This document shows, in pieces, positions 1 to 64,000 of a stretch of 64,000 nt of DNA. Position numbers and translations under genes: made by a program. Positions within the stretch are counted from its first letter, which is position 1, and each line of letters starts with the position of its first letter. The notes under the pieces were generated by a model. It was not told where the DNA came from. It ran no database searches and saw only the letters and a list, made by a program, of their open reading frames with translations. This DNA is from Trichomonas gallinae (taxonomy: Eukaryota), in assembly GCA_008369845.1 (NCBI GenBank), contig MRSU01006018.1, forward strand, positions 1-64,000, given 5' to 3'.

Positions 1-2
1 AA

Positions 3-74
3 TGGAGGTGAGGGGAATCGAACCCCCGGCCTCATCTATGCTAAAGACGCACTCTACCACTGAGCCACACCCCC
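3..74 (-). tRNA. tRNA-Ala(AGC)
   Basis: Reverse complement GGGGGTGTGGCTCAGTGGTAGAGTGCGTCTTTAGCATAGATGAGGCCGGGGGTTCGATTCCCCTCACCTCCA folds as a cloverleaf with anticodon loop TTAGCAT, G3:U70 alanine identity pair, TTCGATT T-loop and discriminator A. Confidence 0.97.
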
Positions 75-300
75 AACACAATAATGGCATTTTTCTTTTA
101 TATTGGATAAAAATTTATTCTATTCATCATTCGTCATATTATCATTACTAAAGAAATATCAAGATTTTAATCATACAATATTAACAATTTTCTTATTCAG
201 ATTTGATTTATGTTATTCGTTCATTTGTAAAATCATTCTTTCATAGTTTTTGCGAAGATTAAATTTAGTGTTAGCCCCTTTTATTCCCCTTCCATTATTC

Positions 301-990
301 ATGTCTAGAAGGAAGAAGAAAGATAATTCATGGCTTAATGTATCAATTAACGAACCATCAATACCAATTGAAAAGATGGATCAAGAAATGAATCGATTAA
401 ATTCAAGAAATTATCCTGCATATCAAAATATCTTACAAACTATCAAGGACAAGTCCATCGATAAATTTATGATATTGGGTCTTGGAGATATATCTACCGA
501 AATGAATGCAAGGAAGCAACTTTCATTGATTCTTTCATTAACTCATGAATTAAATATCAAAACTATGAAATTTTACGATCCACTATCAAATGAACAAAGC
601 AATACATACTTAAAGACAAAAGGAATTGCAATAGAAAATGAAAATTTACATGGCCAATATCAAATTGAACCACAAACTGCGTTTTTCATATTCCATGGTC
701 CGCACTTTTTATACCATAACTTAATTATATCTAATCTTGATCCAAACAAAATTAAAAATTTATTTTGGATTGGAAATTCAATTACTGAACTTCGCACAAT
801 AAGGAATGCTGCCAAATTCATTATGCTAGATGCATTAGACTGTAATTTGTTGAAAGAAACAAAATTAGATTTTCTTAATGATACTACGTTTGATAACACA
901 TATATAATACAAGCGAATGATGACAATTTGCCTCCCATTGAACATCCAATTTGGAAAAGACGCGATATTTATCAAAAAGACAATGAATAA
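301..990 (+). CDS. SRR1-domain protein (sensitivity to red-light reduced family)
   Basis: ATG at 301 (the track start at 250 is TTG). Motifs ILGLG, ARKQLSLIL, FYDPL, FHGPHFLYHNL and WIGNS resemble the SRR1 domain. Confidence 0.7.
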   Translation: MSRRKKKDNSWLNVSINEPSIPIEKMDQEMNRLNSRNYPAYQNILQTIKDKSIDKFMILGLGDISTEMNARKQLSLILSLTHELNIKTMKFYDPLSNEQSNTYLKTKGIAIENENLHGQYQIEPQTAFFIFHGPHFLYHNLIISNLDPNKIKNLFWIGNSITELRTIRNAAKFIMLDALDCNLLKETKLDFLNDTTFDNTYIIQANDDNLPPIEHPIWKRRDIYQKDNE

Positions 991-1396
991 CAAAATCAAA
1001 TAATAAATTATATATATTGACTTCACTATTGCATATATGTATATCATTCACCATTTAAGGCTCCATTCATGTTTAATAATATTTTTGCTTTATCAAATAA
1101 TGTTTAATTTGACTAAGATGATGATGAATCTTTAGTTATTTGACTAAAATAACATCAATATAATCGCCAAGTATAATGGATTTCGGTTTAATCTCGATTA
1201 AAATTACATAACACTAGAAATCTTAATATTCTAATGTAAAACTTCCAGATAAATTCCGTTCTATGAAGTTTACCTCAGAAAAATAGAATTTTTGTTGTTC
1301 TAATAAATATAATTCCAAATTTCTTAAGGAAACTCGAAACTTAATTACACTTCTTTAAGAATATAAACATATTTGAAAGAAAAAACTAACATTTAT

Positions 1397-4339
1397 TTAT
1401 CCATATTTGATAATAATATTACCATCTTGACCAAATTCAGCAGAAACATCATTAGCCCTCATAACTTCATATCTCTTCTCTATAACAGGTTTCTTCGCAC
1501 CTAGCAGTGACTCTTTCTTTGTTCTTGTCAGGAAAACAATTATTTCACTTGACTCATTCGAAATCGCGGCGCATTTTTCAGATGCACTGTCAAGCACAAG
1601 CGAAGTGATTGGCGAATCTGTGATCTGCAGGTTGAATTCGTACGAGCAGTTCCTGAATACATAGCACGTGCCCCTCACAGCGATTACAGTGACGTTCTGA
1701 CCGATCGCGACGCATTTGTTGGTTAGTGCGATTTTTGCTATTTCTTCGCTGACTATCTGCGCTAGTTTTGGATACTTCGAGCCAACCAATGCAATCCTTA
1801 GGGCAGCTGGAGCTCCTAGCAAGTCAACTTCACTGAAAGAAACGTTGATCGTTAAATCAAATAATCTCCTGATTGTGGCAAAACCGTTTGGCAATGACCA
1901 GTTTTCTTCGACTGTTTTATCCATCGACTGGAAGAAAGCTGATGCATGGACTCCGGATACTATCTCGAATATTGTGTTGACGTGGGCCTGGTGATCATGT
2001 TTAACCATCTCTCGCATGATAACTAACAGTAGATCGCTGCTGTTCATAGATTTTTGCCATATGTCAAAACCGTTCAACAAAATAACAGTTGCTAAATCTC
2101 CAGACTCATTATTTTCGTGCATCTTGCGCACAAGGAAATTATACAACACGCTGAAGTAGGTAGAAGGCAGAGTATCAGGCTGAGCAACTAAAACCATTGA
2201 CAGCAAGAACTTGTCATTATCATTTAACTCGTGCTCATCGCCGATGAATGTCGTGACTATAGATTGGGCGGTTGTCATGTTCGTCGCCATCATCGCATTA
2301 GCGCACGCCAAAGACGATGTCTGGCGGATGGTTGAGCTCCTGTGGGTTATCAGCTGGGGTAGGAGAGGCAGAAAATGCGGGCCGTTCGAATCAGGATTAA
2401 ATCGCGGCTTGTTGAATGTGAAAGAACTGGATAGAATCGACCAGGCGATGAAGTGGATTCCTGAGACATTCTCCGATGATTCGAAGACCTGCGGGCCGCG
2501 AAGAGTCATTTTTTCGTAGAAAAATGTCATCGTGTTTGGAGATTCGCCTAAAATTACGAGATTTGAGCCGCAGTTTTCATCAACATTAGGAGGAGCATTT
2601 TTAACAGATACTCCTGATAACATTAAACGAAAAACAATGTATTTTGCCTGTTGAATTTTAATATCGTTGTCATCTGCATCTAAATCTAATCTAAGTCTTG
2701 CTATTATCTGCGTTGATGATCCAAATCGGATTCTTTCGAGTGAAAATGGTTTTTCTTCTGACTGTTCAGAAACTGGATAAAATTTTTTGGCTTGTTCTGG
2801 GGCGTTGACTAAAATATCAACAATATCAGAGTTTTTGAGTCCAAATGTAAGATATTCTCCGTTGGAATATTTAATAATTAAAAGAGATTGTTCTTCTAAA
2901 TAATAAATTTCCAAAACTTTGTTGTTGAATCCTGGATATCTAAGAACTATATCCATCCATTTGATGAGTGCAATAGAACCATCTTCACCAATAGCAAGAA
3001 CTGATTCTCTTCCTCCGATTTTAAAAGGAAGAATTACGAAGTCGATGATTGATGAAGCCAATGCTTCAACAGTACGAATAGGATGTTCATTCTTATCAAA
3101 AAAGAAGGAAACTTCTCCATTTTCGCATCCTGCGTAAACTAAAAGATTTTGTTGTCTGTATTTGATTGGCGTTGAAAATATTGTGGTAATCTTGGATTTT
3201 GTCTTAAAAATAACATCATTGCGCTTGAAAGAAGCCCAATTATACATAATTATTTCATTATTATTTTGTAATTTCAAAATTTGATCTGTTTGGCTGTTTG
3301 AAATGCTGTATTTGCTAACAGACTTGACTGGGACAAACGATAAACTCTCGTTTTGATTAATAAATCGAACAGTTTGATTTGCATGAGGAAAAATAAAGCC
3401 TAAATCTGGATGGAAATCAACTTTTCCTGATACAAAGGAGTCCTCAAACTGATACTTCTGTATGTTTTCTATTTTAACACGATCTATATCCTTTGAATGC
3501 GATATTGTAACCAAGAAGATGCTTCCACCAAATGTAATTAGGCACATATACTTCTTTGACACCCAATAGACATATTGTATTGAGTCATCTTCCGAAATAT
3601 CAAGTTCATAATCTTTTGTATTTCCATTTTCATATAAAACGGAAAACGCTTTAACTTTGGTTCTCACTACACCATACGGTGTTGAAAAGTAACTTTCATG
3701 AATATTTGTCGAAATATTTTGAACTTTGTTTATCGAAACAATTTTATCTTCTTCCATAATGATTTGCTTGATGTTATTGTTTGTCACTGCAATGATACAA
3801 GGCTCTCTGACGAAGACACTGTTCGCTGGAATCATGTATGAAAAAGATACTAAAGATGGAATTAAAACTGAACTGATAATGGTGCGTGATTTTGTGTCAA
3901 ATAGATCTGCCCTTCGTCCTAGAGAGCAGATCCATATGCATGAAGGATCTGTTGGATGAATTGAAAGAAATAAATTTCCTGAACGAACAACTTCGTCGCA
4001 TTTGAAGATACACGATGTGTCGGTAGATCTCCATCCGCAAAATGTTCCGTCATTTGATATAGAATAGAAAATATTCGTTTGTAAACTGTTGATAAGATCT
4101 GAAACGATTGAATGATGCGCGTTTAATAGACTGATTAATTTGACTTCTGAATTTTGTATGCCAAAGGATACTATTGGGCCTTCCATAGTTCCAGAAACGA
4201 AAACATTTGAGAAATTAAAAGGCGGATTTTCGAAAAATTCGGAATTTTGGATCCAACAGCAACATGTGTAGTGGAAATTCGACGGTAATACATCATTGTT
4301 AATAACAAAGCCAATCTCTATTGGCCTGTTATTATCCAT
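1397..4339 (-). CDS. WD40-repeat protein, WDR7/Rabconnectin-3beta-like
   Basis: About 980-aa ORF, first ATG at 4339. N-terminal beta-propeller repeats (AHHSIVSDL, SISNDGTFCGW, YAGCENGEVSFF, LAIGEDGSIALI), a helical middle and a C-terminal WD segment. The WDR7 assignment is by recall only. Confidence 0.55.
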   Translation of the reverse strand: MDNNRPIEIGFVINNDVLPSNFHYTCCCWIQNSEFFENPPFNFSNVFVSGTMEGPIVSFGIQNSEVKLISLLNAHHSIVSDLINSLQTNIFYSISNDGTFCGWRSTDTSCIFKCDEVVRSGNLFLSIHPTDPSCIWICSLGRRADLFDTKSRTIISSVLIPSLVSFSYMIPANSVFVREPCIIAVTNNNIKQIIMEEDKIVSINKVQNISTNIHESYFSTPYGVVRTKVKAFSVLYENGNTKDYELDISEDDSIQYVYWVSKKYMCLITFGGSIFLVTISHSKDIDRVKIENIQKYQFEDSFVSGKVDFHPDLGFIFPHANQTVRFINQNESLSFVPVKSVSKYSISNSQTDQILKLQNNNEIIMYNWASFKRNDVIFKTKSKITTIFSTPIKYRQQNLLVYAGCENGEVSFFFDKNEHPIRTVEALASSIIDFVILPFKIGGRESVLAIGEDGSIALIKWMDIVLRYPGFNNKVLEIYYLEEQSLLIIKYSNGEYLTFGLKNSDIVDILVNAPEQAKKFYPVSEQSEEKPFSLERIRFGSSTQIIARLRLDLDADDNDIKIQQAKYIVFRLMLSGVSVKNAPPNVDENCGSNLVILGESPNTMTFFYEKMTLRGPQVFESSENVSGIHFIAWSILSSSFTFNKPRFNPDSNGPHFLPLLPQLITHRSSTIRQTSSLACANAMMATNMTTAQSIVTTFIGDEHELNDNDKFLLSMVLVAQPDTLPSTYFSVLYNFLVRKMHENNESGDLATVILLNGFDIWQKSMNSSDLLLVIMREMVKHDHQAHVNTIFEIVSGVHASAFFQSMDKTVEENWSLPNGFATIRRLFDLTINVSFSEVDLLGAPAALRIALVGSKYPKLAQIVSEEIAKIALTNKCVAIGQNVTVIAVRGTCYVFRNCSYEFNLQITDSPITSLVLDSASEKCAAISNESSEIIVFLTRTKKESLLGAKKPVIEKRYEVMRANDVSAEFGQDGNIIIKYG

Positions 4340-4627
4340 AACAAATCCCGATAAATTTCTGACAAATAAACTTATATTTGACAAATAAAATATATTTACA
4401 CATCAAAAATTAGTTTACATGACATATAAATAGTTTACATGACATAAATATGATTATAGACAAATTTAATTTTTAAATGACAATTTTATGATTTATTTGG
4501 CAAAAAGATAAAAAAATGTAGATTGCAATAGTAATAAGACAGAATGTTTATAAAAACAATTTATGGACATGTGACCCACATATTTGTGAGTTAATTTGAT
4601 AGTGATTTTATCAAAATTATTGTATTG

Positions 4628-4858
4628 TTAAACATTTTCGTTATTCGATTCAGTATCTTCCGTATTGTCATCTCCAGAGAAGTTATCGGCATCATCTGAT
4701 GATTTAACTTGGAAAAGAGGAATATCAGAACTCGTATCGTCATCAAAATCGACTTTATCTAAGAAAATCGGATTTGGTTTGGACACGACAAGAGATTCAT
4801 ACTCGTTGTCGCCTTCTAAAAGAGGCTTCCCTCCGCAGATTGAAGTGATGCACCCCAT
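4628..4858 (-). CDS. Small acidic protein with predicted N-terminal myristoylation/palmitoylation (MGCITSIC)
   Basis: ATG at 4858 is preceded by an Inr-like TCACTT about 15-20 nt upstream. MGC start and acidic tail, 76 aa. Confidence 0.6.
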   Translation of the reverse strand: MGCITSICGGKPLLEGDNEYESLVVSKPNPIFLDKVDFDDDTSSDIPLFQVKSSDDADNFSGDDNTEDTESNNENV

Positions 4859-5324
4859 ATTTTCCAAGAAAAGTGACATAAATACTTTAGCATTTCTACA
4901 TCATAATAGAGCTATAATATGCTTAATATACACTTGCTATAAACCTCCTAAAGAAGCTTAAGCATTAACATTTCTACCATATAATTCATTATATGTCAAT
5001 AAGGATTTAAGATCTTTGGAGTTCTGAATACTAGAAGTGGTCAAAGAGTTGTCAATGCAGTATTCATGGCAAAGTAGTTCTGCTATATTTCTTCAATGAT
5101 TCCTTGAAAAATACATATTTTCACAAGCATGAGAATTTTTTTTTTATAGAATTCTGGAAATCGCTCGATAATCTCTTTATTAATATATCAACTTTTGTTA
5201 TATATTATTGATATTCGTTTGTTTCCATGTATTCTTGGAATGAAATGGTAAATTTATTTGCATAGCATGAAAATTTATTAGATAGAAATTTTATAATATA
5301 CAAACAAAAATATATATGATTAAG

Positions 5325-8261
5325 TCAGTCTGATTGACCTAAGTTTCCGATATCGATATCTGCAAGATGAGCGAGTTTTTTCAGTTTCGAGTTGTTGTGC
5401 TGCAGATATTCAGGGATTTTGAATCCCTTTGATGTTATCAAAGGCGTTCCTAAGACATGTGTCAGCTCTTTATCGCTGTGCACGAGGGAGCCATTGGTAA
5501 CAAGCATATCCTTGATGAGTTTCATCAACAGCTCCATTCCAGCCGGAGATTTTGTCGCTGGATCATATGTTAGCATGCTCTTGATCTTCTTGTAAACTTT
5601 CTTGTATTGCACCAGCAGCTTTGTTGTCTCTTTGATTGTCTTGAAGTGGTAATCATTCGTGCTGTCGTTGACAATGATCTGGCAAAGTCTGCTTGCCATC
5701 AAAAGCCTGGAGTCAGGGTGAAGAGCCAAAACTTCCCATAACTCAGTGAGCTGGTCATGTTCTTCCGACTTTTCTTCATCGACGAAGAGATTTTCAGTGT
5801 CCAGAAGATCAGATATCTCCTTCTCGTTCGGCCTGAGGTAGTAGTTGCCCTTTTTAGACTCAGGTTTGTGACGCTCGAATTTCGGAAGCGGAATTGTTTC
5901 CATTGGTGCTGTGACCTGGAAAACTTCATCCGGTGGACGAGTAGTAAACATTTTGTCCAAGTAGCTGACGTCTGGCTCCGGCCTCTCTTCGACTCTGATA
6001 CCTTTCTTCGCTGCGATGAAGAACTTGACTTCTGGGGCCATGAATTTATCGATGGTGACTGGCTTTCTCGGTTCATCCTTCGGAGGCTCCAGTGGTTTTT
6101 TCTTCGGCTTGAATTCGAGGTTTTCTGTTGCCTTTGGTGGCCCGGATTTGCGGGGAGTCGACAAAACTTTGATTTTTCGCGTCGGCTTCGGAGCTTCTGG
6201 AGTTCTTTCTGTTCTCCTGTACTTACCGCTGTTCAAAATGTCTTTTTTCGCGGCCTCCACTGCTTTGTCGAACGACTCATAATCGAATCTCTTTAGCTGG
6301 CTGTTAGGTATTGGTCTGTATTCTGGCGGAAACTGTTCGACTTCTTCGAGATTCGACACAAAAGTGCCTAAATCCGGGCCAGATGTTTCTCGCTTTCCGT
6401 TGCTCTTGAGGATCTCGTCTGAAATCGTTCCTAGCGTTTTATCGCGAAGAGGCTTGATCGATCTATCATCGGACATCCTCCCCCTGGGCATATAAAGCGG
6501 CTCTCTGTTCTCACTCAATGCTTTTTTGCCGTAAGGTTTAAAGAGAGCTTTTTTGATTTCCGACAAAGCGTCTGTTAGTGTCTGTTTGAGCAGACTTGCT
6601 TGTTCAACTGTGATCTTGTCGTCTGAGAGCTCTCCTATTGCATCGAACTGAGAAATAATATTAATAACCTGCAATCCGAATTTTCTGTGCAATTCTTGCC
6701 TTTGGAATGCTGTGATGTGCGGCAATGTGTCTATCATCATCCTGGCTGCGTTGATTTCGCCAGTTGGGAACCATGTGTAGTGTTGTTTCTTTTTTTCGGA
6801 AAAATTAGTTTGGACAACGACTTTTTCTGGTTCTTTCTTCTGTGGGATAGTCAAAAATGCTTGACTGTACTCAGCATTCACCATTCCCTTAGCAACTTGG
6901 CGCTGAAACTCTTGCTCGACTTTTAAATTAAATGTTTCTTTATTAGGCACGTCATTTGGGTTGAAATGCGGCACAAAGGCTTTTTCTGTCCCATAGAATG
7001 TTTTGAGCCATTTGAGTCTGTCTGAAGGCAAATCTGTGAAATTATCTGTTTTAATTAAATCTTCTGTAAGTTTTTGGACTTTTGCTGCTTTTTGATAGAT
7101 TGGGTTATCAGTGATTTCCGAAATATCATAAGCATTTAACAGTTTTGGATCGAAATAAAAAGATGAATGATCATTTTCGTTATTTTCATCATCGCTGTCG
7201 CTATCTTCTAACCCATCATCAAGCGCACCATGCTGAAGAAGGAATTTCATGAACTTTTTGTTCTTTTTCTCACGCGCTGTTGCTAATAAAGTTTTTCCAT
7301 CGTTCAAAATATTGACTTTCACGCCATTGAATATATAAAACTTAGCTAATTTAAACATTCCATTCCTAACTAATGTGAAAAGCATCGATTCTTTGTCTTT
7401 GATTCTTTCAAGATTCATTAATGATTCAATATTCGTCAGACAGATAACGTGATTATGTGTTTTCTTGTATAGCCATTTTATAAAGTCATTACGATGGAAT
7501 TGAGTCGCGCTTGATGCGTCTTCGAATGATAATTTTGATTGTTCGCAAATTTTAACCATATCCCAATTTCCTGCTGACACAGCCATACTTGCAGTCTCTT
7601 CATCCATTATAGCTTTGTTCATAAGCAGAAATTTAAAGCATTTAAGAGATCCATATCTTGCAGCGACAGAGATCAAAGGCATTGTTGGCCACTTGAAGCA
7701 TTCGAATTCACCATTCGGAATCCTTTGATTTACATCAAAAGTTGAGCCGTAAATCTCACGCAAAGAATCAATTGAATCAAATCTTAGGATATGGCCAACG
7801 GTATTCACTAAATAGGCTTCATATACCCATTGCTTTGTAACTTTCGTTAATGTATCTTGATTTTCGTCGCTGTCTGTGTAATAATTTGATAACAAATCAG
7901 CAAATGGAAGTTGATTCTTTTTATCACCTTTAAAATCCATCGCTGATAGAAGGATACCAGATAAATCAACAATTCGACGACTAAAACTTGTATAATTTGT
8001 TTTGATAGTTTTAATAAAGGTTTGATTCATTGTTTTATCGCGCAAAATGTCTGTATATAACTGTGCGTATATTTCTTCCTGCTTAGGACGCATGCTTGAG
8101 AATCTAATTATCTCTGTTGAAGAAAATTCGGCCAAATCGGTGCTATCAAGGATAATTGACTTGGTCCTTGAATAGGTTTCCTGTGATAGAGTGGCTAAAT
8201 AGAACTGAATTGCAACTTCCTTCTCCAGTTGGTTCTGGAGAAAGCGAAATTCTTCAGTCAT
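5325..8261 (-). CDS. Ankyrin-repeat (trichomonad DUF3447-like) protein with long C-terminal Lys/Pro/Glu-rich and helical region
   Basis: 978-aa ORF. LISVAARYGSLKCFKFLL, AVSAGNWDMVKICEQ and GKTLLATA..FLLQHGA are ankyrin-type motifs. Confidence 0.75.
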   Translation of the reverse strand: MTEEFRFLQNQLEKEVAIQFYLATLSQETYSRTKSIILDSTDLAEFSSTEIIRFSSMRPKQEEIYAQLYTDILRDKTMNQTFIKTIKTNYTSFSRRIVDLSGILLSAMDFKGDKKNQLPFADLLSNYYTDSDENQDTLTKVTKQWVYEAYLVNTVGHILRFDSIDSLREIYGSTFDVNQRIPNGEFECFKWPTMPLISVAARYGSLKCFKFLLMNKAIMDEETASMAVSAGNWDMVKICEQSKLSFEDASSATQFHRNDFIKWLYKKTHNHVICLTNIESLMNLERIKDKESMLFTLVRNGMFKLAKFYIFNGVKVNILNDGKTLLATAREKKNKKFMKFLLQHGALDDGLEDSDSDDENNENDHSSFYFDPKLLNAYDISEITDNPIYQKAAKVQKLTEDLIKTDNFTDLPSDRLKWLKTFYGTEKAFVPHFNPNDVPNKETFNLKVEQEFQRQVAKGMVNAEYSQAFLTIPQKKEPEKVVVQTNFSEKKKQHYTWFPTGEINAARMMIDTLPHITAFQRQELHRKFGLQVINIISQFDAIGELSDDKITVEQASLLKQTLTDALSEIKKALFKPYGKKALSENREPLYMPRGRMSDDRSIKPLRDKTLGTISDEILKSNGKRETSGPDLGTFVSNLEEVEQFPPEYRPIPNSQLKRFDYESFDKAVEAAKKDILNSGKYRRTERTPEAPKPTRKIKVLSTPRKSGPPKATENLEFKPKKKPLEPPKDEPRKPVTIDKFMAPEVKFFIAAKKGIRVEERPEPDVSYLDKMFTTRPPDEVFQVTAPMETIPLPKFERHKPESKKGNYYLRPNEKEISDLLDTENLFVDEEKSEEHDQLTELWEVLALHPDSRLLMASRLCQIIVNDSTNDYHFKTIKETTKLLVQYKKVYKKIKSMLTYDPATKSPAGMELLMKLIKDMLVTNGSLVHSDKELTHVLGTPLITSKGFKIPEYLQHNNSKLKKLAHLADIDIGNLGQSD

Positions 8262-9614
8262 GAATAAATTTGCAAAATTTTATAACAAATATGATAACAA
8301 GCTCATATAGAGTCGAATTTAATAAAATTACAAAATGAAATTTAACGTACAGCAAAAGTGAAAAATTATTGGTCAAAGGTTCAAGTCCCGACATCTAACA
8401 TTTACTTTTTTAAAAATATTGGTTATTATTATTCTTTAAGACACTGTTAAATCATTTTTTATTTCAACATGTAATATATTTATTCAGAAATAAACGCCAA
8501 AACTTAATTATTTGTCTGATTCCAAATTGAAATCTTTGTTTACTTCATGATTTATTCCAAAATTTTTATCAATTATTCATCCATAAATTAATTATAGTCC
8601 AATGCACTTTATGAAAAGATGATTTATCGGATGAAATGTGAATCTCAAAATAAAATGGGTTTGTGATGGTCCACGGTTATGATTACAATATGGCCATATG
8701 TCTAAATATGAATATTTCGATGATAATTAGCACGAAAAAAATCACGGTAAATATCCAATAAAAAAAGAAAAAGACAAAACCATTGACAGACTTCATTAAT
8801 TCTGCATAGTTTTTGGGAAATATATTCTAATGCCAACATCAAAATTCTTTACATTGCCAAAAAAACTTCATGAGATTGATTTCTCCACATGAAAATGTAT
8901 GAAATCCGTTCCCCTGAATATGCCAGAATCACACAACAGGCATCACTTAGTGAATGAATAATCATTGAGGTGATAAAGAAATATAAAAAACTTGAGAATT
9001 GATTCTGAAATGAAAATAAATTTGTGTTTACGATCATAAATTACCATGAATATAGAATACACATGTCCAAAGCATTCATAATCGATAAAAATTTTCAAGT
9101 TTTATTTAAAAAAAAACAAACGCAAACCACATTCATCATTCATATAATAGATCAAAAATACATCAAAAAATTAAGAAATCATTCTTCATTCAAAATTGAA
9201 TTATGTGTGTCCGACCCAAAAATACTTGATATTTCGAATCAATCATAGATACTCCAACAAAAAATTTTGAGAATTATTTTTTGATAAAAATTTATTTTAT
9301 TTTAAATATGATATAAACTATGAAAATATATTTTATTTTGAGAAAATTTTCTCACAAAATAATTTAAAAAGAGAGATTTTTATCCAAGTCGATACCCATA
9401 TAAAAATGAGCAATGATTAATAACAAACTAATCAAAATCGGCCAAAAAAGTTAAATGTTTTCACAAAATTGAGAGAAGACCGGCCACTCCCGTTAAGGGT
9501 GAAGTGAGCCTGCAAACAGGCCTATTCTGTTTGATTTTAGCGTTAGTATAAAGCAGCACAGAAAATCCGAGGTTTGACCACTCATTGTTTGAAAAACAAA
9601 AGTGATGTCAAAAT

Positions 9615-9619
9615 TCATT
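9615..9619 (+). promoter_or_regulatory. Initiator (Inr) element TCATT of the branching enzyme gene
   Basis: TCATT ending 8 nt before the ATG at 9628 matches the trichomonad Inr consensus TCA(C/T)(T/A). Confidence 0.7.
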
Positions 9620-9627
9620 TTTGATCC

Positions 9628-11643
9628 ATGCAGATCATCAAGGACAATCCCTGGCTCGAACAATGGCGCGGTGGTTTAGAATGGCGCCAGCATTTGTATA
9701 AAGAGGCTAAGAAGAGAATCGAAGACATTGCCGGTTCATTGGATAAATTCACACAAGCTTACAAAGAATTCGGTGTCCACAAAGTCGATGGTGGTATTTT
9801 ATACCGCGAATGGGCACCAAATGCTGACGAAATTTACCTCGCTGGTGATTTCAACAACTGGAACGGACAAGATCCAGCAACAAAGTGCGAGAAGGAGGAC
9901 GAATTCGGCCACTTCAAGCTCTTCTTGAAGGATACAAAGGAGGGACCAGTCATCCCACACGATAGCAAGATCAAATGCTGCCTCAAGCTTAAGAACGGAG
10001 AAACTGTCTGGAGAATTCCAGCTTGGATCAACTACGTTCGCCAAAACACAGAAAATATCGATTTCAATGGTATCTTCTGGAATCCAGAAAAGAAGTATGT
10101 TTTCAAGCATCCAAAGCCAGCTCCACTCGACTGCGCGTTGCTCATTTATGAGACACACATCGGTATGGCTGGTGTAGAACCAAGAATTCACACATACAAG
10201 GAATTCGAGGAAAATGTTTTGCCAATGATCAAGAAGGACGGCTACAATGCTATTCAAATCATGGCCATCATGGAGCACCCATACTATGGCTCCTTCGGTT
10301 ACCAAGTTACAAACTTCTTCGCCATCTCATCCCGCTTCGGCACACCAGAAGAGCTCAAGTCGATGATCGACACAGCTCACGGAATGGGCCTTCACGTCTT
10401 CCTCGACCTCGTCCACTCCCACGCTTCAAAGAACGTCGCTGAAGGCATCAACCACTTCGATGGCACAGATCACCAGTACTTCCACGAAGGCGGCCGCGGC
10501 TATCACCCACTTTGGGACTCCCGCTGCTTCAACTACAACCATCCAGAAGTCCAGCGCTTCCTCCTCTCCAACTTGAGATATTACATGGAAGAATACTGCT
10601 TCGATGGCTTCAGATTCGACGGTGTCACATCCATGATGTACCTCCACCACGGCAACATGTACTCATTCAACTCCATCGACTGCTACTTCTGCGATCTCGT
10701 CGACCGCGAGGCTGTCACATACTTAATGCTCGCCAACGACACAATCCACATGGTCAACCCAGACGCCATCTCAATCGCTGAAGATGTCTCCGGCATGGTC
10801 GGCCTTGCCCGCAGCATCGAGGACGGCGGCATTGGCTTCGACTACAGACTCGGCATGTCATCTCCAGACATGTGGATCAAGATGCTCAAGGAGCAGAAGG
10901 ATGAAGACTGGAACGTCGGCAATGTCACATTCGAGCTCTCCAACCGCCCATACAAGGAGAAGACAGTCGCATACTCCGAGTCTCACGATCAGGCCCTCGT
11001 CGGCGACAAGACAATCGCCTTCTGGCTCATGGACAAGGAAATGTACACCAACATGTCCTGCCTCCAGCCAGAGTCAATGATCACAGCTCGTGGCATGGCT
11101 CTCCACAAGATCATCAGACTCATCACAATCGGTCTTGGTGGCGAGGCTTACCTCAACTTCATGGGTAACGAGTTCGGACACCCAGAGTGGATCGACTTCC
11201 CACGTGAGGGCAACGGCAACTCCTTCCTCCACTGCTGCAGAAGATTCGACCTTCCATTCACAGACCACCTCAGATACAAGTACCTCCTCGCTTTCGACAA
11301 CGCCATGATCCAGCTCGAGCACGACTACAAGTTCATGGAGAGCGGACACATGTACATCACACTCAAGCACGAGGATGATAAGGTCATCGCATTCGAGCGC
11401 GGCGAGCTCTTGTTCGTCTTTAACATGCACACACACAAGTCCTTCACAGACTACGCAGTTGGTATCGAATGGCCAGGCAAGTACAAGTGCATCCTCTCAT
11501 CCGATGATGAGGAATTCGGTGGCCACAACACAATCGACAAGTCTGTTCTCCACGAGACATTCCCAGAACCATGGCAGTGCCGCCAGAACAAGATCCTCCT
11601 CTACATCCCATGCAGAACAGCTGCCGTTTACAAGAGAGTTTAA
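9628..11643 (+). CDS. GBE1: 1,4-alpha-glucan (glycogen) branching enzyme, GH13
   Basis: YREWAPNA, HPYYGSFGYQVTNFFA, DLVHSHAS, FDGFRFDGVTSM, IAEDVSG, YSESHDQALVGDKT, LNFMGNEFGHPEWIDFPR. Strong C-ending codon bias suggests high expression. Confidence 0.97.
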   Translation: MQIIKDNPWLEQWRGGLEWRQHLYKEAKKRIEDIAGSLDKFTQAYKEFGVHKVDGGILYREWAPNADEIYLAGDFNNWNGQDPATKCEKEDEFGHFKLFLKDTKEGPVIPHDSKIKCCLKLKNGETVWRIPAWINYVRQNTENIDFNGIFWNPEKKYVFKHPKPAPLDCALLIYETHIGMAGVEPRIHTYKEFEENVLPMIKKDGYNAIQIMAIMEHPYYGSFGYQVTNFFAISSRFGTPEELKSMIDTAHGMGLHVFLDLVHSHASKNVAEGINHFDGTDHQYFHEGGRGYHPLWDSRCFNYNHPEVQRFLLSNLRYYMEEYCFDGFRFDGVTSMMYLHHGNMYSFNSIDCYFCDLVDREAVTYLMLANDTIHMVNPDAISIAEDVSGMVGLARSIEDGGIGFDYRLGMSSPDMWIKMLKEQKDEDWNVGNVTFELSNRPYKEKTVAYSESHDQALVGDKTIAFWLMDKEMYTNMSCLQPESMITARGMALHKIIRLITIGLGGEAYLNFMGNEFGHPEWIDFPREGNGNSFLHCCRRFDLPFTDHLRYKYLLAFDNAMIQLEHDYKFMESGHMYITLKHEDDKVIAFERGELLFVFNMHTHKSFTDYAVGIEWPGKYKCILSSDDEEFGGHNTIDKSVLHETFPEPWQCRQNKILLYIPCRTAAVYKRV

Positions 11644-12002
11644 GAAATATAATAAAACATACACTATCCTTTTGTACGATCTAATAAAATATATTTTCTC
11701 TTTTCATCATTTATTTTTTGCCAAATAGTTTTTCAAAACGATTGTCTTGAATTCTTCCATATCATGTTCGAGAATTGCAGTACTAGAGAATGAATTCTCA
11801 TCAGCTTCCTGAGTGCCCATAAAAGACATGTTATAATATTATATTATGATCCTATTGGTTGTTTACCAATTAATTTTTATCACGTAATTGAGTTTACATA
11901 ACAAATGTCTAAAATAGATGTAGTGTCACTTTTATAATTTACCAAATAATATTTGCCATGTAATTTATTTTACATAACAAAAATTTCAAAATCTCGTTTA
12001 GA

Positions 12003-12470
12003 ATGTCCTACACTTTAGATGACATTGTATATAAAATTAACGAAATCAAGGAGCTAATGAACCACCAAGAGCTTTATGATGCGAACTCGGTGACTCCAAA
12101 CAGAGTTAAAGTTCATCAAATTCAAAATTTAATTCAAAAACTCAAATTGATGGAAAATTCGTATAGAGAGCATACTGGAGATATTCCAGAAGAAATACAA
12201 TCTAAAATTAAGCTTGTTCAAAGTGATCTTCGATTATTGGAAGCTACAAGCTCAGATGATTCAGCTGATGATCACATTGAGCGACAAGAAATAGATATCG
12301 AAATTCCAGATGATGCGAAAAGTAATGCCTCTTCAATAATTGAATCAAATACAGATAATGATACAGAAAATACAGAACCAAAGACAACACAAAGAGATTT
12401 CATCTATTCTTTGACAATTGCTATTGTCTTTTGCATCATCTTTGCTTTATTATGGTCATATTTCGTTTAA
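12003..12470 (+). CDS. Hypothetical tail-anchored membrane protein with N-terminal helical/coiled-coil region
   Basis: 155-aa ORF ending in a single hydrophobic segment (FIYSLTIAIVFCIIFALLWSYFV). Confidence 0.7.
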   Translation: MSYTLDDIVYKINEIKELMNHQELYDANSVTPNRVKVHQIQNLIQKLKLMENSYREHTGDIPEEIQSKIKLVQSDLRLLEATSSDDSADDHIERQEIDIEIPDDAKSNASSIIESNTDNDTENTEPKTTQRDFIYSLTIAIVFCIIFALLWSYFV

Positions 12471-13283
12471 TAGTTTTTATTTTTACCACCGAAATCATGC
12501 ATCACAGTTCAGTCACATACTAGATTCAAAAGATTTCATTTTGGTTTTTGAAATCAATTGAAATCGAAAATGTATTTTTGTTATTTAAACTTTGTTGTTT
12601 GTTATTAAAGATATCAAGTTATATTAATCTCTATATTCAACAACAACCTTTAAAATCAAACATTTTTGAAAATGATTTTCTTTAATCATATGAAATTTAA
12701 AAATATAACTGCATAATATAATGACAGACATTTCAAATCAAGAATTAATGACAATGACTTAGTTATACCGAGATTTTGCAAAAAAAAAAAAATCAACGAA
12801 CTTGAAAAATTAAATACTTAATGACTACGCATATGTTGTATATCTTATAACCCATACATGTATAATGAATACTTCCATGTGTATGCATATCAAATACTTT
12901 AACCGGTAGCTAATCAGTTCTAGAATAGATATATTCGCCTTTATTTTAATTATGCATTCTCGGATTCATTATTTGACATGTAATCGGATAACTAGCAAGC
13001 AACACAAAATAAAACACTATGACATATATACTATAGTATATACCCTACATATCTATAATAGTTATATGATAGCAACTAGTTTATATACAGAGATACATTA
13101 CAAAATAAGATTCCAAAAACCGAAGGGCTCAAATTGAAGGAAAAAATGATGCATAACAAACTCAGTTCAATCATTTGCAAACATTTTAACTTTTACTTGT
13201 GATATTTAAGTAAGTTGCAGTGAAAAATAGCTGTAAAATCAAATATATGTATAATTTAAAACAAATAAAAACGATAGTATTCA

Positions 13284-15323
13284 TTACCTCATTTGGTGAA
13301 GTGACAGCGGAAGAGCATATTCATGCAAAGTCGCTGCGAGGTCATTCAGCTCGTGTTCCAGTCTATCTCCTTGGTTCTCGCATTCAACTTTCACGCCACT
13401 GGACGAGTCAGGGTCCAACATAATCATGACGTCTTTGCCCTGTATTGTGAAGTTGAACAGCTGGCTGGCTTCGTCGAATTCTATTGATCGGTCGTATCTT
13501 TCTCTCAATGCTTCCTGAAGTTTTTGTATAAATAATTCATCAGGCGGCAAATCGGAAATTCTGACTTTGTCGCTTGCATCGTTATAAGACATAATCAGCG
13601 ATGTGACTGAGTTCGCCAAGTAGTCAAGCGTTGGGTCAGCGTTCCACTTCAGAATTGCCGTCTCTTTGTCCTTGTAGATGAGCATCAGTCTTTCCATGAT
13701 CAGAACAAGTTTCTTGGAGACGACTTGTACCTTTCCGAACTCGCTTTGGAGGAGCTTCGTGTATTCGAGCAGCGGCCTGTTGATTGGCACCTCTTGAGAC
13801 ATTGTCGCGTTCAGTGTTTTGAGAGTTGTGTGCGTCGAAAGTTCCTGAGGTGACATGATCATGTTCTGGCCGTCCTTCCTGACGATGATGCCGCTGATGT
13901 TGTCTTTGTTGTCTGAGAGTCCACCAGTGATGATTGCAGATGGATTGGACTGGAACCACATTGTCGCCTTCTCGCACAATCCAGGCGTGTAGACTTCGAG
14001 GCCATCCTCCATGAACATCTGTAGAAGTTTCTCTTTCAGCTGCATCATGAGGCCGGCGACGCCGTGGATCAAAACGATTCTCTTCGGCTTCAGTTCTGTG
14101 ATGAAACGCGACGTCTGGTTGAAGTCCGCGTGGCCTGAGAAAGAGACATAGTTGATTGAGATCTTTCTCGGAACAATCTTGCCTGAAAGAGTTGTGATTT
14201 CGGCGGGATTCTTCATCAAAACTTGCGGCAAAGTTCCGTCGACGATATAACCTGGAATGATTAAACCATTGACTGAGTTCGAGCACCAGGCTTCGAAAAT
14301 CTTGCGGCTCATACCGTTCTGAAGCATGGCTGGTGAACATAAGACGACGCAAGGCAGAGAATCATCGAAATCGTAATCTCGAATATATTTTACGTGTGCG
14401 AGCTCGAATTTGCCTTTGGCTGTGACGACTCTAGAGTTATGATCTTGATAGAAGGCATTATAAGCAGCAATAGCTTGCTTTGCAAGATTTGATCCATAAT
14501 AAATTGGAACTCCGTTGTATTCTGGATGAGATTCCCAGTATTCATCGAGAATGAGAAGCAGTTCTTGCGCACGACCAAGCGCAAAGATCGGAATTAAACA
14601 TCTTCCACCACGCTTAATAATTTTAGTGACATTATCGATAAATCTGTATTCTCTATCGACACGGGACTCAATACGAGCCAAGCCGTGTGTTGATTCCATG
14701 ATTAAAACATCTGGACGAATAATTTCACCGGAAAGAGACTTTGGAATTTCCGCGCCTTGAAGGTGGCGCTCATTTTCAAGTGAAAAATCGCCAGTATATA
14801 AAACTTTAACGCCATCAATTTCAACGAGCCACATGCAAGCGCCTAAAACGTGTCCTGCCGGGTAGCATGTCATCTTGATACCTTGGTGAGTAACTGTTTG
14901 GTGATAGTTTACTGCTGTGATCATGTTTTGAATGTTTGCAACATCTGCGCGTGTAAATAAGTTTGGTTCTTCACTTCCTCTGCCAGAAACTCCGACATAG
15001 TCGACAAGTAAAGTCTTTGAGATAGATTTTGTCGTGTGTGTCATAAAGCAAGGACCTGAAAAATTCGTTTGTGTTAAAAACCATGGAACAGCAGTGATAT
15101 GATCAATATGGAAGTGAGTAATAAGTAAGACATCAATTTTGCCGGGATCAATGGCGTCTATAAATGGAAGTCCGCCAAAGTTTTCGTAAGCAGGATGAAT
15201 TCCGCAGTCGAGCATGACTCTTTTGCCGTGATATTTGAGAACCATGCAGCTCCTGCCGACTTCCTGGCCGGCTCCAAGGGGCATAACTGTAAGTTTGTCC
15301 TCACCAACTTGAACTTCCTGCAT
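13284..15323 (-). CDS. CPSF3: Cleavage and polyadenylation specificity factor 73-kDa endonuclease (metallo-beta-lactamase/beta-CASP)
   Basis: PLGAGQEVGRSC, MLDCGIHP, ITHFHIDH, AGHVLGA, YTGDFS, PIFALGRAQELLLILDEYW, SFSGHAD, LIHG. Confidence 0.95.
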   Translation of the reverse strand: MQEVQVGEDKLTVMPLGAGQEVGRSCMVLKYHGKRVMLDCGIHPAYENFGGLPFIDAIDPGKIDVLLITHFHIDHITAVPWFLTQTNFSGPCFMTHTTKSISKTLLVDYVGVSGRGSEEPNLFTRADVANIQNMITAVNYHQTVTHQGIKMTCYPAGHVLGACMWLVEIDGVKVLYTGDFSLENERHLQGAEIPKSLSGEIIRPDVLIMESTHGLARIESRVDREYRFIDNVTKIIKRGGRCLIPIFALGRAQELLLILDEYWESHPEYNGVPIYYGSNLAKQAIAAYNAFYQDHNSRVVTAKGKFELAHVKYIRDYDFDDSLPCVVLCSPAMLQNGMSRKIFEAWCSNSVNGLIIPGYIVDGTLPQVLMKNPAEITTLSGKIVPRKISINYVSFSGHADFNQTSRFITELKPKRIVLIHGVAGLMMQLKEKLLQMFMEDGLEVYTPGLCEKATMWFQSNPSAIITGGLSDNKDNISGIIVRKDGQNMIMSPQELSTHTTLKTLNATMSQEVPINRPLLEYTKLLQSEFGKVQVVSKKLVLIMERLMLIYKDKETAILKWNADPTLDYLANSVTSLIMSYNDASDKVRISDLPPDELFIQKLQEALRERYDRSIEFDEASQLFNFTIQGKDVMIMLDPDSSSGVKVECENQGDRLEHELNDLAATLHEYALPLSLHQMR

Positions 15324-15420
15324 TTTGGCACTTTTTTGTCACGTTTACACTTGTTCACTCTAAAATAATTAAAATCCTTTAAACCACAACATCCTTTTTA
15401 TAAATATATTCCAATTTTCT

Positions 15421-15660
15421 CATTTAATTATACTATTTCCATATGTATTTTGTATCAAATTTTCAAACTGTATTATAAGGATCTTCACTCAATTATTTTA
15501 TATTACTGTGTTCTCAATGTTTCAAATATATCATTTAATTGTACTATTTCCATAAGTATTTCCTTTAAAAGTATCAAATCTATTTTCAGACTTTATTATT
15601 AAGATCATTACTCAATTATTTTATATTAATACGTTCTCCATATTTCAAATATATCATTTA
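15421..15660. repeat. Degenerate intergenic tandem duplication (2 copies, about 110-130 bp)
   Basis: CATTTAATT.TACTATTTCCATA.GTATTT...GTATCAAAT...ACTCAATTATTTTATATTA...TTTCAAATATATCATTTA occurs twice, starting at about 15421 and 15532. Confidence 0.75.
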
Positions 15661-17440
15661 TTTAGGTTATTTATATATAAATATCATGAGATAGACTTGT
15701 TATTTGACTTCATTTCACATTCGAACAAACACAATAAACTATTTATGGGATGGAATGAATTTTAGGTTTATGGAATGAATTCTGCAAGAAAGAATCTCAA
15801 ATTTTTTCAATAATGAAATATATCATCAGGATCAAAATTCCTTTATACATTCATTGATATCTGGAACATAACGAATGGTTTCACAATGCATCTACGCTTG
15901 TTCATTAAAATTAACAAATTTCAAGCCATAGATTCAGTCATTATCCTATTTTCAAGCCATGCAATTGATACAATTACCATATTTTTTGTCATCAACATAA
16001 AATAAATGAATAAATATTATTTGATTTTATTAGTCGTTATTTGCAATGGTATATTTATCAATGTTTGATATATCGAGGAGTGAGTAAATATAATGAGTTT
16101 GAATGAACTAATGACAACAATATTAAGCAAAATAAAAATTAACTGCGATTTGCTAAATTGTAGATAAGCTAAATGATGGTTATGATATCATATATGCCAT
16201 TATTTCAACTGAAAGTCTTGTTCATGCAGTAAGATATTGCTGTTATATTACAGAATTGATTTTATGCTTATCGGGCAATTGAAACATGTATCATGATGAT
16301 TTCAAATATCTGTCGTTTCATAGAACACTCTTACCTGAATGTCCATCCGACCACGCAAGTTATTTCCAACCTAAAAAAACTGATAACAACCATAACAGCC
16401 TTCGAAATGTAAAATATATTAAACGGGTAGTATATTTATAGCGCGCTTAAGCTGAATAACCATGTTTTCGGAAAAATTGCCATCGAAACTATGTCAATTA
16501 TGACCAAAATGGTGTACATTTCTGTCCCAATAGATCAGGATATCCTTGGATATAAAATTACCAACCGAATCAGCATTGAAAATCAACGATAGAGAAGATA
16601 AAAATATATTTAAGTTCGATTGACTTTTTGAATTGTTTACAAAAAAGATTCATAAGAGGTTTAAAAGTTGTATTATACTCCATTAGCCTTGTTATACCCA
16701 AATATCAAATAAAATGAAGAAGGTTAATCGATAAATTGAGACCTTTTCAATTATGTAAAATTCATTTTAACCTATAATTTTATAATTCAATATATATCCA
16801 ATAATAATTTTCCAATACAAAGGAAACTCGTAAAAATGAAAAAATCTTTTTGTATCCTATTATATATGAATAAAAGATTAAAATTATTGCATTTATACTT
16901 TAATTTAAAAATTCTATATGTATTTCTTAATTTTCTATATAAATTCATTGAATATTATAGAATTTTTTTAACTATGATATAAGTTTGTAATTATAGTTAT
17001 ATAATTTTATGTTAAAAATGTATTTATAATATTCTCCATGTAATTTTAATATTCTATATATACCCAATTAATGATGAGTAAAACCAAAGGATTATTCAAA
17101 AATTCAAATCATTCTCAAAATTTAACTGAAATAATTTTCACTTCACATGGCAATTTGATAATTCGTTTGATCATATATTGCATAGATAATATTAATTAAA
17201 AAGAGAATAATAAAAAATATCAAATGCGAATTTTTGTGTAACAATCATAAAACCGCAAAAGTGAAAATAAATATATTGTGTAATATTTAATAATCATTAT
17301 TTTTAGACCAAATATAAAATTGAATGAATTTTATATTTTTGTAAAGATCTTTATTTTATTGTATATTTTCAATAAATAAGTTTTACAAATTTCTGATTTT
17401 TTTAATTTGAATTGGAAAATTTTCATATCAAAAAACAAAA

Positions 17441-19378
17441 ATGGGCTCAGCACCAAGTGCTCCTATCATGTCAGTCCTGGCAACAGGCGAACAAGACTCT
17501 CCTTTCGCTATTAGAAGGCACCCGAACTTCAAGAACGGCACAGCTATTAATCCAAAAGAGTTCCCAGAAATGCAGGCCTTCATACTGAACATTTTCAAGA
17601 AGTACAAGGATAGAAACTACCTTGGACACCGTGAGAGGATCGATAAGGACACATTCGGCAACGAATACAAATACATTACATACGGTCAGGGAGAAGAAGC
17701 CGCATTTAACCTCGGTTCCGGCCTTGCCGAACTTGGTGTCACTCTTGGAAAGACACTCGGTGTTTATTCAACGAATTGCGCTGAGTGGGTCCACGCCATC
17801 GACGGCAGTAGCCTCTACGGCTATGTAATCGTTTCCCTTTACGATTCCCTTGGTCCAAACGCTCTCAACTACTTGCTTGAGCACTCTAAAATGGAAGCTT
17901 GCATCGTTTCTCAGACAAATCTCGACAAATTAATGAAGATTGTCTCTGAAAACTCATATTATCTCCGCTTAATCGTTGTTATTGGCACAATCCCAGAAGG
18001 TAAATACCAGACAAATCTCAAATTAATGACATTTAAGGAAATTTGCGAACTTGGCAAGAGAAACTTCCACAAATTGCCAAAGATCGAGCCAGAGCACCCA
18101 CACTTCATCTGTTATTCATCAGGAACAACAGGAAATCCAAAGGGTGTCATAATTTCACATCGTGCAAGCGTTTCTAACACGATAGCCGCCGCTGATGTCA
18201 TCAGAATTGGAGATGGTGCACGTCACCTTTCATACTTACCACTGGCTCACGTCTTCGAGCGCTCTGCTCTCGCAGTTATGGCTTATGGCGGCGGTATGGT
18301 CGGTTTCAACAGCCAAGGCGTCGCAAAACTCGTCGAAGACATGAAGGTACTTAAACCAACACTCCTCGTTGCCGTTCCAAGAGTCATGTACAGATTCAAT
18401 GAAGCAATCAAGGAGAAGCTCAGCAAGAGCATCATCAAGAAGGGCCTTTTCTGGGGTGCCTGGTACGCTAAGCGCTTCTGCATCGATCATTACTTGCCAT
18501 ATGGCATCTTAGATACAATAGTTTTCAATCAGATCAACGCCATGATGGGTGGCTGCATCCAGCAGTTCGTTGTTGGCGGTGCCGCCATGGATGCTTCCAT
18601 CCACGAGATCATCCAGGTCGCTACAGGCAAGCCAATTCGAGTTGGCTACGGTTTAACAGAAGCTGGCTCAGGAAACGTTTGCGCACCAGACGATCTCCAC
18701 TTCATCAAGCCAGGATCAATCGGTGGTCCACTCCAAAACGTTGAAATCAAGCTTGAGCCAATCGATGATTACGATGATCCAACATGCGGTCAAATCCTCA
18801 TTGGAGGTCAGTGCCTCTCAAGTGGTTACCTCAATGATGCCGAGGCCACAGCCAGATTGTTCACAGACAGCACACATAAGTGGATCAGAACAGGCGATGT
18901 CGGAAAATGGGACGAAGACGGTTTCTTGAAGATTGTCGACAGAATGGGCTCCATCTTCAAGCTCTCACAGGGTGAATACGTCGCTGCCGAGTCCCTTTCT
19001 CAGATCTACGACAACGTTCCAATCGTCCTCCAGTCCTTCATCTATGGTGACGCAAGTAGGACATTCCTCGTCGCCATCATCGTTCCAAGGAAGAATGAAG
19101 TCGCCAAATGGCTCGGCAAGGGCAAGATCACAGATGAAGAGTACAACAAGGCTTGCCAAAGCAAGGAGCTCAAGAACTACATCCTCGACGAATTGAAGAA
19201 GGCGGCCACAGAAAACAAGTTATTCGGCTACCAGAGAATTGCAAACTTAGCCATCGAACCAGAGCAGTGGACACTCGAGAACGAATACATGACACCAACA
19301 TTCAAGCTCAAGAGGAAGAAACTCGAAATGAGATACGTCGAAACAATCGAGAAATTATACGAAGAGTGCGCTAATTAA
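17441..19378 (+). CDS. Long-chain fatty-acid--CoA ligase (AMP-binding)
   Basis: YSSGTTGNPKGV, SYLPLAHVFER, VGYGLTEA, TGDVG..DGFLKIVDR, FKLSQGEYVA, TPTFKLKR. The MGS N-terminus may be myristoylated. Confidence 0.95.
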   Translation: MGSAPSAPIMSVLATGEQDSPFAIRRHPNFKNGTAINPKEFPEMQAFILNIFKKYKDRNYLGHRERIDKDTFGNEYKYITYGQGEEAAFNLGSGLAELGVTLGKTLGVYSTNCAEWVHAIDGSSLYGYVIVSLYDSLGPNALNYLLEHSKMEACIVSQTNLDKLMKIVSENSYYLRLIVVIGTIPEGKYQTNLKLMTFKEICELGKRNFHKLPKIEPEHPHFICYSSGTTGNPKGVIISHRASVSNTIAAADVIRIGDGARHLSYLPLAHVFERSALAVMAYGGGMVGFNSQGVAKLVEDMKVLKPTLLVAVPRVMYRFNEAIKEKLSKSIIKKGLFWGAWYAKRFCIDHYLPYGILDTIVFNQINAMMGGCIQQFVVGGAAMDASIHEIIQVATGKPIRVGYGLTEAGSGNVCAPDDLHFIKPGSIGGPLQNVEIKLEPIDDYDDPTCGQILIGGQCLSSGYLNDAEATARLFTDSTHKWIRTGDVGKWDEDGFLKIVDRMGSIFKLSQGEYVAAESLSQIYDNVPIVLQSFIYGDASRTFLVAIIVPRKNEVAKWLGKGKITDEEYNKACQSKELKNYILDELKKAATENKLFGYQRIANLAIEPEQWTLENEYMTPTFKLKRKKLEMRYVETIEKLYEECAN

Positions 19379-19915
19379 TTATTTTATATATATTCTTTTA
19401 TTATTTAAAAATCTATTCTCATTATACTAAACTTTTTCATCAACTAAATCATATGCTCATTTCTATATTAGGTTTAATATCCAAAAAAAAATATTGTTTT
19501 TTAGTTATTAAATATAGTATGATTGTTTCCATAGATTAAGATGTAGATTTTCATTTACAATATAAATTAGTCATCAAATCTTGTTATTATAAAATCTTAT
19601 AAATATGATTTGTTTTGTTATAGTTTTATCACTACTATTTTCCATAACTACAATATTTATATATAAAATTATTTCAGAAATTGCTATAACAATATAAATT
19701 AACAAAAAAATAATTTAGATTTTAAAATTCCTGAGTAAATCAAGAATTATCCCCTAATTCTTCTAAATAGTCTATTGCTAAAGTTTAGCACGAAGATAAT
19801 TAAAAATGATGCTTTTGGAACAATTTCTGACATGTAATTTGTCATTTTAGTTTGTAAATTATGATGTGTCAGGACATTTTGTCAAAAATATTAATTTGTA
19901 AATTCTTGTAAAAAA

Positions 19916-20707
19916 ATGATTAAAGTTCTCGCAAATCGTTTAGATCAGTTTAAAGAGATCACAGAGACTCAGAGGTCGTTCGACAAGGATTTAGCAATCT
20001 CCACGCTTGAAGAAATGAAGATTTTACTCACGAAATGCGACTATTTATCGAATGATGCAAAAAAACTACCGCGTTATGATAGATTAGTCTTCAGAGAAAT
20101 ACTTGAGTTAGGTGCTATTCTCGCCGTTAGAACCAAAAATGATGCCGAAATTCAAAAACTATATCAGCAATTGAGATTTTTTTACTTTGAAAACGAAGAC
20201 CTTCCAAAATCTCAAAGAATGTTCTCAATTATTACAATCAATTTACTTTCTTGCTGTTGTCAGGGTCTTATTGTTGAATTTCAAGCAGATTTAATTCAAG
20301 TATTGAATAAATTCGGTAAAATCAAGCAATTCGGCCCATATTTACAGTTTATTTTAGATGTAGAGCAGGCAATTACAGATTCTAAGCTTAGTTTAATTAC
20401 AGAACTCCAAGAAACTGCTCCATCAACATTATTTGCTCCTTTCATGGAAAGATTGGTCGACCACGTGCGTGTACAGCTCACTAAGAATATCTGCTCACAG
20501 TGCAAGATAGATCTCAAAGGACTTGTTTCTATTCTTAATATGAAAGACACAGAAGAATGCGAAAAATTCCTTACAGCACATGAATGGAATAACTTCCAAG
20601 AATACGTAGTTGTTCCGGTCGATACTCAAACTGTCCCCGTTTCTCCTTCTATTAAGAAATTAGATATTGTTCTTAGTTCTGCAATGCGATTCAATTCACT
20701 ACTTTAA
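19916..20707 (+). CDS. 26S proteasome lid subunit Rpn12/PSMD8-like (PCI fold)
   Basis: REILELGAILAV..QKLYQQLRFFYF, LPKSQRMFSIITINLL, LDVEQAI and FMERLVDHVR follow the Rpn12 pattern, though divergent. Confidence 0.75.
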   Translation: MIKVLANRLDQFKEITETQRSFDKDLAISTLEEMKILLTKCDYLSNDAKKLPRYDRLVFREILELGAILAVRTKNDAEIQKLYQQLRFFYFENEDLPKSQRMFSIITINLLSCCCQGLIVEFQADLIQVLNKFGKIKQFGPYLQFILDVEQAITDSKLSLITELQETAPSTLFAPFMERLVDHVRVQLTKNICSQCKIDLKGLVSILNMKDTEECEKFLTAHEWNNFQEYVVVPVDTQTVPVSPSIKKLDIVLSSAMRFNSLL

Positions 20708-21060
20708 GTCATGAATATATATATTATTTGTATAAAGTTTTTTTATGAATAGAGTCAAAAAAATTCAATATTTTTTTTTTCAATCAAACATGTTTAAAAA
20801 TATATATGAAGTTAATCGTCAATGAATCTTAAACAAAAGAGAAAAATATTTTTTTATTTTTTAAATTTATATTACGATAACTATTTGTTTTTGTCATGAA
20901 TTTATATATTAATTGTTCTATATTTTATAATTATTATATATAAATTGTTCTATTGTGTATTTTTTGCTTGATTTTGGAATATGCCATGTAAATTTAAAAA
21001 TGACAAGTAAATAATAATTTTGCTGTGTAATGTTTTCAAAAAATTAGGTTAAATTTCCTA

Positions 21061-24000
21061 ATGACAAGAAATGAAACTTCACTTCCACCTAATTTAAATA
21101 AGATAAGAGACTTCCCGGTTACTTTATATATTGACTGGGTACACAGATTAGTGGAAGTTTTTGGAAAAATACCAATGTATGAACCTTTCGAAACAATTTC
21201 AAAAACACAGACTAGTATTTTATTCTTTTCAGGTTGTTTACCTAGTGTAAGAGCCCAAGATCCGCAATCTAATCAAGCTTCTCCAACGCATTTCTGGCAT
21301 GATATAAGTGATTATAACACAAACATTGAACAAGTAATCGAAGAACAATTTACGACAGCCTTTGAAAAAGTTATTCGAGTTTTTCAACTAAATCAGTCTG
21401 CATCTGAATTCAAAAAAATTCTTGAAGCTGCAAAAAAGAAAAACATGCCTTCTAAACGATTTCTTTTAGAATACTACGCCTATGGAACTCCACCTGTAAC
21501 AGAAACAGGCGATTTACACTTTTGTTCAAATCGAGGAATCGAAACCATCAATATTAAAGAAGTTTTAAATCTCGCAGGACCAACTACATGCTTTATTTTC
21601 GACTGTGACAAGTCAGGAAGCTTGAAACCATTTATTGAAGAATATGCTCAACAAAATCAGACTGATACATTTGCTTTCTTCTCTGATAGTGATGGAGAAT
21701 GCATTCCACGGTCAAGTGGGTTGCCAACAGACTTATTTACTTCATGTTTGACGACACCAGCAAGAATGGCCTTATTATGGCATTCCAGGCATTATTTCTG
21801 CTTCAAAAATGGTCCACTTACTCCATTAAATACGTCATTTCAAGAAGAAACCGAATGCGACTTTACAAAAATTTATCAGAATATTAATACGTTACTGAGA
21901 CATATCGTTGAAGCCATGGCTTTCAAAGTTATGGATCGTGATACTTTTAATAAATTATTCAGAAAAGATCGCGTTGTCGCACAAATTGCAATTAATTTTG
22001 TTCTTGCTCAAAGAATCTTTTCATTTTTCGAGAAAAAGCCGACATCATATCCGGAGATTCCAGATATGACTAAAAATTCTCTTTGGAACAGTTTCGACAT
22101 GAGAATGGACGCAGAACTTTTCAGCGTCCCTAAATTAACAAATTCACAGAGTGTGCCTGAATCAAAAATGTTCATGAATCTCCAGATACCATTTCACGTC
22201 TATTTGAGGCATGTTTTAACGACACTAGACAATGCTGTTATTGTATCAAAGCCAGAAATCAACTATTTCCCAGAAATATCATTCATGCCGTCAATGCTCA
22301 GCGAAAAACTTCTCCAAAAGGATGCCTGCTACACTCTCGCGAAGTTCTTAGATAGATCTCCTGAATGCATAAAGACATCGCTTCATTTCTCCGTTATTCC
22401 GAAGTTAATTCAAATTCTCGCTGAAGGCGAAATCTTGGCTTCTGTTTTCTGCATGATTAAAATATTTAATTACGAGCCATCAATGTGGAGGCATTTCACT
22501 AGTGCAGGTGAAAAAGCGAATGGACCAACACTGCCCATAGATCCTATCATAGGATGGATCAAAAAAGAAGAAATTCCAACATTACCGTTCATTTTAGCAA
22601 CATTACTTGCCAAAGATCATGAAGTTGGAACGAAAATGTTCGCTGAGAAAGATTACTTGCCTCTAATTCTTCCTTTCTTCAAGCATCGCCACAATGATGT
22701 CAGAACATGGTCAATGTTCTTTGTTTCATGCTTCGCTAAGTATCTGAGTGATGATAAAATCAACCAGATATTCGAAGCAGCCAAAATAGCAGAAGATGAA
22801 CATGATCTCGAAATCAAACTTGCCAATTTATATCTTTGCACACAATTATCAAACGGAAAAGCAACACAAGAGCAGATGAAGATCATAGAATACATATGTA
22901 GCTACATTGACTCACCATTCCATGTTATTCGAAGCCAAGTTCTTTCTTCAATATCTATCTTTTACTCGAATATGCTGAAGCAAACTGGATCTATTCCAAG
23001 AGAATATGAAGTTATCTTCGCAAAGAAGCTGAAAGAGCTATATATGGATCAGCATTCAGAAATATCTAACATTGCTGGAATAACTCTCGAAAAAATGGCA
23101 TCGCATGTTGATGCTGCAAGACAATCAACAGTTTTCCAAAGCTTTTGTTACAGATTATTCGATCGCATTTACAAAATTCTCGAGAATCCAGAGTTGCGCA
23201 TCAACGGACCAACAAGAAAAATCGTTAAAGAGCCTCTAAACATCGAAATCAAGCCTCACAAGAAATTTAAGTCCTTCACTCCTGGCTCTGTTTTGTCACA
23301 TTCAATAGATATTACATCCAACATGGTTTATGATGATACCACTGACTGTATTTGCTTCGCTGACGAAAATGGCGACTTCCACATCAAAGGATTCAAGGAT
23401 TCAAAGATCAAATCAACGCGGACATTATCTAAATATAGAATCGATCACATCGAGCTAATTAAAAACAATGATCATCCAATTTTGTTCTCATCAGACTCGA
23501 AAGGCGTCATTCATGGATATAATATTCTTAATATGAATGATACAACAAATTTGGGTTTAGTTTCTGTCTTCGAGGCTGAGCCAAGTGAAGACACACAGCT
23601 TAGAAAGTACTTCAGCGCTAATGATTTGTTCGGATTTATGCTGACTTACACGCAAAATAGCAACAATCAGGTCAAAATATTCGATCTCCACGAGGAAAGG
23701 CTCGTGAGAACAATAACAACACAGAAACCAGTACAATATGCATCATGGACAGATCCGATGTCAAACACTCAACTTGGAATAATCTGTGAAAGCAGCTTCA
23801 GCATCTACGATATGAGAAGCATGGAGCAAATATTTGATTTGAAGTTAAAAGAGCCTGGATTCCAGTATTTGACCATAGATTGTCCATCAATGAAGTTCGC
23901 TTTGGCTTCGCAGTGCGGCCACATATTCAACATCAACTTCAATGCGACGGACACAATTGAAAAAACACTTTCATCGCCAGGAACAACGACATCATCTTTC

Positions 24001-24228
24001 GCAATGCAGTACTCTTCAAGGAGATACCTTCTAGGACACGAAAAAGGCATAACATTGTTCGATAATCAAAACAATACTAACCTGACTTTGTCGAAATTCT
24101 CGAAGATTCTAGGATCAACAACCGTCATCAGTAATGTCACTAATTGCCTTTATCACCCTATTGAGAATGCAATAAACATCGTTACAAATAAGAATATCCT
24201 TTACATCAAAGGATATGATTCAGATTAA
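21061..24228 (+). CDS. Raptor/KOG1-like TORC1 subunit (RNC + HEAT + WD40)
   Basis: RFLLEYYAYGTP, FIFDCDKSG, LPTDLFTSCLTTPARMALLWH, FNKLFRKD..A..AINFVLAQRI and PTSYPEIP match the Raptor N-terminal conserved domain. Confidence 0.9.
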   Translation: MTRNETSLPPNLNKIRDFPVTLYIDWVHRLVEVFGKIPMYEPFETISKTQTSILFFSGCLPSVRAQDPQSNQASPTHFWHDISDYNTNIEQVIEEQFTTAFEKVIRVFQLNQSASEFKKILEAAKKKNMPSKRFLLEYYAYGTPPVTETGDLHFCSNRGIETINIKEVLNLAGPTTCFIFDCDKSGSLKPFIEEYAQQNQTDTFAFFSDSDGECIPRSSGLPTDLFTSCLTTPARMALLWHSRHYFCFKNGPLTPLNTSFQEETECDFTKIYQNINTLLRHIVEAMAFKVMDRDTFNKLFRKDRVVAQIAINFVLAQRIFSFFEKKPTSYPEIPDMTKNSLWNSFDMRMDAELFSVPKLTNSQSVPESKMFMNLQIPFHVYLRHVLTTLDNAVIVSKPEINYFPEISFMPSMLSEKLLQKDACYTLAKFLDRSPECIKTSLHFSVIPKLIQILAEGEILASVFCMIKIFNYEPSMWRHFTSAGEKANGPTLPIDPIIGWIKKEEIPTLPFILATLLAKDHEVGTKMFAEKDYLPLILPFFKHRHNDVRTWSMFFVSCFAKYLSDDKINQIFEAAKIAEDEHDLEIKLANLYLCTQLSNGKATQEQMKIIEYICSYIDSPFHVIRSQVLSSISIFYSNMLKQTGSIPREYEVIFAKKLKELYMDQHSEISNIAGITLEKMASHVDAARQSTVFQSFCYRLFDRIYKILENPELRINGPTRKIVKEPLNIEIKPHKKFKSFTPGSVLSHSIDITSNMVYDDTTDCICFADENGDFHIKGFKDSKIKSTRTLSKYRIDHIELIKNNDHPILFSSDSKGVIHGYNILNMNDTTNLGLVSVFEAEPSEDTQLRKYFSANDLFGFMLTYTQNSNNQVKIFDLHEERLVRTITTQKPVQYASWTDPMSNTQLGIICESSFSIYDMRSMEQIFDLKLKEPGFQYLTIDCPSMKFALASQCGHIFNINFNATDTIEKTLSSPGTTTSSFAMQYSSRRYLLGHEKGITLFDNQNNTNLTLSKFSKILGSTTVISNVTNCLYHPIENAINIVTNKNILYIKGYDSD

Positions 24229-24337
24229 CTTGTTTGAATAAATATGTTTTCTATTGTTATAATTTTTACTTTTTCAAACTATCTCAACTCAGTAAATAGT
24301 TTGCATCACTCCAAGTATCTGCAGTAAGCATAAGAAA

Positions 24338-24520
24338 AATTACATTTCAAATTATTAAATTTTACATGTCATTTATCTAAATTACACATCAAATAATAAA
24401 AATTACGTGTCAAATTAATTAAATTTTACACGTCAAAAAGCAATCAATTTTACATGACAAATTATCAATTTTACATGTCAATTAACCGCAAAATGTCAAA
24501 TAAAGTTAAATTACACGTCA
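24338..24520. promoter_or_regulatory. Array of WTTACAYGTCA-type motifs with about 21-bp period upstream of copine
   Basis: Copies at 24361, 24381, 24402, 24425, 24449, 24470 and 24510. Regulatory function is inferred from position only. Confidence 0.6.
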
Positions 24521-24538
24521 AATGTTAAAAAGGTGACA

Positions 24539-26068
24539 ATGTCTTTTTCACGTTATTTCAAGGATGATGACGAAGTTGTCCAATTATCGCTAAGTGCGCA
24601 TATATTCACACGTGGAAATATCAGACAGACGACAGGTTGCGCTTGCGCCATTTATATTAACGATGATCCGAATTATTTTATTACAGAAAGTGTTTGGAGC
24701 ACAAAAAAGCCAGTTTTCACAACAAAAATGCAGATTATTCCGAAGTTGAGCACACCACAGATACTAAGAGTGATGCTTCTCGAAATGACACCAACAATCA
24801 AACCAATCGAAGAATACACAAAATTTGGCGAGGCAAAGATACCTCTTGGCCGTGTTTTGGTCAGCAATGGTGTTGCTGTGACTCTAAGTGGAGCAGCAGC
24901 CGAGGTTACAATTCAAGTCAGCCAAGAATCAGCGGGAAGAGGCGTTTTGTCTATGATTGTTGCATTCTACAACATGCCAAAAGATCATTGGCTCATGAAA
25001 AATTACCCAGAACTTCATATTTGTAAACAAGAAAATGAAAATCGATGGGCTTCTGTTCGTTGTACAGAGGTAATCAAGAGACAAGATGCAGGACAATGGG
25101 ATCCGATATCAATTCCATGCAGATCCATTTGCAACAATGATTACACGAAAAAAATCCGTTTTAAAGTTGTTGACCATCCAGATGAGGGAAATACAGTACC
25201 TATTGGCTACGCTGATGCTTCTGTCCAAGAAGTTTCCCAATTTAGAAACAAAATTTTAACTTTAACTCCATACAACCCAAGAGTCGCCAGATGCGGCAAT
25301 TTAATCGTCAGAGCAGCAACACTAATCGAGCGACTTACTTTTTACGGCCAATTATGCAAAGGATTAAGATTTAATTTTGCCTGCGCGATAGACTTCGCCA
25401 GCACGAACAGGCCTGCGAGAGACTCGAAGTCTTTGCATTACACAACGTTTGGGCAGGATAACGCGTACCAAGCAACAATGAATGCGATTGGCGGCGCAAT
25501 TGAGCCTTATTCCGACGGTCATCCATTCCGCGCATGGGGATTTGCCGCCAAATACAACAGAGTCATGTCTCAGAGCTTCCCGCTGACTCTGGAAGGCAGC
25601 GAAGAACTTGCCGGATTAAAAGCGCTGCAAAACGCTTATTGGAACATCTTCGAGAGCATTGTTTTCGACAAACCGGTCTTGATTGTCCCTTCTCTCCAAA
25701 TGGCCATCAACAGAGTCAAGGGCTCGAGAAATCCAGGAAATTATTTAGTTTTCTTGATTCTTCTCGCAAACATTCCAGATGACCTGGAGGGCTTCATAGA
25801 CTTGCTGTATCAAAGCCAGATGGAGCCAATCTCCGTTATCATCGTTGGAATTGGAGATACAGATTTCACTCTTTTAGAACAAAGCTTTGAGACAGGAAAA
25901 CTCGTCAATTCAGCAGGAAAATCGTTCGATAGAGATGTTGCCGTGTTCCTCAGATTCAATAACTTCGGAATGAACGGATTAACAATGCTAACTTCTTCAG
26001 CTTTGTTCTCTATTCCTGATCAGGCCATGCACTGGTTCGAAGTCAACATAGAGCTTAACTCTTCATAA
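24539..26068 (+). CDS. Copine (C2-C2-vWA)
   Basis: ATG at 24539. AIDFASTN, SLHY, NAYQATMNAIG..IEPY, WGFAAK, YLVFLIL and PISVIIVGIG.TDF are copine vWA motifs, preceded by two C2-like domains. Confidence 0.9.
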   Translation: MSFSRYFKDDDEVVQLSLSAHIFTRGNIRQTTGCACAIYINDDPNYFITESVWSTKKPVFTTKMQIIPKLSTPQILRVMLLEMTPTIKPIEEYTKFGEAKIPLGRVLVSNGVAVTLSGAAAEVTIQVSQESAGRGVLSMIVAFYNMPKDHWLMKNYPELHICKQENENRWASVRCTEVIKRQDAGQWDPISIPCRSICNNDYTKKIRFKVVDHPDEGNTVPIGYADASVQEVSQFRNKILTLTPYNPRVARCGNLIVRAATLIERLTFYGQLCKGLRFNFACAIDFASTNRPARDSKSLHYTTFGQDNAYQATMNAIGGAIEPYSDGHPFRAWGFAAKYNRVMSQSFPLTLEGSEELAGLKALQNAYWNIFESIVFDKPVLIVPSLQMAINRVKGSRNPGNYLVFLILLANIPDDLEGFIDLLYQSQMEPISVIIVGIGDTDFTLLEQSFETGKLVNSAGKSFDRDVAVFLRFNNFGMNGLTMLTSSALFSIPDQAMHWFEVNIELNSS

Positions 26069-26102
26069 AAATTTTGTTTGTAAATGTTAATAAATAAAAA
26101 TT

Positions 26103-26822
26103 TTATATCTTTCCTTCGGATTTAAGAACTTGAGCTAAGTGTAATGCTGTAAGACTCTTTGTGTCTGGTGTATACTTCCAGATTTCGTTGTATTTAACAA
26201 GTTTAAGGACAATTTGTTCATGAGCATCTTCACCACCGAGTTTATCTTGCAAAGCGAGAAGCTTATCGTGTGGCATTGTAGTTTTCCATAAGAATAATCT
26301 AAGTGCTTCATCGAGAAGACCTGGTGATGTGTAAACTCCTGGAAAATGATCTCCGTAGGCAATGCCTGTTAAGTCAATGAGGTCAGATTCCTTAGCTACA
26401 AGTCCACACTCCTCTTCTAGCTCCTTGATTGCGACGCCTTTCAAGTTTCCACTTCCATCAACCATGCCTGCTGGTATTTCGAGCAAAATTTTACCTGTTG
26501 GAACTCTTGGCTGGGATGTAAGTACGGAATATACCTGTCCATTGGACTCATCTGTGATTTCGAGCAAAATTCCAACAGCGTTGCCTCTTAAGAGACAGAT
26601 TCCTGGAATTTTTGTTCCATTCCTTTCTGTATGTGTGGAAATCTTTACGAATCCGACTCTTCCTGTTCCAAATTTGTCGACAGACTGAACTTCGATTTTC
26701 TTGACGTAAAGAGATGGATCCAAGCCGTTTACCCAGTTCTTGACTAAGTCTGTGCCTAAGGCAAGTTGTACATCTGGTGACTGTGAAGCTGTTACTGGAA
26801 TTTCGTTTCCACGAAAATCCAT
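26103..26822 (-). CDS. Nudix hydrolase, ADP-sugar pyrophosphatase-like
   Basis: ATG at 26822. QPRVPTG, LEIPAGMVD..GVAIKELEEECGL Nudix box, SPGLLDE. Confidence 0.9.
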   Translation of the reverse strand: MDFRGNEIPVTASQSPDVQLALGTDLVKNWVNGLDPSLYVKKIEVQSVDKFGTGRVGFVKISTHTERNGTKIPGICLLRGNAVGILLEITDESNGQVYSVLTSQPRVPTGKILLEIPAGMVDGSGNLKGVAIKELEEECGLVAKESDLIDLTGIAYGDHFPGVYTSPGLLDEALRLFLWKTTMPHDKLLALQDKLGGEDAHEQIVLKLVKYNEIWKYTPDTKSLTALHLAQVLKSEGKI

Positions 26823-27182
26823 AAGAAAAAATGTCAATCTTTTGACACTTTACATAATTTTTTTGACAATTGACAAATTTTTTATCATTTGATTTTTTTT
26901 TTGTCTTTGAACTCAGCTTGACTATTGAAATCATAATCTGCGAATTTGAGTACTTTGGATGCAGATAATTTTTTATCGAAAATATATTATTGGATTTTGA
27001 GCTCTATACTTTGTGAATTAGTGATTTCTATGCATTGGATTAAGAATATCATATGATTCTTTTTTGATTCAATTATTTAAAATCATTTGGAAGTTAATTC
27101 AAGAATAAATTGAGTTGTAACTGTATTGGAGATTTGGATTTGGGGACGAATTTGATATGTTTGGTTGCATTCGAAATTAATT

Positions 27183-27752
27183 TTAATTTGGCTTTGGACT
27201 GACGTGAATAGAAGAAACAACAACTTCTCTATTATGCTTCTTGCTGAGATGTTTCTCAACGTGTTGTTTGATTTCAGATATTGAATGAATATTTTGTGAC
27301 ATTTTCCTGTCCAAGTCAGAAACTTCCTCAAGAAACTGGGTGTTGAGTCTCTCGTCTTCAGATCTAAGTCTTTCAGTTTCTCTTGCATATTCTGCTTGCT
27401 CACGTCTGAGCTGAGCCATGTAGTCCTTGACTTTGCGCTCTCCTTCTGCTATGATTCGTAATCTTTCCTGTTTAACTTCTTCAATTTGTCTCCTTAATTC
27501 CGCGATTTGAGCAGAACGATCTGCAGCGTCCGTTTTAGTTGAAGAATAGCTCTTTTTCGAATAGTTTTTGTAACTGCCAACTCTTTCACCTCTTAATTTT
27601 CGTCTAACGTAATCTTCTCTATCCATCTGCTTCCTTTGCAATTCCAGCAGGTATTTTTCGTTGAACAGGCCATATCTGTCGGTATTAACAGTTCCATATA
27701 ATGTTTCACCAACATAATCTGGTGCTTTCAGCAATTCATGTTTATCATACAT
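27183..27752 (-). CDS. Hypothetical coiled-coil protein
   Basis: 189-aa ATG-initiated ORF rich in E/R/K/Q heptads. Confidence 0.7.
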   Translation of the reverse strand: MYDKHELLKAPDYVGETLYGTVNTDRYGLFNEKYLLELQRKQMDREDYVRRKLRGERVGSYKNYSKKSYSSTKTDAADRSAQIAELRRQIEEVKQERLRIIAEGERKVKDYMAQLRREQAEYARETERLRSEDERLNTQFLEEVSDLDRKMSQNIHSISEIKQHVEKHLSKKHNREVVVSSIHVSPKPN

Positions 27753-27774
27753 AATAAAATTATAAACCGAAGAA

Positions 27775-27936
27775 TGACACGTAAATTATTTATTGACATT
27801 TTCTTTATTTCTGACATGTATATAATTTATTAGACATATTTATTATTTCTGACAAGTAAACCTTTCACTTGAAATTTTCTTTTATCTGACATGTAAACAA
27901 ACTTTTTTGAAATTTTCAAATATTTTGACATGTAAA
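27775..27936. promoter_or_regulatory. Array of TGACAYGTAAA-type motifs with 37-39-bp period
   Basis: Copies at 27775, 27812, 27850, 27887 and 27926, directly upstream of the minus-strand gene starting at 27752. Confidence 0.6.
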
Positions 27937-28194
27937 ATATTTTATTTATCAAAAATTTTGGATGAATAATAAAAACACGGAAACAGGCCCATAAAATCGT
28001 TATACTGCAATATGTAGCCTGCGTAGTGCAGTTAGAATGCTAATTTTAAGTGCGTAATTCATTTCTTTGATTAAATTTGCTAGAATGCGCCAAAAAACTC
28101 GATAAATCCAATAATTAACCAATAAATATTCTAAATCTATAATAATAACAAGTTCGTTATTGATTTTTTTTCTTCGTTATTTTTTCGTGTCAGA

Positions 28195-29586
28195 ATGAGT
28201 TGGAGCCTTTCTTCGGAGCGTGAGTTCGATTTATCTTCGAATTCTACGCCTGAAGCATTAGGCCCAGGTGCATACAATGTTCCTCTAACAAAAGGCGAAA
28301 TAAAACCATCGACAGCGCCTTTTGGATCTAGATTTTATGAATACGCAGACTCAGCAGCCGATGGGAACCCAGCTCCAGGACAATACGAATCTAAGCCTCT
28401 TGAAGAAGGCAATGCATCTAAATACGTTTTCTCATCTAAAACAAAAAGAACGATTTTTCCAGTTACATCTTGTGCACCAGGCCCAACGGCTTATCAACAA
28501 TTAGACGACTGGATTCCTAATCCTCCCAACCCAGGTAAGCACATCGCAAAACCAGAATATAGGCCTCTCACAGGATTTGTCGGTCAAGATGTTGTAGGTT
28601 ACAAAGAAACGCCTGAAGGTAAACTTGTTGCCGTAAAAATGAAAAGAAAAGATAGCAGAGATATTGGTCCAGGTACATATGAGTCCAGAACACTCGAAAA
28701 GCCAACTCCAATATCTATGGATCGTCCAGCTGAGCGTGATTTATACGGAAAACCCAATGGAATACCAGGACCTGGCAGTTACGTTAATGTTCCATTTGAA
28801 ACGAGATTGTTTCACAAAATTTCAGATAAACACAAAGAAAAACCACCTGAATACGAATATCCAGTCTTCCTTCCACCAGAAGTGTGGACAGAAGAGGCAG
28901 AACTTACGCATTCAAGCTTCAAATCTCGTTCAATCCGAGGCGATTTGTTTCCACCCGGAGAATCAGTCCCAGGAGTTGGCACTTATTCTGATGCATACGT
29001 CAGAGACTTAGTCCGTGAACCTGTCTCTCGTGCGCAGACATCTTTCGGCGTCCGCCAGGGCCGTAAGGACTTCTGGGAGCCGACAGAAGCACCCGGGCCT
29101 GGTTTTTATAATCCGATGCAGCCAAAATGGGTTAAGAAAGGGCAGAGACCTGGTCGTCATGCTGGTGACATAGAGCCGCCTCCAGACGAAACACCTGGAC
29201 CGGGATATTACGATTTACCAACGAAGAAAACTAATACAAATCCGAATTGGATGTTTCGAACTACTTCTAACAGAAAATTACAGAATATGGCTGGAGGTGA
29301 TGCTCCAGGCCCAGGAACTTACACATTATCAAATAATAGCACAAAGATTCCAATCGCATTAAATAAAACATCGAGATTTAGCGCTTGCCATAAATGGGAG
29401 TCACCAAGTGAGGCAGCGCCTGTGGGATCTTACAACCTTCCTCAAGAAAAGCCAAGAGGAAGAACAATTTCAAGAATCGGCCATAGACCATTGTATAACA
29501 AGTCGAAAATTCCAGGCCCAGCTTACTATGATGTTACACACAACTCATTTTTGCGTCATTCATATAATACTTCTGTTCCAATATAA
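28195..29586 (+). CDS. SHIPPO/PGP-repeat axonemal protein (ODF3/STPG-like)
   Basis: About 11 dispersed PGPGxY-type repeats (LGPGAY, PAPGQY, PGPTAY, IGPGTY, PGPGSY, PGPGFY, PGPGYY, PGPGTY, PGPAYY). Confidence 0.85.
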   Translation: MSWSLSSEREFDLSSNSTPEALGPGAYNVPLTKGEIKPSTAPFGSRFYEYADSAADGNPAPGQYESKPLEEGNASKYVFSSKTKRTIFPVTSCAPGPTAYQQLDDWIPNPPNPGKHIAKPEYRPLTGFVGQDVVGYKETPEGKLVAVKMKRKDSRDIGPGTYESRTLEKPTPISMDRPAERDLYGKPNGIPGPGSYVNVPFETRLFHKISDKHKEKPPEYEYPVFLPPEVWTEEAELTHSSFKSRSIRGDLFPPGESVPGVGTYSDAYVRDLVREPVSRAQTSFGVRQGRKDFWEPTEAPGPGFYNPMQPKWVKKGQRPGRHAGDIEPPPDETPGPGYYDLPTKKTNTNPNWMFRTTSNRKLQNMAGGDAPGPGTYTLSNNSTKIPIALNKTSRFSACHKWESPSEAAPVGSYNLPQEKPRGRTISRIGHRPLYNKSKIPGPAYYDVTHNSFLRHSYNTSVPI

Positions 29587-29682
29587 TTATAATTTTGTTT
29601 GTTTTTTATTAAATAATATTGTTTGTTTGTTTCGTAAAATTAGTATTTGTTTACTTACAATCCATGAGAATAAAAAAAGTCT

Positions 29683-30045
29683 TTAATGCCAAGATCTAAT
29701 TGCTTTTGCAGCACCGAGCAAGAATTCCATCTTCTGTAATACGAAACCATTTTTGAAGAAGTTTTCTACTGTTAGTTTTGTCTTAAAACCTACAATTTCG
29801 TCTAATATTTTGATCGAATTCTTCATAAACTCTAAATCAGATGCTGTTTGCATTAAAAATCCTTTGTTAACTATTGTCTCTGCGAGATTTTGATTGTATT
29901 CTAAAACCAGAAAATGCATAATACAAAGATAAATGACAGGATCTCCTTTTTCGAGTGATTCTTGAGACCACCTGCCAGCATACTTCATTCCACGAAGTTC
30001 CGTCTTTAATGCCCTGATATGGGACTGAACTTTGACATCAGTCAT
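29683..30045 (-). CDS. CEP44 N-terminal domain-like protein
   Basis: IRALKTELRGMKY, LEKGDP..YL.IMHF, SDLEFMK..KIL.E..GFK.KLT.ENFF.NGF..QKM resembles the CEP44 domain. Likely ATG at 30045. Confidence 0.7.
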   Translation of the reverse strand: MTDVKVQSHIRALKTELRGMKYAGRWSQESLEKGDPVIYLCIMHFLVLEYNQNLAETIVNKGFLMQTASDLEFMKNSIKILDEIVGFKTKLTVENFFKNGFVLQKMEFLLGAAKAIRSWH

Positions 30046-30566
30046 ATTTTTAAACGTACACATTCATGTAAAATTAATGACTCATTGATATGTTACTAGT
30101 AAGACTATATATTATAGAAAAATAACGAAAAAGTGAACACTTAGGCGAGTATTTATCTATGATTTTAATTCTCAAAAGATTTTGAATAGTAAAACACCAA
30201 AATAGTAATAGTTATATAGATATATTGATGCAAATATTATAATTATAGGTGCAACTAATCATATATAGGATTGATATAATTTTCCATTTTAATATTATGT
30301 AAATTCTCAATAGAGTGCACAAAGTATCTTTTAATCTGCATATTTATGGCTTTCTCAAAGGTCTGATATAATGTTCTCGATGTTTTATTAAAAAAATTTA
30401 AAAAATTGAGATTTCAAAAATATTTTTTGAACAAAATAAAACATTATTTATAGGCAGTATAAAGAAATATTACGAATAATAGACTAAAGATAGCTAATTT
30501 GTAATATTAATTTTTCCCAATAATAGTTAAATACGAAACAAAGTAAAGCGTAATTGCATAATGAAA

Positions 30567-30881
30567 TTAAAGTGTCATAAGACGATTTGCTATCGTGCTG
30601 AAATCGGAAATATCGACGTTTTGAGTAATTGCGGCTTCAATTTTGAGTTTTCTCTTGTCACAGTCACCAAATAAATTGGAAACTGCAAGGTGAAGAGCTT
30701 CTACTTCTGTGTCTAATTGTTGTTTAACTTTAACTTTATCAGGAGAATCATCTTCAGTTATAATGAGTTCTTGACTATTAATGCGTGTTAGCGCACTATA
30801 TGTTGTTTTGCGGAGGTTTTCGAATGCTCTCGTTAACTCAGACATCTGCTGCTCAAATTGCTTTTCTCCCTGTTGCTCCAT
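30567..30881 (-). CDS. Small helical/coiled-coil hypothetical protein
   Basis: 104-aa ATG ORF with an AAAAGTGAC promoter motif about 10 nt upstream. Confidence 0.7.
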   Translation of the reverse strand: MEQQGEKQFEQQMSELTRAFENLRKTTYSALTRINSQELIITEDDSPDKVKVKQQLDTEVEALHLAVSNLFGDCDKRKLKIEAAITQNVDISDFSTIANRLMTL

Positions 30882-30999
30882 ATATTTATGTCACTTTTAA
30901 TTACTTTTGCCAATAAAATAATTTACATGACAAATAACATTTTTTTTTTTGAGACACATCTACGGTTTGGCCTAACACTTTTTTAAAAACAGAAAAAGC

Positions 31000-31133
31000 G
31001 TATGTATTAATACTGTTCTTGATTGATTTGCGATGGGGATTAAGATGAGTCTTGCTGTCTATTATGATAACAACGCACGCTTGCTGAGCAAATCAACAAG
31101 AACAAAAAAATTTTAAATTAAACTAACACACAG
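31000..31133 (+). other. Spliceosomal intron (trichomonad type), 134 nt
   Basis: 5' GTATGT at 31000-31005 and a perfect fused branch point/3' splice site ACTAACACACAG at 31122-31133. Confidence 0.85.
31014..31104 (+). ncRNA. Intronic structured RNA, box C/D snoRNA-like
   Basis: 17-bp terminal stem TGTTCTTG-A-TTGATTTGC / GCAAATCAA-CAAGAACA. Box D CTGA (31084-87) abuts the stem, a degenerate box C ATGGGGA (31033-39) sits at k-turn spacing, and a C'-like ATGATAA lies at 31064-70. Confidence 0.55.
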
Positions 31134-31641
31134 AGTTTTCAAACTTATTGATTCTACTTAGAATAGCTTACTTTAAACATTGCTCCCAGTTCTCTTTAAA
31201 TAAAGACTAAATTTTCATTTACAATATATTTTATTTTACAGAATATAATAAACAGTATTTAAAACATCATATACAAGTTACCAGCAATTCATAATATAAA
31301 CAACATTCATAAACTCGTTTGATTTCGCATCTTGATTATTATGATGATTTTTAAACGCGATAGATCGATTTATTAGTATTGTGTATGTATATATATCGAT
31401 ATACAAGATATATTTTGTTCTTCTATGTCAAAATCAAAATCAATGAATTGATTTACAAAAATTCATCTTTTTCTGTCTCTTAGAAAAGCCTAAATGTGTA
31501 TAAAACAACTAAACCACTCAAAAGAGATAGTAAATGCAGAAAATTTATTATTTGATACTAAATTTCATGTCTTTTTACTTGTTTATAAGTTTCATCTTAT
31601 TTGATAGACACTAATATATTTATTCTATATTACAAAGTCCC

Positions 31642-32846
31642 TCAATAAGGGATTTTGTGAGTTTTGAGCGTTTGCAGTCCTCGACCGATGTGTTTCAATG
31701 CTTCTTTGACGTTGACTTCCCTTCCTCCATAATCGTGGTGAAATCCAGGAATTCCTTTATACATGAGACAAAAAATATCACAATTTGATACTGCAGCAGC
31801 AGCACTTTTGTCTCCACAATGACATGTTGCGATAACAATGCACGAGAATGAATGCATCACGTATGCTTTGAAACAATTCGATCCTGTTGGAGTGAACATG
31901 AATTTGATTGAAGCAAAAACAGGTGCTGCTTCTCTCAATGAGTATATATCTGTCTGGTTCTCCCAGTTATACTCACCATATACTATTTTCGTTTGATTAA
32001 AAATTTCAGGCAAATTTAAAATGTGTCGTGGACGTTTGTAACCTCTATTCATGAACACATAGCGTGTTGGCTTAATCTTACCAAGGTTAAATTTCTCATG
32101 CAAGAATATTTGTAATCTTTTCGTGTGAATTCCGAAAGCGTTGATGAAACTGACAGGATTCACTATGGATGAGATTATGTCACACGATACCCAGCACTGA
32201 CTTCCTATAGCAATAACTCTATTCTTGGGTATATTAAGTAATTCAATTATCAAATCCATAATTGGAGGAAATCCATTATATAGGAAATACGCATTTGTCC
32301 GTAATTCCTTTGGGAAGTAATGCAGGAAGAATAGAAGCGGCTGCGCGATGTCTTCGAGCGCGTGTCCGAAATTGTGTTCACACTCACCATACCCAATGCA
32401 AAGGATATGTGGGTAGTGTCCCACGACATTGTTGGGGTTGATTTGTCTGCGGTCTTTATATAAGTCGCCCCAAAAGTATTTTGGTCGCGGAAAATTAATG
32501 ATCCATAAAAATTCACGTAACAGTTGTATGCTTGTATGAAATGGTAGAAAGGATTCTTATAGATGATGTTTATCTCTCGTGTTTCACTTGGGGATCTATA
32601 CATATCGAAATAAATATAATTATTTAGCCCTGGATAAGATCCATTTATAGGCATATCGATAAATATATCGGGATGGCTGTAGTTTGCTGGTACTTCTGTG
32701 AAATTTGCTAAACGGCTTTCTGGTTTCCAATAAAAATCCTTGATAAGTTGAAATCGAACTTCCTGCTCATATACTAAAGCGAATGCTATCATTGCTGAAA
32801 ATATAGCCATCTGTCCACCATCAAAGAAGCAATTTTCACTAATCAT
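31642..32846 (-). pseudogene. Frameshifted glycosyltransferase family 61 (DUF563)-like gene
   Basis: Two overlapping ORFs (32250-32846 and 31642-32424) join into one roughly 400-aa protein with an N-terminal hydrophobic anchor and NFGHALED, YVFMNR..RPRHILN, F.PTGS motifs. A single frameshift lies between about 32425 and 32555. It may be a sequencing error. Confidence 0.7.
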
Positions 32847-32932
32847 TTTTTTGAATATAGAAAATATGATAATTTTTAATTCAAAACTTGGATATTTCAG
32901 AAATGAATGTCCTGTACCGAAATTCGGAACGA

Positions 32933-33025
32933 AAAAGTGACGGTTTTACACGCCGGATTTGACATGTAAAGTGCCAAAAGTGACATAAATAAAAACGGGT
33001 GTGTGTCTCAAATTTAAAAAGTGAC
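32933..33025 (+). promoter_or_regulatory. Dense core-promoter cluster (AAAAGTGAC x3, ACGGTTT, TGACATGTAAA)
   Basis: AAAAGTGAC at 32933, 32976 and 33017; ACGGTTTT at 32940; TGACATGTAAA at 32960. It points into a region with no ORF. Confidence 0.6.
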
Positions 33026-33029
33026 ATTC

Positions 33030-33420
33030 AATGAATCTTTTTCTAGAAATTGGTAAGAGCGAATGCCACTTGTCTTCAGCAAAGTGTCATATTACATCAT
33101 GACACTCTGCTACAGACAAGTTGCATCAATTTCTGTTGATCTCGCTTATTAAAATGAAAATAATCATACATCCTATAATATCACTTTTTGAACATTTTAG
33201 AGAAAATCCGTACCATGTGGGATGCTATAATATTTAGAATCATATAACTTGTCTGGGTGTCGTTAACAGGAGCTTACAAACAATTTAAATGTGGAGCCTC
33301 ATCATAGTACGAAGTCGATGAGACTTTACCAACTTTCATAATCCTAAAGACACCGCGCAATGTTGCTTGCATCGCATTGGGACAGGAAGTAAGTTTCCTT
33401 GTTATTTAAAGAAAGTCATT
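33030..33420 (+). ncRNA. Putative large structured non-coding RNA (about 390 nt, three arms)
   Basis: More than a dozen nested helices, several with G-U pairs valid only on the + strand. The 5' and 3' ends pair, a promoter cluster lies directly upstream, and there is no ORF of 60 aa or more. Confidence 0.65.
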
Positions 33421-33479
33421 TCAAATTAGTAAGATAAATGCAAAAAGTTAGTTTTCTTACAATAATATATATGATCTAT

Positions 33480-34341
33480 CAAAAGGGTGTTACTATCTTT
33501 TTCGGTAGTATTATCTGAAGAGCTGTCGTCGAAACCTGGCTTGTGTCGTCTAAAATATTAATGATGATTGATCGCTTTCAAATATATTCGTATCACCGTT
33601 TTTGGCGCCTACAATAGTTAAATAATCAATCGTGAGATTAGTTGAATGCAGGTAAATCATGCCGATCCTTTGCTCAGTCTGCACATAGTTTATTACTGAT
33701 ATACGAGAGAAAGTTGCATTTCCGTTTAGTTCGGCTTCGATTGCAATTGTTAATGTCGATGAATTTTCGATTGTAATGTATTGGATTGTTCCTATTGTAC
33801 CTTGCAAAGCGAAACTACCGACATAGTCGTTATAGCAGTTTGTAAGATTAATATTTTAGACTGATGAATGACCGTAGAAATCAAATGGTCTCATGCAATT
33901 ATCGCGTCCATTATTGAACGTGTCATTAGTTGAGCACGAATTGATTGACGTTGATTTGATATATAAATTTGTTGCTTGAGCATACAAGAATTGCCATTTA
34001 GGGTCAATATCATCGTGATTAAAACAATTGCAACTGAAGCATCGAGAAGCAGTACTTTGATCAATATATAAAGCTCCATTCGTTGAAATGAAACAAATTG
34101 CACCACCCATATTATTTTTAGCACAGTGAATGATGGTACATTTAGCAACTGCCAAGAAAACGCTTGCATAGTTGCAATATATAGCTGAGCCAGATTCCGA
34201 CCATTGTTGAATTTCATTAAATTTGCAATTTTCAGCTAAATAGTTACCTGATTGTTGTATACTGTATATATCAATTGATGTTGAAGCAAATTCGCTTGAA
34301 ATTGTCCAATTTCTTGTTGAGCATGGTGCAGGTATCAACAT
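33480..34341 (-). pseudogene. Disrupted beta-helix/Pmp-like family gene
   Basis: ORFs 33856-34341 and 33550-33807 are in the same frame, separated by one TAA (SSV*NINLTNC). SGSAIYC and GGAICF motifs are present, with a probable further frameshift near 33550. Confidence 0.7.
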
Positions 34342-34349
34342 AAAACTAT

Positions 34350-34510
34350 TTCATTAATCACATTTGCTTACCATTATTATAAAACATTCATCAATCGAAT
34401 TTGTTTATCATCATTATAAGGAATTCATCAATCACATTTGTGTATTAATTCTATAAAGAAATCATCACTCATATTTCTTTATCTTTATTATAAAAAACTC
34501 ATCAATCTCT
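34350..34510. repeat. Degenerate tandem repeat, about 37-38-bp unit, 4+ copies
   Basis: Unit approximately TTCATCAATCACATTTGYTTATCATTATTATAAARAA, immediately upstream of the disrupted gene. Confidence 0.75.
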
Positions 34511-35801
34511 AATAATAATCTAAAATCGGGTATTTTAGGGGTGAAAAAAAAAAAAAAATAAATCGGTGAAAATGTTAATTTCCACTCAATTTTCCTGGTT
34601 TTTACGACTTGTAATATAATTATGAAAACTGTGCTGTACATCTATTGAGATTGGTATATTGCGTTTTTGGCAACATACATGAAATTGACTAACTGCATAT
34701 CGAGATTAACCTGGATTTAGCATAGTGTTTGGTATTTTATGTATTTGCTAGTAACTATAGTTATTGGTGAATGTATTATAAAGCTTTCTCTCTAATATTG
34801 ATGAAGTTAATTAAATGCAATTTGTATGAAACTTGGGTTTAGATGATGTCTTGATTTGAACAAAATATAGTGAATATGAGCGCATTTACTGATTAACATC
34901 AATCATTTCATGCAATATGTATAAGTACAACATATATTTCCTATATTAGATATTATCGAAATTTTTATGGTCTGTAAATTTGAAATGTGTGTATAGAATT
35001 ATATTCTAATAAGCGCATTTGTTTGTTTACGACTATTCTTATTAAACAAAATAAGTAATTATTATTTTGATTAAATATTAATAGGAAAAATGACTATTAT
35101 CTCATATTCACTATCATATTGCACGTTAGTAAGATAATGCATATCAGTAAAAAGTTATTTGTACTATTATTTGACGTGAACGAAAAAATTACGTATTAAA
35201 ATGAGATTGAAAGCACTAATTAGGGCTGAATGACTGATAAAATATGAATATGTATCAGTTAGTAGGGTTTTTTAATGCTCTTGTCGAGATCTTGTAATAG
35301 GAAAATACGGATTTGATTGGTAATATAAGTTATATTCGAGTTTTGATTTATAACTAAAACTATTTATTGATGAATTTGGGCTAGTATCTGGATTTTATTA
35401 CAGATATTAAATTTGATTTAATTAAATTAAATTATCTAGTACAATCAATGCGTATTTTCTGCTATACGTTGCTAAATTATGCATACTATATGGAATCGCA
35501 TGGTAGAAAGCATGAATTTACGCACTAATTACGCAAAAGTTGTAATTATGAGCCTAAGAGCATCTCCAGTAACAGTTATGACTATAATTATGCATGTGTA
35601 TTAAGCATCATGGTGATTAAATATCCTTGTCTGTAGAAATGGATTAAATGTTTCATTTGAGCACAAAGTACCATTTGTCTATTGATTTTAGTATGAAAGA
35701 ATATTTAGATGATCTAGATACAGATAATATTATGATTAAAGATTTGATTTTTACTGATTATAACACAAGATAATAAAAGAAAAAGACTAGCGTATAATTT
35801 T

Positions 35802-35841
35802 AAAAGGTGACACCACGAAAAGTGACACTTTAAAAAGTGAC
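35802..35841 (+). promoter_or_regulatory. Three tandem AAAA(G)GTGAC core-promoter motifs upstream of TAF5-like gene
   Basis: AAAAGGTGAC, AAAAGTGAC and AAAAAGTGAC, ending 7 nt before the ATG at 35849. Confidence 0.6.
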
Positions 35842-35848
35842 GAATCCT

Positions 35849-37285
35849 ATGTCTACAGAAGAAAGCAGGCAAAAAGTTAGGAATGCTTTTGGCTTTACAA
35901 CAGATTCTACTCCCAAAGGTATAACGCTGGATGATCTAATGAAGTCGAATTTATTCTTAAAAGCAATCCCTAAAACATTTTCTTTAACAAATCCAAGCCA
36001 AAAACCATTAACAGAATCTCAGAAATTCAAAACTTTACTCCATTTCGTCGAAAAACATAAAGATAAAACAAATCTTATTCAATTATTAATTCCAGTTTTC
36101 TGTACTTCATATATGAATCTGAAAGACAAAGGTGACTTAGAAGAATGCCAAAAATTCATAGAATTCATGACAAAAATTCCAGCTGGTCATAGATCAGTTG
36201 TTGAAAGATTTGTTCAGAATGAAAAAGTCTACGGAAACTACGCGTGCTTATTCTCTACGCAAAATATGATGATTGAGGTTACAATTGAAGAAGCAGAATT
36301 AATCAAACAGTTCCTTAACGAAGCACAAAATTCAGAACTTCGCAGACAGATCACTTCCCACGTTGAATTAATACCTAAATACGAGGTTAAACCACATAGC
36401 AATACAGAAATTAAGTTCTCACAAAATTCTACATTAAAAGATATTTCGATTTTACAAACAGTAATTCCAGAAGCTACACATGCTGTTGTTAGCAACTACA
36501 GTACTGATTTTTACGCAGCATTTCTAAATTCACAAGTTTATAGATTTAATGGTAAAGAAAACGTATCTCAGTTAATTACAACGCATTCATCGAATGTCAC
36601 ATCATTATCTCTTTCAAGTACAGGCTCATTATTGCTATCAACAGACATAGAAGGAAATTATAATCTTTGGCACGAAACAGCATCAGCTAAAGGTACCTTG
36701 ACTATGTCATCCATTTGGTGTTCTTGTTTTGCACCACAAGGTGGTGTTTTCGCAATAGGTGGCGATCAATGCGCATATTTATACGACGCATCACGAAATT
36801 CTAAGTTCAGATCATTCGTAGGCCACCAGAAAGCTCTCACATCCATACAATTCCACCCAAACTGCGCCTTAGTTGGCACAACATCCGCAGATGGAACAGC
36901 AAGAATCTGGGATGTCAGGACAGGAAGCTCGCAAAGGCTATTCTACGATGAGGCCAGTAAGCAGATGAAGAACAGGTACTCAAATATTGCTTTTTCACCG
37001 AATGGACAGCTAATTTCATATTACAATGGAAAAGTTTACATTGCAAATATTGGATCAAATAAAGAAATCGCATCACAGCCAGTAAGTGTTGGAAGAGTAA
37101 AGTCCATCCAATTTGCACAAGATTCAAAGTCCGTTTTTGTTATAGGAGAAAGCGGAAGCATCCAATTATTTTCATTTAATGAAGATGCGATAGTCAAGGA
37201 CGTCGTTAACCTCAATGTCAATGTTATCGATGCCAAACTGAACCCAATGAATGAATTATTTGTACTCGCTTCCCATGAATTATAA
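35849..37285 (+). CDS. TAF5: TFIID subunit TAF5-like WD40 protein
   Basis: NTD2-like KFKTLLHFVE..LIQLLIPVFCTSYMNL plus the WD repeat RSFVGHQKALTSIQFHPNCALVGTTSADGTARIWDVRTG typical of TAF5. ATG at 35849. Confidence 0.75.
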   Translation: MSTEESRQKVRNAFGFTTDSTPKGITLDDLMKSNLFLKAIPKTFSLTNPSQKPLTESQKFKTLLHFVEKHKDKTNLIQLLIPVFCTSYMNLKDKGDLEECQKFIEFMTKIPAGHRSVVERFVQNEKVYGNYACLFSTQNMMIEVTIEEAELIKQFLNEAQNSELRRQITSHVELIPKYEVKPHSNTEIKFSQNSTLKDISILQTVIPEATHAVVSNYSTDFYAAFLNSQVYRFNGKENVSQLITTHSSNVTSLSLSSTGSLLLSTDIEGNYNLWHETASAKGTLTMSSIWCSCFAPQGGVFAIGGDQCAYLYDASRNSKFRSFVGHQKALTSIQFHPNCALVGTTSADGTARIWDVRTGSSQRLFYDEASKQMKNRYSNIAFSPNGQLISYYNGKVYIANIGSNKEIASQPVSVGRVKSIQFAQDSKSVFVIGESGSIQLFSFNEDAIVKDVVNLNVNVIDAKLNPMNELFVLASHEL

Positions 37286-37477
37286 AATTTTATAGAGTTA
37301 TACACTTCTTATAATTATTTGACACGTAAAATGTCAAATATCTCAAATCTGACATTACATGTCACATTTTGAGGTGTCAAATACTTCTAATATTTGATAT
37401 GTAAATGTCAGATTCTGAAGTGTCAAATTTTGTTGATTAAAAATTTTTATTACTGACATGTGACATAAAAACAGAAG

Positions 37478-38575
37478 ATGGAAAAGTCTTTAATTATATC
37501 AAATCTTGATCCTTTTACTACAGAAAATGAAATACGCCGCGAAATCGGCGGACCCGTGCCAATTATCAGCATCTACCCGATCGTTGATACGTTTATGAAC
37601 ACAGAATATGCTTTTCCATTATATATCATTCAAACAACACAGGAAGGAATGACGCAGGCGCTTAGTGGAGAGTCCATTTATAAGATTAGAGGCAAAATAC
37701 TCCAATTTACACAAACAGAACAATTTGTTCAAAATAATTGCGGAATTGTATTGTTTGGCGAAACAAAATACACAACATGTGAGGATGTTTTGCACTCGCT
37801 TGTCGATTGCCAGATAGATTCAGTCGAGTACATCCAAACAACGAATGGCAAACTATTTTTCGTTAATCTCAAGAAGAAAGATGATATTGACTCATTCTTA
37901 TTATCGAAACCATGCTGTGAGATCAATTCACGCTTGTATTACTCACATAAGTTCCCATTATTACCGCAAAAAATTGTTGATGAATTTGAACCTACGATAA
38001 ACATGGAAACACTCCAAGACCAGACATTTACTATCGTCCACAACAACGAAGAATACAAGGTTCCATATTATATTGCAGCAGCTGTCTCAAAATTGGTTCA
38101 AGATGAAATTTCTAAAAATTCAAGCGTTACAAAGATAGAAATCGAAAATATTCCAGGCCAATTCTCTAAAATTGTCGACATATTATATGGTCGCCCTGTA
38201 CACATTAACGAAGATCCAACATTCTTCTTTAAGATCGGCATTGTTTTAGGTATTCAGTCATTAATTGAAGCAACAGAAGCATATGCATACAATGCTCTTG
38301 ACATTAAGACCATTATGCCATACATTAAAATTACATTAAAATACAAACGTGGAATTCAACCATTATTACGCTATGTTCGCACTCACTATGATGAATTAGC
38401 TAAAATCGAAGAGTTCAAACAGTATGAAGACGAATTACTTCGACTTGCAAGAGAAGAAGAAGAAAAACGCAGATTTATGACAAAAGAACAGTTTGATAAA
38501 ATCATCACAGACACATCTATCGACTTGAACACACAGCGTGAAAAGCTAAAGCGTTTAATCGCTTCTGGAATTTAA
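37478..38575 (+). CDS. Protein with degenerate N-terminal RRM-like and C-terminal BTB/POZ-like domains
   Basis: SLIISNLDPFTTENEIR is RNP2-like. FTIVHNNEEYKVPYYIAAAVSKLV..FSKIVDILYG..IGIVLGIQSL is BTB-like. Confidence 0.6.
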   Translation: MEKSLIISNLDPFTTENEIRREIGGPVPIISIYPIVDTFMNTEYAFPLYIIQTTQEGMTQALSGESIYKIRGKILQFTQTEQFVQNNCGIVLFGETKYTTCEDVLHSLVDCQIDSVEYIQTTNGKLFFVNLKKKDDIDSFLLSKPCCEINSRLYYSHKFPLLPQKIVDEFEPTINMETLQDQTFTIVHNNEEYKVPYYIAAAVSKLVQDEISKNSSVTKIEIENIPGQFSKIVDILYGRPVHINEDPTFFFKIGIVLGIQSLIEATEAYAYNALDIKTIMPYIKITLKYKRGIQPLLRYVRTHYDELAKIEEFKQYEDELLRLAREEEEKRRFMTKEQFDKIITDTSIDLNTQREKLKRLIASGI

Positions 38576-38667
38576 TCATGTATTTATTTTTGTTAACTAT
38601 CAACTAAACCTCTAATTTTACTATTATAACATTCATTGACAAACTAATTTTTGATTGCAATTCACCC

Positions 38668-39096
38668 AAATTAAATTAATGTAAAAGATATGGTTTAGCC
38701 ATTATAATAATATTTTTACGTGATATTTATGTTATATATTAATTCATATTTGCTTAAAAACATAAAAAAATTTTATCAAAATTAATTTAATACAATAGAT
38801 AGTGTTTAGCCATTAGGATAATATTATTACAGTATACACTTGTAATATATTAATTTAAAATTGCTGAAAAATAAAATAAAAAATTCACAAAATTAATTTA
38901 ATGAAATATATGCAGTTTAGCTATTATAATAATAATATTTTTATGTGATTTATATATTATAAAATAATTCATATATGTTTAAAAACATAAAAAATTTCAT
39001 CAAAATTAATTTAAAGTAATATAGGTTGTTTGATTAATAGAATAATATTTTTACGTGATATATATGTTATTGATTAATTCATATTTGCTTAAAAAC
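38668..39096. repeat. Degenerate tandem repeat, about 110-bp unit, 4 copies
   Basis: AAATTAATTTAA...GTTTAGCCATTA..ATAATATTTTTACGTGATAT...TTAATTCATATTTGCTTAAAAAC recurs at about 38668, 38778, 38889 and 39002. Confidence 0.8.
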
Positions 39097-39177
39097 TAGT
39101 TTTTGTTATGTTTTGAAGAAAATTAAAAAAATAATTTGTCACTTTTTATAATTCCGTTGCTAAATTTATAAAAAAAA

Positions 39178-39714
39178 ATGGGTTGTTCATCATCACAGCA
39201 AGAAACAACTAAAAACGCGTCAACGATTTGCTTTTTAGGCCTTGATGGTGCTGGAAAATCACATATTGTACATAGAATATTAAACAACGACTCTAAAGAT
39301 TATATTCCGATTTCAACACCAGCTTCTGAGTACTACGAGATTCCAGAATACAATCTTAGACTTTTTGATGTTGGAGGACTTGGAAAATATAGAGAGTTAT
39401 GGATTCAAATTGTTAAACAAAGCGATGGAGTTGTTTTCGTTATTGATAAAACTGATCACGTAAGAATGAGTCGCGTACGCGAAGAGATATCAGAAGTACT
39501 TGCTGAATGCTCAAATCTTTCAATTCCAATCCTTATTTTAGCCAACAAATGCGACTTAGATAAAACATTAAACGAAAATGATATAAGTTCTATTACTCAG
39601 ATCTCACAGTTCCACGTAGAGTATGCCATTAAAGACTGCTCTGCTGTTACTGGCGAAGGAATTACTTCTGGTAGAGATTGGATCATGCAGCATGTTAAGG
39701 CTAAGAACGAATAA
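39178..39714 (+). CDS. ARF-like (Arl) small GTPase
   Basis: MGC N-terminus, GLDGAGKS, DVGG, VVFVID, ANKCDL, CSAVTGEG. Confidence 0.92.
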   Translation: MGCSSSQQETTKNASTICFLGLDGAGKSHIVHRILNNDSKDYIPISTPASEYYEIPEYNLRLFDVGGLGKYRELWIQIVKQSDGVVFVIDKTDHVRMSRVREEISEVLAECSNLSIPILILANKCDLDKTLNENDISSITQISQFHVEYAIKDCSAVTGEGITSGRDWIMQHVKAKNE

Positions 39715-40534
39715 ATTGTTAGAATTCATTAAGCTAATGCTCTTATTATTGTTTGGCAACATTATTTATTAAAAAATTTTGTTTCTCTTATTTCATCAAA
39801 TACAAAAACTACTTTAATCATAGTGGACAAGTTAACAGTGTGTTTATATGAATGTTTGCAAACTTATTTTTGATTCTTCTTCTTTCAATCAAAATAGTTT
39901 GATTTTAAGAAGCTACAATTGAATGTAGAGATTAATATAACTTGATAGCTTTATTAACAAGCATCAAAATTTAAATAACAAAAAATATATTTTCGATATT
40001 AAAAACCAAAATGAAATCTAGTATGTGGTTAAACTTTTATGCATGATTTTGATGATAAAAGATAAAAATAATAACTATTAAACGAAATATATAAATAATT
40101 TAAACTTCAATTTTGACTCAACTCTAACTATTTTATCATTGTATCATGTATGGCATGTAAATTTTGAGTTTTAAACTACTTCGATCTTGAATCGAAAATT
40201 ATTTTTTGTTTAACATGTAATATAAGAACTGGAACGTGTCTGCAATCATGCATCTTCTATAGTTATTGGCATGTGGTATATTTTTATGATTATAAGCACA
40301 AGAATGGATGACTTTATTCGTACCACATTCGTCCGAATAAATATATCGAAATATGAACATAGCAAGACAAAGAGGATGCAAAAGACAACAGCAGTTGCTG
40401 AAGAATGTATGAAATATATTTTCGCTGTCTTTGATTGTTTATTGGATTTGATTTTGCAATAATTCACATCAAATCGTCATACACATATATACATATAGTG
40501 TTTTAGTAGATAAGCATATATATTAAAACAGATC

Positions 40535-41278
40535 ATGACTTTAATAATTAGTCACAAAGTTACAGCGTCATCAAGTTCAAAATTTTATATGAGAAACAAA
40601 AACAAAGAACTTAAGCTTAAGTACAGGTTTCTCACTGATGAACCATATACATCAGAGCTATATAGTAGCCTCCTTCAGCCAGCTTTGACACAAATCAAAG
40701 ATTCTTACTCGAATTCACAAAAAGAACCAAGTTCTAAAGATGAAGTTATCAAAATCATCGCCATTTCTGCAGCTAAAGGCGCTGCAATTGGATTTTTGAA
40801 GGCTTTTACAAAGGTTGCTGTTAGAAATATGACGAAAGATTATGAAAAACAGAAACACAAAGAGTCAAAGGATCTTTATTTCCTCAATTATTATACTAAT
40901 CCAAAAATGTATCCAGCGATGCTCAGAGGATTGAAATCAGAACTACAGGTAGAAATGATCTATCAAGCTTGCAGAAAATCGATCAATTCAATGTCTAGAC
41001 TACTCATACATCCAACAAACCTCGAGTTTCATAAGTCTCTAGGCGTCAGTCTTGTTCGTTCATTTACAAGCAATCTTATAACAGCTTCAACAATCTACCC
41101 GTTGTCATTATATTTATATACAAATCATAGCGCAGAAGAAATCATGCGTAAAACTCTGAAAAGATCAGGTCCAGGTTCATTATTCGCGAGTTTGACTTCT
41201 TTGGGCTTATCAATCGTTTCTTCTGTAATGCCATCATATAGAGATACACTTGCTGTACTCTCAGATATTGTTTCTTAA
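40535..41278 (+). CDS. Hypothetical basic protein with hydrophobic segments
   Basis: 247-aa ATG ORF with coding-like composition. The true start could be the second ATG. No family recognised. Confidence 0.65.
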   Translation: MTLIISHKVTASSSSKFYMRNKNKELKLKYRFLTDEPYTSELYSSLLQPALTQIKDSYSNSQKEPSSKDEVIKIIAISAAKGAAIGFLKAFTKVAVRNMTKDYEKQKHKESKDLYFLNYYTNPKMYPAMLRGLKSELQVEMIYQACRKSINSMSRLLIHPTNLEFHKSLGVSLVRSFTSNLITASTIYPLSLYLYTNHSAEEIMRKTLKRSGPGSLFASLTSLGLSIVSSVMPSYRDTLAVLSDIVS

Positions 41279-41545
41279 ATTATTATTATTTTTATATATT
41301 AAACAATTTATCATGCATAACTTATTGAATATAATATATTTGATTACATGCAATATTGTTCGACACGATTTCATAACGATTTTAAACTTTTGATTAAATA
41401 TCAAGAATATTCTTGTGTTTATTAAAAATTCAATTGTAAAATTTGACATAATTTATGTAGATTACGGTATCTCTATTGCTTGTCTATTAGTTTGCACCTT
41501 AATATTTAATTAAAAAAATAAAATTGTTTTACTGAAAAGCATGAC

Positions 41546-42661
41546 TTAGTGGATCATATTGACAAGTGTATCAACCTCATTTGCGAATGAGAGAATTTCA
41601 TTATCAATATTGCGAACATCATTATCAATATATAAAACCTTGTTACTTGGCTGATCAATTTTAGCACGAATAACATTATCTGAGATCATTAAATCAAGAT
41701 ATTGTTTGACTTTTTCTTCGGTTGTTCCAATGAGATTGGCCAATCGAGTAAACGAGATTGATTTATAGATGTATGATATCTGAATCATATTATGCTTCCT
41801 AACATTGTCTTCGAACTTTTGTTTATTAACCATTTTTTCTTCTTTGATAAAATCCCAGAATTTATTGATTAACTCATCTGATATGATTTGGTTTCCCATG
41901 AAGACATCAACCATCTTGTAAATATCCAATAAACGCGCCTCTTCAATTTGGGAAAGTTCAGAAAATTCAAAATCTCTGTGAGGTCCTGGTTGCGTATAGC
42001 ATGCAGTAATGATTGCCCTCTTTAGGTAATTTGCTTTTGCATCTGGATCCGTTTCTATTAAATATAGTTCTCTGAATAGCGAAGATGCTTTAATATGATG
42101 GCTGGTAACAACATTGTTCTCAGCTTGCATGGCTTTCCATCTCTTGGCAAGGCCTGCTTCCGTACCTAATGGATAAAAATATTCTGATCCATCCTTAATG
42201 ATATTATCAGCACTGTTATTTGATTCAACATACAAATTTCCTAATTTAACGTAATATCCTAAGATGTCGCTGTCTTTTACAGTTTTTGGATCTGGTTTTT
42301 GCCTTTCGAAGAACCTAGCGAATTCTATAATTCTCGTAATACTACGGCATGCTTTTTCGTAGATTTGGTTGAATTTTGGTACCTGTTGAATTAAATTTGT
42401 GTATTGATTAAATATTTTAGCTAATTTGGAAGAAAATTGGTAAGCAAGCTGCTGATCTTGGATTTTTTCAATCAAATCTGTGACATCATTGAGAGCTTTG
42501 GTTGCATCGTTTGGTTTTGCTGTTTTTTGGAAAAAAAGTTGTAAAGCCTCATCAAAATCTGTGGCATTGTTACCTTTAACCAGCCCACTGAGGTAGTCAC
42601 TGAGGTCATTCTCGACATTTGATGACTCTAACAGATGATCAATCTTCTCACTTACGCTCAT
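41546..42661 (-). CDS. PCI-domain protein, COP9 signalosome subunit 4-like
   Basis: YYVKLGNLYVE, AIITACYTQPGPHR, KHNMIQISYIYKSISFTRLANLIG, MISDNVIRAKIDQ. Confidence 0.7.
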   Translation of the reverse strand: MSVSEKIDHLLESSNVENDLSDYLSGLVKGNNATDFDEALQLFFQKTAKPNDATKALNDVTDLIEKIQDQQLAYQFSSKLAKIFNQYTNLIQQVPKFNQIYEKACRSITRIIEFARFFERQKPDPKTVKDSDILGYYVKLGNLYVESNNSADNIIKDGSEYFYPLGTEAGLAKRWKAMQAENNVVTSHHIKASSLFRELYLIETDPDAKANYLKRAIITACYTQPGPHRDFEFSELSQIEEARLLDIYKMVDVFMGNQIISDELINKFWDFIKEEKMVNKQKFEDNVRKHNMIQISYIYKSISFTRLANLIGTTEEKVKQYLDLMISDNVIRAKIDQPSNKVLYIDNDVRNIDNEILSFANEVDTLVNMIH

Positions 42662-42723
42662 TCTTTTATAATTGTCAAATTTTTTTCACTTATTTGGCAT
42701 AATTTTGTCATATTTTAAAAAAG

Positions 42724-42898
42724 ATTAATGAGGGACTGCATCCACATCAAATTTTGAGATTAACGATTATTTTTAATTCAAATTAAATTAATGAGGGGCT
42801 GCATCTAAATTATAATTGATGAGGGGCTGAATCCACATCAAAATTTGAGATCAACGATTATTTTAAATTCAAATCACATTGATGAGGGGCTGCATCTT
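42724..42898. repeat. Nested tandem repeat: two units of about 92 bp holding four TRATGAGGGRCTGMATC cores
   Basis: Cores at about 42726, 42789, 42818 and 42880, with alternating long and short spacers. Confidence 0.8.
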
Positions 42899-43384
42899 AA
42901 TAAGCGTAAAAAAAGAAAAGTTGATTCCAAATCATATTGGAGCCTGATTGAGCCCTAATATTTTTAATATATGTATACAGATAAATATATCAAGTGTACG
43001 AAATGCAATATTGATAAATTAGAATATTTGATATAAAATATTATATTAGATTGGTAAAATAATAGTCTAATACAATGTGGATATGAATGATAATTTAAGC
43101 ATTGATATTTTACTGAATCATTCATAAAATGATAGAATTGGTCAAAGTAATTTTCATGTTACACCATCAAAATTATATTGTTTTTTAAAATTTAATTTTG
43201 ATAATTTCTCTATTAGCAAATAGATTTTTATAAACAAATACATACAAAGTAATATATAAATAATGCTATAATATGAGACGCGCATTTTGAACTATGAGTT
43301 TTCATATTGCATTAATAAATCTAGTATATCATAATTAATATATAAATCAGAAGTATCTAGAATCATGTATTATTAGGTTTGCAG

Positions 43385-44107
43385 TCAACTAGATAAATAC
43401 ATTTTATCATCACCGGGCAAACTAAGCGATGATGAATTTTCTCCTGATTCACTAGACATATATTCTGGTATTTGCATATGCGGGGTCTCCGCATCTTCAG
43501 CAAATGTATCTGGAATATATCTTCTTGGAGATTCTAAGTCGTTATCAGTATTTAATGAGAAAGATTGATCTGTAACTGATTCCAAAAGCGAGGATGCAAC
43601 TTCGTAAGCTGATGCTTGCTTGGCGTAGATATGTGCTTTTGAAAAGAAATAAAGATTGATAATTTCGAGTGCCAAGTTGAATAATGAGGAAAAAGCTCGT
43701 GTAAAATGAAAAAATATCAGTAAAACAATGGCTAAACAGCCCCAAAATATTATTGATAAAAAGAATCCAAGCCAAAACGCGTTTGATTTTGTCGAATCGG
43801 GCACAAATGGAGGAGGTCTAACGTAATATTGAACAAAATCTCCATTTTCGTTTGGTTTAATAAAATTCCATTTTAATCCAGCCAAATGCAACCCAATTAC
43901 ATTTTTATTAACGAAAAACATGACCACTCCCATAGAAAACAGGACTACGATGACTATTATGTTGTTATCGACGAATAATGAAATTATTCCGAAAATAATG
44001 ATTGATAAAACCTTCATACCATAATACCCCGCAACATAGCTGACAGTGTTAACAGGCTGCAGCTTCGTTGACTGCTCTTCCTCATCAACACTATCGACCA
44101 CATCCAT
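43385..44107 (-). CDS. Golgi membrane protein TVP23/DUF846-like
   Basis: FFVNKNVIGLHLAGLKW and SNAFWLGF motifs with about four TM segments. Confidence 0.75.
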   Translation of the reverse strand: MDVVDSVDEEEQSTKLQPVNTVSYVAGYYGMKVLSIIIFGIISLFVDNNIIVIVVLFSMGVVMFFVNKNVIGLHLAGLKWNFIKPNENGDFVQYYVRPPPFVPDSTKSNAFWLGFFLSIIFWGCLAIVLLIFFHFTRAFSSLFNLALEIINLYFFSKAHIYAKQASAYEVASSLLESVTDQSFSLNTDNDLESPRRYIPDTFAEDAETPHMQIPEYMSSESGENSSSLSLPGDDKMYLSS

Positions 44108-44231
44108 TTTACAACTTTTATGAAATAATTAATGAATACAAATAGCGATGTTCGAAAAACAGTTCTTTCGAGCAAAAACGTCGAAAAAAAGACGGTTTTT
44201 TCGATACGCATCGATTTAGTTAGGGGGCACC

Positions 44232-44385
44232 ACTTTTTTTGAGTAGGGTACACCCCCCTTATGATGAGTAAAACGCCCTTTTCTTCAGAGTTTTATTGTT
44301 TCGATCGAAGAAACTGAAGGCGTCTCTGAGCCAGTCATTCATCTATGTCAGACATACAAACAAGAAATAGATGAATGCTTTACTA
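44232..44385 (+). ncRNA. Putative box C/D-containing structured small RNA
   Basis: Box C ATGATGA 44261-67, CTGA at 44314 and 44326. Stems ACGCC/GGCGT, TTTCTTC/GAAGAAA, CATTCATCTAT/ATAGATGAATG and AGTAGGGT/GCTTTACT. Upstream ACGGTTT and CACTTT. Confidence 0.6.
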
Positions 44386-44633
44386 TATAATTTATATATT
44401 TTTGCATTAAAAATTATCTCGAATCAGATTCTTATATTATTTTGCTTGTATATATTCAAGATATTTTAATGCATTCAGGCATTTTCGAATTGGCGCACGC
44501 CAAACGAGTTTTCTAAACAGATTAGTCTTTTCATCGTAGCAAAATTATATATTATAAACTATATACACCTAACTCCATGAATGTAACAGTTAAAACATTA
44601 AAAATTAAAATTTAGAAGTTTGATATGATTATT

Positions 44634-47600
44634 TTAATTCTGCATTTCATGTGCCTTTAATTCAGGCATTTGATCAATCATTTTGCGTATCATAGGCATT
44701 TTGATGTCATTCTTATTGTTAATTAAGAAATCAATGATAACATCTCTGATGTTTTCAACCGATTTACGATCTGCCCTTTGAAGAATCAGTATTCCAATCA
44801 TTATAGCCATATCTTTATGCTCGTACTCGCTCACTTTCAAGAAGAATTCAAGAACTTCTTCAGCGTCAAGCCATGAGCAGTATTTCAATGCATGAAACAA
44901 CAAATCTTTGAATTTTTCGAGGCATTCATCGGAATCTTCTATCGATCTTAACATCTTCGAAAATACTCCTTCCTGGCAAACTGTTGACTTGAGGAATGTT
45001 TTAGCTCTGTTGTGTTTCAAAGTTGCTGTCATGAAAATAATCAGCGGCTTCAACATATGATAAGTCACATCATATTCGAGGATGTATTTAATAGATGAAT
45101 TCAAAACTCTGATAAAATCATTGAGTCTGTCAGGCAGGGTATTGTTAATCAATGTAATATCAGCACACATATGTCTGGCATAAGAAACAAGCGTTTTGAT
45201 GAATTCTGTCAAAGCCAATGGGCCAAGTGTTATGCTCCTGATGTTATTTGAAAACATTGCAAAATGTACGAGCACCATTGTTGAGATCTTGAACAATGAT
45301 CTGACCAATCTGAACCAAGCAGCCGTGTATTGATCAGTTTGATAAGGAAGAGTGGACATGTATGATACGTATGGTATAGTAGCAATAGTTTGTTTCAATG
45401 AAGGAGTCCATCCTTCATTGTTTTCAAGGGTTTCGTAATTGATTTTCTCGACAATTTGTGCTAAGCATTCGACAAAATGGGCAGTTGAAGAATTGGCAAC
45501 TCTGAATCTTGTAAACACCATTAAACTAGATGCAATAGATTTGAGAATTATAGCATTTTCTGCTACATATTCGAGATTTGCAATTTCTTCGATGACGTAA
45601 TCAAGCAATAATTTGTCCGTTGTATGTGCATAAGCGAATACATAAATAATCGCAGGATAGTTGTGTTTTCCTAAAATCTTTAAAACAGTAGCTTTGAACG
45701 ATTTTGCAAAGCTCTCTGAAACCGAGAAATCTGGACGTATTAAAACTGCTTTAATCTTCTCTGTGGTATTCATAAGAATACATCTATTAGCCATCTGCTG
45801 ATCTGTCATCCAGAGAAGCAAGAATTTAATCATTCCTTCGGCAATATAAGTGTAACTAAAGCTTCTATACTCCATTAAATAAATGAGTTTCTGGACAAAT
45901 GCTTCAGTGTAGTTTGTCAACGACTTCTCATTTACAGGAATATCAATCAAATACTCATAAAGCTCATCACCACAGTTGACAACAGAAGGAACAGAGTAGA
46001 AAACGTATTCTAAAAGTTCAGTGTAAACGTTGATGTCTTTGTTGAATATCTGATGATAATGTTTCATTATCGACAAAATGTCATTTCCTCTGTTACCGCT
46101 TTCAGCTAATGATGCTATTGTTGACTTGATAATATTTCTAAGCTTGTCTAATTCTTGTTGATTTTGGTTTCCGAATTTGTTGTCGAACATTTTCTGTACT
46201 AAATTCCTAATTTTAACAGAATTTGATGCAAAAAGAGTTGCAATGAATTGCGAATCGTTCAAAAACTCGTCTTTTTCAAATAAATCATCAATGACATCAA
46301 TAATTGATTCATTTTCGCATAAGATCGGAATTAACTGCTTGAAAACTAAAAAGTTTTCATTTGTCAAATTATAAACGAGCATGCAATAATCAGCATTAGC
46401 GTATTGCAACAAATCATTGACAACATCCTGATTGAATCCGTTTTCAGTAATATCGAAATATTGAATTATTCTCTCATCTCTCATCGAAATCAATTTCCTT
46501 CTAATATGATTATTGTCGATGAGTATTTTTGCAGATTTTGAGCGTTGGTTAAGGATAGAGTTGATAATGTGCTTGAAGATGTTTGAATTGACGAATGCTG
46601 GACTTTCAGATAATTGAATAAATTTCTGACAAACATCATAATTTTTGTCAAATTCTGACAAAAATAATAAAGAAGCAGAAGAGATTTCTTCATCTTTGTC
46701 ATCAATCATTGACGAAGAAACGTCAACAATATTCTCTGGCTCTGGATAGTTTTTAGCTATGTCTAATATAACAGATGGAATACTTTCAACGATAGAAGGA
46801 TTCAAATATGGAACCATGCTTTCAAAAAATTTGACAGCAAAATCTTTATCGTCTTTAAGATATATTAATCCATTATATGACTTGTAGTTGACAGCAGCGC
46901 AACTTGCTAGTTCATAGAGATCATCATTTTTCTCGAATTTATCCCAATCTTTGAAATCATTTAACAGCATACAAATTTGCTCATTCTTTTTAATGACTTT
47001 TTCGCGGATGGAAATTGGAATGTCAGTCCACACTTCTTCTTTTGTCGGCATATTTCTCTTATTGAAGAAGATCATATTGATTTTAGAATTTGAAGGAATC
47101 TGATCGACTTTTACAACATTAGGACCCCTGCATCTATAATAACCATCAGAAGTTTTAATATAAGCTGTTGTATTGTCAGTGATAACACAGGAAAGATCAT
47201 AGATAGAGTCACCGAGAGATGAAGACGCTAAATTAATAGTATTCGTTAGGATTGGACTTGAACCCTTGTCGCAGATAAAAACTCTGCAATCACTTGGTTT
47301 TTTGTTCGTGAAAATCAGGTCAACTTTGTCTTGAACTCTCATTGATCTCTTATATATGAAATCTGATATAGGGCCAATAATTTGATTCTTGAAATTAAAT
47401 GAAACAAAAGGATCGGTTTTTGGTCCAAATTGTGAATGTTTGATTATGTTTGATTCGATTTTGAAACAATCTAAAATCTGAATCGGAAGTTTGGAAATCA
47501 ATGTCATGAAATCGCCAGAGTTGAAAGAAATATTTTTGAATAAATCAGTGGAGTCAACAACAGAAGAATGCCCATAGCATATACTCGTCAAAACTTCAAG

Positions 47601-49619
47601 GAACTTTTGATCACTCTCCGGAATTTTTGCAAGTGTTTGAATAATTGCTGTGTTTTGTGCGAAAGCTTGTATCATTGGTGTCTGACTTGCAATCATCAGA
47701 TTCATCAAGCCAGAATGTTCAACTAAATTATAATCGCATTGATATTCTGAAATTAATGAAAGTAATAATTTTGGATTCTTGTAGAATTTTTCGATGATTT
47801 TTCGGCCGTTTTCGATCGATAATTTCGAAAGATTTGAGTCAGCAGAAATATATTCATTGAAAGCTTTCTTGAGATATTCTTCTGACTCGTTTTCATCATG
47901 TTTGTCATTTTTAACACTTTCTGTTTTGTAGATTTCAACTAAATCAGGGTAGTTATCATTTAAAGAATATATTTCTTCTTCATGATTCTGCAAAATTTTC
48001 ATTGATTCGTGTTTGAAGTTGCTGTTAGTGGATCTGCAAAATGCTGCTAACAAATACAAAATTTTGTGATGAACTTCATAACTTTTTTGCATTAATTTAC
48101 AAAATGTGTCAACATATATTGAAGATTTGATTAATCTGTCTTCGAATAATGGAAGATCATTGATTAACTTGTTTTCTATGTAATCATAAAGCATAGACGA
48201 TGGATTGATGAAATCGAACAATAATTCGTAATTTTTGATTTCGACGAAAGAATGTTTTCGCAAAAATCTCAAAATTGAATCAGAATCCAATAAATAAAAA
48301 ATGTTTTCACAGAACAAATCAATGTCAAAATTAGCGGCATCGGCCAATTTGATGATCTTACCAAGTAAGAACATTTGTGGGAATCCAATTTCAAGTTCTT
48401 GAGCATTTTCGTTTAATTTCTTGGCTGCTTCAATAATTTGAGATTTGTATTTGTTCAATGAGAATATATTAAGCATAACTTCCCTTGATGCATAATTTGC
48501 GGTTCTGAATATTTCATAGAAAGGTTTAAAATCTAAATTTTCGATTTCTTTGAATTTCAACAATAAACTTGCAATAACTATTGAGGATTGAGTAGTATAC
48601 TCAAACTTGTTCATTATATCAATGAATTGTTGTTCGTTTATGGAATTAATTATTTCTTTAATAAAATCATTACATATGAACCATAATTTGGACATGTTTT
48701 GAATGATTTCGGTTATGTCAAACAATTTAATTGCCTTTAAATACGAAATAAATGATAATGTAACTTTTTCATTTTCAATTCCAACGGTATTAAAGAATTC
48801 GCTTTTAATTTTTTGAGCAATAGACTTCATAATTATATTATTTTCGTTAAAATGTGTTAAAAGTTTGCCAATATGTGCTGGAATCAGTTTTGGATTAGCG
48901 ATTAATGATTCAGTGTATAAATCAACAATTACTTCGTTTCTTTCTTGTCCATTGTATAGTAAATGCACCATTAATCTATATAAACTTGGCTGATTGCCAT
49001 TTAAATTTTCAAAAATATTATCAATTAAATAATCTCGAAATTCATGAGAAAAATAAGCTGCATAGTTTTCAATGAACTCACACATCATGCATGAACATTC
49101 ATTTTCTTCTTCTATCGTTCCAAAGTATCTTATTACTTTGATGTAAAAGTAAAAGCGTTGTAAACGAAGAATTATCATAAGATGTGGTGGTATATATTCA
49201 AAATTTGAATCAAGGATGTAAGTAGTATTTGATATCTTTCCAGTATTCGACGTTTCAAAATAAGATTTAATTTGTTCTGATGGTATTTTGTCTTGAATAG
49301 TAGCAGCACTAACAATTGTATTAAGTAATGAAATTATCATTGTATTTTGCTCTGTAAGCATTGGTAAAACCAAATTTTCAACATAATCAAGTGTTTTTAC
49401 TAAGCAACTATTAATTTTACTGCATATTTTAACAGCTATGGGAAGTAATCGTTTGAATTCGTTTTTAACATCGATCGGAAGATTGGAATAGCAAAGTGAT
49501 AATTCTGTCATCACGATAGTAAGAGAAGAAGCTGTCTCAATTCTGTTAGGATTAGCCAAAAGTTCGGAAATCCAAGCTTGGGCAGATTTGATCCGCTGAT
49601 AAATATCAAAATCACTCAT
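44634..49619 (-). CDS. Large helical-repeat protein with central degenerate USP (ubiquitin-specific protease)-like domain
   Basis: 1661-aa ORF. SGLMNL..MIQAF, YDLSCVI..AYIK..YYRC and NMIFFNKR resemble USP boxes. Confidence 0.6.
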   Translation of the reverse strand: MSDFDIYQRIKSAQAWISELLANPNRIETASSLTIVMTELSLCYSNLPIDVKNEFKRLLPIAVKICSKINSCLVKTLDYVENLVLPMLTEQNTMIISLLNTIVSAATIQDKIPSEQIKSYFETSNTGKISNTTYILDSNFEYIPPHLMIILRLQRFYFYIKVIRYFGTIEEENECSCMMCEFIENYAAYFSHEFRDYLIDNIFENLNGNQPSLYRLMVHLLYNGQERNEVIVDLYTESLIANPKLIPAHIGKLLTHFNENNIIMKSIAQKIKSEFFNTVGIENEKVTLSFISYLKAIKLFDITEIIQNMSKLWFICNDFIKEIINSINEQQFIDIMNKFEYTTQSSIVIASLLLKFKEIENLDFKPFYEIFRTANYASREVMLNIFSLNKYKSQIIEAAKKLNENAQELEIGFPQMFLLGKIIKLADAANFDIDLFCENIFYLLDSDSILRFLRKHSFVEIKNYELLFDFINPSSMLYDYIENKLINDLPLFEDRLIKSSIYVDTFCKLMQKSYEVHHKILYLLAAFCRSTNSNFKHESMKILQNHEEEIYSLNDNYPDLVEIYKTESVKNDKHDENESEEYLKKAFNEYISADSNLSKLSIENGRKIIEKFYKNPKLLLSLISEYQCDYNLVEHSGLMNLMIASQTPMIQAFAQNTAIIQTLAKIPESDQKFLEVLTSICYGHSSVVDSTDLFKNISFNSGDFMTLISKLPIQILDCFKIESNIIKHSQFGPKTDPFVSFNFKNQIIGPISDFIYKRSMRVQDKVDLIFTNKKPSDCRVFICDKGSSPILTNTINLASSSLGDSIYDLSCVITDNTTAYIKTSDGYYRCRGPNVVKVDQIPSNSKINMIFFNKRNMPTKEEVWTDIPISIREKVIKKNEQICMLLNDFKDWDKFEKNDDLYELASCAAVNYKSYNGLIYLKDDKDFAVKFFESMVPYLNPSIVESIPSVILDIAKNYPEPENIVDVSSSMIDDKDEEISSASLLFLSEFDKNYDVCQKFIQLSESPAFVNSNIFKHIINSILNQRSKSAKILIDNNHIRRKLISMRDERIIQYFDITENGFNQDVVNDLLQYANADYCMLVYNLTNENFLVFKQLIPILCENESIIDVIDDLFEKDEFLNDSQFIATLFASNSVKIRNLVQKMFDNKFGNQNQQELDKLRNIIKSTIASLAESGNRGNDILSIMKHYHQIFNKDINVYTELLEYVFYSVPSVVNCGDELYEYLIDIPVNEKSLTNYTEAFVQKLIYLMEYRSFSYTYIAEGMIKFLLLWMTDQQMANRCILMNTTEKIKAVLIRPDFSVSESFAKSFKATVLKILGKHNYPAIIYVFAYAHTTDKLLLDYVIEEIANLEYVAENAIILKSIASSLMVFTRFRVANSSTAHFVECLAQIVEKINYETLENNEGWTPSLKQTIATIPYVSYMSTLPYQTDQYTAAWFRLVRSLFKISTMVLVHFAMFSNNIRSITLGPLALTEFIKTLVSYARHMCADITLINNTLPDRLNDFIRVLNSSIKYILEYDVTYHMLKPLIIFMTATLKHNRAKTFLKSTVCQEGVFSKMLRSIEDSDECLEKFKDLLFHALKYCSWLDAEEVLEFFLKVSEYEHKDMAIMIGILILQRADRKSVENIRDVIIDFLINNKNDIKMPMIRKMIDQMPELKAHEMQN

Positions 49620-50174
49620 TATCTAAAATTGACGAAAAAATTGATAAAGATTTGACATTTGTCAATTTTTCTCTTGACTTTTGACAATTTTTTGACATTG
49701 TCAAAAAATCTTGTCAATATCTTTTTTCTTATGACTGTTGTTTAACAAAATGATCTACTGGAACTGCTGGGAAATTGTTTCGCAAAGAAAATGACTGTTT
49801 TTTTTCTAATGCAAGTTGGAAATTACTATATTTTGCGCAATATTAGAAGAATAAAACTTCTATATAGTCTATTTGGGAAATAGCCAAGAAAAACTATACA
49901 TAAATAAGAAATGATACTATATTAGGAAAAATATCAATAATTTTGCAAATCAAAAATTCACAAACTTATATTATATGATTTCAATTAAATCTTTCCAAAC
50001 GAAATCCAAATATGAGACATAGAAATGATTTTCACAGGTATATTTTCTGTTATTATTTTTATTAATATATTGATGAAAGAAAACAATATATTTACTATAC
50101 ACGAAAGACATCCATTACAGCATGGAAACAAATAATATACAGCATTTAAAAAACACATTATTTGAAAAATTAAA

Positions 50175-50744
50175 TTATGGAGTTAATTGAATTTCCATTT
50201 TTGTTGGTAAAGTAGCATATGCTTTTCTAATAATTTTCTCTACACGTCTGAGAGAAAGCTTAAAAATGAAACCAAGTTTGCCAATATTACTATCCATAGT
50301 AAAATTAGCTATTGGAGGTTCTTCAAATTCAACAAATGTTGTTTCTCCATGAGTTACACTGACTTTTACAGTTATATCAAAATTTGTAACTAAAAATCTG
50401 CATGGAATAATCATTGGTGCACCAGTATACACCATTCCCATTAATCTCATACTCTGGAAATGATCTATTCTTGCACCGAGAGGATTAACATTTAACTCCA
50501 TTTTTAATTCTAGCATTGCATTGCCTCTGTATTTGAATATCGCGCTAATTTTCTGTTGTTTTATCGTTAATGATGATATTCTTGTTAGAGCGACAAAAGG
50601 TGGAACAGCTCCTAAATCAATGTTGACCAATCTGACTTTCGAACGAAGCATGGGGTTGGCATCTTCCGGTACTTTTGAAATAGCTTCACGGACTTTTTCC
50701 TCGACAAAAGGTTTCAATGCCTCCCAATCAAATTGTAATGACAT
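50175..50744 (-). CDS. MDM34: SMP-domain ERMES component, Mdm34-like
   Basis: True ATG at 50744 with Inr TCACTT upstream. MSLQFDW, NIDLGAVPP, YRGNA.L.LK.ELNVNPL, APMIIP and F.EPP...F...S follow the Mdm34 SMP pattern. Confidence 0.7.
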   Translation of the reverse strand: MSLQFDWEALKPFVEEKVREAISKVPEDANPMLRSKVRLVNIDLGAVPPFVALTRISSLTIKQQKISAIFKYRGNAMLELKMELNVNPLGARIDHFQSMRLMGMVYTGAPMIIPCRFLVTNFDITVKVSVTHGETTFVEFEEPPIANFTMDSNIGKLGFIFKLSLRRVEKIIRKAYATLPTKMEIQLTP

Positions 50745-51136
50745 AAATTTTTGATCACAAAAGTGACATATACCCTGTTTTATTTTTTCACTCCCTGCTT
50801 TATTTTTTTCCTGCTCTATTATTTTGTCCCCTTTTTTTATATTGTGGAATGATTCAAGGTAAACACTCTCTATTTGACATTGGGAACCTAATTGCAACTA
50901 GTGAGATATTCGCATTAAATGATAGTATCAAAATATATACATAATGCATCACCATTATATTCGTATTTGATATATAAACCAGAATTTAACCCAATTCAGA
51001 TAAATATAATTTGAATTCTGAATTTTATTGAGATTAGGCTTTGGGAACTAGATTTCCTCATTTTCCTATTATGAGGGTGTCATATCAACAATTATCTCAG
51101 TAAAAAATCATTAATAATAAAATATACAAACAAAAT

Positions 51137-52102
51137 TTAAACATGATGGATTCCTTTTGTAAAAATTCTTCCTTTTTTCACTTCTTTATCTCTTGGGTCT
51201 TGCTTTAACAATCTTGCGGCATCTGCTGCCATCATATGTAAGAAGCCAACAATATCTATATAACAACCATTTCCATAATCTGCTAAGAGCGACTTAAGCA
51301 GAACTTGGTCTTTCTTTCGTTTAGAAATATTCAAAATTGCACTTAATTGCATAAAGCCCAATTTTCCTGTTTTATTGATATCATACTGTGCAAATATTCT
51401 CTTTAATTCATAGAATCTCTGTTCTGAGATCTTTAAATTATTAACTAACTGGATTTCATTTTCCAATTCTGCAAATTTTTGATCGATTTTGTTGAATAGC
51501 TCTTGTATCTTTGATCTTACTTGTTCTGGAGCGCAAACAGCTAGGTTTATCATCCCTGCACGCTTAACTTCTCCATATGCGATATCTAATTCCTCCAAAG
51601 TCATTCTAAACTCAAAGAGAGTATGCTTAGCGTTATTCAGTGACTGTCTCCGAAGATCAAAACCTTCAACAACAAGACAAAGCTGGCTTTCTATCCTGTA
51701 AAACTCATTTGTTAAAGAAGAAACAAGAGAATTGTAACGAGTGACGTAATTTCCGAGGAAACTCTCTACACGTTTCTTCGTCTGAGATATCAGCTCTTCG
51801 AGTTTGTGAATTGCTTTGTTTACTGACTGCGGATGGTAAGAATTGTCAATTACGATTGTTACTGCAGACTCTGTATTTATCTTTACCAAATCATCCCATT
51901 TCGACGAGAGATACGCATTTCGCTGTGTTATTTCTTGACTGTCTACATTAATTATTCGATTCAATATAGAAAAACAATTTTTATAAGTTTCAATAGACAT
52001 TTCTATATCACTCATGCTCATTATTTGCGACTTGGCTTTCGAAATTAGTCCAAGAAGCTCTTTCGCTAATCGGCTATATTCGTTGTATTTGTCATCACTC
52101 AT
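51137..52102 (-). CDS. Alpha-actinin-like C-terminal protein (helical rod + EF-hand)
   Basis: ATG at 52102. ISEQRFYELKRIFAQYDINKTGKLGFMQLSAIL matches the actinin EF-hand entry. No CH domains. Confidence 0.65.
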   Translation of the reverse strand: MSDDKYNEYSRLAKELLGLISKAKSQIMSMSDIEMSIETYKNCFSILNRIINVDSQEITQRNAYLSSKWDDLVKINTESAVTIVIDNSYHPQSVNKAIHKLEELISQTKKRVESFLGNYVTRYNSLVSSLTNEFYRIESQLCLVVEGFDLRRQSLNNAKHTLFEFRMTLEELDIAYGEVKRAGMINLAVCAPEQVRSKIQELFNKIDQKFAELENEIQLVNNLKISEQRFYELKRIFAQYDINKTGKLGFMQLSAILNISKRKKDQVLLKSLLADYGNGCYIDIVGFLHMMAADAARLLKQDPRDKEVKKGRIFTKGIHHV

Positions 52103-52516
52103 AAATTTGGGGTATTTCAAAAATTAACAGGGATCATTACAATAATTTTGACAAAATAATTTACATTTTGTCATGTAAAATTTCAAATTTTTTCATCTTC
52201 ATTTCCATAAAACATGAACATGTCAGCACATTTATATTTTAAAATTTAGAACTTTTCCTATTAATATGCAGTATCTAATAATATCATCATCCAAATATTT
52301 AACCTAGATATATTCGAAGAAATATTTTGGCATGTAAAAATCATTTTGAGAAAAAAATTGACATGTAAAATATATTTTAAAATAGAATGTAAAAATACAA
52401 TGATTATACTATATTTCATGAGTAATTCAGCAATAATTACTATATTTTGTCTATCATTTTATGAATTTAATAAAAAAAAATTATTTAATTTAAAGAATAA
52501 AGTTCATATCAAAAAT

Positions 52517-54133
52517 TTATTCATGCTTTCCAGCGAAATAAGCAACATCATTATCATTATCTTTCTGAAGTCTCTCTTGGAGAGATGCGCATTGAGCAGC
52601 CGCAGCTTCTCTGGCTAAAACAACTCTAACATTCGATACAGGATCGACTATAGCCTTTTCAATGACTGAGTCGCACTCCTGAACCAAATTGAGCGTAAAA
52701 ATAGCACTAATAACAGCTTGTCTAACCTGATAATCTTTTGTGTCAAAAGTTGTGGCAAACAGATTCGGGAATGCTGATTTCTTCCAATCATCTCCGTAAA
52801 CAGCGGCAATCTGTGGTAAAACTTTAACCGTATTCTTTCTGACATCTGCACTTTCATTTGTAAGAAGCTTAAAGACAAGGGGTATGAAATTATCTGTGAA
52901 ATATTGCTTGTCTGTTGTACTAGCGATTTCTGGAATAATATTTGGAATGGAAAGCTGTGTTCTCCATGGGCTAAACTTAATAAGGTTACCTATGTGCTTA
53001 GCAGCTGCACTTACAGCGTAACCTGTCTTAGCGACTGAAGATAAAGCTGATATTTTGACTGAATTGTCTCCATCCTCTAATAAAAGGGAAAGAAGCGGTG
53101 AGCAAAGAGATTCTGGGGCTCCCTGAACATCTCCAATGCTCTTTGCGACTGAAGCGCGAACAGAAGTATTTTTATCTGATGCCATAGATGTGGCGAATTT
53201 TGCGAATTCTTCGACTGTATATGCGTTTGATTTGAAGATAAAAGGCAGAGAACGTGCAATAGAAGCGCGTACTTCAACTGCAGCGTCCATTGACGCTGGA
53301 TCTGAAATTCCCTTGATAATTTCGGCGGCTGGCATATCATTTTGGAAGATTTTAGGGAGAGAATCGGCAAGAACTGCGCGAGCTTGCCAACGAGGACTTG
53401 AAAAAATTCTCTTTACAGAAGCAATCTTGAGATCGATCATTGACGATGGTAAAACAGACAATGCGATTGGCAATTCAATAAGAACAGCATGAGAAAGATC
53501 GTCTGAGAGTGTTGTAATTAGCCTTTCGATAATTTCGAGTTGATCCTGAGTTTTGGTTGTTGTAATAAAAACAGGAAGTGCCATAGCAAGAGAACGACGA
53601 ACAATTGTCATCTGATCGACAGAAATTGATGGGAAAAACAAAGTAAGTTTCTTACGCTTTTCGTCTGGATAGAGAGAGAATGTTGCGCAAAGTATGACAG
53701 CTGCAGCAGATCTCAATGGATGCCATGAATCTTCGCACATTTCTTTGAGAATCGGGTAGAAATTAATTGCAAGTTCCTCCTGATTAGATTTATGAGATAA
53801 CGAAATGAATGACTTTGTTGCCATTTCTTGAACTTTTGGATCTTCAATTTCGCAAATTTGTTTAAGTAATGCGAGAATAACTGCAACGTGGTTCATTCCA
53901 CCGATTTCTTCGATGATTTGCGGCACCTGTTCTGCGACGTGCATCCAAACCTCCTCTGTGTTATCAATTGTTTCGGCAATATAAGGAATTAATTCAGAAC
54001 GAGATCTTTCTGGACCTAATGTTCTTGAGATGACTTTAAGTGATTTAACAGCATTAAGACGCTCATTCAACACTTCACTACGAAGATTCTCAATAAGGTC
54101 CCTGATCTCGTCGTTGGCGAGGGGCGATGACAT
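52517..54133 (-). CDS. Protein phosphatase 2A scaffold (A) subunit-like HEAT-repeat protein
   Basis: LIENLRSE.LNERLNAVK.L..I...LGPERSRSELIPYI, WHPLRSAA, DPVSNVR, LQKDNDNDVAYFA. Confidence 0.88.
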   Translation of the reverse strand: MSSPLANDEIRDLIENLRSEVLNERLNAVKSLKVISRTLGPERSRSELIPYIAETIDNTEEVWMHVAEQVPQIIEEIGGMNHVAVILALLKQICEIEDPKVQEMATKSFISLSHKSNQEELAINFYPILKEMCEDSWHPLRSAAAVILCATFSLYPDEKRKKLTLFFPSISVDQMTIVRRSLAMALPVFITTTKTQDQLEIIERLITTLSDDLSHAVLIELPIALSVLPSSMIDLKIASVKRIFSSPRWQARAVLADSLPKIFQNDMPAAEIIKGISDPASMDAAVEVRASIARSLPFIFKSNAYTVEEFAKFATSMASDKNTSVRASVAKSIGDVQGAPESLCSPLLSLLLEDGDNSVKISALSSVAKTGYAVSAAAKHIGNLIKFSPWRTQLSIPNIIPEIASTTDKQYFTDNFIPLVFKLLTNESADVRKNTVKVLPQIAAVYGDDWKKSAFPNLFATTFDTKDYQVRQAVISAIFTLNLVQECDSVIEKAIVDPVSNVRVVLAREAAAAQCASLQERLQKDNDNDVAYFAGKHE

Positions 54134-54279
54134 ATTTCAAATGCGGCGGTTTTATTTACAAATTGGGCACTGTCACGTTTTTGTTTCCATTTTTTTCAGC
54201 GCTTTGGTGCTTTTTTAGTATCATAATCGCAGCTCTTAAGGCTTTGTTAGCATGTTTATACCGAAATCTGCGCAATAAA

Positions 54280-54563
54280 ATTTGATATTTTTCAACTTCA
54301 AAAAAATATTCTAATTATCTACTTTATTATAAATATATATCATTTTTTCTTTATGTATAGTATATTTATGTCAATGTCGGTAAGATTACATTTGATATTT
54401 TTCAACTTCAAAAAATTACTCGAGTTATCCACTTTATCATCATTAAATATCATTTCTTCTTGATTTATAATATATTTATGCCAAAGTCAGCACGATTCCA
54501 TTTGATATTTTTCGACATCAAAATATTAATCTAGTTAGACATTTTATCACAAAAATATATCAT
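54280..54563. repeat. Degenerate tandem repeat, 110-bp unit, about 2.6 copies
   Basis: ATTTGATATTTTTCRACWTCAAAA starts at 54280, 54390 and 54500. Confidence 0.8.
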
Positions 54564-54805
54564 ATATACATTTTGTATAATATAATTGTGTGTTAATATT
54601 GCAAAAATTGTGCATTTTGTTAATTTTGATTAATATAAACTGAAGCACAATTAGTATTTTTTGATTCTGTTATAAATATACATGAAAATACATTTGTTGC
54701 AACCAATTATGATATATAATTAGCATCTATTCAAAAGAATCAAAAAATTCCTGATTAATATGCAAAGTGTATATTCATATGAATAATAAAAAAGCAAAAT
54801 AATGT

Positions 54806-57800
54806 TTAAACTATTCGCGGGTTAGCTATAAGTTCAGGAGTTTCAACATGTGTGCCACAAATCTGGCATTGTTTGAGATCGCACATCAGCTTGTGTGATG
54901 CAGGGAATTTGCAATTCGGGCACTCACACCAGTCGTTCTTGCACATGTGCATGCCTGTGATTGTGTCGTATGGGATGTTAGTTTTGCACGCTGAGCAGTA
55001 GAGCTCGGACACAGGCACATCTGATCCGCAGACCGGGCAAGGAGAAGTTGGTTCCGGTTCCTCGGAAGTGTTCTTATGTCTGACTGTTGCCACCATCTTC
55101 TTCATCAAATCAGGTGAAATCTTTCCTTCGTATTCTGGCGTGATCAGCTTCGTTGCTGCTTCGAACGCCGACTTCTTGTATCCCTGACGTGAGCACTCGA
55201 CAACTGTCATTGCGAGAATGCTGGCCGCGTGCTGGGGGAACTTCGACACGAATTTGGAGACACGCCTCAGCAAGAAGCAGGCGATACTCTTGTCGAATTC
55301 CTTCATTGGCTTGATTTGGAGGTATGAGTGTATTATCATCAAGCTCTGCTTCATCTCCGCGGAGATTGTCTGGTTGTGTTTCTGAAGCTGGCAGTAAATG
55401 TCGAATAAAATGTCCCTCGATTGCCTGTATTCGCCTCTCTCCCTGTATTCATCCGCAATCCTCATCGCTGTGACTGCTGCTTCATCGAACTGCTTCATGA
55501 TGATGAACATTCTCAGCAAGTAGCGTAAGTCTTTGCTCTTCATGTTGAGCGACAAATACTCAAGCAGTTCATCTCTTATCTGCCTGTTGTCGACCTTCTC
55601 AGCGAGATCGAGGGCGCCGTCGAGAGCAGCTGGTGAGCCATCTGCCATGTAGCAGTTCATTGCGCGCTCAGGATCATCAGCCTTAGCGAAGAACTTGGCT
55701 GCGGAAATGTTGTCGTTTCTCGCGCAGAAGTATGCGGCGATTGATTCGTACTGCTGCCTTGTTCCGTTGTTGCCGATCAGGTCAGCGAGCTCGTCCATCC
55801 TCTGGTGAAGTTCAGCTATCCTGAACGCGTCTTCCGTTCTTCCAGCGATGATCAAGAACTCGATAGCGTACCTGAAGTTGCCGAGCTGAATGCAATGTTC
55901 CGCGACAGCCCTGCAGGCGTCTGCTGTCGGGTGAGCTCTTGCGATAGCTGTTGCTCTGTCGAGATTGACTTTGAGAAGAACTCTAACGAGGCTCTCCCAG
56001 TCGTTGGCGCGCTCGAATGCTGTTGTTGCCGCTTCGAGCTGGCCATTTCTTTCAAGCTGTTTGCCGATAGATACCAAAACTTTCGAATCATCTACCTTAG
56101 GAACAAGTTCTGCTGCGGCTTGCAAATCGTTCGCCCTAACATAACACTGGGCCGCGGAGTTGAATTGCGAGACCTGTGAGTAGAGCTGCGCAGCCTGCTG
56201 GAATGCAGAGAGCCTCTCGAGGATTCGTGCGCACTCTGTAACGAGATTCGTATCTTTAGTCTTCTCGAGCTGCTTCATGCCTTGTTCAACTTTGCCCGCA
56301 AGAATCAAGCAGCGGATGATGCCGCTTCTTGCACCCTTCTTGAGTCCAGGTGTTTGCAAGGCAGCTTTATACTGGCTGATGGCAGCTGAGTAGTTGCCAG
56401 TGAGCTCGTTTTGGCGGCCACTTTCGTAGGAAAGCTGTGGGATCCTGCTTGGATCGAATTTCTCCGCCAATGTCAGCGCGCTGTCGAATTGAAGCAGCGC
56501 AGATCTCATATCCAAAGCCATTTGTGGCCTCGAAGACTCCAAGAAGTTCTTCTGTGCGCCATTGAAATCCCTGTTGAGCATGGAAACATAGCCGCGAAGG
56601 AAAGAAAACTCTTCCTCTCTTTTGACAGGCGCGAGAATATTGTAGCTTGCCGCATCTCCGCAGCATGCATAAGCATCTGCTGCTATTTCAATCGCGAGGG
56701 CTGCCAACGCAGAATCAGCTACTTCCTTGATTAAAGCTTTGTCGCCGATTCGCAGAGCAGTCTGCAGAGCCTTCCTATGCCTGTGGATTGTCAATAGCTG
56801 TCTGACACATTCTGGTGTGTCCCTGCCTAATGCTGAGTGCGAAGGCATGGTGAATGTCTGCTCAGTTGACTGCGAATCAAGGAAAATGAGGCAGCCGTCG
56901 AAGAAACCGAGTGGAGACTTGAGTGTTGGAAGCTCAGCGACGCATAATTGCTTGAGTTCTGAGTCAGAAACATTGTGATCAGTAATGTGGTAAACGGCGC
57001 ATGTTTTCGGCGCGAAAACAGCGAAAACTGAGCGATCAAGCATGTCAAACAGAGCTGTTGATGCATCTATCTGCTTTCCTTCGCTCTTGACTTCGAGTGT
57101 TGTGCGTTTTATTGGGTTGAAAATGAAGATTCCATGTCCGGAGTCAATGAAAATGAAGCGAGTTTCACTTCCATTCGCTCTGATGGATATAATAGGAGAT
57201 GGATGTTTGTAGCCGTCCAAAAACGCTTGGTTGCGTGTATTGAAAATCCTCACTGTTCCATCATCAGTTGCAAGCAAAAGTAATGGTGTTGTAAGGCAGA
57301 ATGCTGTGACTTTAGCGTTAGTATCGAAGTCTGGGAATGTAAATGGTCTCTTTGAATTATCGAAATAGTTTAACATTACTTTTCCACCCATCATGACTGC
57401 ATAGGCTGTTTCACTGACCTGTATAGAGTCTATTGTTGCAGCAAGCTCGGCTGTTGTTATCTGCTGGCATGTTTTTGTATCATAGAAATAGCATTTGTTG
57501 TTGAAAGCTGCTGCAACGATCGAAGGACAGATTCCAAGCTTCTGCGGTTGGTAGTCGACTGTGATTGGCTTTGTAGTCTTCTTGTGCATGTCATAAACAA
57601 CGAGCTGAGTCAGTGTCTGGCTGTAGACGCATAACGTTCCATTTGATGCACTCAAAATTGGAACTTCTACTAAGTAAACAAGAACAACGCCGTCATTTGT
57701 TGAAACAGCGCCGAGAGAACCATCAGAAGCTAAAGCAATAGCACATACATCACCTTGCACATCATTGGGGAACCTAATCTGCTCATCAATTATGTTCTTT

Positions 57801-58672
57801 GGATCATCTAAGTTGATTAATTTAACTGATGGACCATTTCCAACGAGTGCCTTTGTGTGGATGGAATCTGCTGACGTGACAGATGATGGGAAAGCGTGCC
57901 TCTGGATGACAACTTCGGAATCAAAGTTAACTAAGAAGAATTTTCCATAAGTGAATTGAACGTAAACTAAAGCGTTTGTTAATGTGATGCATTTGATGAT
58001 TTTTCCTAAACTTGGTTCGAATTTGAGCTTCTGTGGGGCTGAGCCATTGCCGTATTCCCAGAAATACAATGTTGGTGAATTTGCACTAGCGAAAACGAGC
58101 GTTAATGTGCTGTCTACTGTAATGAATTGAGGGAAAACAGGTATGTCACCGATATCTTGACGTGCAATAACCTTTCCTTTAACGTCCGAAACAGATATTG
58201 ACTGATCGAGTGAGCAAAGGGCAAGATGGGACTTGGAATTCCAGCTTCCATCGACAATTGCGCTGTCATGTGTACCCTGATAGTTCTGAGACTGTCTTGA
58301 ATTCAAATCACAGATCCAAAACTTCCCTTTATCTGAGCCAACAGCGAGAAAAGAGTTCCTTTTAGAGCACTGTAACCATGTAGCAATGAATGGAGCTTCA
58401 ATTTGGCTTGCTTCACTTGTTGCGACATTAATTAAAACGATTTCTGGATTATCTGAGCTTGAAACGACTAATATCTTTGATTGTGAGTCCCATTCGAGGA
58501 ATTTTGGATTTGGAATCGGCATAGACATAAGTTTTGATCCATTCCTATCAAAAATGAAAACTGTGCCATTATTTCCAAAGCAGGCTAAGTACTTCGAGTC
58601 CCTGCTCCATTTGATCACCGGCGTCGAGCCAGGACCAAGGAAGGATTCGTTGATATTAAAAACAAGCTGCAT
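54806..58672 (-). CDS. IFT144: Intraflagellar transport protein 144 (WDR19)
   Basis: N-terminal WD40s and TPR region with AQKNFLESSRPQMALDMR..LQFD.AL.LA, LMIIHSY, SKFPQHA..IL..TVVEC.R.G.KKSAFE.A, plus a C-terminal Zn-binding CxxC cluster. Confidence 0.93.
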   Translation of the reverse strand: MQLVFNINESFLGPGSTPVIKWSRDSKYLACFGNNGTVFIFDRNGSKLMSMPIPNPKFLEWDSQSKILVVSSSDNPEIVLINVATSEASQIEAPFIATWLQCSKRNSFLAVGSDKGKFWICDLNSRQSQNYQGTHDSAIVDGSWNSKSHLALCSLDQSISVSDVKGKVIARQDIGDIPVFPQFITVDSTLTLVFASANSPTLYFWEYGNGSAPQKLKFEPSLGKIIKCITLTNALVYVQFTYGKFFLVNFDSEVVIQRHAFPSSVTSADSIHTKALVGNGPSVKLINLDDPKNIIDEQIRFPNDVQGDVCAIALASDGSLGAVSTNDGVVLVYLVEVPILSASNGTLCVYSQTLTQLVVYDMHKKTTKPITVDYQPQKLGICPSIVAAAFNNKCYFYDTKTCQQITTAELAATIDSIQVSETAYAVMMGGKVMLNYFDNSKRPFTFPDFDTNAKVTAFCLTTPLLLLATDDGTVRIFNTRNQAFLDGYKHPSPIISIRANGSETRFIFIDSGHGIFIFNPIKRTTLEVKSEGKQIDASTALFDMLDRSVFAVFAPKTCAVYHITDHNVSDSELKQLCVAELPTLKSPLGFFDGCLIFLDSQSTEQTFTMPSHSALGRDTPECVRQLLTIHRHRKALQTALRIGDKALIKEVADSALAALAIEIAADAYACCGDAASYNILAPVKREEEFSFLRGYVSMLNRDFNGAQKNFLESSRPQMALDMRSALLQFDSALTLAEKFDPSRIPQLSYESGRQNELTGNYSAAISQYKAALQTPGLKKGARSGIIRCLILAGKVEQGMKQLEKTKDTNLVTECARILERLSAFQQAAQLYSQVSQFNSAAQCYVRANDLQAAAELVPKVDDSKVLVSIGKQLERNGQLEAATTAFERANDWESLVRVLLKVNLDRATAIARAHPTADACRAVAEHCIQLGNFRYAIEFLIIAGRTEDAFRIAELHQRMDELADLIGNNGTRQQYESIAAYFCARNDNISAAKFFAKADDPERAMNCYMADGSPAALDGALDLAEKVDNRQIRDELLEYLSLNMKSKDLRYLLRMFIIMKQFDEAAVTAMRIADEYRERGEYRQSRDILFDIYCQLQKHNQTISAEMKQSLMIIHSYLQIKPMKEFDKSIACFLLRRVSKFVSKFPQHAASILAMTVVECSRQGYKKSAFEAATKLITPEYEGKISPDLMKKMVATVRHKNTSEEPEPTSPCPVCGSDVPVSELYCSACKTNIPYDTITGMHMCKNDWCECPNCKFPASHKLMCDLKQCQICGTHVETPELIANPRIV

Positions 58673-59032
58673 GCACGTTTTTAATTTTTTGAATTATTCA
58701 TATTTCACGTTATTTGGGATATGTAGCTCATAAACTGCAATTTTTGCGTGGCAATTTTCTCTGAAATCTATGAATAACAATTTTGGAAAAAACTGACATA
58801 ATTTACTTGGCAAATTGTAAATATTTTACATGTCAAGATAACAAATTTTTTGAAAAAGCTATATATATCGGAATCCTAGCTTGCATTAGTTTAGATATTC
58901 TGGTATATACATCAATATATGTAGTATAATCTATGATATACTGAATCTACACAGCTTGAAACTCCTGAACATTTAGCCAAACTTTTAATAAAAAATATTG
59001 AAGAACTGCAAAAATTACGAAATTCAAAAAAG

Positions 59033-60006
59033 ATGTGCAACGAAATCTATGCCATGCTCAACAACATTGCAATAGAAAACGATTTTAATGCTATGAATTT
59101 TGCTGTGAAAGAGAAATTCTGCGGTGTTCAAAGTAAATCTGGTGAGACTATCTTTGATCGTTCATGTTATGAATGTAACTTCCATCTTGCTCATCTTATA
59201 ATAGAATTTGGTAGTTATCTTATAACCATATCATTCCCAAAGATTCCGATTTGATCAGATTTGTTCTCAACACTCAAAACAGTTTGATGTAAATGAAACT
59301 TTGATTAAGGCTACGAGATACAATCGTTATGAAATTGTCAAATTCCTTCTCACAGTCCCTGGAATTGATGTTAACTTTAAAGACAATCACAAATATACAG
59401 CTCTGATTATAGCTTCAAAAAATGGTTATAATGAGATAATTAAACTTCCTCTCACAGTTCCTGGAATGGATGTCAATCCAAAAGACCAGAACAACAGAAC
59501 AGTTTTGATTTATGCTTCAAATAAATGCCATCATGATGTTATCAATCTCTTTCTTTAAGTTCCTGGAAAAGATGTCAACACATTAGACAATAAAAAAGAA
59601 ACAGTCCTGTTTAAGACTTTAACAGTTAATCGTGTTGAAATTGTTAAAGTCCTTCTCACAGTTCCTGGAATAGATGTCAACGCAAAAGACAATGGCAACA
59701 GAACAGCTTTGATTTCAGCTTCAGAAAGAGGCAATCATGAAGTGGTCAAACTTCTTCTCGCATTTCATGGGATAGATTTCAATGCAAAACGACAGTGGCA
59801 ACAAAACGGCTTTGTATTATGCTTCTGAAAATGGCCATCATGAAGTTGTCAAACTCCTTCTTTCAGTTCCTGGAATAGATGTCGATGCAAAAGACAATGG
59901 CAGCAATACAGCTTTGATTTTAGCTTCTGAAAAAGGCTATCATGAAGTTGTTAAACTACTTCTTGAATTTCCTGGAATCTATATCAATTATAAAAATTTC
60001 ATATGA
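59033..60006 (+). pseudogene. Ankyrin-repeat pseudogene (34-aa VPGIDVNAKD repeats)
   Basis: Ankyrin repeats are interrupted by TGA at 59252, in-frame TAA at 59556 and a +1 frameshift near 59790 (GCAAAACGAC versus GCAAAAGAC in sister repeats). Confidence 0.88.
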
Positions 60007-60514
60007 ACTTACAGATCTGTTTTGGGGTTTATGATATTCCTTTTCACAGTTCCTGGAATATTTAAACAATCAAAATCGAAATACATTCCATAATTAGGAT
60101 CGATATTACAATATTCTAATATGATTTTTAATACATTCGGCATGTCATTAGTTTCACAATGCATAACTGCTAATCATTAATTATTATGATAAAGTTTGTA
60201 ATAGTAAAACAAGCTTGAAACCACAGAGTTTTAATCACCAGTCCAAGAAGCGTTTCCTCTGGAAAGCAGATTAATTAACACCGCAATAATTTCACTTTTC
60301 ACTAGCATATCCATGATCAAAAACATCTAAAGAAGGTGATTTTATTCATAAAATCGAGTTGTTTAAATTTTTGACAAAAAATCATATATATTGTCAATTA
60401 ATTTCAACTAAATACTAATAAAGTTAGGAATATTCTAGGAAGTCTGGAATATTGTATTTTAATGCGACTAATATATCCGATATTTTACTATTTTATACAA
60501 AAAAGAAAGCTAAT

Positions 60515-61447
60515 TTACAAATCATAACCAAGATTGCCGACAATTGTAATGACTTTGGAGAATACACTGAAGTACCAACCAAGGAAGATCAAGATAAGGC
60601 CAATACCTTCTAAAATAAATTTGATTGTGGAATTTTCTGTTGGGAAAATGAAATAAGAAGCAACAATGATTATTAATGACTTGAATGCTCCCAATAATTC
60701 ATAGTTGTATGATGCAGTCTCACCAATAATCGTATATTCTGATAATTGTGTCCAAATATTGGTAATGCATGTTAATAAGATGACTATTATATCGATCATG
60801 TTGATCCTATGTGCATAAAATCCGTCAATTGGGTCTGTTTCGAACAAAATCGAAACAAATATTGAATACATGAACTGGAAAGGCAGGCATGAAATTGAAA
60901 GTTGTGTACCTGTAACACCATAATCAGTGATTGTCTGGGAAACGTAAACATGCGAAATTGAAGTCAAGAAGGATGTTATTGTTAATTTCAACATTTTAAC
61001 GATTCCGAAATCTAAGTCAGTGTAGAATGCAATGAACGTTCCAACAACAAACAAGCTTAAATGCATAATCGAAAGCTGTCCAATTCTTTTAATTTTGGAT
61101 GTAATCGTGATGATGATTAATGTTGTTATTGAAAAAGCCTTGGTAAGCTGAAGCATGCCGATTGATGACTCCATGAGAACAGAATACTGAAGAAATCCTT
61201 GGCCGAATAATAAAAGAGCGACAATGAGTCGGCGCTGAATTGGAATTTTCGTATTTCTTGAAAAGTTACCTTCATATGCGAGAAATTCTAGAATCAGCCA
61301 ACCTGTTAAGTATTGTGCTGATAATAAGGAAGCCGAGCACTTGCAATTAATCAGATTGGCCAGGTATCTGCTTACTAAAATATATATGACAGATGAGAGC
61401 ACATTGACGATCGAGAAAAATCGAACAATGAATGCTTTATTCGCCAT
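60515..61447 (-). CDS. Triose-phosphate/nucleotide-sugar transporter family protein (SLC35-like)
   Basis: ATG at 61447, about 10 TM segments. NVLSSV, SSIGMLQLTK and IIGETASYNYELLGAFK match the TPT family pattern. Confidence 0.8.
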   Translation of the reverse strand: MANKAFIVRFFSIVNVLSSVIYILVSRYLANLINCKCSASLLSAQYLTGWLILEFLAYEGNFSRNTKIPIQRRLIVALLLFGQGFLQYSVLMESSIGMLQLTKAFSITTLIIITITSKIKRIGQLSIMHLSLFVVGTFIAFYTDLDFGIVKMLKLTITSFLTSISHVYVSQTITDYGVTGTQLSISCLPFQFMYSIFVSILFETDPIDGFYAHRINMIDIIVILLTCITNIWTQLSEYTIIGETASYNYELLGAFKSLIIIVASYFIFPTENSTIKFILEGIGLILIFLGWYFSVFSKVITIVGNLGYDL

Positions 61448-61483
61448 GTTGTAAGATGTCAAAAATCGATTTCATTTCTTAAA

Positions 61484-61613
61484 TTTACATGGCATTTTAT
61501 TAATTTTCGGAAATTTACGTGTCATTTTGACAATTTTTTGAATCTTACATGTCATTTTGATGATTTCATATGTTTACGTGTCATTTTGATGATTTTTGGA
61601 AATTTACATGTCA
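61484..61613. promoter_or_regulatory. Five TTTACRTGKCA motifs at 29-30-bp period filling a divergent promoter
   Basis: Copies at 61484, 61514, 61544, 61573 and 61603, between the ATGs at 61447 (-) and 61623 (+). Confidence 0.65.
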
Positions 61614-61622
61614 AATTTTATT

Positions 61623-62192
61623 ATGTTTTTTTGGATTTCTGTGAAAACAGCAAATTCGTATGAATCAGAGGATGATTTGCGGCTCAAATGCACACTCTGC
61701 CAGAAAATTACCGAATACCATCAAAATGAAACAAAACAGATTGAACCATTAGAAAATTCTTATTGCAAGAAAGATCCAAGCAATAAATGGTGTCGTTTTG
61801 TTGTAGAAACATCAAAACAATATATTAATTACTCTATTTATCATCCTAAGACAAATTATTGTGTCGCTGCTTCATTATGCGCCAAAGAATTAAGCCCAGA
61901 TTTATCGGGATCAAGATGTGAAACATGTGTGTTCTTGGCTACATATCTTTCACATGTACCAACCGATTTACGCAATGAAGCTTTTAGTTCATTTTGTTTA
62001 ACAAGCCGCCCATATGGCATGTTCTTATGTGGAGACATAGAAGATGATGGTTTAGACTACTTTTTGCGCGATATGGATAAATATAAATTACCAGAACATA
62101 TCTGCGTGAAACAGCATTTCTGCAAGAAGAAAAAGCAGCCTAAAGCTACACCAAAACCAACACCAACCACTCAACCAAAAGAAGAGCTATAA
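61623..62192 (+). CDS. Saposin-like protein with two saposin-B-type domains
   Basis: Short hydrophobic leader and two sets of six cysteines (CTLC..C..C..C...LC and CETC..C..C..C...FC). The C-terminus KEEL is ER-retention-like. The start is uncertain (61608 or 61623). Confidence 0.75.
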   Translation: MFFWISVKTANSYESEDDLRLKCTLCQKITEYHQNETKQIEPLENSYCKKDPSNKWCRFVVETSKQYINYSIYHPKTNYCVAASLCAKELSPDLSGSRCETCVFLATYLSHVPTDLRNEAFSSFCLTSRPYGMFLCGDIEDDGLDYFLRDMDKYKLPEHICVKQHFCKKKKQPKATPKPTPTTQPKEEL

Positions 62193-62324
62193 TTTTCCGA
62201 CGATCTTATAAATTTGTTGTTAAAAATATGAAATACACGATTGTTATACTAAGCATGTTTTGTTTTTATGCTCAAATTAAGTAAACAATTTTTAAAGTAA
62301 TTTCGACGTAAAAAGTGACACATA

Positions 62325-62609
62325 ATGACGTCTTCCCAATCTCCACAGTTTGTAATTACAAAATGGAATGGCGTTGCCCTTTGGTCATGGGAAATGGAGC
62401 AAGACACATGCGCTATTTGCAAATCATCACTTGTCGATAAATGCGTTCAATGTCAAGCTAATGAAGCAGATGATAGCGTTCCTTGCCCACCAGAGTTCGG
62501 TATATGCGGACATGGTTTCCATAAGCACTGCATTGACAAATGGGTTAAAACAAATCCAACATGTCCATTGTGCAATGCAACATGGAACGCTACACCAACT
62601 AATCATTAA
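62325..62609 (+). CDS. RBX1: RING-box protein Rbx1/Roc1-like
   Basis: KWNGVALWSW, CAIC, CVQCQAN, GICGHGFHKHCIDKW, CPLC. AAAAGTGAC motif just upstream. Confidence 0.85.
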   Translation: MTSSQSPQFVITKWNGVALWSWEMEQDTCAICKSSLVDKCVQCQANEADDSVPCPPEFGICGHGFHKHCIDKWVKTNPTCPLCNATWNATPTNH

Positions 62610-62936
62610 GATCGTTATGTAAATAAAATTATCTACCAAAGAATTCCCAAATTTTCTACGTTATATAAATATTTTCTTATATCAATCTCGCGTTATACGA
62701 ACATAAAATAAGGAATCAGTAGAATTAAAAGCTAGAAAACAATTTTCTCCTACTAATTCTACAATGATTCTTGTTTTTCAGAATCAAAAATATTTTTTTT
62801 CTCATTTCGAATCAACGAATAAGTATTTTAACATGCTTATTTCTTCTTTAATAATATTTTGAGTTAATATTTTATATTATATATATAAAATCTCGCAATA
62901 CAAAATAAACTTTAGATAAATAAAACAACAAATATA

Positions 62937-64000
62937 TTAATTATCTGGCTGTATAATTTTCAAAATCTCTTCTGCCATCGTCGCAATATTTTCGTGCTCT
63001 GAATCAGCAAGCTCTTCAATCTGGTCTGGAATTTCCATATTAACCTCGTTTATTATCATTGTATAAATGATAAAGAGTGCTGACTCAACAACACCATGGT
63101 TTTCATCATCGAGCATAGAAACTGTTACATCGAATAATGCTTCTGATGGAAGTAGATCAGGAATCCATGGTCCTCTCATTAATGATTCGAGTATCTGGAC
63201 TGCATATGATTTAATAACAAAACAAGCATTGTTGAAATCGATCTTCTCGTAGATCTTCTCTTGCAATAAGCGGATTCTTGCATAATTTGAATGGCGAGAT
63301 AATGCTAAATAGCATCTAAGAGCTGATACACATTCAATTTCATGCTTTTCAGATACTGACAATACGAATCCTTTCATCCTTCCAACCAAATCAAAATGAT
63401 CAAAAACTTTTTCATCGATAACAGAATAATCAAGCGACGAAAATAGGTCACATATAGCTACACACACAGCTGGACTGCTTATTGGGTCGAGTCTCATTGT
63501 GAAATTTTGGAGAAGACCCGTTTCAAGGACATTTGCAGCAACTACTGGCACCTTTATGAAGGTAGCGCGAATAGATTCGATGTATGCTAGCTGGTCGTAC
63601 CAATTATTAGTAGTTAATCGCTTAATGCACCAATTCATAAAATGGAAAAGTTTTTGTTCAGGAATTTCGTTATGCGAAACAATTTCTGTAAGTGCTTTCA
63701 TAGGAACAGAGAAATCGAATTGTGTATCAATTGAACGCTCATATAGAGACAAATATAGAGAATCGAAAATAATTTCAGCAGGACTTGGGTTAAACTGAGC
63801 AATTTTACTGGCAAGGAGCATCATTGTCTTACATGTGCAGTAAAATAACTTTCTATTTGGGCGTCTCTGAATTATATCCAAGTTTGCTGCAATTATATCT
63901 TGAATAACCTCCATCTCAAGTGAATCAAGGTGATCTCTTACTATAAATTCAATACATTGTAAAATGCATAAGTCTTTTTGCTGGTTCTCTCCAGTATTTC
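62937..64000 (-). CDS. ARM/HEAT-repeat protein, 5'-truncated by window edge
   Basis: The frame of ORF 62937-63914 stays open to position 64000. Helical repeats end in IEELADSEHENIATMAEEILK. Confidence 0.7.
   Translation of the reverse strand, partial: NTGENQQKDLCILQCIEFIVRDHLDSLEMEVIQDIIAANLDIIQRRPNRKLFYCTCKTMMLLASKIAQFNPSPAEIIFDSLYLSLYERSIDTQFDFSVPMKALTEIVSHNEIPEQKLFHFMNWCIKRLTTNNWYDQLAYIESIRATFIKVPVVAANVLETGLLQNFTMRLDPISSPAVCVAICDLFSSLDYSVIDEKVFDHFDLVGRMKGFVLSVSEKHEIECVSALRCYLALSRHSNYARIRLLQEKIYEKIDFNNACFVIKSYAVQILESLMRGPWIPDLLPSEALFDVTVSMLDDENHGVVESALFIIYTMIINEVNMEIPDQIEELADSEHENIATMAEEILKIIQPDN

Follow-up and report, generated by a model that had tools for sequence, protein, structure and literature searches.

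An orphan intron of Trichomonas as the probable source of a box C/D methylation-guide snoRNA

The locus and its intron signals

The window, by which we mean the whole 64-kb stretch of DNA analysed here, contains a short locus between two protein-coding neighbours: a divergent gene of 104 amino acids (starting at 30881, minus strand) and a convergent glycosyltransferase-61 ORF (31642, minus strand). The former, at 30567-30881, has no Pfam family and one near-identical homologue. The latter belongs to a pair of ORFs of 198 and 205 amino acids on the minus strand (31642-32846) that overlap by 10 nt, with the glycosyltransferase-61 domain in the second; the pair may be a single gene split by a frameshift, or else reflect an error of assembly. 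Among the assembled RNA contigs of three sequencing runs, one (run X1) lies over the 104-amino-acid gene and none over the locus, and these runs are uninformative on its expression. The features are collected in Table 1.

Table 1. Observed and predicted features of the locus, in window coordinates.
Feature	Position	Strand	Basis
M3-like promoter motif ACGGTTT, putative function	30962..30968	+	Rarity of RCGGTT
Loose initiator match ACACT, predicted start near 30977	30975..30979	+	Fits HCAHW (PMC7370421, in part)
Predicted non-coding exon 1, ~23 nt, no ATG	30977..30999	+	Putative start
Type-A spliceosomal intron sequence, 134 nt	31000..31133	+	Motif match, published consensus, orthologues
5′ splice site GTATGTA	31000..31006	+	Same letters in both orthologues
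Outer stem, 5′ arm	31014..31031	+	Fold; paired changes in orthologues (by eye)
Box C, ATGGGGA, degenerate	31033..31039	+	K-turn register; same in both orthologues
D′ guide, 10 nt	31044..31053	+	Complement of LSU rRNA L133 3376-3385, Rfam RF02543 model 927-936; same in both orthologues
Box D′, CTGT, degenerate	31055..31058	+	Same in both orthologues
Box C′ region	31062..31070	+	Reads TTATGA where both orthologues have TGATGA (31062-31067); the ATGATAA register (31064-31070) is conserved too
Spacer before box D	31069..31083	+	Two bases differ in orthologues; no box-adjacent rRNA match
Box D, CTGA	31084..31087	+	Adjoins stem; conserved
Outer stem, 3′ arm	31088..31104	+	Fold
Fused branch site and 3′ splice site, branch A = 31126	31122..31133	+	Same in both orthologues
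Predicted non-coding exon 2, ~75 nt	31134..31208	+	TAAA signals at 31174, 31197, 31201, 31208; putative end

The central feature is a 134-nt intron sequence that runs from GTATGT at 31000 to ACTAACACACAG at 31122-31133. It agrees with the definition of type-A introns, i.e. a GYAYGY 5′ site, a length of 41-178 nt and RCTAACACAYAG, a consensus taken from parts of PMC12316389 and PMC13548475. No other match to the type-A pattern occurs on either strand of the 64 kb, where a second-order Markov model predicts 0.0004 such motif pairs per window, and the published type-B pattern has no match in the window.

The junction is not crossed by any ORF, and neither the spliced nor the unspliced form has a reading frame of more than 36 codons. 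The frame opened by the ATG at 30927 closes after 8 codons. Once spliced, the transcript would have its first ATG at 31341 (11 codons), downstream of the four TAAA signals. Neither side of the intron carries an ORF before the convergent neighbour is reached, and a second intron motif that might serve an upstream exon is absent from the window. In having exons devoid of an ORF, the locus is as expected of a non-coding snoRNA host. An earlier note on this DNA had described the same two signals as the ends of the only canonical intron in 64 kb, placed in a transcript without an ATG. These descriptions hold, and the upstream coding exon with an ORF across the junction, which it had named as one of the observations that would overturn its reading, was not found in the window.

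The note had also pointed to promoter motifs, with a more mixed outcome. ACGGTTT at 30962 resembles the M3 consensus, and the motif is rare: RCGGTT occurs 17 times in the window, with 0.008 occurrences expected per 60 nt, and none of 30 ORF starts has it within 60 nt. The second motif, CACTTT, is not an M5 element, which reads CCTTT. The initiator pattern that fits here is loose and the match a weak one, as 53% of random 30-nt windows agree with it. At the other end of the transcript, 31208 is the putative end of exon 2, placed by a cleavage consensus. UAAA is located 10-30 nt upstream of transcript ends according to part of PMC13548475.

Fold, boxes and predicted rRNA target

The intron is predicted to fold around an outer stem of 17 base pairs with one bulged A. 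The fold of the full 134 nt has an energy of -30.9 kcal/mol (z -3.46), and 0 of 200 shuffled sequences were as good. The stem leaves 43 nt between the splice sites, in agreement with the approximately 25-44 nt to which folding brings the splice sites of long T. vaginalis introns (PMC6679479, in part). Stems are frequent in ordinary long Trichomonas introns according to the same portion of that paper, therefore the stem alone is no proof.

Box D adjoins the 3′ arm directly and lies 39 nt from the branch A. Box C is positioned 3′ of a 3-nt bulge, which is the k-turn register, and matches 5 of the 7 bases of RUGAUGA; its k-turn has a G.G pair at a position where A.G is standard and normally invariant. 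Internal D′ and C′ boxes are present in the degenerate forms CTGT and TTATGA, the latter having lost one G in the window, and the C′ box of the orthologues is canonical. The earlier note was right about the stem, the direct contact of CTGA with it and the k-turn spacing of box C. The C′-like ATGATAA that it named does keep a conserved register, but the canonical C′ box of the orthologues begins two bases to the left. Its guide, placed before box D, did not survive: this spacer has no 9-base perfect match to rRNA, its best duplex is interrupted and not adjacent to the box, and it varies between species. The interrupted SSU duplex formed by the box D slot is equal in energy to that of the other guide slot (-15.7 versus -15.6 kcal/mol).

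The guide that does match is the one before D′. When the whole intron is compared with the rRNAs of two contigs, L133 and L127, the stretch 31044-31053 is the sole perfect 10-base complement, and it ends one base before D′. Such a match is found in 1.6% of shuffled guide slots, which makes the 10 bases by themselves modest evidence, and it did not arise in any of 200 shuffled versions of L133. At one guide position L133 and L127 have a C, with which the guide pairs, in place of the A of the Rfam eukaryote consensus. Its +5 base, 31050, forms a Watson-Crick pair with the A at RF02543 model position 930. In box C/D snoRNAs the methylated base is the fifth from box D or D′, and the guide is accordingly one that would predict 2′-O-methylation of the LSU adenosine at model position 930, presumably yeast 25S A917 by offset. 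The site falls within a short hairpin of the rRNA model. We found no paper naming A917 as a methylated site, and a full-text literature search for the guide and target motifs returned only unrelated papers.

These target rRNAs derive from two rDNA contigs, 88% identical in LSU, that come from organisms other than the host, and it is on this parabasalid-type rDNA that the guide has its 10 complementary bases before D′ and its Watson-Crick pair at +5. A small-subunit motif retrieved 13 genome loci, of which 8 were scanned and 3 contained eukaryotic rRNA (L122, L127 and L133), which we take to be parabasalid-type. Because the contigs were chosen by a small-subunit motif, the LSU match is independent of the rDNA search. 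All three are eukaryotic rDNA contigs inside bacterial MAGs, i.e. contamination. Scans of viral contigs for rDNA gave 3, 1 and 0 loci, with no rRNA among the four scanned.

A tRNA target was also considered, and was abandoned after the match to rRNA had come to light. The single tRNA of the window, a tRNA-Ala(AGC) at 2-75 on the minus strand and the only gathering-level Rfam match in the window, has no 8-base complement. The best Rfam match of the intron is snoZ7/snoR77 (RF00268), which resembles it in box layout and length; the intron scores 18.8 bits, short of the gathering score of 43, and has a different guide, and is not a member. All five sub-threshold Rfam matches of the intron are to C/D families.

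Orthologues and a class of orphan introns

A list of motif-perfect "inactive introns" that lack RNA-seq validation is given in the S3 Table of PMC12316389. By eye, two of its rows are orthologues of the locus, T. vaginalis row 2 (chr_I 6200488-6200619) and T. stableri row 17, annotated as "No RNAseq evidence" and "Not assembled, Low coverage", respectively. All comparisons with this table were made by eye and concern intron sequences only. The core from box C to box D has 49 and 50 of 55 bases in common with the two orthologues, and both splice signals, ATGGGGA, the guide before CTGT, and CTGA are the same in both. The T. vaginalis stem retains 17 of 17 pairs and the same bulged A, with three double substitutions and a paired indel relative to the window, and the T. 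stableri stem has one outer pair broken. The A/T tail before the branch site cannot be aligned across species, and the intron interior is far more conserved. The boxes and the stem are therefore kept in two other Trichomonas species, and the window presumably belongs to a further member of this genus. Judging from these three introns, selection acts on the boxes, the guide, the pairing and the splice signals.

Other introns resemble this one, and together they form a class of about 15-18 families. T. vaginalis rows 1-18 of the S3 Table have the same exact splice signals, lengths of 100-135 nt and no remark about a nearby gene. An rRNA complement of 10-12 nt lies 0-1 nt before a D′-like box in 15 of these 18 rows and in 12 of the 15 families, as read by eye against stretches of L133 rather than by a formal screen, with a chance of about 0.5% per slot. 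Thirteen of the complements are perfect and two contain one G-U pair. Row 6 is circular, as its complement helped to choose the rDNA search motif. The remaining rows, 3, 7 and 16, have complements at other positions, and rows 6 and 17 likewise have a degenerate D′ box. In rows 8, 11 and 15 the +5 base corresponds to what we take to be conserved methylated sites, yeast Cm1639, Gm1126 and Gm1428. CTGA is found in 17 of the 18 T. vaginalis orphan type-A rows versus 1 of 22 long coding-gene introns (PMC6679479 Additional file 6, in part). T. stableri rows 4-20 comprise orthologues of 12 of the families and three more families, the guides of which also match L133; an annotated gene is overlapped by 7 of these 17 long rows. 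The long "inactive" introns of Trichomonas appear for the most part to share the design of this locus.

Some entries have other layouts. T. vaginalis row 3 and T. stableri rows 19-20 carry two 9-nt SSU complements (L133 828-836 and 1918-1926) that are not adjacent to a box. The first of these stretches is presumably where U14 pairs, and the RNA is a candidate U14-like processing snoRNA. T. vaginalis row 7 and T. stableri row 14 lack CTGA and have arms of 10 and 8 nt that match LSU stretches one base apart (L133 5236-5254), a candidate for an atypical two-armed RNA. Type-A UTR introns of Prp18 and Lsm3 with the length of snoRNA introns, 100-102 nt, are listed in the S2 Table of PMC12316389 (rows 6, 15 and 24 of the part used here). 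In a scan of metagenomes, 116 loci fitted the splice-motif pattern, with none resembling the intron among the matches listed; ten loci contain a repeated element that ends in the trichomonad 3′-splice-site 12-mer and seems to be a repeat family of no relation to these introns.

Non-coding host transcripts with snoRNAs in their introns are already known, gas5 and the SNHG genes being among them; what we propose is a link to the Trichomonas orphan introns. In fungal snoRNA clusters and the mammalian U22 host gene (both from part of PMC3596301), as at this locus, a guide RNA resides in an intron, there is no long ORF and release is by splicing, which is here a prediction. The exons of those hosts are poorly conserved. 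Unlike them, each gene of the kind predicted here would have a single intron with a single snoRNA, only about 100 nt of exon, and apparently one active guide (D′).

Since 2005 the orphan introns have been listed as intergenic or inactive, with their probable snoRNA content unrecognised. As far as the consulted parts go, PMC12316389 and PMC6260720 differ from our account in having no snoRNA reading and in treating these introns as remnants or setting them aside; the word "snoRNA" has no occurrence in the main texts of either. The former interprets unvalidated introns as remnants or stage-specific genes, and brings up snoRNAs only in general terms, in connection with introns of 5′ UTRs; the latter sets aside 22 of 41 intergenic fragments from Vanacova 2005. 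The available portion of PMC13548475 has no mention of snoRNAs and no match for this intron. A sentence from 2008 refers, as unpublished data, to T. vaginalis intronic snoRNAs without TMG caps (PMC2588526, in part), and may concern this very class. Chen 2011 considered intronic snoRNAs "highly unlikely" (PMC3228867, in part). Chen et al. 2009 (PMC2817412, in part) described C/D snoRNAs of T. vaginalis, the same organism group and RNA class as proposed for the locus. Our search found no literature linking orphan introns to snoRNAs; Vanacova 2005, Simoes-Barbosa 2008/2012 (RNA) and the Chen 2009 supplement may hold part of it.

Proposed release of the RNA and its significance

We interpret the feature as a predicted box C/D methylation-guide snoRNA, released from the intron of a short non-coding transcript, and give this reading a probability of roughly three in four. 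It is supported because the boxes and stem are conserved, the rRNA complement is adjacent to a box and an ORF is absent, and it agrees in outline with what was first proposed for this locus. The sequence 31000-31133 is likely to be spliced only to release a small RNA, as most "inactive" Trichomonas introns appear to be.

In the mechanism that we propose, RNA polymerase II would start near 30977 and produce a transcript of about 23 + 134 + 75 nt. The outer stem would bring the splice sites to within 43 nt of each other and at the same time join boxes C and D. The spliceosome would remove a 134-nt lariat, which would be debranched and trimmed to an RNA of 60-90 nt bound by Snu13, Nop56/58 and fibrillarin, and the D′ guide would then direct 2′-O-methylation of the A at LSU model position 930. 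The joined exons, of about 100 nt, would be waste and would be lost from poly(A) libraries. Such a discarded product would explain the missing RNA-seq support. Columns lose short RNA. In the relevant part of PMC12316389, T. vaginalis RNA was extracted on columns and T. stableri RNA with TRIzol.

It is conceivable, though we think it unlikely, that the snoRNA is real and is not released by complete splicing. The splice signals would then serve a one-step spliceosomal cut or act in processing, or they would be left-overs next to an RNA matured from an unspliced precursor, by de-intronisation as in Saccharomyces. Mammalian splicing-dependent snoRNP assembly needs box D to be farther from the branch A than the 39 nt seen here. 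Junction support is also missing for 14 of the 18 orphan introns listed for T. vaginalis and for 8 of the 17 long T. stableri rows, the 22 intergenic fragments are without EST support (PMC6260720, in part), and de-intronisation is a described process (PMC3596301, in part). However, the other 9 of the 17 T. stableri rows are labelled "Not assembled, Low coverage", a category separate from "No SJ reads", and a first exon of 23 nt and a product of 100 nt would be expected to escape these libraries. Furthermore, three species share the same 7-mer at the 5′ splice site and the same 12-mer down to its final AG, while the adjacent tail has diverged. Unused signals should decay.

A role as an rRNA folding chaperone, or as an orphan RNA, for the released molecule, with no methylation of the predicted adenosine, appears quite improbable. 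The degenerate C, C′ and D′ boxes, the position of the target in a short rRNA-model hairpin and the lack of reports of the site under the names searched would all fit such a role. Set against these are the canonical geometry, with a guide one base before D′ and a Watson-Crick pair at +5, the degenerate D′ boxes that rows 6 and 17 have as well, and the location of the +5 base on conserved methylated sites in rows 8, 11 and 15. The published reading of a protein-gene remnant or stage-specific intron, or else a 5′ UTR intron, with boxes arising by chance, is hardly credible given that both flanks lack an ORF as far as the convergent neighbour and that there is no second intron motif for an upstream exon, that the interior is far more conserved than the tail, and that rRNA complements occur in 15 of 18 rows.

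Returning to the intron-released guide snoRNA, we consider it probable on balance that Trichomonas keeps about 15-18 minimal genes, each composed of a promoter, one intron and one snoRNA. These would make up about a third of the long introns (18 of 57 in T. vaginalis), and would supply much of the rRNA ribose methylation as well as a U14-like RNA, tying the spliceosome to ribosome production. The genome has only about 63 coding-gene introns, and the proposal gives a testable account of why a spliceosome should be retained in spite of this small number. It would also extend intron-hosted snoRNA expression to the metamonads, and bears on whether this strategy is ancestral in eukaryotes.
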